From an uncultured Verrucomicrobiae bacterium (GTDB lineage: Bacteria; Verrucomicrobiota; Verrucomicrobiia; Chthoniobacterales; JAFAMB01): a stretch of 64,000 nucleotides of DNA. Shown one piece after another: positions 1 through 64,000 of this stretch. Every line of letters starts with the position of its first letter. The stretch's first letter is position 1. The position numbers and the translations under genes were made by a program. The notes under the pieces were generated by a model, which was not told the origin of the DNA, ran no database searches, and saw only the letters and a list, made by a program, of their open reading frames with translations. Location of the stretch: assembly GCA_963813025.1 (NCBI GenBank), contig CAWEXO010000008.1, positions 64,001-128,000 of the forward strand, written 5' to 3'.

Positions 1-310
1 TGGCTACCGGCCCGGTGGCGATCTCCGCCGGTACTACGAACCAGCCGTGGCCGCACTCGCCGACCAGAAGATCGCCTACGAGATCAATACGGCTGGATTA
101 CGCAAAGAGGTGCAGGAGATTTATCCAGCACCCGAGTTTATCGAATTGGCCGTGGCCGCCGGTGTCCCGGTGCTGATCAATTCGGACGCGCACGCGCCTT
201 CAGAGATCGGGTTCGCGTTTCCAGAAGCGCGGCAGTCGGCGAGAAACGCAGGCTACACGTCCTTGGTCCGGTTTGAGGGACGCCGGCCATTTCCCGAGCG
301 GCTCGACTAG
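1..310 (+). CDS. PHP-family phosphoesterase (histidinol-phosphatase HisJ-like), C-terminal part, truncated by the window start
   Basis: EINTAG..YP and NSDAH motifs typical of PHP-family C-termini. Confidence 0.8.
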   Translation, partial: GYRPGGDLRRYYEPAVAALADQKIAYEINTAGLRKEVQEIYPAPEFIELAVAAGVPVLINSDAHAPSEIGFAFPEARQSARNAGYTSLVRFEGRRPFPERLD

Positions 311-322
311 AACCAGGTAGTG

Positions 323-1452
323 CTAGTGCCTAATTGCGTAAGTTAGTTATATGTATGGCTACTTTCCCCTGGTGTACCTGGGATTTGGTCCATTCGAAGG
401 GAGCCGCATTGTTATTGTAGTTCTTGATGAAGGTGTCGATGGCGTTGCGCAGCTCTGCCACGCTGGTGAAGTTTGCCCCCTGGAGGGCTTGGCGGCTCAA
501 GATACTAAACCAGATCTCAATCTGGTTGAGCCAAGAAGCGTGGGTTGGAGTGAAATGAAAATGCACATTGGGGTGAGCCTTCAACCAGCGATCTTGCTTT
601 GGCTTATGGGTCGCAAGGTTGTCTAAGACCACATGAATTTCTTTGTCGAGATTTCCGGCAACTACCTGGTTCATAAACTCCAGGAATTCCCGTCGGCGCT
701 GGCGCCGGTAATGACCAGCCTGCACTTGGCCGCTGGCAATGTTGAGGGCGGCAAAGAGAGTGGAGGTGCCATGGCGCTTGTACTCGTGGCTAAAACCCGT
801 CAGCGCCCTGCCATTGGGCAAGCGAATCCAACCTTGGGCTCTTTCCAGGGCTTGAATGGCTGGTTTTTCATCAATGGCCAAGATGAGCGCATTCTGGGGC
901 GGATTGAGATAAAGACCGACAATGTCAGCGGCCTTGCGCACAAACTCCGGATCGGTGGAAATGCACCAGCTGCGGCGCCGTTCCAATTCAATGCCTTGTT
1001 GGCGCAAAATGCGCCAGACTTGATCGGAGGAAACATCGGCCAGACTCTGCGCCAGCAGTCGCCCATTCCAGCGCCCGTAGCCCGCCGGTGGATCTTCATC
1101 CAGCAGCGCCAAGACCCGCTTGACCGTCATTTGATCATACTTGGCCGGCTTTCCACTGCGTGGCGCGTCTTCCAAGCCAGCCAGGCCTTGGCGCACAAAG
1201 CGCCGCCGCCATTTACTCACCGTCACCTCGGGAATGCGCAGGCTCTTGGCAATCGCACGTCCACTCAAGCCCGCTGCCGCCTTCAAGATAATCTGACTCC
1301 TGACCTTGAGCCGGTGTTCGACCCGTTGCGCTCGACTCCAACCCTCCAAGAGCTTGCGGTTTTCCACAGAAAGTTTGATGCGACCCGTTGCCATCCATCC
1401 AACAAATCATAATTTTTCATAAATATAAAGAACTAAAGCAACTAAGTACTAG
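323..1452 (-). mobile_element. IS630-family insertion sequence (type A, copy 1), intact
   Basis: Transposase bounded by imperfect TIRs (CTAGTGCCTAATTGCGTAAGTT vs reverse complement CTAGTACTTAGTTGCTTTAGTT), with CTAG at both ends (323-326, 1449-1452). Confidence 0.9.
330..1394 (-). CDS. IS630-family DDE transposase
   Basis: N-terminal HTH; DEK, YKRHGT, LDNLATH and PTHASWLNQIEIWF motifs. Confidence 0.95.
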   Translation of the reverse strand: MATGRIKLSVENRKLLEGWSRAQRVEHRLKVRSQIILKAAAGLSGRAIAKSLRIPEVTVSKWRRRFVRQGLAGLEDAPRSGKPAKYDQMTVKRVLALLDEDPPAGYGRWNGRLLAQSLADVSSDQVWRILRQQGIELERRRSWCISTDPEFVRKAADIVGLYLNPPQNALILAIDEKPAIQALERAQGWIRLPNGRALTGFSHEYKRHGTSTLFAALNIASGQVQAGHYRRQRRREFLEFMNQVVAGNLDKEIHVVLDNLATHKPKQDRWLKAHPNVHFHFTPTHASWLNQIEIWFSILSRQALQGANFTSVAELRNAIDTFIKNYNNNAAPFEWTKSQVHQGKVAIHITNLRN

Positions 1453-1510
1453 TGCCAACGCCAGTGTCAGTGCCAGTGCTAGTGCTAGTACCAATGCCAG
1501 TGCCAGACTA
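1449..1510. repeat. Degenerate hexamer tandem repeat (YYAGTG)n
   Basis: ccagtg tcagtg ccagtg ctagtg ctagta ccaatg ccagtg; the tract continues on the other side of the IS at about 317-326. Confidence 0.85.
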
Positions 1511-1525
1511 GAGTGGTGTTGCTCC

Positions 1526-2404
1526 ATGTTACTCCGTACCCGCGACCGCGCCATCCTGTTTCCGCGCCGGCCGTTGATCATGGGTATCGTCAACCTCAAC
1601 GACGATTCGTTTTCCGGGGACGGTTCTCTCGATCCGACCAAGGCGCTGAAACAGGCTCGCCAGCATGTAGCCGCCGGTGCGGATATCATTGACATCGGGG
1701 GCGAAAGCGCCCGGACAAATCGAGAAGCGATCGAGGAAACAACGGAGATCCTGAGAGTGGCGCCGTTTGTCGAGCAATTCCCGTCCTCTTTCCATGGACT
1801 GGCTCCACTCGATCGAGAGCAACTCTTTCCGCCTCTCCTCTCGATCAACACGTGGCGAAGCCGCGTGGCACGCGCGTTACTTGCAATCGGAGGCGACATT
1901 CTCAATGACATGAGCGGCCTGGCCGAGAGCGCGAACGCCTGCGCCGCGGCCGAGGCACAGGCCGGGCTCGTGATCATGCACCTAGTCGGCCAACCAAAGG
2001 AAAAGCACACGCACGTGCGTTACGCGGACGTCATCGGGACCGTTCGCCGATTTTTTGCCGATCGGATTGAAAAAGCCGTGGCAACAGGGCTGGACCGGGA
2101 AGCGGTGATCCTGGATCCCGGACTTGATTTCGCCAAACAGTCCAAAGACAACCTGAGGGTTCTCCGTGAACTCCGTCAATTCCAGGACTTGGATCGGCCC
2201 CTGCTCTTGGCGCCCTCGCGAAAGACGGTGATCGACAACGTGCTCGCGTTGCCCGAACCTTCCGAACGAGACGCGGGCACCGTGGCCTGCGTGGTGGCAG
2301 GGATGCTCCGCGGCGCCGCGATTTTTCGGGTGCACAATGTCGTAGCGGCTTCGCAGGCTGTTCGCGTTCTTTGGCCGGTGATCTCGCAGAAGCTGGCGGA
2401 GTAG
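1526..2404 (+). CDS. folP: Dihydropteroate synthase
   Basis: MGIVN..DSFS, DIGGESAR, ILDPGLDFAK, SRK and RVHNV motifs; start placed at ATG 1526. Confidence 0.92.
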   Translation: MLLRTRDRAILFPRRPLIMGIVNLNDDSFSGDGSLDPTKALKQARQHVAAGADIIDIGGESARTNREAIEETTEILRVAPFVEQFPSSFHGLAPLDREQLFPPLLSINTWRSRVARALLAIGGDILNDMSGLAESANACAAAEAQAGLVIMHLVGQPKEKHTHVRYADVIGTVRRFFADRIEKAVATGLDREAVILDPGLDFAKQSKDNLRVLRELRQFQDLDRPLLLAPSRKTVIDNVLALPEPSERDAGTVACVVAGMLRGAAIFRVHNVVAASQAVRVLWPVISQKLAE

Positions 2405-2564
2405 TGCCAGTGCCAGTGCACAGAAGAAGGAGGACTAGTGTAGTGACACTGGCTTGAGCCGCTTGAGCGGGTAAAGCGGCACGAGCGGGAAACAGGAAAA
2501 CTGAGAAATGCCAGCAGACGATATCTGCGTCGGACTTCAGGCAAATCTCGATTTGTGTTCTCTC

Positions 2565-2591
2565 ATTAGCACCAGCACTAACACTGGCACC
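2565..2591. repeat. Hexamer repeat (CACTRR)n, left half of the tract that resumes at 8115
   Basis: cattag caccag cactaa cactgg cac, directly abutting the stacked IS block. Confidence 0.65.
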
Positions 2592-2929
2592 AGTGCAGTG
2601 TATCACTTGTTTCCAGAGCGGACTTGATGGGCGTCCACGGAACATTTCGTAAGGGTGGTCGTGCGTTGAAACCAAATGATACGGTGCACTAGGACCTCTT
2701 GATGGAAGGAGCAACAACAGTGAGGGCCTTCCCGGAATGACGTGAAGGACGTGTTCGTTTGCACGTTTCTGCAGCCCCGCGGCGTGCGACTGATCTTCAG
2801 CGGCTTCGACAACCGGGTCTCAGAAAGTACGTCTCTTGGCGATAAGCCAGAGTTTTGCAATGCATCTTGAAGACGTTCGTAGGCCACATCGCTAAGCAGT
2901 TTGGCCCGTGTGGGCTATCAAAAGGGCCA

Positions 2930-3120
2930 GGCCGCCAAGCTGGAAGCCGACCAAGAACGCGAGACCCATCGCAATGGGACGAGCAAAAAGACGCTCTTAA
3001 GCGAGGAGGCGACTTGGGGATCGAGGTTCCTCGAGACCAGCTCTCAGAGTTTGAACCGCAATTTATCCGCAAGGGTCAGCGACGCTTTGGCGGCTTTGGT
3101 GCCAAAATCATCGCCATGAA
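2930..3120 (+). pseudogene. IS256-family transposase fragment
   Basis: Frameshifted RNGTSKKTL / IEVPRDQLSEFEPQFIRKGQRRFGGFGAKIIAM resembles the IS256 N-terminal VPRDR..FEP...KGQRRF motif. Confidence 0.7.
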
Positions 3121-3419
3121 AATCAGGCGACAAACCATTTATTGTACATTGGCGACAAACTGAGTACCCTGTCGAATTTGTTAATAAATCATCAGAACGC
3201 TACCCAATGGCAACAGCCAAGAAACTATCTTAGGTCACCGAGCGGCCATCGTCTGGGGCCGCGCCGGAGATGTATTGCGGGGTTGGCAGTGAGTGGTTTC
3301 AGAGCGCACGTCCCGCTAATCGGTTTCGGCGGCCGGCTCGGAGCATTTGTTCCGCATTCCGGTGAGCGGATTGGAGGCGAATGCGATCGGGCGTCATTCC
3401 TTAATAACGACGCACGGTC

Positions 3420-4364
3420 GTGACAGACTGCATTATGGCTTTTAGCAATGATTTCGGCTCCGCATTCCGTCGCCTGCGCGGTCGGCTTCCGGTCTATGCC
3501 GGCATGCTTCATCGCTTCGATTGGCTTGCGATGTTCATCCTCGGCCGTTTTGAGATAGTCCAGAAATGGGCCGGCCGCGAAAAGAAGGGCGACTTGTCGC
3601 AGCCTCAGGCCACCGCCGCCCAACGGTCGGTCATTCTCAGCGAAATGACGCCCGAGGAGATCGTCCGCCATATCGGCGTTAATGGGATAGCAGAGGGGCT
3701 CCGGCTCCCCGAGGAAACCGTCGCTGATGTGATCTCGTTCGCCGCCAGAACTCCATGTTACGCTAACGCCGAGCGCGATCGCCCGCTCGATCGGTGTCAG
3801 CGCGGACAGTTGGCCGCCGCGGACGCGGTGATTGGAGACTACCTCGACAGCATCGCCGACTGCGATGCGATCCGACGGCTGTGGCGGGACCCAAAGATCT
3901 TAGCCATTGCGGGTGGCTATTTGGGCAGAAAACCGCTGCCTTTGAGATCACGCCTCTGGTGGAGTTTTCGGAATGACCGCGCGACCTCCGAGGTGCGCGC
4001 CGCTCACGCGCAGGATCTCTTTCACTTTGATCTCGACGACTGGCGCGCCATAAAATTTTTCTTCTACCTGACCGACGTCGGCCGCGAGAATGGTCCGCAT
4101 ATCTATGTGCGGAAGAGCCATCGAAATCGATCGATACGCGATCAACTTTTACCCTTCAAGGGCCGGTCGAGCCGCTACATTGCCGCGCGATACGGTGAAG
4201 CTAATTTCGCAATAATCCAGGGACCGGCCGGGACCGGCTTCGTCCAAGATCCCTACGGTTTTCACACGGGCACCTCGGTGATGGGGGCCTCGCGCCTCAT
4301 TTTCGAGATCGAGTATGGCGTCTCGCGGCCGACCCTGGCAGGGCCGTTCTACGTGCCGCGCTAA
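3420..4364 (+). CDS. PhyH-like Fe(II)/2-oxoglutarate dioxygenase family protein
   Basis: FHFDLDD (HxD), KFFFYLTDV..NGPH...SH and distal GFHTG histidine. Confidence 0.75.
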   Translation: MTDCIMAFSNDFGSAFRRLRGRLPVYAGMLHRFDWLAMFILGRFEIVQKWAGREKKGDLSQPQATAAQRSVILSEMTPEEIVRHIGVNGIAEGLRLPEETVADVISFAARTPCYANAERDRPLDRCQRGQLAAADAVIGDYLDSIADCDAIRRLWRDPKILAIAGGYLGRKPLPLRSRLWWSFRNDRATSEVRAAHAQDLFHFDLDDWRAIKFFFYLTDVGRENGPHIYVRKSHRNRSIRDQLLPFKGRSSRYIAARYGEANFAIIQGPAGTGFVQDPYGFHTGTSVMGASRLIFEIEYGVSRPTLAGPFYVPR

Positions 4365-4504
4365 ATAGGACAGCGATTCGACGCTCGTTCTCGACGAGCC
4401 CCGGCGGCGCCTGGGTGTTCGCTGCATCGAGACCGCGCAATGCGGCAACAACCGCTGGTGGCGTGTTTACCGGCACCTTGATTGCCGCCGCTACCGCGGG
4501 TGGG

Positions 4505-4650
4505 TCACTGCGCCGTTATGGAGCCTCTCGCCATCGCCTCGAAATTCACCGCACCGAGCGTGTCCCTCAGGCTGGTGCACAAGAACAGATCCCGCTTCGG
4601 CGAGGCATTGCTGCAGGCTGTGCCACGACAACCGGCCAAGGAAGGTCACC
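4505..4650 (-). pseudogene. Glycosyltransferase (GT4) fragment
   Basis: Manual translation across a frameshift: VTFLGRLSWHSLQQCLAEA / DLFLCTSLRDTLGAVNFEAMARG, a GT4 C-terminal signature. Confidence 0.6.
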
Positions 4651-4654
4651 CGAT

Positions 4655-5068
4655 GGGACGTTGTCGCTTTATGCAGCCTTAATACCAGGAGTGGTGAGGT
4701 CATCGGCCAGACCACCGCCCGCCACATTAGTGCGGAGTTCGTCGCGTTTTTGGAAGATCTGCTCGCCCGCCAAGCTCCAGCGCAGGCCATTCACCTCATC
4801 TGCGACAACTTGAGCGCACATAAAACCAAAGCAGTCTGCAATTTTCTGGCTCGTCATCCTCAGGTGCGCATTCATTACACGCCGACCTATTCGTCGTGGC
4901 TCAACCATGTCGAAATCTGGTTCTCTAAAATCCAACGTGATCTCATTGCCCGCGGCATCTTTACTTCCATCAAAGATCTGGATCGAAAAATCATGCGTTA
5001 TATTCGCTCTACAACCGCAAAGCCATCCCGATTAAATGGTCCTACAAAGATGCTTTCAACCGCATTAA
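4655..5068 (+). pseudogene. IS630-family transposase (type B), C-terminal remnant
   Basis: GTLSLYAAL..., ICDNLSAHK and PTYSSWLNHVEIWF motifs; frameshifted, N-terminus missing. Confidence 0.85.
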
Positions 5069-5098
5069 ACCCGCTCTGGAAACAAGTGATACACTGCA

Positions 5099-6229
5099 CT
5101 AGTATCTAATTGCGTAAGTTATTTATATGCTTAGTAACTTCCCACTTGATGTACCTGCGATTTAGTCCATTCGAAGGGAGCCGCGTCGCTATTGTAGTTT
5201 TTGATGAATGTCGTCGATCGCATGGCGCAGCTGAGCAACACTGGTAAAGTTGGCTCCTTGCAAGGCTTGGCGGCTCAAGATACTAAACCAAATCTCAATC
5301 TGATTGAGCCACGAGGCGTGGGTTGGAGTGAAATGAAAATGCACATTGGGGTGAGCTCTCAACCAACGATCCTCTTTTGGCTTGTGGCTGGAAAGATTAT
5401 CCAAAACCACATGAATTTCCTTATCGAGATGTCCGGCCAATACTGGTTCATGAACTCGAGGAATTCCCGGCGACGCCGGCGCCGGTAGTGGCCGGCCTGA
5501 ATTTGGCCGCTGGCAATGTTTAGAGCGGCAAAGAGGGTTGAGGTGCCATGGCGCTTGTACTCATGACTAAAACCCGTCAGCGCCTTGCCATTGGGCAGTC
5601 GGATCCAACCTTGCGCCCGTTCCAAGGCTTGAATGGCTGGCTTTTCATCGATGGCAAAGATGAGCGCATTCTGGGGAGGATTGAGATAAAGACCAACAAT
5701 GTCGGCCGCCTTGCGCGCAAACTCCGGGTCAGTGGAAATGCACCAACTGTGGCGCCGTTCCAATTCGATGCCTTGTTGGCGCAAAATGCGCCAGACTTGA
5801 TCGGGGGAAACATCGGCCAGATGCTGGGCAATCAGCCGCCCATTCCAGCGCCCATAGCCCGCCGGTGGATTTCTATCCAGGAGTTCCAACACCCGTTTGA
5901 CTGTGACTTCATCATATTTGGCCGGCTTTCCACTGCGCGGCGCGTCCTCCAATCCAGCGATTCCGTGACGCAAAAACCGCCGGCGCCACTTGCTGACCGT
6001 CACCTCGGGAATGCTCAGACTTTTGCCAATCTCACGTCCACTGCAACCTTCTGCCGCCTTGAGAATAATTTGACTCCTTATTTTAAGCCGATGTTCCACT
6101 CGCTGCGCTCGACTCCAACCCTCCAACAGCTTGCGATCTTCCACATCTAGTTCGATTCGACCCGTTGCCATCGGCCCATCAAACCATAATCTTTAATAAA
6201 TATAAAGAACTAAAGCAACTAAGTACTAG
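5099..6229 (-). mobile_element. IS630-family insertion sequence (type A, copy 2; isoform of 323-1452)
   Basis: Same end sequences as copy 1 (CTAGTATCTAATTGCGTAAGTT ... AACTAAAGCAACTAAGTACTAG), CTAG at both ends. Confidence 0.9.
5106..6171 (-). pseudogene. IS630 transposase, frameshifted (about 5440 and 5205)
   Basis: ORFs 5359..6171 and 5189..5440 together align to the copy-1 transposase; the breaks may be sequencing errors. Confidence 0.85.
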
Positions 6230-6231
6230 TA

Positions 6232-8114
6232 CTAGTCTCAAAATAAGCGAGTTCCGAATGCGACGCGACGAACTTCCCGTTCGGCCAGGCAAATTCTTAG
6301 AAAATGGTGCAAATCCGGTTGGTTCTGGCGACCGAAGGCCCAGGTTTGCTTTTCTCAGGCCAAAACAATGAAAGTTTTTGGAGTTAGTGCGATTTTGGGC
6401 GCCGATACATGCCTCGCCAGGGCATAGCTCTGCCTTGGAAATTTGAGCGTTCCGCCTAGAGTATCGTCAATAGGCCTGCTTCAGGCAGGTGCCATCCGCC
6501 GAAGATTTTCCCAGGCAGCGAAGAAGTCTTTTAGCCAACTGTTGTAACCCATGATCCGATAAATGATCCTCCGACCGCTGCGCACGATCTGTGCCGGCAA
6601 CAACACAATGGCATGCAGGAAGCGCCGGAACTCCATCTGGACTAGCTCCAGCCCCCCTTTGCCGATTGGGCATAAGCAGTCCATACCAGGATTTGAGATT
6701 CCAGGCCAGGGCACTGATGACCATGTAAGCCCAATTACTGAGGAGATCGTCTACCGGCATGCGCATGGCGTTAACCCCATTTTTGAGTTGCTCGATCACA
6801 TTCTCCTGGTCACACCGCTGGTTGGCCAGCGCCACGATCTCTTGGGCCCGATAATTGGTGTGGTTGGTGAGATAGAAGAAGTATCTAATCTCTTCCAAGA
6901 GCACCGTTTCCCCTTTCTGGAGGCTGATGTTTTTGCGCATCACCACCAGCCGATAGCTGCGTCCGCATTTGAGTGGCTGATAATTAAACTCGGCCACGCT
7001 TTCGCCCACCAACTTTTTGTTCAAGTACCCCTTAAACCGCACAATTGCCTCCTTGACCCGAAGGGGCTTACGTCGCGGCTCAGTGGCAATTTCATAGCGA
7101 GCCAAGCGTTCCAGCGGCTGCCAGCCTGCTTCCGGCAAGGCTTCGGCCAGTTGCACTACTTTCTGATGAGCATCCATGCCAAAGAGAAATTTGATCCCTT
7201 GGCTATCCCAGCGATCTAACTCGGCGCTGAGCGTAAAATCGCTGTCCCCGCGCAGCGTGATCTCACCGGCATGGGGGCGCACCAACTCGATGGCCCGCTC
7301 AATCCATGGCACACATCCTTCATGGCTGACGACGTTGCCCGGCCGATTAACCAGATAAAGCACTTCTCGGGTGTTTGCCAACGAGACAATCAAGGGCGCA
7401 TAACCCCAGATGCCTTTGTAGGAAAGCCCTACTCCGCCTTTGCACGCCCCTAAAGTCGGAGCCATTGTGCCATCGATATCAAGAAAGGCTTGGGCAAGAA
7501 AAGCCCGAGGCTGCTTTTTCCACACCCGCTGCCGAGTCGTGTTGATGGCTTCCAGCAAATCCAGAATCGAGCCTTGGTCAAAGCGCCGGGTGAAATCTCC
7601 GCTGGTAGTCGGATCAGGGATACGTTGCGCGCCCAGACCCTCCAGGAAAGCTTCATCGTTGCGCCGCAACTCGATATCTTCCAGCCGTTGGCCATCCAAC
7701 AGTGCATTGTAGGCCAGGTTCAACACATGATCGCTTTCGTGATAGGGCAAATGCCGTTTGAGAAGCTGCACCCGCCCATCGATCTCCTCGGCTAATCCTA
7801 GCCGCTGCCCCATTAGATGGATCGCGCCAATACCGCCGTAGTTTACCGCCCGGTTACGTTCAGCCATCTCAAAATGGATGTTGCTGGCACTCAGCATCGG
7901 TGTCGGCTGTTCACTCCATCGCCGCTCAGGATCCAAACGACGTTCGATTCGGCGCTTGCGATTACGCAGGATCTTCGGATAACTTCTACTCACTCGAAAT
8001 GCCTTTCTTCCTTGGTCTGGTTAGCTTTGCACTTCCCAGCAAACCAAGCATCGAAGCGCATTTCGAGCTTTTTTGTCCCCTCATGCGGTTAAATCACGCT
8101 TCCTTAAGGACTAG
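6232..8114 (-). mobile_element. IS1380-family insertion sequence
   Basis: Imperfect TIRs (TCTCAAAATAAGCG vs reverse complement TCCTTAAGGAAGCG) flanked by CTAG at 6232-6235 and 8111-8114. Confidence 0.85.
6481..7993 (-). CDS. IS1380-family transposase (one frameshift near 6655 in a C run)
   Basis: LDIDGT, GYAPL, NRPGN, LRGDSDF and QENVIEQLK motifs; the C-terminus continues in ORF 6481..6714. Confidence 0.9.
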
Positions 8115-8192
8115 TACTGACACTGACACTGACACTGACACTGACACTGACACTAACACTGACACTAGCACTGGCACTGACACTGACACTAG
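8115..8192. repeat. Hexamer tandem repeat (CACTGA)n, about 13 units
   Basis: Directly visible; reverse complement of the YYAGTG tracts at 1449 and 2402. Confidence 0.95.
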
Positions 8193-8809
8193 CGCTCTCC
8201 AGCGGCGCGCCAAGCCGGATGAGCCACGATGAGAGCCACAGCCTTGCTGGTAAGGGACTTGCCCGGTTCAATCATCGGCCAAGGTGACGCGCCGGATGGA
8301 TGAGGTAACGCGACAAGATCAAAGCGGTGTTCCCATTTCTGTACGCGTTGAATCGTACCAATTAATTCAGTGAACCGCGGCACCGGTTCAATAAATTGGG
8401 CAATCGCCAACCGGCCTACCGCGATCACCAGCCGCGGTTTCAAGATCGCGAACTCGGCGCGCATCCACGGGCGGCAATTCTCAATCTCCGTTGGGTCAGG
8501 CACGCGATCACCCTGTGGACTATCCCGGCCCGGGAAACACCGGCAGACGGCCCCGAAATAAATTCTGTTGCGCATTTCGCTCTCCGTCCAACCCGCAGTC
8601 TGCTCAAACCAGCGGAAAAGATTCCGACCGCCCGTCCAAGCAAAAGGACGTCCAAGGGCCGGTTCGCGAATTCCGGGAGCCTGGCCAACCAGAAACACTT
8701 GACTGACCACCGGTCCGGCGGTGACGGGTCTGGATTGCATCAACGGACAGCGACGGCATTTCTTCAGATCAGCGAGATGCTGTTCGAGCTGCGTTCGCCG
8801 TCGACCCAT
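8189..8809 (-). CDS. Uracil-DNA glycosylase family protein
   Basis: CRRC, GQAPG..E, RCFPG and LPHPSG motifs. Confidence 0.85.
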   Translation of the reverse strand: MGRRRTQLEQHLADLKKCRRCPLMQSRPVTAGPVVSQVFLVGQAPGIREPALGRPFAWTGGRNLFRWFEQTAGWTESEMRNRIYFGAVCRCFPGRDSPQGDRVPDPTEIENCRPWMRAEFAILKPRLVIAVGRLAIAQFIEPVPRFTELIGTIQRVQKWEHRFDLVALPHPSGASPWPMIEPGKSLTSKAVALIVAHPAWRAAGER

Positions 8810-8952
8810 CAGTCGAAAAGCTTCCGCTCGTCCGGCCCAGCAAGCAAACGCTGGCTTTGGGCCATGGTCGGCCGGCTTCACAAACGCCCTTGCACCCCGC
8901 GGCGTTCGCGTCCTAACATAGCTCCCTCGCGGCCACAGCAAGGAGACCTCAC

Positions 8953-9444
8953 TTGGACCTGAAAGAAATCAAAGCGATCATTGACTTGATGAAGAAGAAC
9001 GATCTCGCGGTCTTTAAACTCGAGAGAGAGGGGTTCAAGCTGGAGCTGGAGACGCACCGTGCGCACCCGCCTGCTCCAGTCGTAACGCTGCCGGCACCCA
9101 CTGCCCACGCGAGCGCTCCAGCCACCGCCCCCGGACCGGGGCACGCTGCCGGCACGACGCCGATCGCCCACCCTTCTGAATCTACTCCCGAGAGCGCCGT
9201 ACCGGAGAATCTTAAGGAGATCGTGTCTCCAATGGTCGGCACGTTTTACCGTGCTCCGTCGCCTGATTCGGCTCCCTACATTCAAGTCGGACAAGAGGTC
9301 GATGAAGACACTGTGGTGTGCATCATCGAGGCGATGAAGGTCATGAACGAGATCAAAGCTGAGGTCCGCGGCGAGATCGCCGAGATCCTGGTGGAGAACG
9401 GTACTCCGGTGCAGTTCGGGCAAGCGTTGTTCCGAGTGCGCTAG
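8953..9444 (+). CDS. accB: Acetyl-CoA carboxylase biotin carboxyl carrier protein
   Basis: SPMVGTFY and EAMKVMNEI biotinylation motif, Pro/Ala linker. Confidence 0.97.
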
Positions 9445-9479
9445 TCATTGTTGATTTTGGGGCAAGTCCGAACCAGCGC

Positions 9480-10839
9480 ATGTTCAGCAAAATCCTGATC
9501 GCCAATCGCGGCGAGATCGCGCTGCGCATCATTCGCGCCTGCAAAGAACTCGGGATCAGGACGGTCGCGGTCTATTCCGAGGCGGACGTCGATTCGCTGC
9601 ACGTCCAGCTGGCCGACGAAGCGATCTGCATCGGCCAGGCGCCGAGCAGCGAGAGTTATCTGAAGATCGATCGGATCATCAGCGCGGCGGAGATCAGCGA
9701 TGTCGATGCGATTCATCCCGGCTACGGTTTTCTGGCCGAGAACGCGCATTTCGCCGAGGTCTGCGCGAGCTGCAACATCAAGTTCATCGGGCCGTCGCCG
9801 GCGGCCATCCGCGCCATGGGCGACAAGAACGCCGCGCGCGGAACAGGCTCGCAAAGCCGGCGTGCCGGTCACTCCCGGCAGCGACGGCATCGTCGAGACC
9901 GAGCAGGACGCGCTCGGCATCGCGAAGAAAATCGGTTATCCGGTGATGATCAAGGCGGTGGCCGGCGGCGGCGGTCGCGGCATGCGCCCGGCGCACAACG
10001 ACGTGAGCCTGGTGCAGGGCTTTCACGCCGCGCGGAACGAGGCCGAGAAGGCTTTTGGCAACGGCGGCGTTTATATCGAGAAGCTGATCGAGAATCCGCA
10101 CCACATCGAGTTTCAGGTCATCGGCGACAGCCAGGGCGACTCGTGCACCTCGGCGAACGCGATTGCTCGATCCAGCGGCGCAACCAGAAGATCGTCGAGG
10201 AATGCCCTTCGCCGCTGTTGGACGACGGATCTGCGCAAGCGGATGGGCGCAGTGCTCGGTCAAGCTCGCCGAGTCGGTCGGTTACGAGAACGCCGGCACG
10301 ATGGAGTACCTGGTCGACAAGAAGGGTAATTTCTACTTCATGGAGATGAACACCCGAATCCAGGTGGAGCATCCGGTGACCGAGGAAGTTTACGGCTGTG
10401 ACCTGGTGAAGGAGCAGATCCACATCGCGGCCGGCGAGCATCTCTCGCAGCACGTAGCGACGGCTCGAGCCGCGCAGCCACGCCATCGAGTGCCGGATCA
10501 ACGCCGAGGATCCGGACAACAATTTCCAGCCTTCCCCGGGCAAGATCGATCTTTACTACGCGCCCGGCGGCCGCGGCGTCCGGATCGATTCGCACGTTTA
10601 CGCGAAGTACACCATCCCGCCGTATTACGACTCGATGATCGCCAAGCTGATCTGCGTTGGATTCGACTCGCGCATCGGCCATTCGCCGCATGTCTCGAGC
10701 CCTTGGCGAGTATCTGATCTCCGGCATTAAGACGACGATTCCGTTTCACATGAATATCATGCGGGACGCCGATTTTCTTCGCGGCGAGTTCGATACCGGT
10801 TTTGTGGAAAGAATGGCCAACCCCAAAAATTTGCGCTGA
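9480..10839 (+). CDS. accC: Biotin carboxylase, broken by about 6 frameshifts (probably consensus errors)
   Basis: [41 protein letters not shown] and [14 protein letters not shown] motifs spread over three frames. Confidence 0.9.
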
Positions 10840-10853
10840 AGACCGATCACTTG

Positions 10854-11288
10854 CGCGTAGCCGTGGACGGCCCCGGGACTGTCGGACTCTGGAAATCTGT
10901 AGCACGCGATCAACCGATTGATCGCGCGAGCGCTAGAGATCGTCTCAGAATGCCGCACTGTCCTGCGCCGGTAGGGCGAAAATTCAGAGAGTGTCTCGCA
11001 ACATGGCCTCGGCCCTGGTCCGGTAGGGCGAAAATTTATCCGAGCCTTAGTGAGGACTCGTTTGAGCCGGACATAAGGGGTGTGCCACCCCTCCAAGACG
11101 GCTCAAACAAGTTCTCGCTGGCGCTCGAATAAATTTTCGCCCTACCGGTCGTGGGTCAGCGGATGTTGCGAGACATTCTCTTCATTCGAGCCTTAGCGAG
11201 AACTTGTTTCAGCCGGACGCTTGGGTGAGCCACCCGCTCCAGATGGCTCAAACAAGTTCTCGCCTGGCGCTCGAATAAATTTTCGCCA
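10854..11288. repeat. GTAG-type REP/REPIN cluster A
   Basis: Palindromic units CCGGTAGGGCGAAAATTT..CGAGC..GTTTGAGCC / GGCTCAAAC..GCTCG..AAATTTTCGCCCTACCGG; homologous to clusters at 12962, 18725 and 62105. Confidence 0.9.
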
Positions 11289-11565
11289 TGTTGATTCAGA
11301 GTCATGTAGCGCAGCGGCTTCCCCCAGTGCGTTGCGCGCTCCGCTCCGGAGGAGCAGAAAGAGAATAGGGCCGGTGCTTTAGCGCCGGCATCCTATCACC
11401 GCCGCGGCTCGCGCCCCGTAGGGCCGCTCTGAGTAAGATCGCGGCGAGACGACCCTGCGGCGCACCGGTGCAGCCTCAGGAATACGCCCGAGGCCGTCCG
11501 CGGTACGCGCTCACGCGACCGCGCCTCCCGGTTGACCTGCTCCAGGACTGCACGCAACCTTCAGC

Positions 11566-12213
11566 ATGCGCGCGCTGGCCGATTGTTACCTCTACGGCAT
11601 CGTGGATCTTGGCTATGCGCAGCCTAAGCGGGTCCGCGAGGTCACCGAACAGTTGGTCATCGGCGGGATCGATCTTCTGCAACTTCGGGCAAAAGGTCTC
11701 TCGATAGAACAAGTGGAGGATCTCGGACGGACGATGCTGGAAGTAACTGCGCCGGCCGGCGTTCCTTTGATCCTCAATGACTACCCAGATCTTCTCCGAT
11801 CGGTCGCCGCACAAGGATGCCATGTCGGCCAGGAAGACTACAGCGTCGCCGACGCCCGCGCTTTAGCCGGCCGGCCGTGTGTCGTCGGCAAATCCACCCA
11901 CTCCTTCGAGCAGGCGCTCGCCGCGGAGGCGGAGGGAGCAGACTATCTCGGTTTCGGCCCGATCTTTGCCACCCCGACAAAACCAACGGCCGCGCCGCTC
12001 GGTCCGGAGCGAATCCAGGAGGTAACGAGCGCGGTGAACCTGCCTGTTTTCTGTATCGGCGGAATCAACGCGTCTAACCTCGCCCGGATTAAAGCGGCGG
12101 GCGCGTCAAGAATCTGCGTGGTCTCGGCGTTGCTCCTGGCCGAGGACATCGCGAAACGGACGGCAGTTTTGAAATGTCGTCTGGGCGAAGGCGGTTGCTG
12201 CCCTGAAAATTAG
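11566..12213 (+). CDS. thiE: Thiamine-phosphate synthase
   Basis: LQLRAK, ILND, HVGQED, GKSTH, GPIFATPTK and IGGI motifs. Confidence 0.95.
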   Translation: MRALADCYLYGIVDLGYAQPKRVREVTEQLVIGGIDLLQLRAKGLSIEQVEDLGRTMLEVTAPAGVPLILNDYPDLLRSVAAQGCHVGQEDYSVADARALAGRPCVVGKSTHSFEQALAAEAEGADYLGFGPIFATPTKPTAAPLGPERIQEVTSAVNLPVFCIGGINASNLARIKAAGASRICVVSALLLAEDIAKRTAVLKCRLGEGGCCPEN

Positions 12214-12221
12214 CGCGACAA

Positions 12222-12944
12222 ATGTTTTCAGATGTTTTCCGGACCAGGTTGGGCCTACCTTCCGGAGTGATCTCTCTTGCGTCGTTCAACGAGGAGGGTA
12301 CCTCCGGCAAGCCATCCTTCCCCGAGGAATGCCGCCGGATGGTTCGGAACCAGATCGAGAAGCGCGGCGTCACCGATCCTCGCATCTTACGGGCAATGTG
12401 CGAGATACCGCGGGCAGGCTTTGTTCCCGAAGAACTCCGAGCCGAAGCATATGCCGATCACCCGGTTCCCATCGGATTTGGGCAGACGATTTCGCAGCCC
12501 TATATCGTGGCATATATGCTTGAGGCTTTACGATTAAAGAGTACTGATCGCGTGCTCGAGATTGGCACCGGATGCGGCTATCAAACGGCTCTGCTGGCCA
12601 AATTGGTCCGGTTCGTTTACACAATTGAAATCATCCCGGCGCTCAGTGTGGGCGCGGAATCGGCGCTCGAGCGGCAAGGTTTGCACAATGTGCGCTACCG
12701 GGTCGGAGACGGATCCCTCGGTTGGTCGGAAGAATCGCCGTTCGACGCCATCATCGTTACGGCCGCACCAGCCGAAATACCTCAGCCGCTCATCGAGCAA
12801 CTTGGTGAGGAAGGTCGTCTCATTGTTCCCGTCGGGACCGCCGGGTCGCAACATCTGGTTTTGCTGGAGAGAGATGGCGGAAAACTTCGTTGTCACAATT
12901 TAGTGCCGGTCCGCTTTGTTCCCCTCACGCATTCCGGGCCGTGA
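12222..12944 (+). CDS. pcm: Protein-L-isoaspartate O-methyltransferase (true start may be downstream)
   Basis: AYAD..PIGFGQTISQP, VLEIGTGCGYQ, GDG..GW, PFDAIIVTAA and VRFVPL motifs. Confidence 0.95.
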   Translation: MFSDVFRTRLGLPSGVISLASFNEEGTSGKPSFPEECRRMVRNQIEKRGVTDPRILRAMCEIPRAGFVPEELRAEAYADHPVPIGFGQTISQPYIVAYMLEALRLKSTDRVLEIGTGCGYQTALLAKLVRFVYTIEIIPALSVGAESALERQGLHNVRYRVGDGSLGWSEESPFDAIIVTAAPAEIPQPLIEQLGEEGRLIVPVGTAGSQHLVLLERDGGKLRCHNLVPVRFVPLTHSGP

Positions 12945-12961
12945 AGAGCGTAGCGATGATT

Positions 12962-13236
12962 GGTAGGGCGAGAATTCAGAGACTGTCTCGCAACATCCCG
13001 CTGGTCCGCAACGGGTAGGGCGAAAAATTATCCGAGCTTCAGCGAGGACTCGTTTGAGCCGCCTTGGGCGGGGGCAACTTCGGCGTCGGGCTCAAACAAG
13101 TTTTCGCCCTACGATCTAGGGCGTTGCGAGACATGCTCTTTATTTGAGCCGTCTTGAGCTCGGCCTACCCCCGGGCCCCGGCTCAGACAAGTTCTGCCTA
13201 GCGCTCGAATAAATTTTCGCCTACCGGGCACAGGAC
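12962..13236. repeat. GTAG-type REP/REPIN cluster B
   Basis: Several GTAGGGCGA / TCGCCCTAC units plus TGTCTCGCAAC / GTTGCGAGACA arms. Confidence 0.85.
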
Positions 13237-13372
13237 CGGACAGAAGATGCAAAAACGGTCTTCCACAAATGCCTCATGAGGGCGACGTGACAGAGGACCA
13301 GTTCTAGCTAACTGGGCGAAACCAGCTATCCGCGCACCATTGACGTTGACGGCCGATCGCTGATTCTTGAGT

Positions 13373-15519
13373 ATGGCGGAGACAACGCCGGCTAATCGGC
13401 TCATCCACGAACGATCCCCCTACCTTCTTCAACACGCGCGTAACCCGGTAGACTGGTATCCGTGGGGAGAGGCAGCATTTGCCGCCGCTCGTGAACGTAA
13501 CTGCCCGATCTTTCTCTCAATCGGGTATTCCACTTGCCATTGGTGCCATGTGATGGAACGGGAATCATTCGAGAACCCGGCTTTGGCCAAGCTTCTCAAC
13601 GATCACTTCGTCAGTATTAAGGTTGACCGCGAAGAACGGCCGGATGTGGACCGCGTCTACATGTTGTTTGTGCAAAGCACGACTGGTTCAGGGGGATGGC
13701 CGATGAGCGTTTTTCTCACTCCGGATCGCAAACCCTTCCTCGGTGGCACTTACTATCCTCCGGTCGATAGCCACGGCCGGCCCGGATTCGCGACGCTGCT
13801 CCGCCGCCTGTCCGAAATTTGGGAGAACGATCGGGAGAAAATCCTCGATCAAGCCGAAGATTTTACCAAAGCAATCCAGACACATCTCGAGCAACGTCCG
13901 CAAGCTCGCACCTGGCAGGCCGATTGGCTGGAGAAGGGGTACCGGCAATTCGCCGGCAGTTTCGATCCGGATGAAGGCGGCTTCAGCTCGGCCCCAAAAT
14001 TTCCTCGCCCATCCGTGTTCTCTTTTCTTTTCCGATATTGGCGCCGGACGCGCCGCGGCGCCGCGCTCGACATGGCATTGTTGACTCTTCGAAAAATGGC
14101 GCAGCGGCGGTATTTACGACCATTTAGGGGGAGGTTTTCATCGCTACTCAGTGGACGACCACTGGCATGTGCCACATTTCGAGAAAATGTTGTATGATCA
14201 GGCGCAGCTCGCCCGCGCCTATACGGAGGCTTACCAGATCACCGGCAGCCCGAGTTCCGAGGGTCGCGGGCGGAACGCTCGACTATGTTTTGCGCGATTT
14301 GCGGTCGGTAGAGGGCGGATTTTTCTCGGCGGAAGACGCGGATAGCTTAGTGGATCGGGACACGACAGAGAAACGCGAAGGTGCTTTCTATGTCTGGAGC
14401 AGGGAGGAAGTCGACAAAATCCTGACGGAAGCCGAAGCGCGGGTGTTTCGGCGCACGTATGGCGTGGAAGCCGACGGTAATATCGCTCGTGCCTTCGATC
14501 CGCATGGAGAACTGGCGAGTCAAAATATTCTCGCCGAACAGAATGACGCGGAGACGGTCGGCAAATTGACGAGCAACGATCCGGAAACGGTTGAAAATTT
14601 ATTCGCCGACAGCCGGCGCAAGTTGCGGGAATGGCGGGAAAAGCGCCCTCGACCGCATCGCGACGACAAGATTGTCACGGCTTGGAACGGATTGATGATT
14701 TCCGCGCTCGCTCACGCGTCGCAAGTCTTCAAAAAACCGGCCTACCTGGCCGCCGCGGAACGGGCCGCGGAATTTATCCGGAGCGATTTGTATCCCGGCA
14801 GGCTTCTCCGCAGCTATCGGGAAGGTCCAGGCGCAACTGAGGGGTTCGCCGAGGACTATGCTTGCCTCATCCAGGGCCTCCTCGACCTCTACGAGGCGGG
14901 GTTCCAAATTCAGTGGTTACAGTGGGCAAGCAGGCTGCAGGAGGAAATGGACGCACTGTTTCGCGACCAAGCGGGGGGATATTTCAGCACCAGTCCGAGC
15001 GCTCAGGATATACTCTTTCGCTTGCAAGAGGACCATGACGGCGCTGAACCGTCGGCCAACTCAGTCGCTTGTCATAATCTGGTTCGGCTTGGTCGGATGC
15101 TCAATCGAGCGGACCTGGTCGAGCGAGCAGAACAGATTGCGAGCAGGTTCGGCGAAATCCTGGAACAAAGTCCCGCAGCCCTCCCCTTCCTTCTCGCCGG
15201 GTTGGAAATACTGGCAGCTGAGCCGATCCAAATTGTTCTGGCGGAACGCGAGGGACTGGGCGGCAGCGGCAATGCCTTGCTGGCCGAAGTTTATCGACAT
15301 TTTTTGCCTGAGAAGATCCTCTTGAAGGCCGATAGCAGGCCAGCCCAGCTCTGGTTAGGCGAGCAAGTGCCCGCGATCCGCGAGATGCATCCGGTGGGTG
15401 AGCAACCGGTTGTTTACGTCTGCCACAACTTTACCTGCGATCTGCCGATGGTGGATATCCGTGCGCTGGGGGAAAAGCTGAAAGCGTCGGCCAGTCCGAA
15501 CGGGCACCCTCTTCCTTAA
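13373..15519 (+). CDS. Thioredoxin-domain / six-hairpin glycosidase-like protein (YyaL/SPATA20, DUF255), frameshifts near 14105 and 14255
   Basis: [40 protein letters not shown] and [11 protein letters not shown] motifs. Confidence 0.9.
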
Positions 15520-15578
15520 GAATCGGTCAAAATCAGGGTGGTGACGCGCTTCCCCGCTTTCTGGCATTCTCCGGCATC

Positions 15579-16343
15579 GTGCCTGCACCGAAAGGTCGAC
15601 AAAGAAGACTGAATACTACGCTCGAGCTACCTCGCAAGGCGGCGGAAACCGAGTTAATGATTCCAGTGCGGTGGCTAAAACAGGTCGTCGCGCTTTTTCT
15701 GGTGCCGGTCGCCTTTGTCCTGACCCGGGCATTCTTCAGCACTTTTTCCAGAGTGACCGTGCACGACGGGTTCTGGATATCGGAGGAGTTCTGGTTTTTC
15801 GCCCTTGGAACGATTCTCTGGCTGATCACGTTTTTTGGCCTTTCCCGTCCAGTACGCATGTATGTGTTCGGCCACGAGTTCACTCACGCGCTCGCGGTGT
15901 GGCTCATGGGCGGACGAGTAACGCGCTTCCGGGTCGGCGGACAGGGTGGACACATCGTGACCGATACCAATAATTTCTGGATCGCGCTGGCACCTTATTT
16001 TTTCCCGCTCTACAGCATAGCGGCCGCCCTGATCTATGGAGGGCTTGGCTTGTTTGTCGAGGTGCAGCCGTTCAGCCGATGGTTGTTTGGAACCGTGGGC
16101 TTCACTTGGGCCTTTCACATCACTTTTACGGTCTGGATGCTCTGGAACGGTCAAACCGATCTCGTCGAGCATGGCACCTTTTTCTCGATGATGATCATCT
16201 ACCTCATGAATTTTTTGGTAATCAGTCTCATGCTGATTTTGGCCAGCCGGCAAGTCACTTTCGCGGCATTCGGTCAAGAGCTCTTGCAAGGCGCGATGGA
16301 CGTTTCCGATTGGGTTCTTCACTTACTGAAAGTGAAGATCTAG
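15579..16343 (+). CDS. Membrane protein, M50-like zinc peptidase
   Basis: HEFTH motif within hydrophobic segments; LAPYFFP. Confidence 0.6.
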   Translation: MPAPKGRQRRLNTTLELPRKAAETELMIPVRWLKQVVALFLVPVAFVLTRAFFSTFSRVTVHDGFWISEEFWFFALGTILWLITFFGLSRPVRMYVFGHEFTHALAVWLMGGRVTRFRVGGQGGHIVTDTNNFWIALAPYFFPLYSIAAALIYGGLGLFVEVQPFSRWLFGTVGFTWAFHITFTVWMLWNGQTDLVEHGTFFSMMIIYLMNFLVISLMLILASRQVTFAAFGQELLQGAMDVSDWVLHLLKVKI

Positions 16344-16365
16344 CGTGCCTCGATCGGGAGGAACT

Positions 16366-16490
16366 AAGATCTAGGAGCTAGGATCGAGGAGCGAGGAGCC
16401 TGTAGAGCTGGCAAGAGTCAGGGTCTCGACGAAATCGTCGGAAGCGGGCAGGCCCAATCCTAGATTCTAGCTCCTAGATTCTTAGCTCCT
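16366..16490. repeat. Inverted heptamer repeat arrays (CTAGGAG-like) between convergent genes
   Basis: agatctaggagctaggatcgaggagcgaggag ... cctagattctagctcctagattcttagctcct. Confidence 0.7.
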
Positions 16491-16494
16491 TGTA

Positions 16495-16893
16495 CTACGA
16501 GGCCCAATGCGCCGGCAGTCGCAGCACCTTCAGATCCGGCAACTGCACCACAGCCAACATTTGCCGGCAAGTCACCAGCAGCGTTCCGTCAGGCGGCCGG
16601 GAAACTTCAAAAGAGCACCAGAACCTGGATCGATTGAATTTTTCGAGGCAGCCAACAACTTTCAGATTGTCCCAAAGCCGAGCGGGACGGCGATAATCAA
16701 TCTCGGTTCGGACCACGACGGGGCACTGCGCCTGGTCGAGCATCGAGCCGAGTTTCCAGCCCAGCTTTTCTGCCAACAGCGATCGGTTGACTTCGATAAA
16801 ACGTAAGTAAGCAAGGTTATGGACTACTCCTCCGGCATCGGTATCAAAAAACATCACCCGGACCTCTGTCTCTAGCCTTGGCTCGTTGCTCAC
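16495..16893 (-). CDS. Acyl-CoA thioesterase (YbgC/4HBT hot-dog family)
   Basis: VRVMFFDTDAGGVVHN..YL and IDYRRPA motifs. Confidence 0.85.
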   Translation of the reverse strand: MSNEPRLETEVRVMFFDTDAGGVVHNLAYLRFIEVNRSLLAEKLGWKLGSMLDQAQCPVVVRTEIDYRRPARLWDNLKVVGCLEKFNRSRFWCSFEVSRPPDGTLLVTCRQMLAVVQLPDLKVLRLPAHWAS

Positions 16894-16983
16894 CGATACA
16901 GCTGAGCAGGTCGGGCGATCGCAGTCAATGAAGCGGGTGGGGCGATGGGACCCATCGGGCCTGAGACTCTCGAAGCCGATGGA

Positions 16984-17541
16984 TCAGGCTCGGCCCATGT
17001 ACGCGCCGGTCCGGGTATCGACCCGAATGCTCTCGCCCTCCTTGATAAAAAGCGGTACCTGCACCGTCTTTCCAGTTTCCATTTTGGCCGGTTTTTGCAC
17101 ATTCGTCGCACTGTCTCCCCGCAGACCTTCCGCCGCTTCCGCCACCTTTAGAACAACCGACGAGGGCAGTTCCACTTCCACCGGTTTTCCCTCGGCGTAC
17201 AAGACATCCACCGCGAGGTTCTCGGTCAGATACTGGCTCGAATCACCCAGCAACTCCGATGGCAAAGTCTCGCTATCGTACGTCTCCGGATCCATAAAGA
17301 CATAACCATCCTGATCTTTGTAACTGTACTCCAGCTTGCGCCGGGTAACGTCCACCAGTTCGACCGCTTCAGTCGAACTGAACCGGACATTGCTGGATTT
17401 GCCGCTCCGGATACTCCGAATCGTTGCCTGAACAAAGGCCCGCAGGTTCCCGGGGGTGCGATGTTGGACATCAAGAACAATGGCGACATCTCCGTGGTAC
17501 CGGATTGCCATCCCTTTTCTCAGATCATTTGCCGCAGCCAT
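16984..17541 (-). CDS. efp: Elongation factor P (Arg-type loop)
   Basis: HRTPGNLRAFVQ, RGDSA and VPLFIKEGE.IRVDTRTG.Y motifs. Confidence 0.97.
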   Translation of the reverse strand: MAAANDLRKGMAIRYHGDVAIVLDVQHRTPGNLRAFVQATIRSIRSGKSSNVRFSSTEAVELVDVTRRKLEYSYKDQDGYVFMDPETYDSETLPSELLGDSSQYLTENLAVDVLYAEGKPVEVELPSSVVLKVAEAAEGLRGDSATNVQKPAKMETGKTVQVPLFIKEGESIRVDTRTGAYMGRA

Positions 17542-17546
17542 ATGAG

Positions 17547-18527
17547 TTATAAAAGTTTTAGTTTCGTTAAATCCTGGGAATCGATTATTCCGACCGGCTG
17601 ATGATCGCTATTGATGACTATCAAATCGTCTATCCGATGCTGCTCAAGCACGTTGAGAACTTCAACCGCCAGCCGGTCTCCCTGGATGGTGACCGGGTGG
17701 CGGACCATGTAGCGCTGAACTGGTTGTTTGGCAACCGCGGAATCATGTTCAAAAGCGCGCACAAAGTCGCCGTGCGTAAAAATGCCGGCCAGACGACCCT
17801 CGTCGTCGACAATTACAGCAACGCCCGCGCGTCGCTCGTTCATCGCATGGAGCACGGTCAGGATCTCAACGTCCGGTCCGACCTTAGGCATCCGCGCTTC
17901 TCCCCGCATGACATCAGAAACTTTCTGCAAGAGTACTCGGCCCAGTCGGCCGCCCGGGTGAAACTTTGAAAAATCCTCCTGCCGGAATCCCCGGGCTTCG
18001 AGCAAAACCATGGCCAGCGCATCACCGAGGGCAAGCATGACCGTGCTGCTGGAGGTCGGGGTCAAGTTGAACGGACATGCTTCCTGGTCCACTCGACAGT
18101 CCAGGACGATGTCGCTATGCCGGGCCAAAGTCGACGAGGGATCGCCCGTAAAGCAAATCAGCCGAACGGCAAACCGTTTCAGCGACGGTAACACGTTCAA
18201 CAGTTCGGCGGTTTCTCCGCTATAGCTTAGCGCCAGGACGGCGTCGCCATCGCCCACAATCCCCAGGTCACCGTGCAATGCGTTCAAGGGGTTGAGCACG
18301 ACCGCGGGTGAGCCAGTGCTGGTAAGCGTGGCTGCCACTTTGTCCCCGATCTGGCCAGACTTACCGACACCAATCACGACAATCTTATGACCGGTTTCCA
18401 GTGTAGATTTGAGAAGCTCGACAGCTTCCGAGAATTGACTATTCAGACGGTTGGCCAGGCGCTCCAGCTCATCCCGCTCAATTTGCAGGACTGCTCGGGC
18501 ACGCTCGATATGAACGGAGGCGGACAT
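17547..18527 (-). CDS. kdsD: KpsF/GutQ arabinose-5-phosphate isomerase (SIS + CBS domains)
   Basis: GVGKSG, HGDLG, SYSGET, EACPFNLTPTSS and FHPGG.LG motifs, CBS pair. Confidence 0.93.
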   Translation of the reverse strand: MSASVHIERARAVLQIERDELERLANRLNSQFSEAVELLKSTLETGHKIVVIGVGKSGQIGDKVAATLTSTGSPAVVLNPLNALHGDLGIVGDGDAVLALSYSGETAELLNVLPSLKRFAVRLICFTGDPSSTLARHSDIVLDCRVDQEACPFNLTPTSSSTVMLALGDALAMVLLEARGFRQEDFSKFHPGGRLGRVLLQKVSDVMRGEARMPKVGPDVEILTVLHAMNERRAGVAVIVDDEGRLAGIFTHGDFVRAFEHDSAVAKQPVQRYMVRHPVTIQGDRLAVEVLNVLEQHRIDDLIVINSDHQPVGIIDSQDLTKLKLL

Positions 18528-18724
18528 TGCAGATAGAGTTGGGGAAGTTCGAGGAACTTCTAGGAAGGTCAAGCCTCCCGCGGAAAACTTATTTGAACCG
18601 GAGGTCGTGGAGTGTGCGGCTTCTCACCGCTTTGAGCCGTGCAAAGCGCGGCGTGGACCCGAAAGCAGAGAGCATATTGGAACATTCTTGGGCTCTGTGC
18701 TGGCAGGGCGATCCACCTTGGCGG

Positions 18725-18856
18725 ACGAGCGTCAGCGAGAACTTGTTTGACGTGTCCGCCATAGCTTCGCCGAACGAGGAGCCGTCTTGGAGGTGCGGCA
18801 CATCTCCTCTCCGGCTCAAACGAGTCCTCGCCAAGGCTCGGATAAATTTTCGCCCT
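18725..18856. repeat. REP cluster C, left part (interrupted by IS110; right part at 20180-20213)
   Basis: Matches the reverse complement of 11022-11128 apart from a ~30-nt insert at about 18750-18780. Confidence 0.9.
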
Positions 18857-18869
18857 TGTACCTTGCCCC

Positions 18870-19110
18870 ACCAATTTTTTTTCCCTTTTAAAGCCGCCCG
18901 CAAGGGCGGAACTCTGGAAGTGAAGAACTTGGCCGAGGAGGGTGGAAAACTGCCTCGCCCAGAGGTCGGTAGAACCTGTCCGGTAGATTAGTCCACCCTT
19001 CCTCGTGCCGCACCTGCATAAGACCGTACCGTATCTTAGGCCGTTCCAAACAGGGTTGGAACATAAGCCCGTGTTCACAAGGCTCTGTCAGCAGGCGCGC
19101 GCCCAAGCGC
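18870..19110 (+). ncRNA. Predicted bridge RNA (5' hairpin, target-binding loop, donor-binding loop); ends approximate
   Basis: Hairpin CCGCCC-GCAA-GGGCGG; stem 18934-46/18992-19005 encloses TCGCCC and GTCCGGTAG; stem CCTGC/GCAGG encloses ACCGTATCT and ACAAG. Confidence 0.85.
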
Positions 19111-19151
19111 TTCATCAAACAAAGAACCAATTCAACGCGAATTCCTCTCTG

Positions 19152-20162
19152 ATGAAAAAACGCTACTGCATGGGTATTGATATGGCAAAAGCAAGCTTTG
19201 ACTTTTGCCTGCTCTCCAAGAATGGCACTCGCCTGTGGCGGGGAAAGTTCAGCAATGATGCGACCGGCATTGGAGCATTTTTAGCCCAACTCCAGGCCCG
19301 CTCTTGGCCGCTCTCCCAGATCCACTTCGCCCTGGAAGCCACCGGGGTCTACGGGAAGAGATTGATCGCCGCTCTGCACCAAGCAGGCTTGGCGGTCAGC
19401 GTGCTCAATCCCGCCCAAGTCAAATACTTTGCTTTCTCGGTCCTGCGCCGCACCAAAAATGATCGGGTTGATGCGGCCATCATTGCCCAGTTTTGTCTGG
19501 AGCGAAAACCACTGGCCACTCGGCCGCTGCGCCCCCTTGAGGAAGAATTCAAACTGCTGGTGCGGGAGCGCGAAAGCCGGGTTGGCGAGCTCATCCGGGA
19601 ACAGAACCGGGTGAAAAAAGACCCTTACCAAATTGCGCTGCCCGAGCTTATCAGCCAACAGCGTGGCCAACGACTCGCCCAGCTCAAGAAAGAAATCGCT
19701 CAGCTGGAGTCGGCCATCTTCGGCTTAGTCGCGGCTGATCAGGCTTTAAGCCGCCAAAGCCAACTGCTGTGCTCTATTCCCGGCATTGCCCAGCTCACAG
19801 CCGCCAAGCTGCTGGCCGAGCTGGCCGGTAAAGAGTTCCAATCGGCTCGGCAGTTGGCGGCCTATGCTGGGCTGACTCCTTCTGAATTCCGTTCCGGTGT
19901 CTCGCTCTACGGCAAAACCACCCTGTGCAAAATCGGCAACCCTTTCCTGCGCAAAGCACTCTATTTGCCGGCCGCCGTTGCTCGCCGCTGGTGCAAACCC
20001 ATCCAGCAATGGGCCGCAGGTCTCGAGTCGCGCAAGCTCCACTCCCTGGCTATCCGCGGTGCCGTCATGCGAAAACTCCTGCACATCGCCTTCGGTGTTC
20101 TCGCTCACCAACAACCCTACAACCCTAACCTGGCCCGCCATTCCTTAAAGCAATGCCCTTGA
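19152..20162 (+). CDS. IS110 DEDD recombinase/transposase
   Basis: GIDMAK (D), LEATG (E), KNDRVDA (D,D), SIPGI, AYAGL.P....SG (catalytic Ser domain) and AVMRKL motifs; intact ORF. Confidence 0.96.
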   Translation: MKKRYCMGIDMAKASFDFCLLSKNGTRLWRGKFSNDATGIGAFLAQLQARSWPLSQIHFALEATGVYGKRLIAALHQAGLAVSVLNPAQVKYFAFSVLRRTKNDRVDAAIIAQFCLERKPLATRPLRPLEEEFKLLVRERESRVGELIREQNRVKKDPYQIALPELISQQRGQRLAQLKKEIAQLESAIFGLVAADQALSRQSQLLCSIPGIAQLTAAKLLAELAGKEFQSARQLAAYAGLTPSEFRSGVSLYGKTTLCKIGNPFLRKALYLPAAVARRWCKPIQQWAAGLESRKLHSLAIRGAVMRKLLHIAFGVLAHQQPYNPNLARHSLKQCP

Positions 20163-20164
20163 CA
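20159..20164 (+). promoter_or_regulatory. Outward-facing -35 box TTGACA in the IS110 right end; pairs with -10 TACCTT (18859-18864) on the circle
   Basis: Circle junction reads TTGACA-tccaagaccgtatCTtg (17 nt)-TACCTT. Confidence 0.8.
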
Positions 20165-20179
20165 TCCAAGACCGTATCT

Positions 20180-20213
20180 ACCGGAGTAGGGCCGAGGCCG
20201 GTTGCGAGACACT
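20180..20213. repeat. REP cluster C, right part
   Basis: ACCGGAGTAGGGCCGAGGCCGGTTGCGAGACACT matches the reverse complement of 10990-11024. Confidence 0.85.
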
Positions 20214-20272
20214 CCTTTCAGCAGAGCTGCCCTGCTTGATCTGCCGGGCTGAAGGCCTACAGTGGCAGACCG

Positions 20273-22171
20273 TTGACAACCCCAAACGAACAGCGTGGCA
20301 CGGTAACGCCGGAAGATCGTGCGAGCGACCGGTCTGAAGGTGTCCCGAGTTCCAAGTCACGAGTTTCGAGTTCCTGGTCTCGGCTTCGGGCCGAGCTGCA
20401 GTCGAGTCCGCTGCCGCCCGTATGGCTTTTCCCATTGTTGCTGCTGATTTTCTCGGTTGGCTACTACAGCTCTTACGCACTCTCCGGACTGGACCTGCAG
20501 GGCGAAGGCGGCACGATCGGCGTTATCGCAATGCGGCTCAACGCGGGCGCGCGTCCGATCACCGATACGTTTCTCGGTTACAACCTCCTTTGGTTTGCGC
20601 CGATAGCCCTTCTTTTCCAGGTGTTCGGGCCGAGCTATCTGGCGATCAAAGTCTTCTTCTTTGCGCTGTGCACGGTAACCGGCCAGCTCAGCTACCGCGT
20701 TTTGTTTCGCGCGACTGGCCGTCCGTTACTCAGTCTTACGGGCGCTCTCATCGTGGTGCTCGTCCCGGGCATGCAATTCCGGAACTACATGGCGTTCCTG
20801 GCCATAACCAACATGCTCGCCCTGCTGGAAGCGTTTGTTTTCGAGCAAGCCACGTTTTGGCACCGACTGACGTGGGTAGCCGCCTCCGCGGGTTTCGTCG
20901 CACTCACCTATCTTTTCCGGATCGATCTCGGAACCTTCTTTTCCGTGCTACTCGTTGGAGGCGCGGTCCTGAACTTACTTCTTGGGAGCGGCGCACTCAA
21001 ACCGCGCGTCTGGGCGACCTGTGGTGCCATCCTTCTGCTCCCGGCGATGTTTGCCCTTGTGCATTGGCCGGTTGATTGGTACGCCCGGGCCAGGGGGTTC
21101 GAAGCTGATTTCTGGGCGCAGTACGGTCAATGGTGGACCGAAATCGAAAGCCGGGCAGTCGTGGCAATCCAGCACCTCAAACCGGGGCCGGCCACTTCTT
21201 CGGCAGGGCCGGTGGCCCCTCCAATTGTTGCGCCGCACCCGCCAGGAGCAGCGGTCGGCGCACCGGCTGGCGACCGAAGCACCCGAGCCTTACCTGATCC
21301 CGACGAGATGCTCCTGGCGCGGCGCGCCAAACAGCGCGAACTGGCGTTTCTGCTTTACGCACCGCTCGTTTCGAGCTTGTCGATCCTGATTGTCGCCCTC
21401 ACGCTGAGTCTCAACGGCCTGCTCCGCCAGAACGACCGGCAAAAACAAGCTGGCTTCTTTCTTCTGCTGGCGCTCGGCTCCGCACTCACTCTCTTTCCCC
21501 AATATTTCTTCTTCCGGCCCGATCCGCCGCATCTGAGCGAGTTGATGGCGCCGTTCGTGATTGTCCTGGTCTACTGTCTGGCGCTCACCCTGACCTGGAT
21601 TGGAAGACAGCATAGCCGTCAGCTGCGCTTGGCTGCGGCTCTCTGGGCGTTATTCTTATGCTTTCACCTCTGGATTTATACCCGGTACGGCGTCAACCAG
21701 CCTTGGATGGGAGCGATCGCCATCAAAAAACCGGGGGAAAAGCGGGTCGAGTTTGCGAACCAGGTGATCGCTTATCTGCCCGGCGAGACCAGAGCCGAGT
21801 ACGAGCGCCTTTATCAGGTAATCACCGATCATTCCGGATCGAGCGATTATGTCGTAAGTTTTCCTTACTCGCCCATGATCAACTTCATGACGAACCGGCG
21901 ATCTTACAGGTACAACCTGTATGTGGACAATTCGACTCGTCCGCTGGATTTCGATCGCACGGCGATCGCGGAGATCGAGCGGTATAAACCGGCCGTAGTT
22001 GCAATCGACGATGTCGCCATGAACGGCACGCCCGGTTCACGCTTCAGCGCATGGGCGGCGCCGACACTGGAATACGTACAGAGTCACTACCGGTTCGGGG
22101 GTCGATTTGTGCGGACGGATTTGTACATCCGGCCGGAGGAGGGCAAGAAGGACGGGCCGGGGAAGCAATGA
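20273..22171 (+). CDS. Multi-pass membrane protein, possibly a GT-C (ArnT/PMT-like) glycosyltransferase
   Basis: About 11 hydrophobic segments, acidic first loop (EGG), soluble C-terminal domain. Confidence 0.45.
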   Translation: MTTPNEQRGTVTPEDRASDRSEGVPSSKSRVSSSWSRLRAELQSSPLPPVWLFPLLLLIFSVGYYSSYALSGLDLQGEGGTIGVIAMRLNAGARPITDTFLGYNLLWFAPIALLFQVFGPSYLAIKVFFFALCTVTGQLSYRVLFRATGRPLLSLTGALIVVLVPGMQFRNYMAFLAITNMLALLEAFVFEQATFWHRLTWVAASAGFVALTYLFRIDLGTFFSVLLVGGAVLNLLLGSGALKPRVWATCGAILLLPAMFALVHWPVDWYARARGFEADFWAQYGQWWTEIESRAVVAIQHLKPGPATSSAGPVAPPIVAPHPPGAAVGAPAGDRSTRALPDPDEMLLARRAKQRELAFLLYAPLVSSLSILIVALTLSLNGLLRQNDRQKQAGFFLLLALGSALTLFPQYFFFRPDPPHLSELMAPFVIVLVYCLALTLTWIGRQHSRQLRLAAALWALFLCFHLWIYTRYGVNQPWMGAIAIKKPGEKRVEFANQVIAYLPGETRAEYERLYQVITDHSGSSDYVVSFPYSPMINFMTNRRSYRYNLYVDNSTRPLDFDRTAIAEIERYKPAVVAIDDVAMNGTPGSRFSAWAAPTLEYVQSHYRFGGRFVRTDLYIRPEEGKKDGPGKQ

Positions 22172-22330
22172 ATCGGGACGCGCCTTGAAAAAAGGCCTTG
22201 CAACCTTAAGCGGAATTCATTAGGCACTTTTCAGTCTGTTACAGACCAGACAAAGCCAGGAACGGAATATGCCGCCCCCTTTCCCGGATAATTCCCCTGT
22301 CGCGGCGTTTTAATTTCGCGAGATTAACCT

Positions 22331-23327
22331 ATGAAACTCTTCCCCAGTTCCTCCCCAAGCCGACGCGTCTTTATTGGTTTGCTTGGAGCAATCACAGTCG
22401 GCTGGATGGTTCAGCCAGCCCCTGCTGCTGATCAGAAACCTTCCATTCCGATTATCGTTAAGGACACGACTTCCTTCTTCTGGCAGATCGTGCTCGCAGG
22501 CGCCCGCAAAGCAGGCAAGGACCTCGATGTCAAGGTTCCAGAGCTTGGTGCGCAATCCGAATCGGACATCAATGGCCAGATCTCGATCCTCGAGAACACC
22601 GTCTCCGAAAAACCGGCCGCCATCGTCATCGCGCCGACGCAATTCAAGGCCCTCGGCAAGCCGATCGATGAGGCTGCAAAAAAGACCAAAATCATCGGGA
22701 TTGACTCTGCCGCCGACTCGAAGGCGTTCACTTCCTTTCTACAGACCGATAATGTGCAGGGGGGCCGGGTCGCCGCCGACGGTCTCGCCGCTGCTATCTC
22801 GGCGAAATATGGCAAGGCCGAAGGCGACGTTGCGCTGATTACGTCGATCCCCGGCGTTGGTTCTCTGGACCAGCGCGCGAAGGGGTTCAAGGAGGAGATC
22901 GCCGCCAAGTATCCAGGCTTGAAACTCGTCGCCGACAAAGTTGCCGACGGAATGGCAACTACCGCATTGAATATCATGACCGACCTGATCACAGCCAACC
23001 CTAATCTGCGCGGTGTTTTCGCTTCGAACCTGATTATGGCCCAGGGAGCCGGCCAGGCCGATTGCTGAAAATAAAGCGGCCGACAAAATCAAACTTGTTG
23101 GCTTCGACTCGGACGATAAGCTCGTCAAACTCCTGTCCGACGGCAACATCGCGGCGCTTGTCGTGCAGGATCCGTACCGCATGGGCTATGAGGGCGTCAA
23201 GACCGCGCTCGCCGCATCTAAGGGCGAGAAGGTCCCGGCGACTGTAGATACGGGTGTGAACCTCATTACCAAGGAGAACATGAACAGCGCCCGGTCGCAG
23301 GAGCTCTTGAATCCGAAGGTGAAGTAA
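22331..23327 (+). CDS. Sugar ABC transporter substrate-binding protein (RbsB-like), frameshift near 23060
   Basis: Signal peptide; FFWQIVLAGA, DNVQGG, VGFD and QDPYRMGY motifs. Confidence 0.9.
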
Positions 23328-23332
23328 AACGG

Positions 23333-24917
23333 GTGCCTGCAGAAACTCCTCCACCCATTCGACTGGCAAGCCTTCATGGACCAGGCACAGCAGGATGGCA
23401 ACGCATATCAGGCGCGGCTGACATCGCCGCGCCTCTTCTTGTCCTTAAAGGGCTCGACAAGCGATTCGGCGCCACCCATGCGCTAAAGGCGGTCGATCTT
23501 ATCTTTGAGGCGGGCGAAATCCACGCGATTGTCGGGGAAAACGGCGCCGGTAAATCGACGCTTATCAAGCTGCTGACCGGCGTCTATGTCCGCTCGGGCG
23601 GCGAAGTCTATTGGGAAGGCCAACCGGTGGCGCTCGCCACACCGCATGAGGCGATCGGCTACGGCATCAACGCGGTGCATCAGGAGGTAGTACTCTGCCC
23701 GCATCTCACCGTCGCCGCCAATCTCTTTCTCGGCGACGAAAAAGTGCGCCTCGGGCTGCTGCGGCATGGGGAGATGGTGCGAGAAGCCCAGAAGATCCTC
23801 GACGAGATCGGGTTTAAAATAGCGGCTGGGGCGATACTTTCCAGCCTCACCATCGGCCAGCAGCAATTGGTTGCGACGGCACGCGCCACAACGCGCGGCA
23901 CACGGTTCCTCATTTTCGACGAACCGACGGCCTATCTGACCCGTCAGGAGACTGCGCAGCTCTTCGCACTGATCGGTCGCCTCAAGGCCAAGGGCGTCAC
24001 CATTGTTTATATTTCGCATCGGTTGGAAGAAGTGTTCCAGCTCGCGGACCGCGTCTCGATCCTTCGCGATGGCCAGTTGGTGTCGACTCAGCGCATCGCC
24101 GAGACCAATGAGGAGAAGCTCATTACCGGGATGATCGCTCGCTCGATCGAACAGATCCATTACAAGGAGACGATCCCCTTCGGTACCGAGATTCTTCGCA
24201 CGGAAAAGCTCACCGGCAAGGGCTTCGAGGACGTTTCCATACGGGTCCGGGCGGGCGAGGTCATCGGGCTATACGGTCTGATTGGCGCGGGGCGCAGCGA
24301 GTTCGTGCAGAGCGTGTTCGGACGTTTTCCCAAGACCGGAGGGCAGATTTTCTGGAAAGGTCAGCCGGTCGACATCCGCAGGGAAAAGGATGCGATCTCC
24401 CGGGGCATCGCGCTGGTGCCCGAAAGCCGGCGTGATCAGGGCCTTTGCTTGAATCTTGGGGTCGGACTCAACATCAACCTGCCAATCTACAAGCGCCTGA
24501 CGAAAGGCCTCGTCATCGACCCCCGCGCCGAGGCGGCCGCGGCCGACCGGCAGATCCGCGACGTGCAGATCAAGACGGCCTCGCGCGACGCTCCCGCGTC
24601 GAGCCTCTCCGGCGGCAACCAGCAGAAGATTGTCGTCGGCAAATGGCTGAACCATGGCGCCCAGCTATTCATCTTCGACGAGCCGACAGTGGGGGTCGAC
24701 GTCGGCACCAAAGTCGAGATCTACAAGCTTTTCGCCAAACTGCTTAAGGGCGGGGCCGGGAATCATACTGATCTCCTCCTATCTGCCGGAGGTTTACGAT
24801 CTCGCGGACACCCTGCACGTCTTTCGCCGCGGGCGGCTCGTCGCGAGCCATGACAGCGCTCATACCAGCGAGAAAGCGTTGCACGAGACCATTTTAACGG
24901 AAGCGCTCGGCGTCTGA
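23333..24917 (+). CDS. Sugar ABC transporter ATP-binding protein (RbsA-like), frameshift near 24755
   Basis: GENGAGKST, DEPT, ISHRLEE, LSGGNQQK and DEPTVGVDVG motifs. Confidence 0.92.
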
Positions 24918-24963
24918 TGCCGAGCTACCACAAACGAAAAACAGCGTTGCTGAGAAATGCAAT

Positions 24964-25957
24964 ATGAGCGTTGAAGGCAAGATTGAAACGTCAGAGGCGG
25001 TGCAGCTAGCCGCGACCAAAAGAAGGGCGCAAATCGGAACCTTGCTCAGTCTGACACTCCTGGCCCTGCTCGCCCTCATGTGGGTTGTGCTGGCGTTCAG
25101 CACGAAAAGCTTCTGGACATACAACAATATCACCAACCTTCTGCGGCAAGGCGCTATGATCGCAATTCTCTCCTTAGGCGAGACGTTCGTCATCATCACC
25201 GCAGGCATCGATCTGTCGGTCGGCGCGGTCGTCGGCTTCACTAGCGTCATTATCGCCTTGCTGCTGACAAACGGTGTTCGCGATTTGGGTGGCGATCATC
25301 ATCACGCTGGCAGTAGGCTTCGCCATTGGCGTTTTCCACGCCTTCGGAATCAGCCGCCTCGGATTGCCGCCTTTCATCATGACGCTGGCAACGCTGACGG
25401 CTTTGCGAGGCGTTGGCCTACTCATGACTAACGGTTCCACAATCTCGATTACCAACGATCGATTCACTGGCTTTTCGAGAGGCGACTTTATCGGCGTGCC
25501 GAATCTTTTCTGGATGGTGGTTGTGGTTGCGGTTCCCGCCTATGTGTTTCTGCATCAGAGCCGGTTCGGTCGTTATCTTTTCGCTATTGGCTCCAATACG
25601 GAGGCGGCCCGGCTTTCCGGCGTTAACACTACTCGGATGCTATACATCGCGTATACCCTCTCGTCGCTTTGCGCCGCCTTCGTCGGCATCCTGCTCGCAG
25701 CGCGTATCGGCATCGGCAACGCGACCCAGGCGGAAGGATGGGAACTGCAGGCGATAGCCTCCTCTGTGATCGGTGGTACCAGCCTTTTCGGCGCTGTCGG
25801 CTCGGTGCACGGACCGCTGCTCGGATCCTTCATCCTGACGACGATTAACAACGGCGCCAACCTGCTGAACGTAAATGCGTTCTGGCAGCGTATCATCACC
25901 GGTGTCCTGATAATCGTTATCGTCTACTTCGATGGCTTGAGGCGCCGGAAGAGATAG
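24964..25957 (+). CDS. Sugar ABC transporter permease (RbsC-like), frameshift near 25275
   Basis: GIDLSVG, LPPFIMTL, GSN.EAARLSG and ELQAIA..VIGG motifs. Confidence 0.92.
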
Positions 25958-25962
25958 TAGTG

Positions 25963-26175
25963 GCGAGTCCCGAGTCCCGAGTAGCGAGTCCCGAGTAGCG
26001 AGTTCCGAGTAGCGAGTCCCGAGTAGTGGACACAAGGCCAGAAGTGCACGGTTTTTCCCACTCGGAGCGATGCTCCTTTACCGGGGTAACGCCCTGATAG
26101 GGTAAGTGCGATGCTCGGCTTCGATTCGCCATCAGGGACTCGGGACTCGCCCACTCGGGACTTGGGACTCGAGAC
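25963..26175. repeat. Inverted heptamer arrays (CCGAGTC/GCGAGTA vs GGGACTC) between convergent genes
   Basis: Array at 25963-26026 and reverse-complement array at 26135-26172. Confidence 0.85.
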
Positions 26176-26176
26176 G

Positions 26177-29100
26177 CTACTTCGCTGGCACTTGCTCAAC
26201 CTGGGGCGTGGGCTCTCGACGCACCGGCCGGCGGCCGAACAGCTTCATAATGATCGAGAAGAAAACAGGCGTAAGAAAAATACCAAAGAAAGTCACTCCG
26301 AGCATCCCGCTGAACACCGCGGTACCGAGCGCTTGACGCATTTCGGAACCAGGCCCCTTCGCGATTACCAAAGGCACCACTCCGAGGGTGAAGGCAAAGG
26401 ACGTCATCAGAATCGGTCGGAGTCGAAGTCGAGCGGCGTTCAGAGCAGCTTCCTGCCGGCTCCGTCCAGCCTCCATTTCCTGTCTGGCGTACTCGACGAT
26501 CAGGATGGCGTTTTTACAGGCGAGGCCGACGAGCACGACAAACCCGATCTGGGTGAAGATATTATTGTCCATGTGCCGCAGATAGACCCCGGAAATCGCG
26601 GCCAAAAGGCACATGGGCACGATCAGGATAATCGCCAAAGGCAAAGCCCAGCTTTCGTACTGAGCAGCTAACACCAGAAAAACAAAGAGAACACAGAGCG
26701 GAAAAATGTAGAGAGCGGTATTTCCCGCGAGAATCTCCTGCAGGGTCAGCTCTGTCCATTCAAACCCGAACTGTGAAGGCAAATTTTCTTTGGCCAATCG
26801 CTCCATGGTGGAGATCGCTTGACCCGAACTGAACCCAGGCAATGTGTTGCCGGTGATGTCTGCGGACGGATACAGGTTATAATGCATCACCTTATCAGGG
26901 CCGTTCTCCTCCCGAATGTTCAGCAAAGTGCCAAGCGGAACCATCTGGTTGTTATTATTCCTCGTGTAGAGCTGACCGATCGTATCCGGTCGAACGCGGA
27001 ACGCCGCTTCGGCCTGAACGTTCACCTGATAGGTGCGCGTCAGGAAATTGAAATCGTTGACGTAAGCCGAGCCTAAATAGGCTTGTAATGTGTTGAACAC
27101 GGACGATAGCGGTACATTCAACGTTTCGGCCTTCCGGCGATCTATATCCAGAAAGAGCTCCGGAACTTGAGAGCGAAAGCTGGTGAAAAGGCCGACTAAG
27201 CCAGGTTGTGCGTTACCCTTGGCGATGAGGTTATCGGTGACTGCCTGCAATTGGTTCAAACCGGCGGCGCGCCGATCCTGCACCTGCATTTTGAACCCGC
27301 CCGCATTGCCAACTCCCCGAACCGGCGGCGGCGGAAAAACGAGAGCGCGCGCGTCCTGGATCTGCGCCAGCTTTTGGCGCACCTGCCCCATGATTGCAAA
27401 ACCGTTGAGGCGAGGATCGTGAATGCGCTGCTCGAAAGGCGCCAAGGTGAGGAAACAGGTCGCCGTATTTGGACGGTTAGTCCCGTCCAGACCGGAGAAC
27501 CCAGCAAATTCGACCGTATGAGCGATTCCCGGAATCTTGCGGGCGATTTCGGAGATCTGTTTGCGTACTTCGTCTGAACGCTGCAAAGAAGCACCATCGG
27601 GCAGCTGGGCGAACGCGATAAGATAACCCTGGTCCTGGGTTGGAATAAAGCCGGACGGAACTGCCTTAAAGCCGAAACCAGTCAAGACAAGCAATCCTAC
27701 ATAGACCAACAAAGGAATTGCCGCGAATCGAAGCAGATGGCGCACCGTCCACGCGTATCCTTTGAGCGACTCGCCGAACGACCAATTGAAAAGTCGGAAA
27801 AACCACCCAAAGAGAAAATTAAAAATTCGGGTGAGAAAATCAGGGCGTGCATCGCGCGGCTTTAACAAAAGCCCAGCCAGCGCCGGGCTGAGGGTCAGGG
27901 AGTTAAAGGCTGAGAGCAGAGTGGAAACCGCGATGGTTAGCGCGAACTGGCGATAAAACTGACCAGTAATCCCACTGATAAACGCGGTCGGAATAAAGAC
28001 AGCGCTGAGCACAATGGCGATCGCCACAACCGCGCCGCCTACTTGATCCATGGCATGGCGGGTTGCCATCTTCGGCTCCATCCCCTCTTCAATATTGTGT
28101 TCGACCGCTTCGACCACCACGATCGCGTCGTCAACGACAATGCCAATCGCGAGCACCAGCCCGAAAAGGGACAGATTGTTCAGCGAAAAACCGAGAGCAG
28201 CCATAACGGCAAAAGTGCCCACCAATGACACCGGCACGGCCAGAAGGGGAATAATGGTCGCTCGCCACGTCTGCAGAAAGACCAGCACAACGATCAAAAC
28301 AAGGACGACGGCTTCAAACAAAGTATGTATGACAGCTTGAACCGACTGCTCGATGAAGGTCGTCGGGTCATAGACGATGGTGTACTCCAGACCCTTCGGA
28401 AACGATTTCGCCAGTTCCGCCATCTGCGCACGGACCGCATGCGCGGTGGAAACCGCGTTGGAACCGGGCAACTGAAAGATCCCAATTGCCTGAGCCGGTT
28501 TGCCATCGAGATAAGACGACACATTGTAGGTTTGCGCGCCGAGCTCCACCCGGGCGACATCGGCGAGGTACACGATCTGACCGTTGTCGCCGCGTTTGAC
28601 GATGATCTGGCCAAATTGCTTCGGAGTTATCAGACGGCCCTGGGTGTTGACCGAGAGCTGGAGATCAGTTCCGGGCGGGGCTGGCTCCGCCCCGATCTGT
28701 CCGGCCGCAACTTGGACATTTTGGGACTGGATCGCCGAGACGATGTCGTCGGTCGTCAGGTTCCGGGAATACATTTTGTTTGGATCCAGCCAGATACGCA
28801 TGCTGTACTCGCGCGCGCCAAAGATCGTCACATTGCCGACACCCGACACACGGGAAAGAACGTCACGAACCTGTAGATAAGCGTAGTTGCTGATATAGAG
28901 CTGGTCGAAGGTGTTATCCGGGGAGAGCAAATGCACCACCATCATCAGATCGGGCGACTGCTTCTGCACGGTGACGCCAAGAGCGCGCACTGTGTCCGGC
29001 AGCCTGGGCTCGGCGATAGCGAGCCGATTCTGGACCAGAACCTGCGCGATATCAAGGTCTGTCCCCAGTTTGAAAGTTACTGTCAAAGTCATCGTCCCGT

Positions 29101-29359
29101 CGCTGGTCGACTGGGATGCCATGTACAGCATATTCTCCACGCCATTGACCTGCTGCTCGATCGGTGTCGCGACGGTATCAGCGATAACTCGTGGATCAGC
29201 CCCCGGATAAGTGGCGGTCACTTGGACGGTCGGCGGCGCAATCTCGGGATATTGAGCGGTCGGAAGGGAGAGGTAAGCGAGCGAGCCGGCGATCACAATG
29301 ACGATGGAAATGACCATCGCAAAAATCGGGCGATCGATGAAGAAGTGGGAAAACTTCAT
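26177..29359 (-). CDS. RND efflux permease (HAE1 family, MexF/BepE-like)
   Basis: FFIDRPIFA, YPEIAPP, GIVVDDAIVVVE, KNAILIVE and RLRPILMTS motifs. Confidence 0.96.
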   Translation of the reverse strand: MKFSHFFIDRPIFAMVISIVIVIAGSLAYLSLPTAQYPEIAPPTVQVTATYPGADPRVIADTVATPIEQQVNGVENMLYMASQSTSDGTMTLTVTFKLGTDLDIAQVLVQNRLAIAEPRLPDTVRALGVTVQKQSPDLMMVVHLLSPDNTFDQLYISNYAYLQVRDVLSRVSGVGNVTIFGAREYSMRIWLDPNKMYSRNLTTDDIVSAIQSQNVQVAAGQIGAEPAPPGTDLQLSVNTQGRLITPKQFGQIIVKRGDNGQIVYLADVARVELGAQTYNVSSYLDGKPAQAIGIFQLPGSNAVSTAHAVRAQMAELAKSFPKGLEYTIVYDPTTFIEQSVQAVIHTLFEAVVLVLIVVLVFLQTWRATIIPLLAVPVSLVGTFAVMAALGFSLNNLSLFGLVLAIGIVVDDAIVVVEAVEHNIEEGMEPKMATRHAMDQVGGAVVAIAIVLSAVFIPTAFISGITGQFYRQFALTIAVSTLLSAFNSLTLSPALAGLLLKPRDARPDFLTRIFNFLFGWFFRLFNWSFGESLKGYAWTVRHLLRFAAIPLLVYVGLLVLTGFGFKAVPSGFIPTQDQGYLIAFAQLPDGASLQRSDEVRKQISEIARKIPGIAHTVEFAGFSGLDGTNRPNTATCFLTLAPFEQRIHDPRLNGFAIMGQVRQKLAQIQDARALVFPPPPVRGVGNAGGFKMQVQDRRAAGLNQLQAVTDNLIAKGNAQPGLVGLFTSFRSQVPELFLDIDRRKAETLNVPLSSVFNTLQAYLGSAYVNDFNFLTRTYQVNVQAEAAFRVRPDTIGQLYTRNNNNQMVPLGTLLNIREENGPDKVMHYNLYPSADITGNTLPGFSSGQAISTMERLAKENLPSQFGFEWTELTLQEILAGNTALYIFPLCVLFVFLVLAAQYESWALPLAIILIVPMCLLAAISGVYLRHMDNNIFTQIGFVVLVGLACKNAILIVEYARQEMEAGRSRQEAALNAARLRLRPILMTSFAFTLGVVPLVIAKGPGSEMRQALGTAVFSGMLGVTFFGIFLTPVFFSIIMKLFGRRPVRREPTPQVEQVPAK

Positions 29360-29371
29360 GAGGGTCTCTTC

Positions 29372-30640
29372 CTACTGCGGCGCTCGCGCAGAGTTCCCCC
29401 CGGGCTTGGCCGGTGCCCCCGGCTTCGCGGAATCCGAAGACGTCCCCTTCGGCGGCTCGCTGCCGGTCTTGACGTTCTCAGCGAGTTGGTTCGAAGCGAA
29501 CTTACTCATGTCGCCCCGTTGCGGGCTTACTTTGGCTCCCGGTCTCGCGTTCACGAGTCCGTTGATGATCACGTCCTCATCGCCATTCAGTCCCTTGCGG
29601 ACTACCCGTAGACCGTCTGAGATCGGTCCGAGCTCAACCGGTCGTATCGCAACCGTATTGTTGGCGTCGACCACCATCACGAATTTTTGGCCTTGATCGG
29701 TGGCGATGGCACGATCGGTTACCAGGATTGCTTTATACTTCGGAGAACCGGCCACCCGAACCGAAACAAACTGACCGGGCTGCATGAACCCATCAGGATT
29801 GGGGAAAACGCCCCGGACCTGCAGTGTTCCGGTCGAGGCATCGAACTGGTTGTTAATGAAATCGATCACCCCGGCATGGGGAAAATCAGACTCGTTCTCG
29901 AGTTGCATATAAACCGGCACCTTTCCGTCGCGCGCGCTCTGCATTTGTCCGGATTTGACGAGCCCGACGTACTTCAGAACGCTCCGCTCATCCACATTAA
30001 AGTAGGCATAGATCGGATCCACGCTGACAATCGTAGTCAGTAAGGTTGTATCAACCTGAACCAGATTACCTACGGTCACCAGCTCACGCCCGATACGGCC
30101 TTTTACCGGTGCTTTGATCTGAGTGAAATCAAGATTGAGCTGGGCCGATTCGACCGCGGCTTGCGCGGCAACATATTGCGCGGCAGCCTGATTGGCTTGG
30201 GCCACGTTGGTATCGTATTCCTCCTTGGAAATCACCCGCGTGGCTTGCAGGCGCTGCGCCCGTGCGAGATTGGCTGCCTGCAATTGCTTCTGGGCCTCCG
30301 CCTGCCGGAGCTGGCCGTTCGCCTGGTCGAGCAGGGCCTGGTAGGGACGTGGATCGATCACAAAAAGGAGGTCGCCCTGTTCGACGAGATCGCCCGCTCT
30401 GAAAGTGATGTTGTCGATATACCCGCTGACCCGCGGACGAATGTCAACACTGTCGACCGCGTCAGTTCTTCCGGTAAACTCGTCCCAGTCGACGACCTCC
30501 TTCTGTATGGGTCTGGCGATGGTCACCGGCGGAGGGGGCGGAGCGGGCGGCGGAGGAGCGGGCTTTTGGCAGCCGGCCAGCCAGGAACAAAAAGCAATCG
30601 TCGCAAATGAGAGAAAGTATCTGTTCGGCTGGAAGAGCAT
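29372..30640 (-). CDS. RND membrane fusion protein (MexE-like lipoprotein)
   Basis: LAGC lipobox, IRPRVSGYI, LFVIDPRPY, helical hairpin, IKAPV.G. Confidence 0.93.
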   Translation of the reverse strand: MLFQPNRYFLSFATIAFCSWLAGCQKPAPPPPAPPPPPVTIARPIQKEVVDWDEFTGRTDAVDSVDIRPRVSGYIDNITFRAGDLVEQGDLLFVIDPRPYQALLDQANGQLRQAEAQKQLQAANLARAQRLQATRVISKEEYDTNVAQANQAAAQYVAAQAAVESAQLNLDFTQIKAPVKGRIGRELVTVGNLVQVDTTLLTTIVSVDPIYAYFNVDERSVLKYVGLVKSGQMQSARDGKVPVYMQLENESDFPHAGVIDFINNQFDASTGTLQVRGVFPNPDGFMQPGQFVSVRVAGSPKYKAILVTDRAIATDQGQKFVMVVDANNTVAIRPVELGPISDGLRVVRKGLNGDEDVIINGLVNARPGAKVSPQRGDMSKFASNQLAENVKTGSEPPKGTSSDSAKPGAPAKPGGNSARAPQ

Positions 30641-30751
30641 GGTCAGCGACTCTTTGCTTTTCAGAGAGACCAGCGGCGAGCCAACCCAGTGTCTATCAGG
30701 TGAGCAGGCCTTTGGCAATCAGCTGAAATACCCGCTAACGTGCAGCGGACA

Positions 30752-30880
30752 ATGCGTCGAGGCAATTTCGATTTAATCGCTCCGGTTTATCCTTTTCTGG
30801 AATATCTGGTTTTCGGTTCGACGTTGGAGCGGGCACGTCATTTCTTTTTTCAGGAAGCGCTCGCCGCCGATCGAATGAAG
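30752..30880 (+). pseudogene. Truncated N-terminus of a class I SAM methyltransferase-like gene
   Basis: MRRGNFDLIAPVYPFLEYLVFGSTLERAR resembles such N-termini; no downstream SAM-binding motif. Confidence 0.4.
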
Positions 30881-30927
30881 AAGATCTGGCAAAAGCTGCA
30901 CGGAGTGCTCGTTTGTTCACGGAGCAT

Positions 30928-31797
30928 ATGACACATGTGTCTCAGGATGGCTTTCCAGGTGAGATCTCGCAGGTGGGCCGAGCGGCTTTGCGCGATAAAG
31001 TTTTCTTCATCACCGGCGCGAGCCGGGGAATTGGTTTGGCCATTGCTCGATCGGTGGCTCGAGAAGGAGCGCGGGTTGCCGTTGTCGCTAAGACGCAGGA
31101 ACCGCACCCCCGTCTTCCGGGCACGATCTTCTCGGCAGCCAAGGAGATCGAGGCATCCGGCGGAACGGCGCTGCCGATCGCCTGCGATGTTCGCTCGGAA
31201 CAACAAATCGAAGCCGCGGTCGCACAGACGGTCGGTACCTTTGGGGGGATCGATATTCTGATTAATAACGCCAGCGCGATCCAGTTATTGGCCACCGAGG
31301 CACTCCCGGCAAAGCGTTTCGACCTGATGCATGAAGTGAATGCCCGCGGCACTTTCCTTTGCGTCAAGCACTGTGTCACACATCTGCGAAGATCAGCCAA
31401 CCCGCACGTCCTCACGATGGCGCCGCCAGTCTCGCTTCGGGAAAAGTGGTTTGCCGGACATGTCGGTTACACCGTCTCAAAATTCTCGATGGCAATGCTC
31501 ACCTTTGGTTTTGCCGCAGAGTTTCGTGACGATGGGATTGCTTTCAATTGTCTGTGGCCGCGCACAATCATTCAGACCGCCGCGCTCGCGATGATTCCCG
31601 GTATCGAACCCTTCCAATGCCGAACTCCGGAGATCGTGGCCGATGCTGCCCGGGCGATTCTGATCCGACCAGCGGCCGAGTTCAGCGGGCATTTCTGCAT
31701 CGACGAGGAAATCTTGCGGGAAGAAGGAAAGACCGATTTTTCCGGGTACCGGGTGCAAGCAGGTGGCGAGTTGCTGACAGATCTGTTTCTGGAGTGA
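30928..31797 (+). CDS. Short-chain dehydrogenase (HSDL2/AtuG-like)
   Basis: TGASRGIG, AKT.EPHPRLPGT, NNASAI, YxxxK and LWPRT motifs. Confidence 0.9.
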   Translation: MTHVSQDGFPGEISQVGRAALRDKVFFITGASRGIGLAIARSVAREGARVAVVAKTQEPHPRLPGTIFSAAKEIEASGGTALPIACDVRSEQQIEAAVAQTVGTFGGIDILINNASAIQLLATEALPAKRFDLMHEVNARGTFLCVKHCVTHLRRSANPHVLTMAPPVSLREKWFAGHVGYTVSKFSMAMLTFGFAAEFRDDGIAFNCLWPRTIIQTAALAMIPGIEPFQCRTPEIVADAARAILIRPAAEFSGHFCIDEEILREEGKTDFSGYRVQAGGELLTDLFLE

Positions 31798-31891
31798 TGA
31801 ATTTTCCTGGAATCCGTGGTTAACCTTTTGCCCTTCCAAAGGCAGCGCCATTGCCCTTAGTCTGTGGTTCGTAATAGCTGAGGCCGATCCA

Positions 31892-33208
31892 ATGACAAGG
31901 AAGCCGCGACAGATCTCGCGAGCGACCGCGACCAACATCGTGGTCGCCAACATGATCGGGACAGGAGTGTTCACCAGTCTCGGCTTTCAGGTGGCCGCGC
32001 TGAAGTCTGATTTTGCCGTAATCTCGCTCTGGGTTATCGGCGGCTTCGCCGCGCTGTGCGGATCGCTCTGTTATGCCGAGCTGGCCGCAGCGCTGCCCCG
32101 GTCCGGCGGGGAGTACCATTTCCTTTCTCGAATTTACCATCCTGCCGTGGGTTTCATGGCAGGCTGGGTTTCGGCTACGGTCGGTTTCGCAGCGCCGGTG
32201 GCACTCTCCGCAATGGCCTTCGGCAGCTATTTACAACCCTTCTCAGGGAGCTTATCGCCCGTAGCGTTGTCCCTGCTCGTGGTCTGGACTATTGCAGTTG
32301 TGCATTTTTCCGGCATAAGAGTCGGCGCCTTCTTCCAGGATCTGACAACAATTCTAAAGATCGTGCTCATCCTGGTTTTCATTGTGGCTGGACTGGTTGT
32401 CTGTGGTGGAAAGACTACCCACCTGACGCCGGGCGTTGCGGAACTTGGCACGCTCTTTTCGGGTCCGTTCGCCGTTAGTCTGGTGTACGTCATGTATTCC
32501 TACAGCGGCTGGAACGCGGCGACGTACATCACGGAAGAGGTCAAGGAGCCCGCCCGCAACGTGCCCTGGGCTCTGACGCTGGGGACAGTCGTAGTTGCGA
32601 TTCTCTACGTCGCGCTGAACTATGTCTTTTTGGCTTCTACGCCGCGCGCGACGCTGAGTGGACAGGTGCAGGTCGGCTTGCTCGCGGGCCAGTCGATCTT
32701 CGGCGGATTTGGAGGAAAAGTTGTGAGCTTTTTAATCGCGTTTGGCTTGATTGCCTCGATCAGCGCGATGACCTGGATCGGTCCTCGAGTCGCCGAACGA
32801 ATGGCGGAGGATCTACCGTCGCTTAGCTTCTTCGGTCAAGTCAATCGCGCCGGCACCCCCTATTTTGCTTTGCTTTTCCAGCTGACCATTACCACGCTTC
32901 TTCTCCTTAGCGCCACTTTTGAAGCCGTGCTGATCTACATCCAGTTCAGCTTGCTGCTCTGTTCTTTCCTGGCGGTGCTTGGTGTCATCGTCTTACGCTG
33001 GAAGGAGCCTGAGCTGGCAAGACCTTACCGCGTCTGGGGTTACCCGGTGACCCCCCTTATCTTTCTTCTCATCACTCTGCATATGATGATCTTCGTCATG
33101 CGCGATAAACCAGGGGAATCGTCGTTTGGCCTCGGCACAATGATAGCCGGTCTGGCGGTCTACTTCGCTTCTCGCCGACGTGTCGCCGCTGAACCACGTG
33201 GTTTGTAG
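31892..33208 (+). CDS. APC-family amino acid permease
   Basis: MIGTGVF, YAEL...PRSGGEY, YSGWN....EE and RPYRVWGYP motifs. Confidence 0.92.
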   Translation: MTRKPRQISRATATNIVVANMIGTGVFTSLGFQVAALKSDFAVISLWVIGGFAALCGSLCYAELAAALPRSGGEYHFLSRIYHPAVGFMAGWVSATVGFAAPVALSAMAFGSYLQPFSGSLSPVALSLLVVWTIAVVHFSGIRVGAFFQDLTTILKIVLILVFIVAGLVVCGGKTTHLTPGVAELGTLFSGPFAVSLVYVMYSYSGWNAATYITEEVKEPARNVPWALTLGTVVVAILYVALNYVFLASTPRATLSGQVQVGLLAGQSIFGGFGGKVVSFLIAFGLIASISAMTWIGPRVAERMAEDLPSLSFFGQVNRAGTPYFALLFQLTITTLLLLSATFEAVLIYIQFSLLLCSFLAVLGVIVLRWKEPELARPYRVWGYPVTPLIFLLITLHMMIFVMRDKPGESSFGLGTMIAGLAVYFASRRRVAAEPRGL

Positions 33209-33210
33209 CA

Positions 33211-33267
33211 AGCGGGTCCCGGGTAGCGAGTCCCGTGTCCCGAGTCCCGTGTCCCGAGTCCCGAGTT
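33211..33267. repeat. Heptamer tandem repeat (CCGAGTC-like)
   Basis: gcgggtcccgggtagcgagtcccgtgtcccgagtcccgtgtcccgagtcccgag. Confidence 0.8.
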
Positions 33268-33302
33268 GTGGCCGGAGAAATATTCGGCTATGCGATAAGC
33301 CG

Positions 33303-34529
33303 ATGAAGCGACTGAGTTTAGGGATGTTTCTCGTTGTTTGTCTTGGCGCCGCGGACGTTTTCGCCCAGGACAACGCTCCTCCGCCGATTCCTCTGCCACC
33401 GCCCCCGGGCGCTCCGATGGAGCGGCGATCGCCGCCGTTGAGCCAGACGCCGCCGCCACGTGCGGTAGTGATCACTCCGCCAGCAGCGGTCCAAGGTCCG
33501 CCAGTGCCGGTCCAGCGTTCCACCGCGACCGATGCCGCCCGTTTTCTGGCTGGAATGCCGACCGTGGAAGGCTCCCCGCTCACGCCTCTGACCAACGATC
33601 CCCGCTGGCAGGCGCACGCTCAAGCGATGAACGCCGGTTTCGCTCAAATCGAACAGCGGCAACTTAGCAATATCCGCATCTGGCGGTCAGAGTTTCTCGC
33701 TCCGGTCACTCAGGCAAGTCATACGTGCCTTTATTTCTTTAGCGGACCCGATTTCCTCTTTGCGGACGCTTTCTATCCCGATTGCACCAATTATATCCTG
33801 GCGGGACTGGAGCCCGTGGAATCTTTGCCCGAGTTGCAGAACCTTTCCCAACCTGTGCTTTTCAACACACTGCAAAACATCCAGGCATCGCTCAATACAC
33901 TGCTGTCTTTCAGTTTTTTTAAGACTAAGGACATGCGGCAAGAGTTTGCCAGGACGCAGCTGAAAGGGGTAGTGCCGATCCTCTTCGTATTTCTGGTCCG
34001 CACCGGCAAGACGATCGAAAATGTCGACTACATTTCGCTCGACCCTGGAGGCAAACTCTTTCATGGACAGGGTGGAATTCGCGGAGTGAAGATCACTTTC
34101 CTCGATCCGGTCTCCGGCGCGCGAAAGACGTTGTTCTATTTTTCCGCAGACCTGTCGGATGATGGACTTCGCAAAAATCCCGGAGTGCTTCGATTTAGCG
34201 AGACGTTAGCTCCGACAAACAGCTTCTTGAAAGCTGCATCGTATCTGCTCCACGAAAACGGTTTCAACACGGCGCGAAATTTTCTGCTGCAGGTCAGCGC
34301 TACGATTTTGCAGGACGATTCCGGGATTCCCTTTCGCGCTTTCCCTCCCGACAAGTGGACGCTCCGCTTTTTTGGTTCCTACTTCGGCCCGATCGATCTG
34401 TTTAAACAATTTTATCAACCAGAGCTTCGCCAACTCTACGCCGCAAGCTCGCCCCCGCCCTTAACGTTTGGGTTCGGGTATCAGTGGAACCGCCATAACT
34501 CGACACTCATGCTGGCGGCGCGCAGGTAA
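33303..34529 (+). CDS. Secreted hypothetical protein with Pro-rich N-terminus
   Basis: Signal peptide followed by a globular region with YFFSGPD, KAASYL and QDDSGIP motifs; function not recognised. Confidence 0.7.
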   Translation: MKRLSLGMFLVVCLGAADVFAQDNAPPPIPLPPPPGAPMERRSPPLSQTPPPRAVVITPPAAVQGPPVPVQRSTATDAARFLAGMPTVEGSPLTPLTNDPRWQAHAQAMNAGFAQIEQRQLSNIRIWRSEFLAPVTQASHTCLYFFSGPDFLFADAFYPDCTNYILAGLEPVESLPELQNLSQPVLFNTLQNIQASLNTLLSFSFFKTKDMRQEFARTQLKGVVPILFVFLVRTGKTIENVDYISLDPGGKLFHGQGGIRGVKITFLDPVSGARKTLFYFSADLSDDGLRKNPGVLRFSETLAPTNSFLKAASYLLHENGFNTARNFLLQVSATILQDDSGIPFRAFPPDKWTLRFFGSYFGPIDLFKQFYQPELRQLYAASSPPPLTFGFGYQWNRHNSTLMLAARR

Positions 34530-34544
34530 GCCACGACATCTAAA

Positions 34545-34700
34545 TCAGGAAGGACCAATGACTATCTGGCCATTATAGCCGGTCGCCATATAGACATGCT
34601 TGTCTGGGAGAACCCAGAAAGAATTGGAATACCTAAGGTCCGGCTCCCAACGATTATGCATGTCCACGGTAGCCATGGTTTCCCCCCGGTTGTCATTTTC
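34545..34700 (-). pseudogene. Possible serine hydrolase C-terminal remnant
   Basis: RYSNSFWVLPDKHVYMATGYNGQIVIGPS resembles class C beta-lactamase-like C-termini. Confidence 0.4.
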
Positions 34701-34799
34701 CGCGCTATTTGATGTACACGCCCGCTGAATGCGAGAATTGCAGCAGTCGCTGAGCAAGACCGAAAGATCGGACTCGGGACTCGCCTGCTCGGGACTCGC

Positions 34800-35843
34800 T
34801 TAACCCACCTTGCCCAAGACAAGCCGCAAAAAATGCGCATCGGAGAAGGGCCCGCTGCGCCCCTGGCGAACGACGATCAGATCGAGCGAGGGACAGATGA
34901 ACATGCGCTGATATCCTGAACCGACGGCGGCGATCAAATCGTGGGGGGCATTATTGCAGAGGCAAGCGCCCCGCCAGTTTTCCCGACTCCAAGGTACTTC
35001 CAACATGTTCTCAACATCGACTTCCCGGCCGTCGGGAGCAGCCCGATTCAGCCAAAAACCCATTCCGAACATCGGGTTCGCGCGCGAGCCACGAAAACAT
35101 TGGTCGAGCAGGTCAGCTCGAACAATTTGGCGCCCTCGGTACTTGCCCCGATTCAAAATGAGAATACCAAGTTGCGCCCACTGGCGAGCGGACAGCTTAA
35201 AGCCGCTAGCCAGAAGTGGATTGCCCTCACGGTCTTCCCGAAAGTCGACATAGCCAATACCAAGTGGCCGAAGCAGCCGGCGAGATAGATATTGCTCCGG
35301 TGTCAGATGACGCGAGGCGAGCTTCCGGCGCAGCACCTCGCTGTAGATCTGCAGCTCACTCGGGCCATACATGAAGGCCTCGCCTGGCTCGCGGACGGCC
35401 TGCAGATGGACACTGTACCCATTCCGATCGGGAATCGATCGACCATGGAGCGAGAAAACCGGCTCAATGCCCGCATTGAAACTCAGAAGATCGCGAGTGG
35501 TGATCTCGCCTTTATCCGGAGAATCGCGCCATTCGGCCAAGGTGTCCTTGACCGGCTCGTCGAGCCTGAGGATACCATCCTGTTCCGCCGCAATCGCCGC
35601 GATACACCAGAAACCCTTGGTTCCACTAAAAATTGAGGCAACCCGGCCTCGGCTAAAACCGTTGTGGTAATTTTCGTAAATGACTTTGCCGCGTTGAATC
35701 ACCAACAGGGAAAGTCCATGTCGGGCCGCTGAGTAAGCGTCAGCCGCTTTGAGCGATTGAGGACTGATCTCCGCCGAGGCAAACGGAGCAAGACAAAGCG
35801 AGAAATAACCAATGGTCCAAGCCGAAAACAAAAAAGTTCTCAT
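34800..35843 (-). CDS. Serine hydrolase, beta-lactamase/CubicO family
   Basis: Signal peptide, SGTK (SxxK), PG..F.Y and LDLIVVR motifs. Confidence 0.88.
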   Translation of the reverse strand: MRTFLFSAWTIGYFSLCLAPFASAEISPQSLKAADAYSAARHGLSLLVIQRGKVIYENYHNGFSRGRVASIFSGTKGFWCIAAIAAEQDGILRLDEPVKDTLAEWRDSPDKGEITTRDLLSFNAGIEPVFSLHGRSIPDRNGYSVHLQAVREPGEAFMYGPSELQIYSEVLRRKLASRHLTPEQYLSRRLLRPLGIGYVDFREDREGNPLLASGFKLSARQWAQLGILILNRGKYRGRQIVRADLLDQCFRGSRANPMFGMGFWLNRAAPDGREVDVENMLEVPWSRENWRGACLCNNAPHDLIAAVGSGYQRMFICPSLDLIVVRQGRSGPFSDAHFLRLVLGKVG

Positions 35844-36119
35844 AAAGGTCAACGACAGATGCTACAGATTGCCCAGCGCGGCGGATCTGCAACCAAAGCT
35901 CTTCAGGTACCGTTGGACCTTGCTTTCGCCGGATGAGCGCTGTGGACCCGTTGTCGCGCTCCTTGAGAACTCCGCGTCTCTGATGCGTTTCCCCGGGGAA
36001 ATGGACAAAGGGATCCAGCTCTGAAAGGCGAGTCAACTCTCGGCAAGGCTCGACGGCTGGCACCGACACTCCGACACACTCCGAGACGCAATACGCCTTA
36101 GGCAGCACGCCGACACGCC

Positions 36120-37925
36120 TTATGCGGCGACCGGCAAATCAAAATAGAACTCCGTTTCTTCACCGAGTCTGCTGGTCACACCGATCCGGCCATCATGCGC
36201 CTTCACAATCTGCCGCGCGATTGAGAGACCGAGACCAGCGCCTTCCCCACCCTGCTTGTTGGATCGGTAGAACTTGTCGAAGACTCTGGCTTGCTCTTCC
36301 TCGGTCAGTCCTGGTCCACGATTGTTGACGACAAAACGGACATAACCGTCAACCACCTTTTCTGCTCGTAACCGAATGGCCGAACCTGGTGTGCTGTACT
36401 TCAGCGCATTGGAAAGAAAATTCGACATCACCAAACCGATGCGCTCGAGATCCGCTAAGACGTTCGGCATCTCGTTTGTCGCATCGATTTTCAGGAGATG
36501 CCCTTCCGCTTCCGCGGTCTCGGAGAAATTCTTGTAAGCGGTATCCAGTATCAACTCGGACGGAACCGGCCGGATATCGAGCTCGGCCTTGCCGCTCTCC
36601 ATTCGCGCTAGGTCGAGGATGCTGGACAGGGTACTCAAGAGCCGTTCGCAGTCATTCCGCCCAGAGACCACTAGTTCTTCCTGGGCGGCGGAGAGCCCGC
36701 CCATCCGCTTCTCCAATAAAAGATGCAAAACCAAACGAATGCCGGTGAGTGGAGTCCGGATCTCGTGGCTCAAAGTCGAAAGCAGGTCCGATTTCATTTC
36801 GTCGAGCCAGCGAAACCGAGTGACATCCACGAGCATTAACGCCCGGCCTGCGCTCTTCTGGTCCTCCAGGACGATCGAAAAGATTCGGGGAAGGAAATAG
36901 ACTTCCTGGTCGTCGATCCGGAAAAACATCGCTTGTTTCAGATCGTCGAGACGATAATCCGGACCGGTAATCGAGGCTTGGGCCAAGTGTTTCTCGATCT
37001 GAGCCGGCAAGCGTCCGGCTGAACGGAGAGAGTTCAATAGCTTCTCTGCTGCCGGATTGGTTCGGGTGATGCGATCCTGCTCATCCAGGATAAACAGCGG
37101 AAAGGGCAGCGTGGTAAGCATCGCGCGAATAATCTGATTGAGCTCGATGAACTTGCGGTCTGTCTCCCGGTAGAAATTGCGCAACTCCTGCGCCATAAGA
37201 TTGAACTCGGCGCTTAAATCGCCGAGTTCATCGTGCGTTCTCACCGGCAACGAACGATCGAAATCGCGAGAACGCAGATAGCGGATGGATTGAGTCAAAT
37301 TCCGGATCGGCGTGATGATCGAGTGACCAAGCCGCAGGTAAGTGAAGATGAAAACGACAATCGCGCTAACCATGGCAATGATCAGCAAACGAATGGAGTC
37401 ATGGGCTTGCTGATCCGCGCGGTTATTAGCGATAAGCATTTGGTTCTCATTGATGGCGAGAACCTTTTGGCTGAGATCCGTGATACGCAGAGTCGCTTCC
37501 GCGATGCGTGTACGAGTTTGCGCGTAAGCTGGATCGTTGTTGCGGAACTGAGCGAAGATGGTGCGATAGATGTCGATGTAATCTTTAACCGCGGCCCGCA
37601 ATTGCCGGACGTACTCAATCTCCTCAGGGGTTTTGGCATTGCGCTCGAGCACAGCTAATTGCTCGTGGAATTCGCGCTCCGTCTGATCGAGCGTTCCCGT
37701 TTGGTCGTAGGGCGGAGCAGGCCGGTCACCCTTGGTATAAAAAGTGTTCACGCGCGCGGTTGCCACGCGCATGAAATGACACGCTTTGATGCTGTCGTAA
37801 TTGTTTCGCAAAACGTTGTTAATAGACCTTCCCAGATCGTGAAAAAGCCAAACCCCGTAGATGCCAACCAGGAGAAGGATCAGCAGCGTAGCCAGAAGGC
37901 CGAGCGTTAGTCTCCAGCGAAGCAT
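36120..37925 (-). CDS. HAMP/PAS sensor histidine kinase (KinB-like)
   Basis: Two TM segments, HAMP, SHEIRTPL, NFLSNALKY and GAGLGL motifs. Confidence 0.92.
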   Translation of the reverse strand: MLRWRLTLGLLATLLILLLVGIYGVWLFHDLGRSINNVLRNNYDSIKACHFMRVATARVNTFYTKGDRPAPPYDQTGTLDQTEREFHEQLAVLERNAKTPEEIEYVRQLRAAVKDYIDIYRTIFAQFRNNDPAYAQTRTRIAEATLRITDLSQKVLAINENQMLIANNRADQQAHDSIRLLIIAMVSAIVVFIFTYLRLGHSIITPIRNLTQSIRYLRSRDFDRSLPVRTHDELGDLSAEFNLMAQELRNFYRETDRKFIELNQIIRAMLTTLPFPLFILDEQDRITRTNPAAEKLLNSLRSAGRLPAQIEKHLAQASITGPDYRLDDLKQAMFFRIDDQEVYFLPRIFSIVLEDQKSAGRALMLVDVTRFRWLDEMKSDLLSTLSHEIRTPLTGIRLVLHLLLEKRMGGLSAAQEELVVSGRNDCERLLSTLSSILDLARMESGKAELDIRPVPSELILDTAYKNFSETAEAEGHLLKIDATNEMPNVLADLERIGLVMSNFLSNALKYSTPGSAIRLRAEKVVDGYVRFVVNNRGPGLTEEEQARVFDKFYRSNKQGGEGAGLGLSIARQIVKAHDGRIGVTSRLGEETEFYFDLPVAA

Positions 37926-37934
37926 GGGCAGCGG

Positions 37935-39290
37935 TTACAAACTTAAGCGCTTGCGTTTGCGATACAAGGTGGCCGGATCAATGCCGAGAATCCGGGCCGC
38001 GGCATCCAGGCTCGACGCGCGTTGCAAGACTTGGCGGATGTGTGCCTCCTCGAGTTGATCGATGGTGGCATCGGACCCGATTCGGACGGTTCCCTCGCTG
38101 GGGAACGGCAAGTTCGCAGGAAAATGTTCCTCGTCGATAAGCGGGTTTTGGGAAAGAATCACCGCGCGCTCGATTGTGTTTCGGAGTTCGCGAATATTGC
38201 CGGGCCAGGGATAGGATCTAATCCGGGCCAGTGCGCTGTCGGAAAAGCGGAGTTCACCCCGACCAAGCTGGCTGCTGAAAAACTGCAGAAATTCCATAGC
38301 CAGCTTTTCCAGATCGGCGGGCCGCTCCCGCAATGGGGGTATCCGGACAGAGATAACGTCCAGGCGATAATAGAGGTCTTCCCGGAATGTGCCTTCCCGG
38401 ATGCGTTCCCTCAGATCCCGGTTGGTTGCGGCCACGATCCGTGCGTTGGTCGTTCTCGTTTTGTGCTCACCGACTCTCTCGTATTGGCGCTCCTGTAGTA
38501 AGCGGAGAAGCTTGGGCTGGATCTCCAGGGGCAGCTCGCCGATTTCGTCAAGAAAGAGGGTGCCGGATTCCGCGGCGGCCACCCTACCCCAGGTATCGCG
38601 GACCGCGCCGGTGAATGCTCCTTTGACGTGCCCAAACAATTCGCTCTCGAGCAACTCTCGAGAGAGACTGGGGCAACTGACAGTAACGAAGGCCCCGTCT
38701 TTGAACAAACTGCGGTCATGCACCGCCCGGGCCAGAACACTCTTTCCGGTGCCGCTCTCGCCCAATAGCAAAATCGGTGCCTGGGTCGGAGCAGCCCGGA
38801 CGAGCACCTCCAGAATCTTTTCCATCTGCGGGTCGCTCGGTTCCAGGTCGATTGTCGGACTCTGCGTCAGAATCCGCTCTTCCAAGTCGCTAAGCTTGGT
38901 CTCGAGGTGGCGTTGTTTTTCGGTCCGAATGAGGATTTGGCGGAGGTGCTCGGGAGTGAAAGGTTTTTCGAGGTAGTCAAATGCTCCCTGCTGAATCGCG
39001 GCGACGGCCGAAGCAATTGAGGCGTAAGCAGTAAAAACGACGACGGGCAACGATGGAGTATGACGTTTGATTTGGGCCAGCAACTCCAAACCGTCTTCGT
39101 CGCCCAGGCGGAGATCGAGAAACATCAGGTCATAAGTTTCCTCGGCTAGTTTGCCAAGGCAGACCACGCCACTATCCGCCGTATCGACCTGGTGCCCTTC
39201 AGCCCGAATGGCCGCTGCCGTTGAGGTTCGGATTGATTTGTCGTCGTCAACGATGAGAACACGCACTGCAAGAAAATACTCGCGGCGCAT
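37935..39290 (-). CDS. Sigma-54-dependent response regulator (AlgB/NtrC-like)
   Basis: Receiver domain, [29 protein letters not shown], Fis-type HTH. Confidence 0.95.
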
Positions 39291-39353
39291 CCGGGCCGCA
39301 ATTGGGAGTCTGAGCGGCATTTGCAGATCAACAACGCTCGCTTACCTACGTAT

Positions 39354-40637
39354 ATGCCAATTCTGTACCTGGACTGCTTTTCGGGGATCAGCGGAGATAT
39401 GCTGGTCGGTCTACTCGCTGACTTGGGCGTCGCCCCATCCGCTTTCGAATGGGAACTCAGCCGGCTCGGGCTGGAAGACCATCACCTCCACTTTGAGCGG
39501 GTGTCCAGAGCCGGAATTTCCTCGATCTGTTTCAGCGTGCACGGAGGCGCGACACATCAAGAAATGGGCGACGAGTCTTCTCTGAAAAGACGCTCTCATC
39601 CGCCACATGATGGCGATCATTTCCACCAGCACCAGGAGGAGCCGACTAAAGAAGGACGGAACTACCGCGCGATCCGCGAGCTGATCAATCGCAGCGAATT
39701 GTCGGCCTTTGTGAAGGAAAAAAGCATCGCGGTTTTTCAGCGTCTCGCCACGGTCGAAGGGAAGATTCATGGCGTGCCGGCCGACGATGTTCATTTTCAT
39801 GAGGTGGGCGCCCTTGACTCGATTGTCGACATCGTGCTGACTTGTGTTGGACTTGAGACTCTGCGGATCAGCGAGGTGCGGGTGTCGCCGCTGGTCGATG
39901 GACAAGGCGTTCTACGGTGTGCGCACGGCGAGTATCCAGTGCCAGCCCCGGCGACGCTTGAGCTCTTAACCGGGTTACCCTTGCGTCAGATCCCGGTCGA
40001 AGGAGAGCTCATCACGCCAACGGGTGCGGCTCTGCTTGCCGAATTTCAAAAAGGCATCGGACCAATGCCAGCTTTACGGATCGAAAAAATTGGCTACGGC
40101 GCCGGCAGTCGGGAACTTCCCGGACGGGCGAACGTCTTGCGGGGAGTACTTGGCGAGCTCGAGCGGAAATCCGGGACGGACGAAGTCGTCGAAATCCAGG
40201 CCAATATCGATGACCTCTCGCCCGAGATCCTCGGTTCAACTCAAGAACAGTTGTTCGCCAGCGGCGCTCTCGACGTGTTCTTTACACCTGTCCAGATGAA
40301 GAAAAATCGGCCGGGCACGCTCCTCACCGTGTTGTGTCACGTCGACAATGTCGCTGATCTTGAAACTTTGATTTTTCGGGAGACAAGCACGTTTGGCATC
40401 CGCCGTCGCGAAGTGCAGCGACGGATTTTGGATCGCCAGATTCTTGCTGTCGAAACTGCCTATGGGCCGGTCCGAGTGAAGCTTGGACTGCTCGGGGACG
40501 AAGTGGTGCAAGTCTCGCCGGAGTTCGGAGATTGCCGTGCGCGGGCCACGGAAAAGGGCGCACCGCTCAAACGAGTTTACGAGGCTGCCATGGGAGCTTT
40601 CCGGGCACAGCAGGAACGAATGGGCGATGACCAATGA
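39354..40637 (+). CDS. larC: Nickel pincer cofactor nickel insertase
   Basis: DCFSGISGDM, His-rich linker, VHFHEVGALDSIVD, AHG..PVPAPAT and MKKNRPG motifs. Confidence 0.93.
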   Translation: MPILYLDCFSGISGDMLVGLLADLGVAPSAFEWELSRLGLEDHHLHFERVSRAGISSICFSVHGGATHQEMGDESSLKRRSHPPHDGDHFHQHQEEPTKEGRNYRAIRELINRSELSAFVKEKSIAVFQRLATVEGKIHGVPADDVHFHEVGALDSIVDIVLTCVGLETLRISEVRVSPLVDGQGVLRCAHGEYPVPAPATLELLTGLPLRQIPVEGELITPTGAALLAEFQKGIGPMPALRIEKIGYGAGSRELPGRANVLRGVLGELERKSGTDEVVEIQANIDDLSPEILGSTQEQLFASGALDVFFTPVQMKKNRPGTLLTVLCHVDNVADLETLIFRETSTFGIRRREVQRRILDRQILAVETAYGPVRVKLGLLGDEVVQVSPEFGDCRARATEKGAPLKRVYEAAMGAFRAQQERMGDDQ

Positions 40638-40847
40638 GCGATGACCGATGACCGATGACTGGGCGCGGTCAGGACACGGGGAACACTATATCGTTGAGAT
40701 TAGTTTGATTGTTCAATTTGGAAGTTGGCGCAGCTTGCGAATCTGGTGTCAGCGCTCAGCTCATTCCCCCTCCGAGATGGCCAAAATTAAATTTCGGCCT
40801 CCCACGAATCTTGTTGAACTTCAGCAATATCAGGCGTTCGGTGAAGG

Positions 40848-41825
40848 ATGAGCACCGCTACACTGGAAAAAGTTTCACAGCTCGATCAGCTCAAACAGTT
40901 TACGAAGGTGGTGGCTGATTCTGGCGATTTTGAGTCGATTCGAGCGTATAAGCCACAGGACTCAACAACTAACCCGAGCCTGATTCTCACTGCTGTACAA
41001 AAAGACGAGTACGCCCATCTACTCGATAATGCTATGAGCGACCTGAAGTCTTCGCCCTTAAACGGAAAGGCGAAGATCGAAGCCATTATGGATGAACTTC
41101 TGGTCGAATTTGGAACCGAAATTCTGAAGATCGTACCGGGCCGCGTCTCGACCGAGACCGACGCCCGGCTCTCTTTCGATACGGAAGGTTCGATCAACAA
41201 GGCGCGGCAGCTGATCGCTCTTTATGAGAAGCGCGGAGTTAAACGTGAGCGGGTTCTCATAAAGATTGCTTCGACCTGGGAAGGGATAAAAGCGGCGGAA
41301 CAGCTCCAAAAAGAATCGATCAATTGCAATCTCACCTTGCTGTTTTCTTTTCCGCAAGCTGTCGCGTGCGGGGAGTCCAAGGTGCGACTCATCTCGCCGT
41401 TTGTTGGCCGAATCTATGACTGGTACAAGAAGGACACCGGCAAGGATTACCACGGGGCAGATGATCCAGGCGTCCAGTCCGTGACCCGCATCTACAATTA
41501 TTACAAAAAGTTCGGATACTCCACAGAGGTCATGGGAGCCAGCTTCCGGACCAAAGAACAGATCGTCGAATTGGCGGGCTGTGATTTGCTGACCATCAGC
41601 CCGAAGCTGCTGGACGAGTTGGCCAACTCGACTGAGCCGGTGGAACGAAAGCTTTCTCCAGACCAGGCCAAGAATGCGAAGGACGAAAGGATTACTCTCG
41701 ACGAGAAGCAATTCCGCTTTCTTTTCAACGAGGATCCGATGGCGGTCGACAAGACCGCGGAAGGCATTCGCAAATTTTCCGCAGACATCGTCAAGCTCGA
41801 GAAATTGGTCGAAGCGAAGCTGTAG
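40848..41825 (+). CDS. tal: Transaldolase
   Basis: [34 protein letters not shown] and MGASFR motifs. Confidence 0.97.
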
Positions 41826-41842
41826 AAAAAAACGACGATTTG

Positions 41843-41936
41843 GAGTCCTTGAACACCGAAACTCGATGTAGAGGAATCAAGTTTTTTTTAAGCGGATTTT
41901 TTTCCACCTACTCTATTCCTCCCCTTTCAAGGACTC
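41843..41936. mobile_element. MITE-like ~95-bp element, copy 1
   Basis: TIR GAGTCCTTGAA / TTCAAGGACTC; internal AATCAAGTTTTT..AAGCGGATTTTTT shared with 52237-52335. Confidence 0.7.
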
Positions 41937-42652
41937 TGTGTGTTGAGCAACCCCCCGGTGGCTTGCAGCGCCACCAAGGACTCGGGCGCTGTCACCCAGC
42001 AAGCTAGTGCGCTGCTTTGTGTTGGTGGCAGCGACAGGATGGCCCGCAAATGATCGCCGGATTTCTGCATCGGGCTGGCAAACAGGGCGACGGCAACAAA
42101 GTCGTGCTTTAACTCACGGCCGCGGTTCTCACCTCCCCGGACAGACGACCTTACATCCATCGCGAGGGCAGCGCAGTGCAGTTCGGCCGCTTCCCGGGCT
42201 GAGTCGAATTCGGCCTCGAGTTTTCCGTTATGCAGAACAACCCGCAGCCGACCCGGGTTTGCCCGATCGGCCAACGGCAGATCCTGGCCCGTAAACCAGC
42301 CCTTCCACTCCGTGCCATTGAAGACAAACCCTGGCGTATACGTCGAGGATGATCCCCAAAGGGTCCCATAACTCTCCTGCCGTAAGGTATACTCCCGTTT
42401 CGCAAAACGGTCCTTCCAGCCCAAACTGTCCCAGTAGTCGACGTGAAACGAAACGGGCACTACCTCTTTCCAGAGTCGATCGCTTTTCCCGAGACTGGAG
42501 AGCCAGGTCTCGGCGGGAGGACAACTGCTGCAGCCCTCGGAAGTAAACAGCTCAAGCAGGGAAACATGTTGCGAACCTGAATCAAACGCTGTGTCACCTG
42601 ACGCGGCTCGAAGACAGAGGGCAAGCAGGACTACGAACAAAATTCGGAGCAT
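41927..42652 (-). CDS. DUF1223 thioredoxin-like secreted protein
   Basis: ELFTSEGCSSCPPA, HVDYWD.LGWKD, YTP and GENRG motifs. Confidence 0.9.
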   Translation of the reverse strand: MLRILFVVLLALCLRAASGDTAFDSGSQHVSLLELFTSEGCSSCPPAETWLSSLGKSDRLWKEVVPVSFHVDYWDSLGWKDRFAKREYTLRQESYGTLWGSSSTYTPGFVFNGTEWKGWFTGQDLPLADRANPGRLRVVLHNGKLEAEFDSAREAAELHCAALAMDVRSSVRGGENRGRELKHDFVAVALFASPMQKSGDHLRAILSLPPTQSSALACWVTAPESLVALQATGGLLNTQSP

Positions 42653-42760
42653 CGTTTTGAGAAGAGGAAGCAGGAGGCTGTTTATTCCCGCCCCAGTCTT
42701 CCCGCCCGCTATTCGAGCAGGTCCTTGGCCTTGTGCCGGCACAGCGCCGTTGGTCAGTCC

Positions 42761-44229
42761 TCAAAGTGCGGACAAGGATGTTCGCGAAACGAGAGTGGTC
42801 TGTTTCACTCGATTCCTGCGGGCGCCGTTCTGGCTGGCACCGTTGCGCGCCGAGTGATACCGAGGACCTTTGGCTGTGTTTATCGCCAGTTCGAGCATCG
42901 GTCCGGGGAACTTTCGACAGTTTGTCAGCGTTTTATCCAGGGCCTGGACGAAATAGTCCGCTTCTGCGGTTCCAATCACCAGAGGCGGCAGGATCTTTAT
43001 TACATCCATATTATGTCCCCCCACCTGGGTTAGTACGCGATGTTTGCTCAAAAGAGGAACGACGATTAGCTGCGGAAAGAGGGATCTGTCAATCTTGTGG
43101 AGGAGACGCCAAGCCATCTTCAGCTTCAGTTCGGCAGGCTCATGGAATTCAATGGCAATCATCAGTCCTTTGCCTCGAACCTCTTTGATGAAGCTGTGTT
43201 TCGCGCGAAGGCTACGTAAACGTTGAAGTAAAACCTCGCCTATTTCGGCCGATCGGTTGACCAAATTTTCTTCCTCTAAGATGAAGAGAGAGGCTAACCC
43301 GCAAGCCATGGCGAGGTTGTTCCGGCCAAAGGTACTGGAATGGACTACGCAGCGGTCAAGCCGGCTGTAAACCTTTTGGTAGATGCTCCGTCGAGCTGAC
43401 GATTGCCGCGCAGGGTACGTAGCCGCCGCTCAAGCTCTTCGCGACAGTCACGATATCGGGTTCGAGATCCCAGTGCTGAAACCCCCACCATCGGCCAGTC
43501 CGGCCAAGACCGGTTTGTACCTCGTCAGCAATGAGGAGGGTGCCATATTTTCGGCAAAGGATTTGCGCCTCGATGAGAAAATCTTTTGGAGGCAGCTTGA
43601 CGCCCTTACCCTGGATTGGCTCGAAGATGAAGCCAGCCACATCGCGTTTCCGGAGAAGGCTCTCGAGACTGTCCAGATCGCCCAACCGAATCCGGCTGAC
43701 ATCACTCAACAACGGACCGAAACCCTCGTGGAAATTGGAGATAGCGGTCAGAGAAAGTGAACCGTAGGTCAGACCATGATAACCGCCCTGCAAGCTAATG
43801 ATCCGAGGCCGTCCCGTGGCCGCCCGGGCAAACTTGATCGCCGCTTCATTCGCTTCGGTCCCGGAATTGCAGAAAAAGACGGCACCGAGATGGTCGGGAA
43901 GTTTCTTGAGAAGTGCTTCAGCAAGCAAACCGCTGAGGAGTGAACAGTCCAGTTGAACCATGTTTGGCAGATCAAGATCCAGAGCATCCCGGATCGCTTT
44001 TTAATAACCGGATGATTCCGACCCATGTTGAACACGCTGTAGCCGCTCAGGAAATCAAGGTAAGCGTGGCCGGCAGAATCGTAGAGATAAGCGCCTCCGC
44101 ACCGGTATAGATCCGGTCAAAGCCCGTGATTTTCTGGACTTCAACGAAAGTGGGGTTGAGGTGTTGACTGTGGAGTCGGTAATTCTCTCCTTGCCGCTCA
44201 GCGACAAGTTTCTTCAGATCAAACGGCAT
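42761..44229 (-). CDS. Class III PLP aminotransferase, HpnO-like (aminobacteriohopanetriol synthase family); about 3 frameshifts
   Basis: NSGTEANEAAIKFAR, EPIQGKG, DEVQTGLGRTG, AKSLSGG and VRGKGLM motifs; HpnO-like N-terminus (ERQGENY.LH..HLNP). Confidence 0.75.
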
Positions 44230-44436
44230 TGCATATTCCTTCCGAAGCGCCGATAAAGCCGGACGCTTCACGAAGCGGATATTCTGTGGCAGGCCGTAGG
44301 CGACGTCAAGCGGGCGGCAAGGCCCTCCCAACATCGCTTAGCGACGACAGGTTCTGCCCCGCCGTAGCCGAGCGCAGAAGGCGAAGTGGGTCGTACGTAC
44401 TCCAAGATACCAGTATTACTAAGGAGTAATCCGGGC

Positions 44437-46227
44437 TCAACGATGACAGTGCGTCAGGATCAGGGCCGCGCCAAAGACCAGCAGAGGTAGCAAAGCAGAA
44501 AGGACGATCAACCGGGCGCCGCGCCATTGGGCCTTCCAAAGTTTCGGCGATTGGAGATGTTTTGCCCGTTCAGTCACTTTGACTGAATCCGGGTCATCAA
44601 GTTCGGCCTTCATTGCCAGTGCCGATGAATACCGCCGGTGAGGCTCGCGCTCCATGGCGTGAAGAATGATCTCCTCCAGTTCCTCGGAGATTTCCGGATT
44701 TCGTTTTCGAGGAGCGACCGGGTCGCCGGTCAGCCGGGAATTCATCACAATGAAGGGGTTCGGTCCGTCGAAAGGGGTATGCCCGGTCGTCATCTCGTAG
44801 AGCATGGCTCCAAGGCTGTAGATATCGGTGCGCTCATCCCCTCGCCAGCCTTTGACTTGTTCGGGCGCCATATAGTCGGGCGTACCCATCGTAGTGCTGA
44901 ATCCCGCGAAAGTGAGCCGTCGCATCGCGGAGGATTTGGCAATGCCAAAGTCGATGATCTTCACCGAACTATCCTTACAGATCATGACATTCTGCGGCTT
45001 CATATCCCGATGAATAACCTTGTTCTCGTGCATGTGAGCGAGCGCCGAGCACAAGGACGAAGCAATCTTGACGGCATCGTCGATCGGCAAGGGGCGGACC
45101 TGATCCATGACTTCACTAAGCGTCTTGCCCTCCAAGTACTCCATGACGATGTAGGGGCGGCTTTGATCCGGTACATCGATAAACCGCAGAATGTTCGGAT
45201 GCTTGAGTCGCTTGCCAATCTCGGCTTCTCGTTCGAACCGGGAAAACGATGCCGGATCGGATTCGAACTGTAGATGAGGAATCTTGATCGCGACCGTTTG
45301 ATTGGTCTGCATATCCATCGCCCGGTAGATCGAGGCCATACCGCTGCGCCCGATCACACTTTCGATCCAGAATCTGTTGTCCAGGAGGTCCCCTGCCTGT
45401 ATTTCTTGTGCCATCTCAGCCGGCTTCTCTTCGCGTACTCCCTTGAGAAAAGAAAGACCAGTTTCATACCTCGGCTCGTTGAGCCGGTCAACCTGAACAA
45501 CCTGAACAGAAAGGTTGTCGTCGGTACCACGCCGTTCTGCCAATGAGATCAGATAGGGGCAGATTTCATCCAGATTGAGGCGATCGACTCCTTCCGAAAT
45601 TTCCGCATCGCCAACAAAACAGTAAAGTCCATCGGTGCACTGCACGATACGGTCGCGGGAGTTCAGCTTCAATTTTCGGAAATCAAAGCGGACGATGGGT
45701 TCGGGACCGACACTGCGTGTGAGGATGGAACGCAAGTGGCTGGCGCGCGCCTCCTGTTCGGTGATAAGTCTGAGTTTCAGCTGAACGCCGGTATAAGAAT
45801 GGTCGTTGGTCAAACGCCGAATCTCTTCGTTTCTGACCAGATAGACGCGCGTGTCGCCCACGTGCGCGATGGCAAGTTCCTTCTCGCGAAAAAGGCAGGC
45901 GGTCAGCGTTGTGGCCATGCGTCCGCCTCGAGGATCACTCATCCCTGCCTCATAAAGAGCCAGGTTCACCTGATCGAAGATCTCTTTGAGAATGTGCTTT
46001 GGCGAGAGGCTCGGATCGACTTTTTGGAAAACCTCGAGACCGATTCTGATCGCAGCCTGACTGGCTTCGTCACCGTGCTTGCTTCCGCCAACACCGTCGG
46101 CTGCCAAAGCCAGCGCACCACGCCGCCGGCGGTCCACGGGGTCATCGGGTTGCCAAAAAACCAAACAATCTTCGTTCTTCTCACGCTTCGGGCCGGCGGA
46201 AGACTGCGAGAAAACGCTCAACTCCAT
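44437..46227 (-). CDS. Bifunctional PP2C phosphatase / Ser-Thr protein kinase with C-terminal TM helix
   Basis: NED, ADGVGG, HVGDTR, TDGL, DN (PP2C); AIK, HRDMKPQN, DFG, GTPDYMAPE (Hanks kinase). Confidence 0.93.
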   Translation of the reverse strand: MELSVFSQSSAGPKREKNEDCLVFWQPDDPVDRRRRGALALAADGVGGSKHGDEASQAAIRIGLEVFQKVDPSLSPKHILKEIFDQVNLALYEAGMSDPRGGRMATTLTACLFREKELAIAHVGDTRVYLVRNEEIRRLTNDHSYTGVQLKLRLITEQEARASHLRSILTRSVGPEPIVRFDFRKLKLNSRDRIVQCTDGLYCFVGDAEISEGVDRLNLDEICPYLISLAERRGTDDNLSVQVVQVDRLNEPRYETGLSFLKGVREEKPAEMAQEIQAGDLLDNRFWIESVIGRSGMASIYRAMDMQTNQTVAIKIPHLQFESDPASFSRFEREAEIGKRLKHPNILRFIDVPDQSRPYIVMEYLEGKTLSEVMDQVRPLPIDDAVKIASSLCSALAHMHENKVIHRDMKPQNVMICKDSSVKIIDFGIAKSSAMRRLTFAGFSTTMGTPDYMAPEQVKGWRGDERTDIYSLGAMLYEMTTGHTPFDGPNPFIVMNSRLTGDPVAPRKRNPEISEELEEIILHAMEREPHRRYSSALAMKAELDDPDSVKVTERAKHLQSPKLWKAQWRGARLIVLSALLPLLVFGAALILTHCHR

Positions 46228-46416
46228 CGTCCGTACACTGCCACGTCCCGGAAGACGTGGCAGTGCATTGTTGAAATTAATCCAGCCTGGTTAGGGATAA
46301 ACACAGCCGGTTGAGAGGATTCAGGCAAACCCAAGCCGCTGCGATCGGGAAAACCAGCACCCAGCGCTAGGCTTATCAGCTAATTCTTCTTGGTCCGAGG
46401 CGCGGCTTCGCCAGGT

Positions 46417-48261
46417 CTAGGCGCTCGCCGGCGCATCAGCAAAGACCGATTTTTCCTTCTTTTTGCTCGATGTGAAGAAGTAAAACCCGCCGTAAATGCC
46501 CCAGATCGCGACCAGACCCAGCGCAATATATGGCTCTTTGAAACTCATACCAGCAACGGACAAAGGCCCAATCAGGTAAAAGAGCATACAGAGAAGATTG
46601 GCCAGAAGACCAAAGACTGGAATGGCCAGGTGTTTAACTCCGTTAAACATGTGATGCTGCCGAAAGGCGACGATCGCGACAATGCAGGTCATCATGTAGA
46701 GCAAAAATGTCCCGAAGTTGCTGGTCAGGGTAATGATCAGAAGGCTTTGCGGAATATTGGCCGCGGCATCGTGCGGGAAAATCCCGAAGCTGTACCAGAT
46801 GTTTTTCGGGAGCGTCTTGATGGTATCATCGGCCACCGCGGCGCCGCCGCAGAAGTACAGGAGCACCCCGAAGATCCCCAAAATGGCAGAGATGACGCAG
46901 AGCGTCCAGATCGACCGGTGCGGCGTGAGGTTTTTGCCATGCAACATTCCAAAATGGGACGGCACCTCTTGGTCACGGCCCATCGCGTACGTCACGCGGG
47001 CTCCCGTATTAATGCAAGCTAAGGTCGTCCCGACCAAGGCCAGAAATACGGTAATCGCTATAATGAACATGAACCACCAGCCGGCCTGGGGACTTCCAAA
47101 TGCCCATGTGCCGGCGAGCTGTATCATATCGCCGATCGGCGCGGGCGACCCCGCGGCCTGGGTCATCGTATACCCGCTATTGAGGAAGTAGTTTGCGCCG
47201 AAATATTCGAAGAGGTAACAAATTACGCCCTGAATCATAAGCGAGAGCAGCACCGCGCGAGGAATATCGCGTTTCGCGTTTTTCGCCTCCTCCCCCATCG
47301 ACGTCACCGATTCGAAGCCTACGAGAATCAGAATGGCAACGCACGCCTGCACGATGACATAACTGAAGCCGTGCGGTGTGATCACGGAGGCGGCCGTAGG
47401 GTGAAACTGGAACGTCGGCGTCGGATTCTTCGGATCACTCCCTTTTGTAACCGCCTGGTCCGGCGCATAGGTCACGGTGAAATCCTTGTCTGACCCATCC
47501 GCGTTCTTTTCGAAAACATAATTACCATCCTTATCCTTCTTCGGAACGGTCGTGACATTGCCCTTGTCGTCCTTCGTAGTTTCCATCGCGATGACCTTTG
47601 TGGTCGGAACACCGTCCGGATTAAGGGTCACGGCCTTCGAGCCCTCCGCGTGATTGACTCGGTAGGCAATCGCGATGCTGGCGAACACGACGAGCGCCGT
47701 AATCTGAATCACATTGATTGCCATATTCACTGCCGTCGAGCCGGTGACTCCACGATAGGCAATCCAGCCTACAAAAAATGGAAACACGATCGCGAAGAGG
47801 ATCATGAGTAGCGGACTAGGCACCGCCGCGTTGAACACCGTCGGAAAAAGCTCTCCAGCAAGATAACCGACCAGGAGCGCGGTAACCGCAACCATCACAC
47901 CGGGATAAATCCAGTAGTAGAGATGGCTGGCCCAACCCACCATGAACTTCGCGATCCGAGCAAACTTGTAGGCTTTTGCTTTTGATAAGAAAGCCTGTTC
48001 GGCGAAGAAGTAGGAGGATCCTGCGCCGGGGTAAAGTTTCGACAATTCCGCATACGAGATGGCGGTGGCGAAACACAGCAATAGCGCGACAACGATGCCG
48101 AACCACATTGAGCTGCCGGCCATGGGCGCGCCGTAGAGGCATTGTTGTGCGAAGGTTAACCAAAGGAACGCGCCGGGCGCGATCAGCGCCATGGCGTTTA
48201 CGGTCAGCCCTGTTAAGCCGAGGGTCGGCTTCGCTTGGGTAGTCTGGGTAGTTTCGGGCAT
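46417..48261 (-). CDS. APC-family permease with a large extracytoplasmic loop
   Basis: YAELSKLYPGAGSSY and GFES...GEEAKN motifs, about 12 TM segments. Confidence 0.9.
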   Translation of the reverse strand: MPETTQTTQAKPTLGLTGLTVNAMALIAPGAFLWLTFAQQCLYGAPMAGSSMWFGIVVALLLCFATAISYAELSKLYPGAGSSYFFAEQAFLSKAKAYKFARIAKFMVGWASHLYYWIYPGVMVAVTALLVGYLAGELFPTVFNAAVPSPLLMILFAIVFPFFVGWIAYRGVTGSTAVNMAINVIQITALVVFASIAIAYRVNHAEGSKAVTLNPDGVPTTKVIAMETTKDDKGNVTTVPKKDKDGNYVFEKNADGSDKDFTVTYAPDQAVTKGSDPKNPTPTFQFHPTAASVITPHGFSYVIVQACVAILILVGFESVTSMGEEAKNAKRDIPRAVLLSLMIQGVICYLFEYFGANYFLNSGYTMTQAAGSPAPIGDMIQLAGTWAFGSPQAGWWFMFIIAITVFLALVGTTLACINTGARVTYAMGRDQEVPSHFGMLHGKNLTPHRSIWTLCVISAILGIFGVLLYFCGGAAVADDTIKTLPKNIWYSFGIFPHDAAANIPQSLLIITLTSNFGTFLLYMMTCIVAIVAFRQHHMFNGVKHLAIPVFGLLANLLCMLFYLIGPLSVAGMSFKEPYIALGLVAIWGIYGGFYFFTSSKKKEKSVFADAPASA

Positions 48262-48593
48262 AATTGATTTGGAGCGAGGTGGCGGATTGAATTGAATTTG
48301 ATGGTGGAGGAGCAGCATCCGTCATGCCAGCGTGACGACCCTTGGCCTGCGCCGTGGGCAGAGAAATCCGTTTTTTCAGCCGATCGTCGTTGCGATCCAG
48401 CTTTTGTATTTTTGATCAGCCTGCGAACAATCCTCCAGTCCGCAGTCAAACAATCACCAGATCTGGCGAGAATTAGCCAGCTATCTAGCACCCAGCCAAA
48501 AAACGCCAACTCTCCTGGCGATCTCCGAGATTGGGGGATCCAGAGGCAGCTCAGGGGAGAATTCTATTGGCTCGGCCAATTCGGGCAAAGAAA

Positions 48594-48756
48594 GTCTTGG
48601 AGTGCGTGCGACTTGTCGCCGCTTTAGGATCGCGCGGGGCGCGACTCAGGCCGATAACTGAATCAGAGAATGCGGAGCTCCCGGCGAAAGACGCCTCTTC
48701 GGCAGCCGCGCTGCGCGAGGTCTCAAAGCGGCGACAAGTCGCACGCACTCCAAGAC
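48594..48756. repeat. Second REP/REPIN family: 32-bp perfect inverted repeat with ~99-bp spacer
   Basis: GTCTTGGAGTGCGTGCGACTTGTCGCCGCTTT (48594-48625) and its reverse complement (48725-48756). Confidence 0.9.
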
Positions 48757-48886
48757 GCAAAGCGAATTGGTACCTCTCTCGTTTTCGGTCGGTGCTCCGA
48801 AGCCCGGCCCGAAACCTGCTCCCCGCGACCTTGCCTTAACCGCGTTCCCTTCCGCGGTCCATGACAAGAGTTAAAATCAATTATCC

Positions 48887-50218
48887 ATGCATGCTCGACC
48901 TACGGGAATCAAACACCACTGTACCGCGTCCCTGCTTGCCCTGCTTTGCAGTGTGGCCGGACTTGCGGAACATAGTTTTGCCGCCGATGCGAACGCTCCG
49001 GCGGATGCGACCGCGCCTGCGGATGTAACCAAGGTAGCCGACGGAAAAGAAACGAAAGAGGTAGTAAAAAAAGCTGCGGAAACCAAACCACCGGAACCGC
49101 GCTTCAAGCTTTACGGATGGATCGAAGCTGGTCTGACCGGCAATCCGCGCTCGCCGCTGGACAATCACAATTTCGGTCAGCTGTATACGGATCGCGCCAA
49201 TGAATTTTTGCTCAATCAATTATCGCTAGTGGCGGAGCGCGCGCTTGATCCGAACGCCACTGGTTTTGACTGGGGATTTAAAGTTTGGTTCATGTATGGG
49301 AGTGACGCTCGCTATACCAAAACGGTCGGTATGTTGGACCTGGTGACGAATGAGCGCGTTCAACCCGATTTCCCCGAGGTCTACCTTAGTCTGCACTTGC
49401 CGGTGCTGACGGCAGGCGGACTTGATCTCAAGCTGGGCAAGTATGCTGATCCGATGAGCGCGGAGACGATCGATCCGCGCAGCAACGTATTCTACTCGCA
49501 CAGCTACATCTTTAACTTTGGCGTACCGACAACCAACCTCGGAGTCCTAGGCGTCCAACACGTCACCAAATGGCTCGATATTTATGCCGGCGTAAACCGT
49601 GGGGTGAACACGAGCATCGATGATAACAATGACTCCGTTTCATTCGAGGGCGGGTTCGGCCTGAACCTTCTGGACGGGAACCTGACGACAGTAGCACTGA
49701 CCCACATCGGACCGGAAAACCCGAATAACAATCATGACTGGCGTTTTCTGAACGACGTCACCACAACCTGGAAAATCACCAAGGCCCTGACTTCTATTAC
49801 CGATCTGAATCTCATCTATGATCAGCTGCCGGGGGCGGGCTATGGATATGGCGTAGCTCAGTATCTGACGTATGCCATCAACGATTTCGTCACGGCTGGA
49901 TTCCGCGGCGAAGTCTGGCGTGACGAGCAAGGATTCTACGTGGCTCAGTTCCGCGCAAATAACGATTTTATCCACCTTCTCCGCGGCGATATCCCGGCCC
50001 CCGATCCCAGTACTCGGGGCGGCGGCAAAACCACCTACCTCGGACTGACTTTCGGGCTGACGTTCAAACCGCCTCTGCCGAAGCCATTCGCCGGCCTACT
50101 GATTCGTCCGGAGGTCAGGTATGACCGCGCTTTGACCGACACCAGGCCCTTTCTCGGTTCTGACACATTTAAACAGGACCAGATCACACTAGCTTTCGAC
50201 GCCGTCCTGGAATTCTAA
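48887..50218 (+). CDS. Outer-membrane beta-barrel porin (BBP2-like)
   Basis: Signal peptide, LNQL, GK....AE.ID...N.FYSHSY, RPEVRYD, terminal Phe. Confidence 0.85.
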   Translation: MHARPTGIKHHCTASLLALLCSVAGLAEHSFAADANAPADATAPADVTKVADGKETKEVVKKAAETKPPEPRFKLYGWIEAGLTGNPRSPLDNHNFGQLYTDRANEFLLNQLSLVAERALDPNATGFDWGFKVWFMYGSDARYTKTVGMLDLVTNERVQPDFPEVYLSLHLPVLTAGGLDLKLGKYADPMSAETIDPRSNVFYSHSYIFNFGVPTTNLGVLGVQHVTKWLDIYAGVNRGVNTSIDDNNDSVSFEGGFGLNLLDGNLTTVALTHIGPENPNNNHDWRFLNDVTTTWKITKALTSITDLNLIYDQLPGAGYGYGVAQYLTYAINDFVTAGFRGEVWRDEQGFYVAQFRANNDFIHLLRGDIPAPDPSTRGGGKTTYLGLTFGLTFKPPLPKPFAGLLIRPEVRYDRALTDTRPFLGSDTFKQDQITLAFDAVLEF

Positions 50219-50231
50219 TCCGTTAAAGGAG

Positions 50232-52208
50232 TTACACTTGGCCGCCGGAGCGGAGACTCCGGCGGTCGCCTGATCGTACCGTGAGACCTTCCCGGTCCAG
50301 CTTTTCCAGGAGCGGGACCATGATTCGACGGGTGCTTCCGCTGGCTTGACGCAACTCGCTCACCGTGGCCGACGGCTTTTGCTGAAGGTACTGAACGATG
50401 GCCGTCCTGATCCGCGAGAAGCCGATGCGGGAAAGGTAGACCCCGGAGCTGAGTTCGATCAGATCACCCCGAGTACGCAAAAACCGCAGTGCTTCGCGGG
50501 CCGCTGGACCCGTCGGCAATTCCGTCAGCGATGGAGGCTGGACCGAATTCTCCAGAAACGCGGTTTGCAGCCGGGCACAGGCGTCTCGCAGACGATCCGG
50601 CATCGATGGCATATGCGAGCGCGCGCGCAAACAATTCTCAGAAACTTCGTAACCCTGGCTGGCGAGATCCTTCAGTAAGGCTTCGCAGAGAGTCGGTTGA
50701 CGGAACTCTCCCGGCAATCGAGAGCGCAATTTTGTCAGTGGTAGACCCGGAGTTTCCGGAGCAGCGGTATGTTGTCGGTCTACCTCTTCGACCGCCCGGC
50801 AAAGCACGGCCCGCCACCACTGGCGCTCTACCACGTAGTCTGTCAGCAAGCAAATAGCGTCCGCGTGACGCAATTCTTCAAGCGCAGCCGAAATCTGCGA
50901 CAGGGAAAATTGGGATCGAACGAGCAAATCTGCGCGGCGCGAGACGTGGTCTCGGGCGAGCGTGGCTTGGATAAGTTCGGCCGGGTCCGCAAGGTTGTTG
51001 GCTGCCCGGGTCAGAAAAGAGCGGTGCCTCTCGTTTCGAAAATGGCGACGCCGCGCCGACGGATCCAGAATGATTCCGCCTGCTACGGTGAATCGATTGG
51101 CGGCATCCCGTAGAATAAATCGATCTCCCGCAAACGCGAAAATGGGAGCTCCGAGACGAACCTGTCCCAGCGTGGTTGCTCCGGGTTCGACCGGTGTTTT
51201 ATCGAGGAGGACCAGGCGCCCGGCTACTTGGGCGCTGCCGTGGTGAAACAGGACCGGCATGCCATTGGCGAGAGGCACAGAAGACGGATTGGACCGATTG
51301 CGCCGCGCGGATCGTTTGAGTTCAACTTCCAACGTCTCCGCCGGTTCCCCGAAACCGGGCCGCGTCACCACATCGCCCCTTCGAAGGTGCTCCACCGCGA
51401 GATCAACCAGGTTGAGCGCCAGACGCGTGCCGGGGCCCCCTCGGCTGCATTCGCGTCCGTAGCTTTGGATCGAGCGAATCCGAGCGAGCTTTTGGCTCGG
51501 CTGGATGAGGACCGTCTCGCCTGGGGCGAACTCGCCTCCGATCGGTGTTCCCGTCACGACTGTGCCCAAGCCCTTCAAGGTAAACACGCGATCGACCGGC
51601 AAACGTGGTTTCCCGGAGACGGACTGTCGGGGCCTTGCCAGAAGGCAATCGGCGAGTGCCTGCCTGAGTTCTGCTATTCCGGCGCCGGTTAAAGCAGAGA
51701 CCGGAAGGACTGGAGCAGTCGCGTAGCGACTTGACTCGAGCTGCCGACCAACTTCTTGACCCACAGTTTCCGGATCCTCAACCAGATCGCATTTCGTCAG
51801 CACGAACAGGAGACTCGGCACGGCGAGATACTCGAGGATCTGCAAATGTTCCTCGGTTTGGGGCATCCAACCCTCGTCGGCCGCCACCACGAGAAGAGCG
51901 GCATCGACAGCGCCGACCCCGGCGATCATATTCCTGACGAAATCCTCATGGCCGGGAACATCGACAATGCCAATCTCGGGGCACGGTCCAGCGGCGGCGG
52001 CCTCGGTCAGGAAAAAATGAGTGAATCCAAGCTCAACCGTCAAGCCCCGCGCCTTTTCCGCCGGCAATCGATCTGGTTCAAGGCCGGTAAGGGCCCGCAC
52101 TAACGCGCTCTTTCCATGATCAACGTGGCCGGCGGTGGCAATGATAGCGCTCCGGCACGTCAGGCAGGCCTCTCGTTCAGCTGCTGATACGCCGTTGTGA
52201 GTCAGCAT
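50232..52208 (-). CDS. selB: Selenocysteine-specific elongation factor
   Basis: GHVDHGKS, DVPGHEDF, VVAADEG.MPQT.EH and TKCD motifs; C-terminal winged helices (RR...PLLE.LD). Confidence 0.95.
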   Translation of the reverse strand: MLTHNGVSAAEREACLTCRSAIIATAGHVDHGKSALVRALTGLEPDRLPAEKARGLTVELGFTHFFLTEAAAAGPCPEIGIVDVPGHEDFVRNMIAGVGAVDAALLVVAADEGWMPQTEEHLQILEYLAVPSLLFVLTKCDLVEDPETVGQEVGRQLESSRYATAPVLPVSALTGAGIAELRQALADCLLARPRQSVSGKPRLPVDRVFTLKGLGTVVTGTPIGGEFAPGETVLIQPSQKLARIRSIQSYGRECSRGGPGTRLALNLVDLAVEHLRRGDVVTRPGFGEPAETLEVELKRSARRNRSNPSSVPLANGMPVLFHHGSAQVAGRLVLLDKTPVEPGATTLGQVRLGAPIFAFAGDRFILRDAANRFTVAGGIILDPSARRRHFRNERHRSFLTRAANNLADPAELIQATLARDHVSRRADLLVRSQFSLSQISAALEELRHADAICLLTDYVVERQWWRAVLCRAVEEVDRQHTAAPETPGLPLTKLRSRLPGEFRQPTLCEALLKDLASQGYEVSENCLRARSHMPSMPDRLRDACARLQTAFLENSVQPPSLTELPTGPAAREALRFLRTRGDLIELSSGVYLSRIGFSRIRTAIVQYLQQKPSATVSELRQASGSTRRIMVPLLEKLDREGLTVRSGDRRSLRSGGQV

Positions 52209-52236
52209 GGGATCTGTGAAGAAGCGCTAGTGCACT

Positions 52237-52335
52237 AGAGTCCTTGAACACTGAAATTTGCTGCAGTTGAATCAAGTTTTTTAAGCGGATTTTTTTTCTT
52301 AATTCAATTCTTCGCCTTTCAAAAACAAGGACTCT
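52237..52335. mobile_element. MITE-like element, copy 2, between selA and selB
   Basis: AGAGTCCTTG ... CAAGGACTCT; homologous to 41843-41936. Confidence 0.7.
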
Positions 52336-52391
52336 GCACAGCGAGGCCGGCTAATATGCGTTAGGCCAGATCTCCACGCCGCATTTTTTTA

Positions 52392-53831
52392 CTAAAACTC
52401 GTCGGTCTGAGGCGCGGCCTCGCTAGAGGTGCTGACCGCGGCCCTGATTGCATCCTCCAGCAGCTGATCCTGCTCCGGGAAAATCGTGCGTAAGTCCAGT
52501 CGATAACAATCGTCCGCGATGTAACCAATGACCGGGGGAACAGCTTGGCGTAGCCGGGCCGCCAGCTCAGAAGCCGAGATCTCAGGGGAGCTGAGTTCCA
52601 GGGTCAAGGACTCGATCGTGCAGCGGGGCAACGTTCCTCCACCAACTTGAGCTTTGCTCATCCGGGATTTCGCGGAAATCGGCACGTCCCTCAGGCTGGC
52701 AATGATCGCGGCAGCACGTTCCGCCAAAGCGCCATTGGTCATCGCCAGCATCCTCTGGACCGGAATTTCCGGCAGAGCATTCCTCAGATACAGATCGACG
52801 GTGGCCTCGAGCGAGGCCAGGACCAGCTTATCGCACCGAAAAGCCCGGAAGAGCGGATCATGTTTCAGTGCTCTGATCTTTGCCGAACTCCCGGCAAGGA
52901 TACCTGCTTGCGGACCCCCAAAAAGTTTGTCACCGCTGAAACAAATCACATCGACTCCCTGCGCCAGCGCTTCGGCCGGTCTCCGCTCGTGATCGAGCCG
53001 TTGGCCATCCCCCAATACGGCGTCTGTATCAAAGACAGCGCCGCTGCCCAGATCTTCCACAAAGGGAATACCCGCCTCGCGGGCCACGGCAGCAATTTCC
53101 TCAGGAGCAGCGGAATGAGTAAAACCCTCGATATAAAAATTGCTCCGGTGCACTTTAAGAATCAAAGCCGTCCGTTGATTGATCGCCCTGGCGTAATCGC
53201 TCACATCGGTCTGATTCGTTGTGCCGACCTCATGCAAATTGGCCCCGCTCGCCTCGAGAATCTCCGGTATCCGGAAGCCTCCTCCGATCTGCACGAGTTC
53301 GCCTCGCGACACAATGACTTCGTGGCGTTCGGCCGTCCGGGTGAAGTGCCGGACCAGCAGAACCAGAGCTGCGGCACAGTTGTTGACGATCGTCGTTGCT
53401 TCCGAGGCGATCAGCAGCGCCAGGGTCTGCTCAAGGTAGGGGGCGCGCGGCCCGCGCTCGCCCGTCACCAGATCATATTCCAGGGTAGTATAGTTCTGCG
53501 CGACACTGACCAGAGCCTTGGCGACCGCTGGACCAAGGGGAGCCCTCCCCAGGTTGGTGTGAATGATAATACCTGTTCCGTTGATGACCGGCTGGAGGCG
53601 TTCGCGCCGTAACTGCTCCACAGCATCCGCGAGCACTTTGAGGAGGTGCTCCTTATCCAGCCCCGCCTCTGCGGAATTCTTGCGATAGGCAGCGAGCTCT
53701 CGCCGGATCAGGGCGACAATCGCGGGGCGAGGTAGATCCTTTGCTACCGGCCCGAGAGCCTCGAGCAGGTAATTGACCGATGGAATCTTCCGGAGGTTGG
53801 CTGAACTCAACCGAAAAACATGCAGGGACAC
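52392..53831 (-). CDS. selA: L-seryl-tRNA(Sec) selenium transferase
   Basis: VINGTG..IHTNLGRA, VNNCAAA, SRGELV.IGGGFRIP, DLGSG and SGDKLFGGPQAG motifs. Confidence 0.96.
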   Translation of the reverse strand: MSLHVFRLSSANLRKIPSVNYLLEALGPVAKDLPRPAIVALIRRELAAYRKNSAEAGLDKEHLLKVLADAVEQLRRERLQPVINGTGIIIHTNLGRAPLGPAVAKALVSVAQNYTTLEYDLVTGERGPRAPYLEQTLALLIASEATTIVNNCAAALVLLVRHFTRTAERHEVIVSRGELVQIGGGFRIPEILEASGANLHEVGTTNQTDVSDYARAINQRTALILKVHRSNFYIEGFTHSAAPEEIAAVAREAGIPFVEDLGSGAVFDTDAVLGDGQRLDHERRPAEALAQGVDVICFSGDKLFGGPQAGILAGSSAKIRALKHDPLFRAFRCDKLVLASLEATVDLYLRNALPEIPVQRMLAMTNGALAERAAAIIASLRDVPISAKSRMSKAQVGGGTLPRCTIESLTLELSSPEISASELAARLRQAVPPVIGYIADDCYRLDLRTIFPEQDQLLEDAIRAAVSTSSEAAPQTDEF

Positions 53832-53904
53832 TTGGAAATGCGCAATGGGAACTACATAGCCTGCATCGCTCGCAAATCCCCCAAAAATTTGCGAGCGACA
53901 CAGG

Positions 53905-55596
53905 CTATGTAGTTCCTTGAATTTCCCTCGTCCCTAAATCGCCCGGACTGGTTGGCATGGTCGAAGGCCGGGTAACCACTTGCCGGCGATGTGCGAGCAG
54001 CTCCCGGTTTACCGAGAGCAAGATGCGAGTCTCGACTGGATTTGGCCCACTGTGCAGACTGCTCGCTTTTTCGATCACCGCGCGCTCGGCTTTGGTCATC
54101 CTCTCCTCCTGAAGCAGATGCTCAGTCCAGGAAGGCATCAACATCGTGATCCGGAACGTGTTTGGTCTCTCCAGGTCTTCGTTGAGATGCCAGCTGAAAG
54201 CGCCGTTCCGAAGATGAATGAGGCGAACCTCTCGGAGCACTTCCAACAACTCGGCTCCGCGAGTATGGTCAACGACAAACTCGTAATTGACCTGGACGGG
54301 ACCGTCGTGTGGGGCCGGCATATGGATCAGCTTGTGCGAGAAACCGGTCCGCGGAGCCGGAGCCAAATCAATCTGCTGGGCAACGTCCAATGAAAGCGGA
54401 ATGGCTAATAAGAGACTCAACGCCAGCAGAGCAGCCCCGGCGACTAAAGTCCATTTCGCGCCAATACCAGCAGCACCGGCACCCCAGACAATTCCACCAA
54501 GAGCCATTGCACCCTGAGACCCCATGATAACCGTCGCGCTCATTCGGCCACGAGCCCATTCCGGCATGGCGCGTTGACCAGCAACCCAGAGCTCCGAGGC
54601 GGAAAGAGTCCACCCGACCCCGGCCAGAGCCGCGACGACCATGAAGGCGGCTTGGGATCGGACAAAAGCCATCAGCAGCAATACGACCACGACCAGGGCG
54701 TTTGCGGTGATAGTCAACGCATTGGAAGACTCCCGGGAGCGGAGCAAGGGGACGACGAAGATCGCCCCGAAGACCGAACCAAATCCCATCGCGCTGAAAA
54801 GAAGTCCCGTGCCGGGTGCGCTCAGCTTCAGCTCCTTTAATCCCACCACCGGAATGAGCGCAGGAATGAGCGAGATAAAAAAAGCGAAAAGAACGTTTCG
54901 AGCGACAATAATCCGCATCGTTGGAGAATAGCGGACATAACGAATCGCCGAGGAAAACGACTCGACAAAATTCTCCAGGGGCAAAGTGCTCTGGGCGGTT
55001 TTTCGCTTCCACTGCAGAATCGCCAGGATCACCAACAGAAAACAAAGGGCATTCATGAAAAAGACGCCATCGACCGTGATCAGGGGAATGAGAAGGCCCC
55101 CAAGCGCCGGGCCAATGATCCCGGAGACGTTCAGCTGCAGTCCGCCAAGGGTAGCTGCCGAAGGAAGCTCGTCGTTCGTGACGATCTCCGGGGTGATAGC
55201 CGTCCAGGCCGGTGCATTAAAAGCAAAGCCCACGCCGATGAGAAAAACGCAGATCAAGATTATCCCCGGGCTCAGGAGATGGAACCAGCCAAAGATTCCC
55301 AGGAGACCGGCCGATGCGGCCAACCAGAAATTCATCACGACCAGCAGTTTCCGACGGTCGACCATGTCAGCGAACGCCCCAGCCGGCAAAGTCAGCAGAA
55401 AGAAAGGCAAAGATGCGACCGTTGACATAAATGAGAGGAAGAACGGCGAAGGGCTTAGTTTGGACATCGCCCAGGTCGCGGCGGCGTCGTGCGCGGCCAC
55501 GCAGGTGCCGGAAATCACACTGGCCAGCCAAAGCCGCCGATACACCGGATTGCGGAGAGCTCGAAAGGTTGAGGTATTGGAGGCGATCGCTTTCAT
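53905..55596 (-). CDS. MFS transporter (MFS_3/DUF894 type with soluble C-terminal domain)
   Basis: AD..DRRK motif A, PAW, 12 TM segments, C-terminal R.GA..W...SW.EHL.Q..R domain. Confidence 0.88.
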   Translation of the reverse strand: MKAIASNTSTFRALRNPVYRRLWLASVISGTCVAAHDAAATWAMSKLSPSPFFLSFMSTVASLPFFLLTLPAGAFADMVDRRKLLVVMNFWLAASAGLLGIFGWFHLLSPGIILICVFLIGVGFAFNAPAWTAITPEIVTNDELPSAATLGGLQLNVSGIIGPALGGLLIPLITVDGVFFMNALCFLLVILAILQWKRKTAQSTLPLENFVESFSSAIRYVRYSPTMRIIVARNVLFAFFISLIPALIPVVGLKELKLSAPGTGLLFSAMGFGSVFGAIFVVPLLRSRESSNALTITANALVVVVLLLMAFVRSQAAFMVVAALAGVGWTLSASELWVAGQRAMPEWARGRMSATVIMGSQGAMALGGIVWGAGAAGIGAKWTLVAGAALLALSLLLAIPLSLDVAQQIDLAPAPRTGFSHKLIHMPAPHDGPVQVNYEFVVDHTRGAELLEVLREVRLIHLRNGAFSWHLNEDLERPNTFRITMLMPSWTEHLLQEERMTKAERAVIEKASSLHSGPNPVETRILLSVNRELLAHRRQVVTRPSTMPTSPGDLGTREIQGTT

Positions 55597-55897
55597 GTAA
55601 GCAGATCCCAGCAGAGGAAGTCGCCGCGGGAATCAGCATTCGATCGGACGGCTGACTGTCTTCTCTGGAACAGGTCAGGCGGGAGGACGCCTTTTTGTAG
55701 CATCGCAAGTCTGGTTGTTTCAATCACATATCGATGGAGGCGTTGCATCGAACATTAATTCTCCGGGCGGAGTGTCAGTGCCAGTTTTTCGCCGGGGAAT
55801 TTCGCACATCGTGGTGCATGGTGTTATTACACAATCGGTCACCTTTCGCCGCCAGACTTGCGAATCTGGCAGGAAGGCGAAAGACTCTTCTACCTCT

Positions 55898-56581
55898 ATG
55901 CTTGCGCCCAAATCGCCTCCCTCCGCGGAGCCTCAACCGCCTTCGCCCTATGTGAGGAAGCTTTGTCCAAAAGTAATCCTCGAGGGCACTCGCCTGACGG
56001 GGAAAACGGATCTGGCCTTTGCTCTGAACGAGTCCCCTCGAATTGTCGGCGTACGCCGGTACCGTTATCATTCCCCCATCGTTTCCGCGGAATGGAACGG
56101 CCTGACGAATAGCCCGTGGGGAGCGAGTCTGATCAACTTCGAAATCGAGTACGAGAGTGTCGTGCTAGAGACCTATCGGACCTGGATGCGGCTTTTCGAG
56201 CTGTACCGCTATTATTCCTGGATCATCGATCGATTTCACATTTCGACCCAGGCCTGGCAAATGATCTATAAAAAACGGACCTACGATTTCACCTGGTTGG
56301 AACGCCGGCTCAGCCTTCTCGATTTCCGCTTGATTTTCTGTTGGCGCAGCCCCGAATCGTTTGAGGAGGCGCGTCGCCGAAGACTCAAAGTCTCCAGTAA
56401 TCCAGAGCAGTACCACGACCTGAGCATCTTTCTCCGCGAACAAGAAGTTGTGCAGGAATTCTTTGACCGCTCTTTGTTGCCGAAGCTGGTGGTAGATGTC
56501 ACGGACGGCAAGCTGGAGCGTTCGGTAAAGCAGATTTCCGATTGGCTCGAGGCCACTGGCGGGCTCACGGCGCCGAATTGA
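55898..56581 (+). CDS. Hypothetical P-loop kinase-like protein (thymidylate/nucleoside kinase fold)
   Basis: ILEGTRLTGKT Walker A-like and IIDRF motifs; start placed at ATG 55898. Confidence 0.55.
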   Translation: MLAPKSPPSAEPQPPSPYVRKLCPKVILEGTRLTGKTDLAFALNESPRIVGVRRYRYHSPIVSAEWNGLTNSPWGASLINFEIEYESVVLETYRTWMRLFELYRYYSWIIDRFHISTQAWQMIYKKRTYDFTWLERRLSLLDFRLIFCWRSPESFEEARRRRLKVSSNPEQYHDLSIFLREQEVVQEFFDRSLLPKLVVDVTDGKLERSVKQISDWLEATGGLTAPN

Positions 56582-56606
56582 GCGCCGAGAGCGTGCGCAT
56601 TCTGAC

Positions 56607-57512
56607 TCAAGGTTTTGGCTGGCGCGAGAATTTAGAAATTGTCTCGCAAGATGACTCTGGCCCTGCGCCGGTAGGGCACCCTACCCTCTTTACCTCTTCC
56701 CAGAGATGATCCAGTTCGCCCGTACCGAGGCTCGCGAGGCTCTGGCCGCGATCGTTCGCCAGAGCCTCCATAGCCGCAAATCGGCGAGCGAACTTGCTCG
56801 TAGCTCGGGCAAGGAGATCCTCGGCGTCGAGCTTGTTCTTACGGGCATAGTTGACCACCGCGAAAAGCAAGTCGCCCAGCTCCTCCGCTTTCATCTCGGC
56901 GGACGGCGCCTGCTCCAGCTCGGCCAATTCTTCCCGAATTTTTGGAAGGACAGCCTCAACCGATTCCCAATCGAAACCGACCCGCGCGGCTTTTGCTTGA
57001 ATCTTCTGGGCTCGCGCGAGCGCTGGCAAGGCCAGCGGGACACCATCCAAAGCAGATCTCCGCTCCTTTTTCTCGTCGCGTTTGATGTCATCCCACTGCC
57101 GCAATACAGCAGCGCTGTCCGGGAGACGGTTCTCTCCGAACACGTGTGGATGACGGCGGACTAGCTTTTCTGCGATGATCTCGGCAACGGCGTCGAAGTC
57201 GAAGCGATTCTCTTCTGCCGCAAACTGTGCATGAAGAACAACCTGCAGAAGCAAATCGCCAAGTTCTTCGCGGAGTTCACGGTCATCCCGGTTTTCGATC
57301 GCCTCAAGCACCTCGTAGCACTCTTCCAGGAGATGCGGTTTCAGACTCTCGTGAGTTTGCTCGCGGTCCCAGGGACACCCGTCCGGGCCTCTGAGCCAGA
57401 CCACGATTTGCCGGAGGCGATCAATCGGAGCGAGAGGAGAACTCAGAGCGTGACCTTTGGTGTTCTTGGACTCTCGACCTTGAACGTTGTTCGGCAGCGG
57501 CGGAACCTTCAA
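56607..57512 (-). CDS. mazG: Nucleoside triphosphate pyrophosphohydrolase MazG
   Basis: GCPWDREQT, EELGDLL (twice), KL.RRHPHVF and GFDW motifs. Confidence 0.96.
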   Translation of the reverse strand: MKVPPLPNNVQGRESKNTKGHALSSPLAPIDRLRQIVVWLRGPDGCPWDREQTHESLKPHLLEECYEVLEAIENRDDRELREELGDLLLQVVLHAQFAAEENRFDFDAVAEIIAEKLVRRHPHVFGENRLPDSAAVLRQWDDIKRDEKKERRSALDGVPLALPALARAQKIQAKAARVGFDWESVEAVLPKIREELAELEQAPSAEMKAEELGDLLFAVVNYARKNKLDAEDLLARATSKFARRFAAMEALANDRGQSLASLGTGELDHLWEEVKRVGCPTGAGPESSCETISKFSRQPKP

Positions 57513-58369
57513 GTCCCCCGTCCCCGGTCCTGCTGGAGCAGCTTTTCCCGGGCGCGCTCCAGCGTCGCTCTTTCCTGATGAGTGAGACTGGCGAGACCGT
57601 GGCGAGAGATCTTGTCGAGTACCTGATCGATTTCGGTCGCTTCGGCCGACTTCACCTCACTGGAGGGAGGCACTGGCCGGGGCCGAGGCCGAGGGACGAC
57701 GCGCAGCTTGGGACGTTGGGGACGCCGAAATAAATTAGGAATTTTTGGCAATTCGCCGCCGGTTTGCAGAAACCGAATGTAACCAAAAGCACTGCCGGAA
57801 ACGACCCACAGCGTGGTTAGCGGCGCCCATTGATGCTGCATCAGATACATCAAGGAGCCGAGAAGGACACTGCCCACGCCCAGCCATTTCAGAGGAATAA
57901 CTCCGAACCACTGGAGATGCGGATAAAGCGTGCAGAACGCGATGAAGAAGCCAGCCGCGACGAACGTGTTACCAAAAAATAGAAAGGGCGGTCCGAACAG
58001 AAACATCCACCCGGTGAGCGTGACAATCGGGAGAAACAGGACAAGGCCGTAAAGCGTCAGAAACCGGCCGGTTCCAATATACTTCTCGATCTCAACGGCC
58101 GCGATATAGATGAAGAGCAGCCCAAAAATCGAAAAGAAACTGATCTCGTTGAGAAAGGTACAGGTCAGAATCGTCCAGATCTGCCCACCAAAGATCGCTC
58201 GTTCCGGTGCAAAAATAAACGGCTCAAGCGGAACTCCCGCTGCTTGAAAGATCGCCGTTAAGACAACCCCCAACCCATAGAGTACGGTGAGAATCGTGGC
58301 GTAGTAAATCGGATACCCGCGAAAGTAAGATACCGGACGATCCTCATTAAAGCTGGAGATCAGAGCCAT
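57509..58369 (-). CDS. Rhomboid-like membrane protein with C-terminal DUF6576-type domain
   Basis: GQIW..LT and E...G...F motifs, TM segments, ID.VLDKIS.HG..SLT..E. Confidence 0.7.
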   Translation of the reverse strand: MALISSFNEDRPVSYFRGYPIYYATILTVLYGLGVVLTAIFQAAGVPLEPFIFAPERAIFGGQIWTILTCTFLNEISFFSIFGLLFIYIAAVEIEKYIGTGRFLTLYGLVLFLPIVTLTGWMFLFGPPFLFFGNTFVAAGFFIAFCTLYPHLQWFGVIPLKWLGVGSVLLGSLMYLMQHQWAPLTTLWVVSGSAFGYIRFLQTGGELPKIPNLFRRPQRPKLRVVPRPRPRPVPPSSEVKSAEATEIDQVLDKISRHGLASLTHQERATLERAREKLLQQDRGRGT

Positions 58370-58522
58370 ATACTCTCTAAATTCGCCCCGCGAACACTAC
58401 TATTGTAAAAGCATTCTCGTTCGGGATCAAGGAAACGGCTCAAAGGAACCGGTTTTTATTCGCGACCCGCCGTCCCCGGCGGGTTGCTTCGGTCCCATCA
58501 AGAAGTTAACCTGCCTCAGCTG

Positions 58523-61500
58523 ATGCCCGAATCAACTCTGGAAGCACCCACCGAAACGACGCGGTCGAGCCGCGGAAAACGCCTCGTCTCAAGCGCGCTG
58601 CGCCGCCTTAGGCGCCGCAGAAATGCGAAACGCGAGAGTCGCAATCTCCTTCCACTGCTTATCCAGGTGCTGGCCGGATTTTCGAAAATTGACGGTCGCA
58701 TCATGGAAGAGGAGATCGACTCGAGTCTCGGGTTTCTCCGCTACGATTATCCAGAGGCAGTCTATTCCGAGCTCCGCGCTCTCTTTCAGAAGGCGCTCAA
58801 CGAGCCGCAAGATCTGTCCGGCATGGCAAAAAGGCTCGCCCAGGAATTGAGCGCAGATCGGAAAATCATGCTTGGAGTTCAGCTCTATGACCTGATCTCC
58901 AAGGCGGGCATGCAGCAGGAACAAGTCATCGCTTACTACTCGTTCATGGCCCAGCTTGGGATGGCTGCTCAGGCGATTGACATCGTTTACCAGCTGAACG
59001 CCGCGGATTCGGCTGACCCCTCCGTTTACCAAAAAGGAACTTCGCCCCTTGAATCGATCGTTTTCGGTCACGCACCAACCGCCGATGTGATCGTCAAGGA
59101 ACTCGGCCACAGCGAGCGTCTGATGGCCTATCGGTACCAGGAGTTGGTGCTCCTGAAGAATCTCAGTCAACGCCCGATCGTCGTCCGGGGGCGGACGCTG
59201 GCGCCGGGCGAATTCTGCCGGATGTATCCCGGCCACCGGATCATCATGGGAGAACAAGCCATCAGTTACCAGGATCTCTTGTTCTACTTTAACGCGAAGA
59301 AGAACGTCTCGCTGCCCCACGTTTTCGTCTCAGTTACCCCGAACGATGAGGTGCAGCTTGAAAGATCGCGTACCCGAGACAGTTGTCTGGAAGTACAGTT
59401 TGGCCTGAAAGTACGCGTGGTCTCGCTCAAGCGAGTCGGGGCCTCATTGAATGGCGTGCCGCTGACGCCAGGAGTGGCAGTGGAAGCCAGTCTGGAAGAC
59501 CGAATCGTTTTTGAGAATTCCAATGAATTGCCTCTGAACGATCTCCGCCGGCGGACCCGGGCGATGGGTGGCCGGTTTCAACTCAAGGCATCCAAATCGG
59601 AATACCTGGTGTCCAATAATCCTTCGTTGCTGGAGGAGGACGATATCCTCCTGAGTCCGGGAACTACCGGCGAAGTATTGTTAAAGATTACCTGCGATTA
59701 CGATCGAAAAATCGGCACGCTGGAGGTCCTCCAATCCGATCGGCCGATGATGGTGGGCGAGACTGTGGTGCGCAACTCAGCCTCACTCGTCGACGGCGAC
59801 ATCATCCGGATCGATACCGGTCAGGTGCTCCGCTGCGATTTCACCGAGCGGATCATCGAAGAGGAACGCAATATCATCCGGCTCCTCGAGGTGCGGGATG
59901 CCACTATTGTTTTCAAGAACGGCGCCGTGGCCCTTGACGGAGTTTCTTTGTCAGTCAGTCGCGGCGAGATGGTCTGTGTCATCGGGGCAAGCGGTTCCGG
60001 GAAAAGCACGTTACTCAAGGCCATCTGCGGTCAGACACCGCCGACCAGCGGCACAGTGCTGCTCAACGGCCAATCGCTTTACGCGAACCCGGAATCGCTT
60101 AGGCCCTACATTTCATACATCCCCCAGGACGACGCATTCGATGAGCACCTGACGATTCTGGAAAACCTGCGTTATGCCGCGGCCATCCGCTCTCCTCACC
60201 TTTCGACCAAAGATCGGATGCGGCGTATTGACAGCAAGTTGATTGAACTCGGCCTTTCCGAGCGCCGGGACAGCCTGGTGGGAAGCTCGGTCAAAAAGTA
60301 CCTGAGCGGCGGGGAAAGGAAACGCCTGAACATCGGTCTGGATATGATCAGCTCGGCTGACGTCTTTCTCTTCGATGAACCGACATCAGGCCTTTCTTCC
60401 AAGGATTCGGAGCATGTCATCGAGATCATTCGCGGTCTCTCCCACAACAAGATTGTCGTGGTCACCATTCATACGCCGACATCAAAGATTTTTCAGATGT
60501 TCAACAAGGCTGCACTGCTTGACAAGGGGGGCCGGCTGGTCTTTTTCGGGACGCCTCAGGAGATGCTCCAATATTTCGCTACCGCCGAGCATCAGCAGCA
60601 CTTCGGGACGGAACTGGGCAGCTGCCCTTCGTGCGGGACGACGCGCCCCGAGTTTATCTTCGACGTTTTGGAGACGCCGCTGCGCGACCTGAGCGGAGAC
60701 ATCATTTACGAAGAGAGCTCCCGGGGACAGCTAGTGCCTGCCAGGCGTTACTCGCCGGACTACTGGAGAGACAAGTACGAGTCTTTCCGGTTAATCCAGG
60801 AAATGCGCCAGGTGTCGGTCAAGCAGCAACCGGCCAATCTTCCGCCGCTGCCCAAAAGCACGAAGAATCCAGCCCGCTGGCGCGACGAGTGGGTTCGTTT
60901 CAGTACGATCCTGACACGAGTTTTTATTAGCAAATTGCGCAACCGGGCGAATCTCTGGACGACAATCTTTGAGGCGCCTCTCCTCGGAGCACTCATCGCC
61001 TTCGTGCTGCGTTACGCTGAGCAAGAACACTATGACTTCGCCGCGGCTTTCCATATCCCCACCTACCTGTTTCTGGCCTTGGTCGTGGCGATGTTCCTGG
61101 GGCTGACCAACAGCGCCGATGATATCATTCGGGACCGGGTCGTACTGCAGCGGGAACGCAACCTCAATATCCATCTCCCGTACTACATTCTCTCAAAATT
61201 TGTCACCCTATCGCTCTTTGCGATCCTGCAGTGCGTCCTTTTTATCGCGATTGGGAATTCAATTCTGCAGATTCGGGGTATGTTCTGGCCCTATCTCTGG
61301 TTTATTGGATCCACCGCAACCAGCGGTGTTGCTGGCGGACTCCTTATCTCAGCCTTGGTGAACGACGCCAAGACCGCGGCTAATATTGTGCCGCTGGTGC
61401 TCATACCGCAGATAATTCTGGGCGGCGCGCTCATCAAGTACGAGGATATGAATCGCAATCTCGATTTTCTTTATGTGCTTAATCGCGATCAAGCGGCACG

Positions 61501-62092
61501 CACGCAGACCCATTCGATCGATCAAGGTAAACCGAGGGACGTCGATGTGCCGCTGCCTTGTCAATTCATCCCGATGCGCTGGTCCTATGAAGCATTGGTC
61601 GACGCTCAGGCTAAGCTCAATCCGTTCACCCGCCGGCAGGACATGCTCACTCGGGAAATTGAGCGATTGGCGCGAGCACCGCAATTGAGCGAAAACCAGG
61701 CAAACCGGCTGGATGACCTGAAAGAAACGCTGGCGATCCTTTCCGGACTGGGCGGCCGGAATACGGCGGAGGTTGATCGCCGTCTCCAGGAGATTGATCG
61801 AGTCGCTTCCGGAGCGCCTTTGGATGAGTCGAAGTTCGACCGCCGCAATAACAAGGTTAGCGCCGAACAGCTGTTCCAGAATCGAAAGATCAATGACATG
61901 CTGACGGATGCGCAGATGAAACAGCGCGACTACACAACCAAGCTGCATAATGTTTTTTTTGGTCCAGAAAAAAGACTTCTCGGAAGAACGTTCGATATTC
62001 TTGTATTTAACTCATTGATAATTAACGGATTTACCGTGGTATTCCTGGTGCTCCTACTGTTCAGCTTGGACCGACAGCTCAAACACGCATGA
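58523..62092 (+). CDS. Fused ABCG-type transporter (NBD + ABC2 membrane domain) with N-terminal TerB-like and degenerate FHA-like domains
   Basis: GASGSGKST, LSGGERKR, DEPTSGL and TIH motifs; RER and PQI..GG ABC2 motifs. Confidence 0.85.
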   Translation: MPESTLEAPTETTRSSRGKRLVSSALRRLRRRRNAKRESRNLLPLLIQVLAGFSKIDGRIMEEEIDSSLGFLRYDYPEAVYSELRALFQKALNEPQDLSGMAKRLAQELSADRKIMLGVQLYDLISKAGMQQEQVIAYYSFMAQLGMAAQAIDIVYQLNAADSADPSVYQKGTSPLESIVFGHAPTADVIVKELGHSERLMAYRYQELVLLKNLSQRPIVVRGRTLAPGEFCRMYPGHRIIMGEQAISYQDLLFYFNAKKNVSLPHVFVSVTPNDEVQLERSRTRDSCLEVQFGLKVRVVSLKRVGASLNGVPLTPGVAVEASLEDRIVFENSNELPLNDLRRRTRAMGGRFQLKASKSEYLVSNNPSLLEEDDILLSPGTTGEVLLKITCDYDRKIGTLEVLQSDRPMMVGETVVRNSASLVDGDIIRIDTGQVLRCDFTERIIEEERNIIRLLEVRDATIVFKNGAVALDGVSLSVSRGEMVCVIGASGSGKSTLLKAICGQTPPTSGTVLLNGQSLYANPESLRPYISYIPQDDAFDEHLTILENLRYAAAIRSPHLSTKDRMRRIDSKLIELGLSERRDSLVGSSVKKYLSGGERKRLNIGLDMISSADVFLFDEPTSGLSSKDSEHVIEIIRGLSHNKIVVVTIHTPTSKIFQMFNKAALLDKGGRLVFFGTPQEMLQYFATAEHQQHFGTELGSCPSCGTTRPEFIFDVLETPLRDLSGDIIYEESSRGQLVPARRYSPDYWRDKYESFRLIQEMRQVSVKQQPANLPPLPKSTKNPARWRDEWVRFSTILTRVFISKLRNRANLWTTIFEAPLLGALIAFVLRYAEQEHYDFAAAFHIPTYLFLALVVAMFLGLTNSADDIIRDRVVLQRERNLNIHLPYYILSKFVTLSLFAILQCVLFIAIGNSILQIRGMFWPYLWFIGSTATSGVAGGLLISALVNDAKTAANIVPLVLIPQIILGGALIKYEDMNRNLDFLYVLNRDQAARTQTHSIDQGKPRDVDVPLPCQFIPMRWSYEALVDAQAKLNPFTRRQDMLTREIERLARAPQLSENQANRLDDLKETLAILSGLGGRNTAEVDRRLQEIDRVASGAPLDESKFDRRNNKVSAEQLFQNRKINDMLTDAQMKQRDYTTKLHNVFFGPEKRLLGRTFDILVFNSLIINGFTVVFLVLLLFSLDRQLKHA

Positions 62093-62104
62093 GCGAGGGC
62101 TGGA

Positions 62105-62435
62105 GCGTAGCCTTGGGCTTGTCGGACTTTTGGAAGTCTGTAGCACGCCACTAAGCGATTGGGCGCCCGAACGCTTAGAGATCGTCTCAGAATGCCGCAC
62201 TGTCCTGCGCCGGTAGGGCGAAAATTTCTTCCAGCATTAGCGAGAACTTGTTTGAGCCGGACACTTGGGTGAGCCACCCGCTCCAGATGGCTCAAACAAG
62301 TTCTCGCTTGGCGCTCGAATAAATTTTCGCCCTACCGGCGCAGGACCAAAAACGCTTTGGGACTCTCGAACCTTAGCTCGATTGCGCACGCTACAGATTG
62401 CCAAAGTCGGACAGAACCGAAGCCGTGCGCGCTAC
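62105..62435. repeat. GTAG-type REP/REPIN cluster D, nested ~330-bp palindrome
   Basis: Inner GTCCTGCGCCGGTAGGGCGAAAATTT / AAATTTTCGCCCTACCGGCGCAGGAC; outer arms shared with 10854-10985. Confidence 0.9.
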
Positions 62436-62457
62436 ACCACGCCGCTCAGCCCGCTCA

Positions 62458-64000
62458 CTAGTGCGCCGCTGCTTCGGGACCGATGACCCGGCTGCTTCTG
62501 CGAAAGCAAAAGAGGAGTGGGGCGATCGCCAGGCAGACAATCACCAATAGGCGAAACTGGTCCACATAGGCCCAGAGCCCGGCTTGCTGCTGCAAATTCT
62601 GGTATAACACGACGTAAGCTTGGTGATGCGCTGTGACGCTCGATCCGTGAGTCGCCAAAGCGCTCTGGACGGCCGCGAGACTCTCGCGGAATGCCGGATC
62701 AGAGGCCGTCATGTGACCAACGAGGAGCGCCTGGTGCCGCTGCGTGCCTCTCAGAACAAAAGTCGTGATGACGGAAATTCCGATCGAACCACCCAGGTTT
62801 CGCACCAGACTGGTGATGCCCGTCGCGTCGCCCATCTGAGCTTGGCTGACGGTGGCCATCGAGTAGGTCGTCATCGGAACAAAAATTGAGGTGACCGCAA
62901 AGCCACTCAGAATGATCGGCCAAATGATGTTCCCCGGTGCGATCAGCAGGTTCAGGTTCCCGAACATAAACATTGATGCCGCCAGTAGCAGGGTGCCTTG
63001 TGTCATCCAAAGCCGGCCATCGAGGCGAGAAAGAACGCGTCCGGCAATGATGCTTCCGATAATCGCACCGATCCCGCGCGGGCTCATGACCAGTCCGGCC
63101 TGCAACGCGGTATAACCCATGAGATTTTGCAGAAATTGTGGCATAACCGCAGTTGTGCCAAAGAGGATGGCGCCAACGCTCAGGTTGAGAACCATTCCAA
63201 TAGCGAGGTTCCGATCACGCAATACCCTCAAATTAACTATCGGATGTTCCACCCGGAGTTCCCAGACCAGGAACACGACAAATCCCAAAAAGGCGCCGAC
63301 GCCGAGCCATCGAATGAAATTCGAAGAGAACCAGTCCTCATCCTGGCCTTTGTCCAGGAGGACCTGTAGACAGCCAATCCACAGGGCTAGCAGCCCAAAA
63401 CCGACAGTATCAATTTTCCCGGGACGGCTATTCCGCAAATAGGGCGGGTCCTGCAGATAAAGAAAACACATGAGCATCGAGAGAATCCCGATCGGCAGGT
63501 TGATATAGAAGACCCAGCGCCAGGAATAATTGTCGGTAATCCATCCGCCGAGGGTAGGCCCCAGGATCGGGGCGACCACGACCCCCATCGCATAAACCGA
63601 CATGGCCTGGCCACGCTTTTCGTGAGGAAACGTTTCCAGCAGTATTGCTTGCGCGATTGGTTGAAGCGCTCCTCCGCCTACCCCCTGAAGAATCCGGGCG
63701 AGAATCAGCATTCCCAGACTGCTGGCTAAACCACACAGCGCTGACGCAGCCGTGAAGATGGCGATACAAGCAATCAGAAATCGTCGCCGACCAAAATAGC
63801 GGCCAAGCCAGCCAGTCGCCGGCAGTACGACGGCGTTCGACACCAGGTAGCTGGTCAAGACCCAGGTCGCTTCGTCGTTGCTCACCGAGAGGCTGCCCGC
63901 AATATGATTCAGCGCGACATTGGCCACCGAGGTGTCGAGCACTTCAAGAAAAGTGGCCGACATCACCGCCGCCGCGATCAGCCATGGGTTGGCCGCCGGA
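62458..64000 (-). CDS. DHA2 (EmrB/QacA) MFS efflux permease, N-terminus beyond the window end
   Basis: FLEVLDTSVANVAL, WVLTSYL, GRRR, RILQG.GGG and WRWVFYINLP motifs. Confidence 0.93.
   Translation of the reverse strand, partial: PAANPWLIAAAVMSATFLEVLDTSVANVALNHIAGSLSVSNDEATWVLTSYLVSNAVVLPATGWLGRYFGRRRFLIACIAIFTAASALCGLASSLGMLILARILQGVGGGALQPIAQAILLETFPHEKRGQAMSVYAMGVVVAPILGPTLGGWITDNYSWRWVFYINLPIGILSMLMCFLYLQDPPYLRNSRPGKIDTVGFGLLALWIGCLQVLLDKGQDEDWFSSNFIRWLGVGAFLGFVVFLVWELRVEHPIVNLRVLRDRNLAIGMVLNLSVGAILFGTTAVMPQFLQNLMGYTALQAGLVMSPRGIGAIIGSIIAGRVLSRLDGRLWMTQGTLLLAASMFMFGNLNLLIAPGNIIWPIILSGFAVTSIFVPMTTYSMATVSQAQMGDATGITSLVRNLGGSIGISVITTFVLRGTQRHQALLVGHMTASDPAFRESLAAVQSALATHGSSVTAHHQAYVVLYQNLQQQAGLWAYVDQFRLLVIVCLAIAPLLFCFRRSSRVIGPEAAAH

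Follow-up and report, generated by a model that had tools for sequence, protein, structure and literature searches.

Elements of the IS110 group typically have a long left end and a short right end, and bridge RNAs were predicted in 2024 for most of them, according to the portions of the IS621 literature on which we draw (PMC11208160 / PMC11208158). Circles of IS110 elements are described as carrying a promoter that is split across the joined ends (Durrant 2024, PMC11208160, in the part used here). For IS621, the corresponding passages of Hiraizumi 2024 (PMC11208158) name residue S241 of the transposase and report that, once strands have been exchanged, the two bases 3' of the right target guide (RTG) and of the right donor guide (RDG) form pairs with the other DNA. 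IS621 strongly prefers guides that pair with both bases of the core, and a filter for 'CT core guides' in the methods, in the sections available to us (PMC11208160 / PMC11208158), implies that exceptions had been met with in nature. ISPpu10, an IS110 element of Pseudomonas putida, has all its insertions at copies of a single sequence that is conserved, lies between genes and has a stem-loop 5' of the paired site, as stated in the part of that report consulted (10.64898/2026.03.19.712850). The IS621-type system is already well known, and so is the targeting of REP-like repeats. Here we describe an IS110-group element from a Verrucomicrobial genome and conclude, with a probability of roughly 0.93, that its left end encodes a genuine IS621-type bridge RNA aimed at its own genome's repeat and that the element is apparently active. 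The support computed here comprises the anatomy of the element, the specificity of its insertion sites, the covariation of guides with flanks, the covariation of the structure and the homology of the recombinase, while we infer transcription of the bridge RNA, its binding by the recombinase, and catalysis of recombination from the mechanism of IS621.

The element is an insertion sequence of 1,323 bp at 18857-20179 on the plus strand of the window (the whole 64-kb stretch of DNA analysed). Its ends were set by comparing 12 two-sided insertions with 95 empty sites of the same genome, and by convention the right-hand core CT is counted in and the left-hand core CT left out. The features on which the comparison with known systems first depends are the following.

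19152..20162, plus strand: gene of the 336-aa recombinase; domains DEDD (RuvC-like) and Tnp
18850..18856, plus strand: target left half TCGCC and core CT, the same at 12 of 14 places and matching the left target guide (LTG)
20180..20184, plus strand: target right half ACCGG, following the right end at 12 of 14 places and complementary to the RTG

The recombinase matches PF01548 (9e-32) and PF02371 (5e-22), and its residues 5-325 align both with the IS621 transposase (8wt6, E 2.1e-46) and with a second solved homologue, the ISCro4 transposase (PDB 9t56, E 2.9e-44). Kept in the 8wt6 alignment are GID (D10), EATG (E62), NDRVD (D104 and D107, forming DxxD) and RSG (S248), and the motif residues D10, E62, D104, D107 and S248 are invariant in 16 relatives. 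As in IS110-group recombinases, a DEDD (RuvC-like) domain stands at the N-terminus of the protein and a Tnp domain with the catalytic serine at its C-terminus, and the proposal of the sequence-only reading that the recombinase is intact is borne out by a 336-aa frame with both domains and the IS621 catalytic motifs. The non-coding left end is long (295 nt, 18857-19151), the right end extends only 17 nt past the stop codon (20163-20179), and there are no terminal inverted repeats, again as in the IS110 group. To the left of the element, the minus strand of 16984-18572 encodes two proteins whose translations, judged by eye, resemble elongation factor P (185 aa) and a sugar isomerase of the KpsF/GutQ kind (341 aa). 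The genome is unusually rich in IS110-type elements: it contains 40 IS110 DEDD-domain matches in several distinct score classes, of which the family of this element makes up only about 8.

The insertion specificity of the element can be read from its own genome. The assembly (4.42 Mb, 16 contigs) holds 20 matching places, including seven full copies at 99-100% identity. At 12 of the 14 bridge-RNA copies or places examined, both junctions are canonical (TCGCCCT/TGTACC on the left, TATCT/ACCGG on the right); the left junction is present at 13 of the 14, the additional one reading TCGCTCT. One copy is cut off on the right, and one place is a fragment without ends. The joined empty site TCGCCCTACCGG (the 12-mer TCGCC-CT-ACCGG) occurs unoccupied 95 times in the genome against an expectation of about 0.5 by our own arithmetic for a 12-mer on both strands, and five of these exact empty sites lie within the window. 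The dinucleotide CT is common to donor and target: an empty site has it a single time, an insertion has it at each of its two junctions, and it is the shared core, the usual dinucleotide. Only 12 of the 95 empty sites fall in a stop-free frame of at least 200 codons, compared with 379 of 500 random positions. The repeat that contains the site has a conserved left arm of about 50 nt and often occurs as inverted pairs, also with 35-nt inverted arms. Since the site is mostly intergenic, repeated and palindromic, the term 'REP' is justified in a broad sense. The element ends, the CT core and the repeat as target, all proposed beforehand from the letters of the window, thus held in the own-genome copies and empty sites. 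The target itself had been given as TTTCGCC-CT-ACCGG; its part TCGCC-CT-ACCGG stands, but the guides described below specify (C/T)TCGCC-CT-ACCGG. A C at target position -7, which would match C18954 of the LTG, is found at 3 of 9 main-family insertions and at 12 of 95 empty sites, numbers too small to speak of a preference.

Several further observations concern the repeat. It forms clusters of alternating orientation at 10960-11290 and 62210-62340 of the window. Directly 5' of the target half-site, in the left arm of the repeat, a 6-pair hairpin (CGAGTC...GGCTCG) is followed by a T-rich run (18821-18849). Variants of the repeat show joint C to T and G to A changes at possibly pairing positions (TCC/GGA versus TTC/GAA, by eye).

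The left end contains the parts of a bridge RNA in their expected order. Every motif reported in the sequence-only reading was checked as a string and found where it had been placed, and the predicted RNA can be laid out as follows.

18870..19103, plus strand: predicted bridge RNA, its 5' end deduced from the putative junction promoter and its 3' end approximate
18894..18909, plus strand: 5' stem-loop CCGCCC-GCAA-GGGCGG, 6 pairs (CCGCCC 18894-99, GGGCGG 18904-09), nearly invariant in 42 sequences
18931..18946, plus strand: target-binding-loop basal stem, 5' strand, partner 18992-19009, with compensatory changes at all 16 pairs
18954..18960, plus strand: left target guide (LTG) CUCGCCC, target left half and core C, same sense
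18963..18977, plus strand: mini-hairpin AGGU-cgguaga-ACCU between the target guides, arms 18963-66 and 18974-77, 4 of 4 pairs compensatory
18980..18986, plus strand: right target guide (RTG) CCGGUAG, complementary to CT-ACCGG
18987..18988, plus strand: target-loop handshake guide AU, complementary to donor positions 6-7 (AT)
18992..19009, plus strand: target-binding-loop basal stem, 3' strand, partner 18931-18946
19010..19024, plus strand: donor-binding-loop basal stem, 5' strand (GC, CCUGC, GAC), partner 19087-19100
19028..19036, plus strand: left donor guide (LDG) ACCGUAUCU, the same sequence as at the right end, 20171-79 (core included)
19043..19062, plus strand: donor-loop inner hairpin GUUCCAA-acagggu-UUGGAAC, arms 19043-49 and 19056-62, 7 of 7 pairs compensatory
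19077..19081, plus strand: right donor guide (RDG) ACAAG, complementary to CT-TGT and the reverse complement of CTTGT at 18855-59
19082..19083, plus strand: donor-loop handshake guide GC, G complementary to target position 7 (C), the second base not
19087..19100, plus strand: donor-binding-loop basal stem, 3' strand, partner 19010-19024

The core of the first stem is formed by CGAGGAGGGTGGA (18934-46) and TCCACCCTTCCTCG (18992-19005), which make 13 pairs with T18999 bulged, and that of the second by CCTGC (19013-17) and GCAGG (19091-95). Within the first loop, the LTG consists of (C)TCGCC and the core C, TCGCCC lying at 18955-60, and the next base, A18961, faces the core T in a mismatch. The left guide had been called short, and at 6-7 nt it is, but the second core base is left unpaired. 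The right guide had been called long, on the strength of GTCCGGTAG at 18978-86; this string is made up of GU (18978-79) and the RTG, and since the GU is near-constant among relatives, the programmable part is reduced to 5 nt plus the core (CCGGUAG). The second loop matches the element's own right and left ends around the core. Its left guide motif ACCGTATCT is found in the 64-kb window only at 19028-36 and 20171-79, where 0.15 occurrences would be expected. The donor had been likened to that of IS621, and agreement extends to 7 of the 8 donor positions named in the portion of the PMC11208158 text used for comparison. A covariance model of the RNA (R1), whose construction is given below, scores 187 bits at 18928-19105 of the window. 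An Rfam scan of 18000-21000 returned no match at E <=1; Rfam 15 may hold no bridge-RNA family.

How such an RNA could be expressed is suggested by two further motifs at the ends of the element.

20159..20164, plus strand: TTGACA in the right end, candidate -35 box of a circle-junction promoter, read from sequence
18859..18864, plus strand: TACCTT in the left end, candidate weak -10 box, 3 of 6 consensus positions

In the joined ends, simple arithmetic places TTGACA 17 bp from TACCTT, and TTGAC is kept at an equal distance from the right end in relatives. A sigma-70 scan of the integrated left end found no site, which is what a promoter created by the joining of the ends would predict. These motifs are candidates for a junction promoter that would drive the bridge RNA. 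The motif of the joined right and left ends of a circle gave no match in the own assembly, and no circle junction was present in the contigs of three DNA runs over 18700-20350. The public runs that contain this stretch include none of RNA. The one contig that skips the element was considered as a sign of excision of the window copy and rejected, as it differs at 5 other letters and the loose ends run into other copies of the repeat, so that it shows paralogous empty sites.

The next question is whether the left end is an RNA with a conserved fold and open guides. The left end (about 295 nt) folds better than 200 of 200 shuffles (z -2.85), and its three basal stems have unpaired probabilities of at most 0.08. 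Across 42 distinct sequences, RNAalifold recovers the 5' hairpin, both basal stems and the mini-hairpin with 11 compensatory pairs. It also pairs bases inside guides (CC/GG in the LDG; AGCC/GGCU around the RDG); we rejected these pairs, which show no compensatory change and 7 broken cells at one pair. MAFFT alone misaligned the donor-loop inner hairpin, and for this reason a covariance model was built for realignment from 17 sequences with a hand-trimmed structure, which realigned 75 matches, 67 of them distinct. Double (both-side) changes occur in this alignment at all 39 proposed stem pairs, and 94.7% of cells are paired compared with 41-52% when partners are slid by 1-3 columns. None of 500 shuffles attained the observed values. 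Being fitted to the model, the alignment leans towards the structure, although the slid controls still lie far lower. G-U pairs are frequent in these stems, which fits an RNA read from the plus strand, since G-U pairing is strand-specific and points to RNA. The two subfamilies of the own genome illustrate the same point at the donor-loop stem, where CCUGC/GCAGG in one is replaced in compensatory fashion by CACCUU/AAGGUG in the other; the 5' strand of this stem also undergoes compensatory changes across relatives. A search of 90 sources with the model gave 55 matches at E <=1, 43 of those below 0.01, and placed the same RNA a short way upstream of the gene for the recombinase even where the proteins share only 35-46% identity, in distant relatives from Cyanobacteria, Chloroflexi, Wolbachia, Methylomonas and others. 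The left end thus has the 5' stem-loop together with the two stem-closed internal loops of an IS110-group bridge RNA, supported by covariation.

The guides themselves had been expected to be looped rather than paired. This is so for the most part in RNAalifold, but thermodynamic folding of the naked RNA predicts them to be only partly open, with mean unpaired probabilities of 0.63 (LTG), 0.38 (RTG), 0.68 (LDG) and 0.66 (RDG), such that the RTG is largely paired. We do not count partly paired guides as a refutation, since in known complexes the protein holds the loops open. The window copy alone carries G18962, where 13 sibling copies have A, and in its minimum-energy fold this G lets CCUC pair with GAGG, covering part of the LTG; the left end also has three further private differences. 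These peculiarities would suit an explanation in which the family is a genuine bridge-RNA insertion sequence family but the window copy is crippled and a passenger rather than a source of insertions, for example by sequestration of its left guide through G18962 or by interference from its other private substitutions. We consider this improbable, since the open reading frame is intact and retains the catalytic motifs, the guides, the stems and both ends are identical to those of the siblings, and the extra pairing comprises 4 bp and is only partly populated, most LTG bases being unpaired with a probability of 0.46-0.94. Moreover, a relative (L125) has G at this position too. We therefore favour the reading in which the window copy itself encodes a presumably functional bridge RNA.

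If the first loop carries guides, these should change together with the DNA in which related elements reside. Among 8,000 scored proteins, 3,183 relatives of the recombinase were found at E <=1e-20, the closest with 64-81% identity. We fetched 80 loci from genomes and 80 from metagenomes, 58 of the 160 having a left end alignable by BLAST. The alignment combines the window copy with 57 of these, as one (L160) was dropped for a match of only 42 nt. Across these relatives the stems stay while the guide segments vary, and the flanks vary together with the guides, so that homologs with other targets carry other guides. The RTG matches its own right flank at 5 of 5 positions in 15 of 25 distinct pairs, compared with 14 of 582 cross-pairings (mean matches 4.24 versus 2.67), and the LTG matches its own left flank at 7 or more of 8 positions in 10 of 27 pairs, compared with 34 of 678 cross-pairings. 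All rows were kept in these statistics, poor fits included: the RTG fits at only 2 of 5 positions in L131 and L124 and at 3 of 5 in L022/23/25, L118, L119 and L138, and left flanks are aberrant in L028, L125, L149 and L153. The first-loop guides thus match the target halves and covary with the flanks, with the exception of the LTG A opposite the core T; at this position 20 relatives have A (12), T (3), C (3) or G (2). The GU before the RTG (18978-79) is near-constant in relatives with very different targets, and of the 12 right junctions in the own genome only 1 has a flank that it matches. A few relatives do match at 7 of 7 positions, and at a single locus (L123) a change to GC goes along with a matching change of the flank; the GU extension of the RTG may pair opportunistically.

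One set of relatives deserves separate mention. Six of the fetched loci (L022-L027), all from a single Verrucomicrobiae assembly, carry a related element, with three full left ends and five readable right junctions. From the right guide of the full left ends (GUUAGCUAG) one would expect AGCTA, whereas ACCTG or ACCTT stands at the five right flanks, so that one position is a C-C mismatch and another a G-U wobble. Either the guide is mismatched by nature, or it mutated when the copies had already spread.

The donor side behaves differently, its motifs being conserved rather than variable. Even so, the LDG form ACCCUAUCU pairs off with right ends ACCCTATCT, G changing to C jointly in guide and right end, and in relatives an LDG ACCGUGUCU faces ACCGTATCT, with a G-T wobble allowed; the LDG ends in A in 6 of 27 cases. 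The handshake guides also follow the rule known from IS621: of 25 guide sets, 23 have AU as their target-loop handshake. In the donor loop, the first handshake base is able to pair with target position 7 in 22 of the 25 sets and with the element's own donor in none (0 of 25), and the second with target position 6 in one set (1 of 25). Handshake guides are therefore complementary to the non-cognate and not to the cognate DNA, in the donor loop for the first base only. Conserved donor-side motifs taken alone could be protein-binding repeats, but the notion that the left-end matches to ends and target are DNA-level features without any RNA guide (protein-bound sub-terminal repeats or remnants of old insertions) is very hard to maintain when the guides of the target side vary in step with DNA beyond the element's ends, the covarying stems often contain strand-specific G-U pairs, and the solved IS621 complex, whose transposase is a homologue at E 2e-46, is RNA-guided. 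Tested against the own-genome copies, the 57 related left ends with their flanks and the structural covariation of homologous left ends, the original assignment of a target loop and a donor loop holds.

We propose that the bridge RNA acts as it does in IS621. Excision would join the right and left ends and so bring TTGACA to 17 bp from TACCTT, from which an RNA of about 230 nt would be transcribed. This RNA would fold into the 5' hairpin and two stem-closed internal loops, and two loop-bound recombinase dimers would bring circle and target together, with strand exchange at the shared CT. The predicted outcome is insertion at TCGCC-CT-ACCGG, a site in the mostly intergenic palindromic repeat present in about 100 copies in the genome.

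The own genome also holds derivatives of the element. Two non-autonomous copies of 1,010 and 1,011 bp (C15:123618-124627 and C9:218161-219171) are 99.4% identical, share an internal deletion (element positions 546-850) and sit at two different target sites; shared-deletion derivatives at different target sites suggest mobilisation in trans. Their subfamily is a second one, with 82-90% identity to the main subfamily, and has a full bridge RNA whose left guide starts with UU and not CU, and in which a 630-bp copy (C12:154618-155247) carries a further deletion. Another locus (C14:420615-421123) is listed with the non-autonomous derivatives. In one copy (L181, C9:67089-69145), element positions 297-1011 are replaced by about 1.45 kb with an IS3-family gene pair (HTH_Tnp_1 at 1.7e-11; rve at 5e-21 with HTH_21). 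At another locus (L182, C4:5744-5912), 169 nt of bridge RNA stand as an orphan that lacks the ends of the element. This fragment has a right guide with a substitution, and its 5' boundary lies exactly in the left-guide DNA, the TTCGCC of the repeat being fused to the TTCGCC of the guide; it could stem from a microhomology deletion or from illegitimate recombination at a half-site.

A wider scheme for the Verrucomicrobial clade can be put forward only tentatively, and we think it rather unlikely in full. It would combine a trimmed layout, in which the bottom-strand guides read the first core base only, with a specificity topped up by the hairpin and T-run of the target and with deletion derivatives reduced to bridge RNA and ends, each with a slightly different left guide, moved in trans by full copies. 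The trimmed layout is suggested by the A opposite the core T in 12 of 20 LTGs and by the LDGs that end in A (6 of 27).

As a bridge-RNA ortholog, the element has comparatively good support; it comes from a Verrucomicrobial lineage of soil, and it bears on how far core pairing can relax. With a compact target of 12 bp, about 95 natural landing sites that are free and natural guide variants by the dozen in its relatives, it is useful raw material for genome-editing bridge recombinases. That it is an uncharacterised ortholog, as had been supposed, is plausible: no paper in the literature collection searched combined 'bridge RNA' with 'Verrucomicrobi'.

The general picture of IS110 elements is unchanged by this locus, which in most respects resembles IS621 of E. 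coli. The two recombinases are homologous over their full length, and both elements have a long left and a short right end, a 5' hairpin followed by a target loop and a donor loop, and a CT core. The handshake rule is shared to the point that only the first base of the donor loop pairs, as in wild-type IS621 according to the part of the source used, and so is a target in a repeated extragenic palindrome. The motifs at the two ends would, once joined, give a split promoter like that of IS621 (palindromic target and split promoter are both described in the passages of Durrant 2024 cited above, PMC11208160). The differences lie in a protein identity of about one third (by eye), a left guide of 6-7 nt compared with 9 in IS621, an unpaired second core base, a right guide of 5 nt plus core, another target sequence and a host from the phylum Verrucomicrobiota. 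A homologous solved transposase is likewise known from ISCro4 (PDB 9t56). The hairpin and T-run directly 5' of the target (18821-18849) recall ISPpu10, a likeness drawn to the description of that element in the part of its report cited above.
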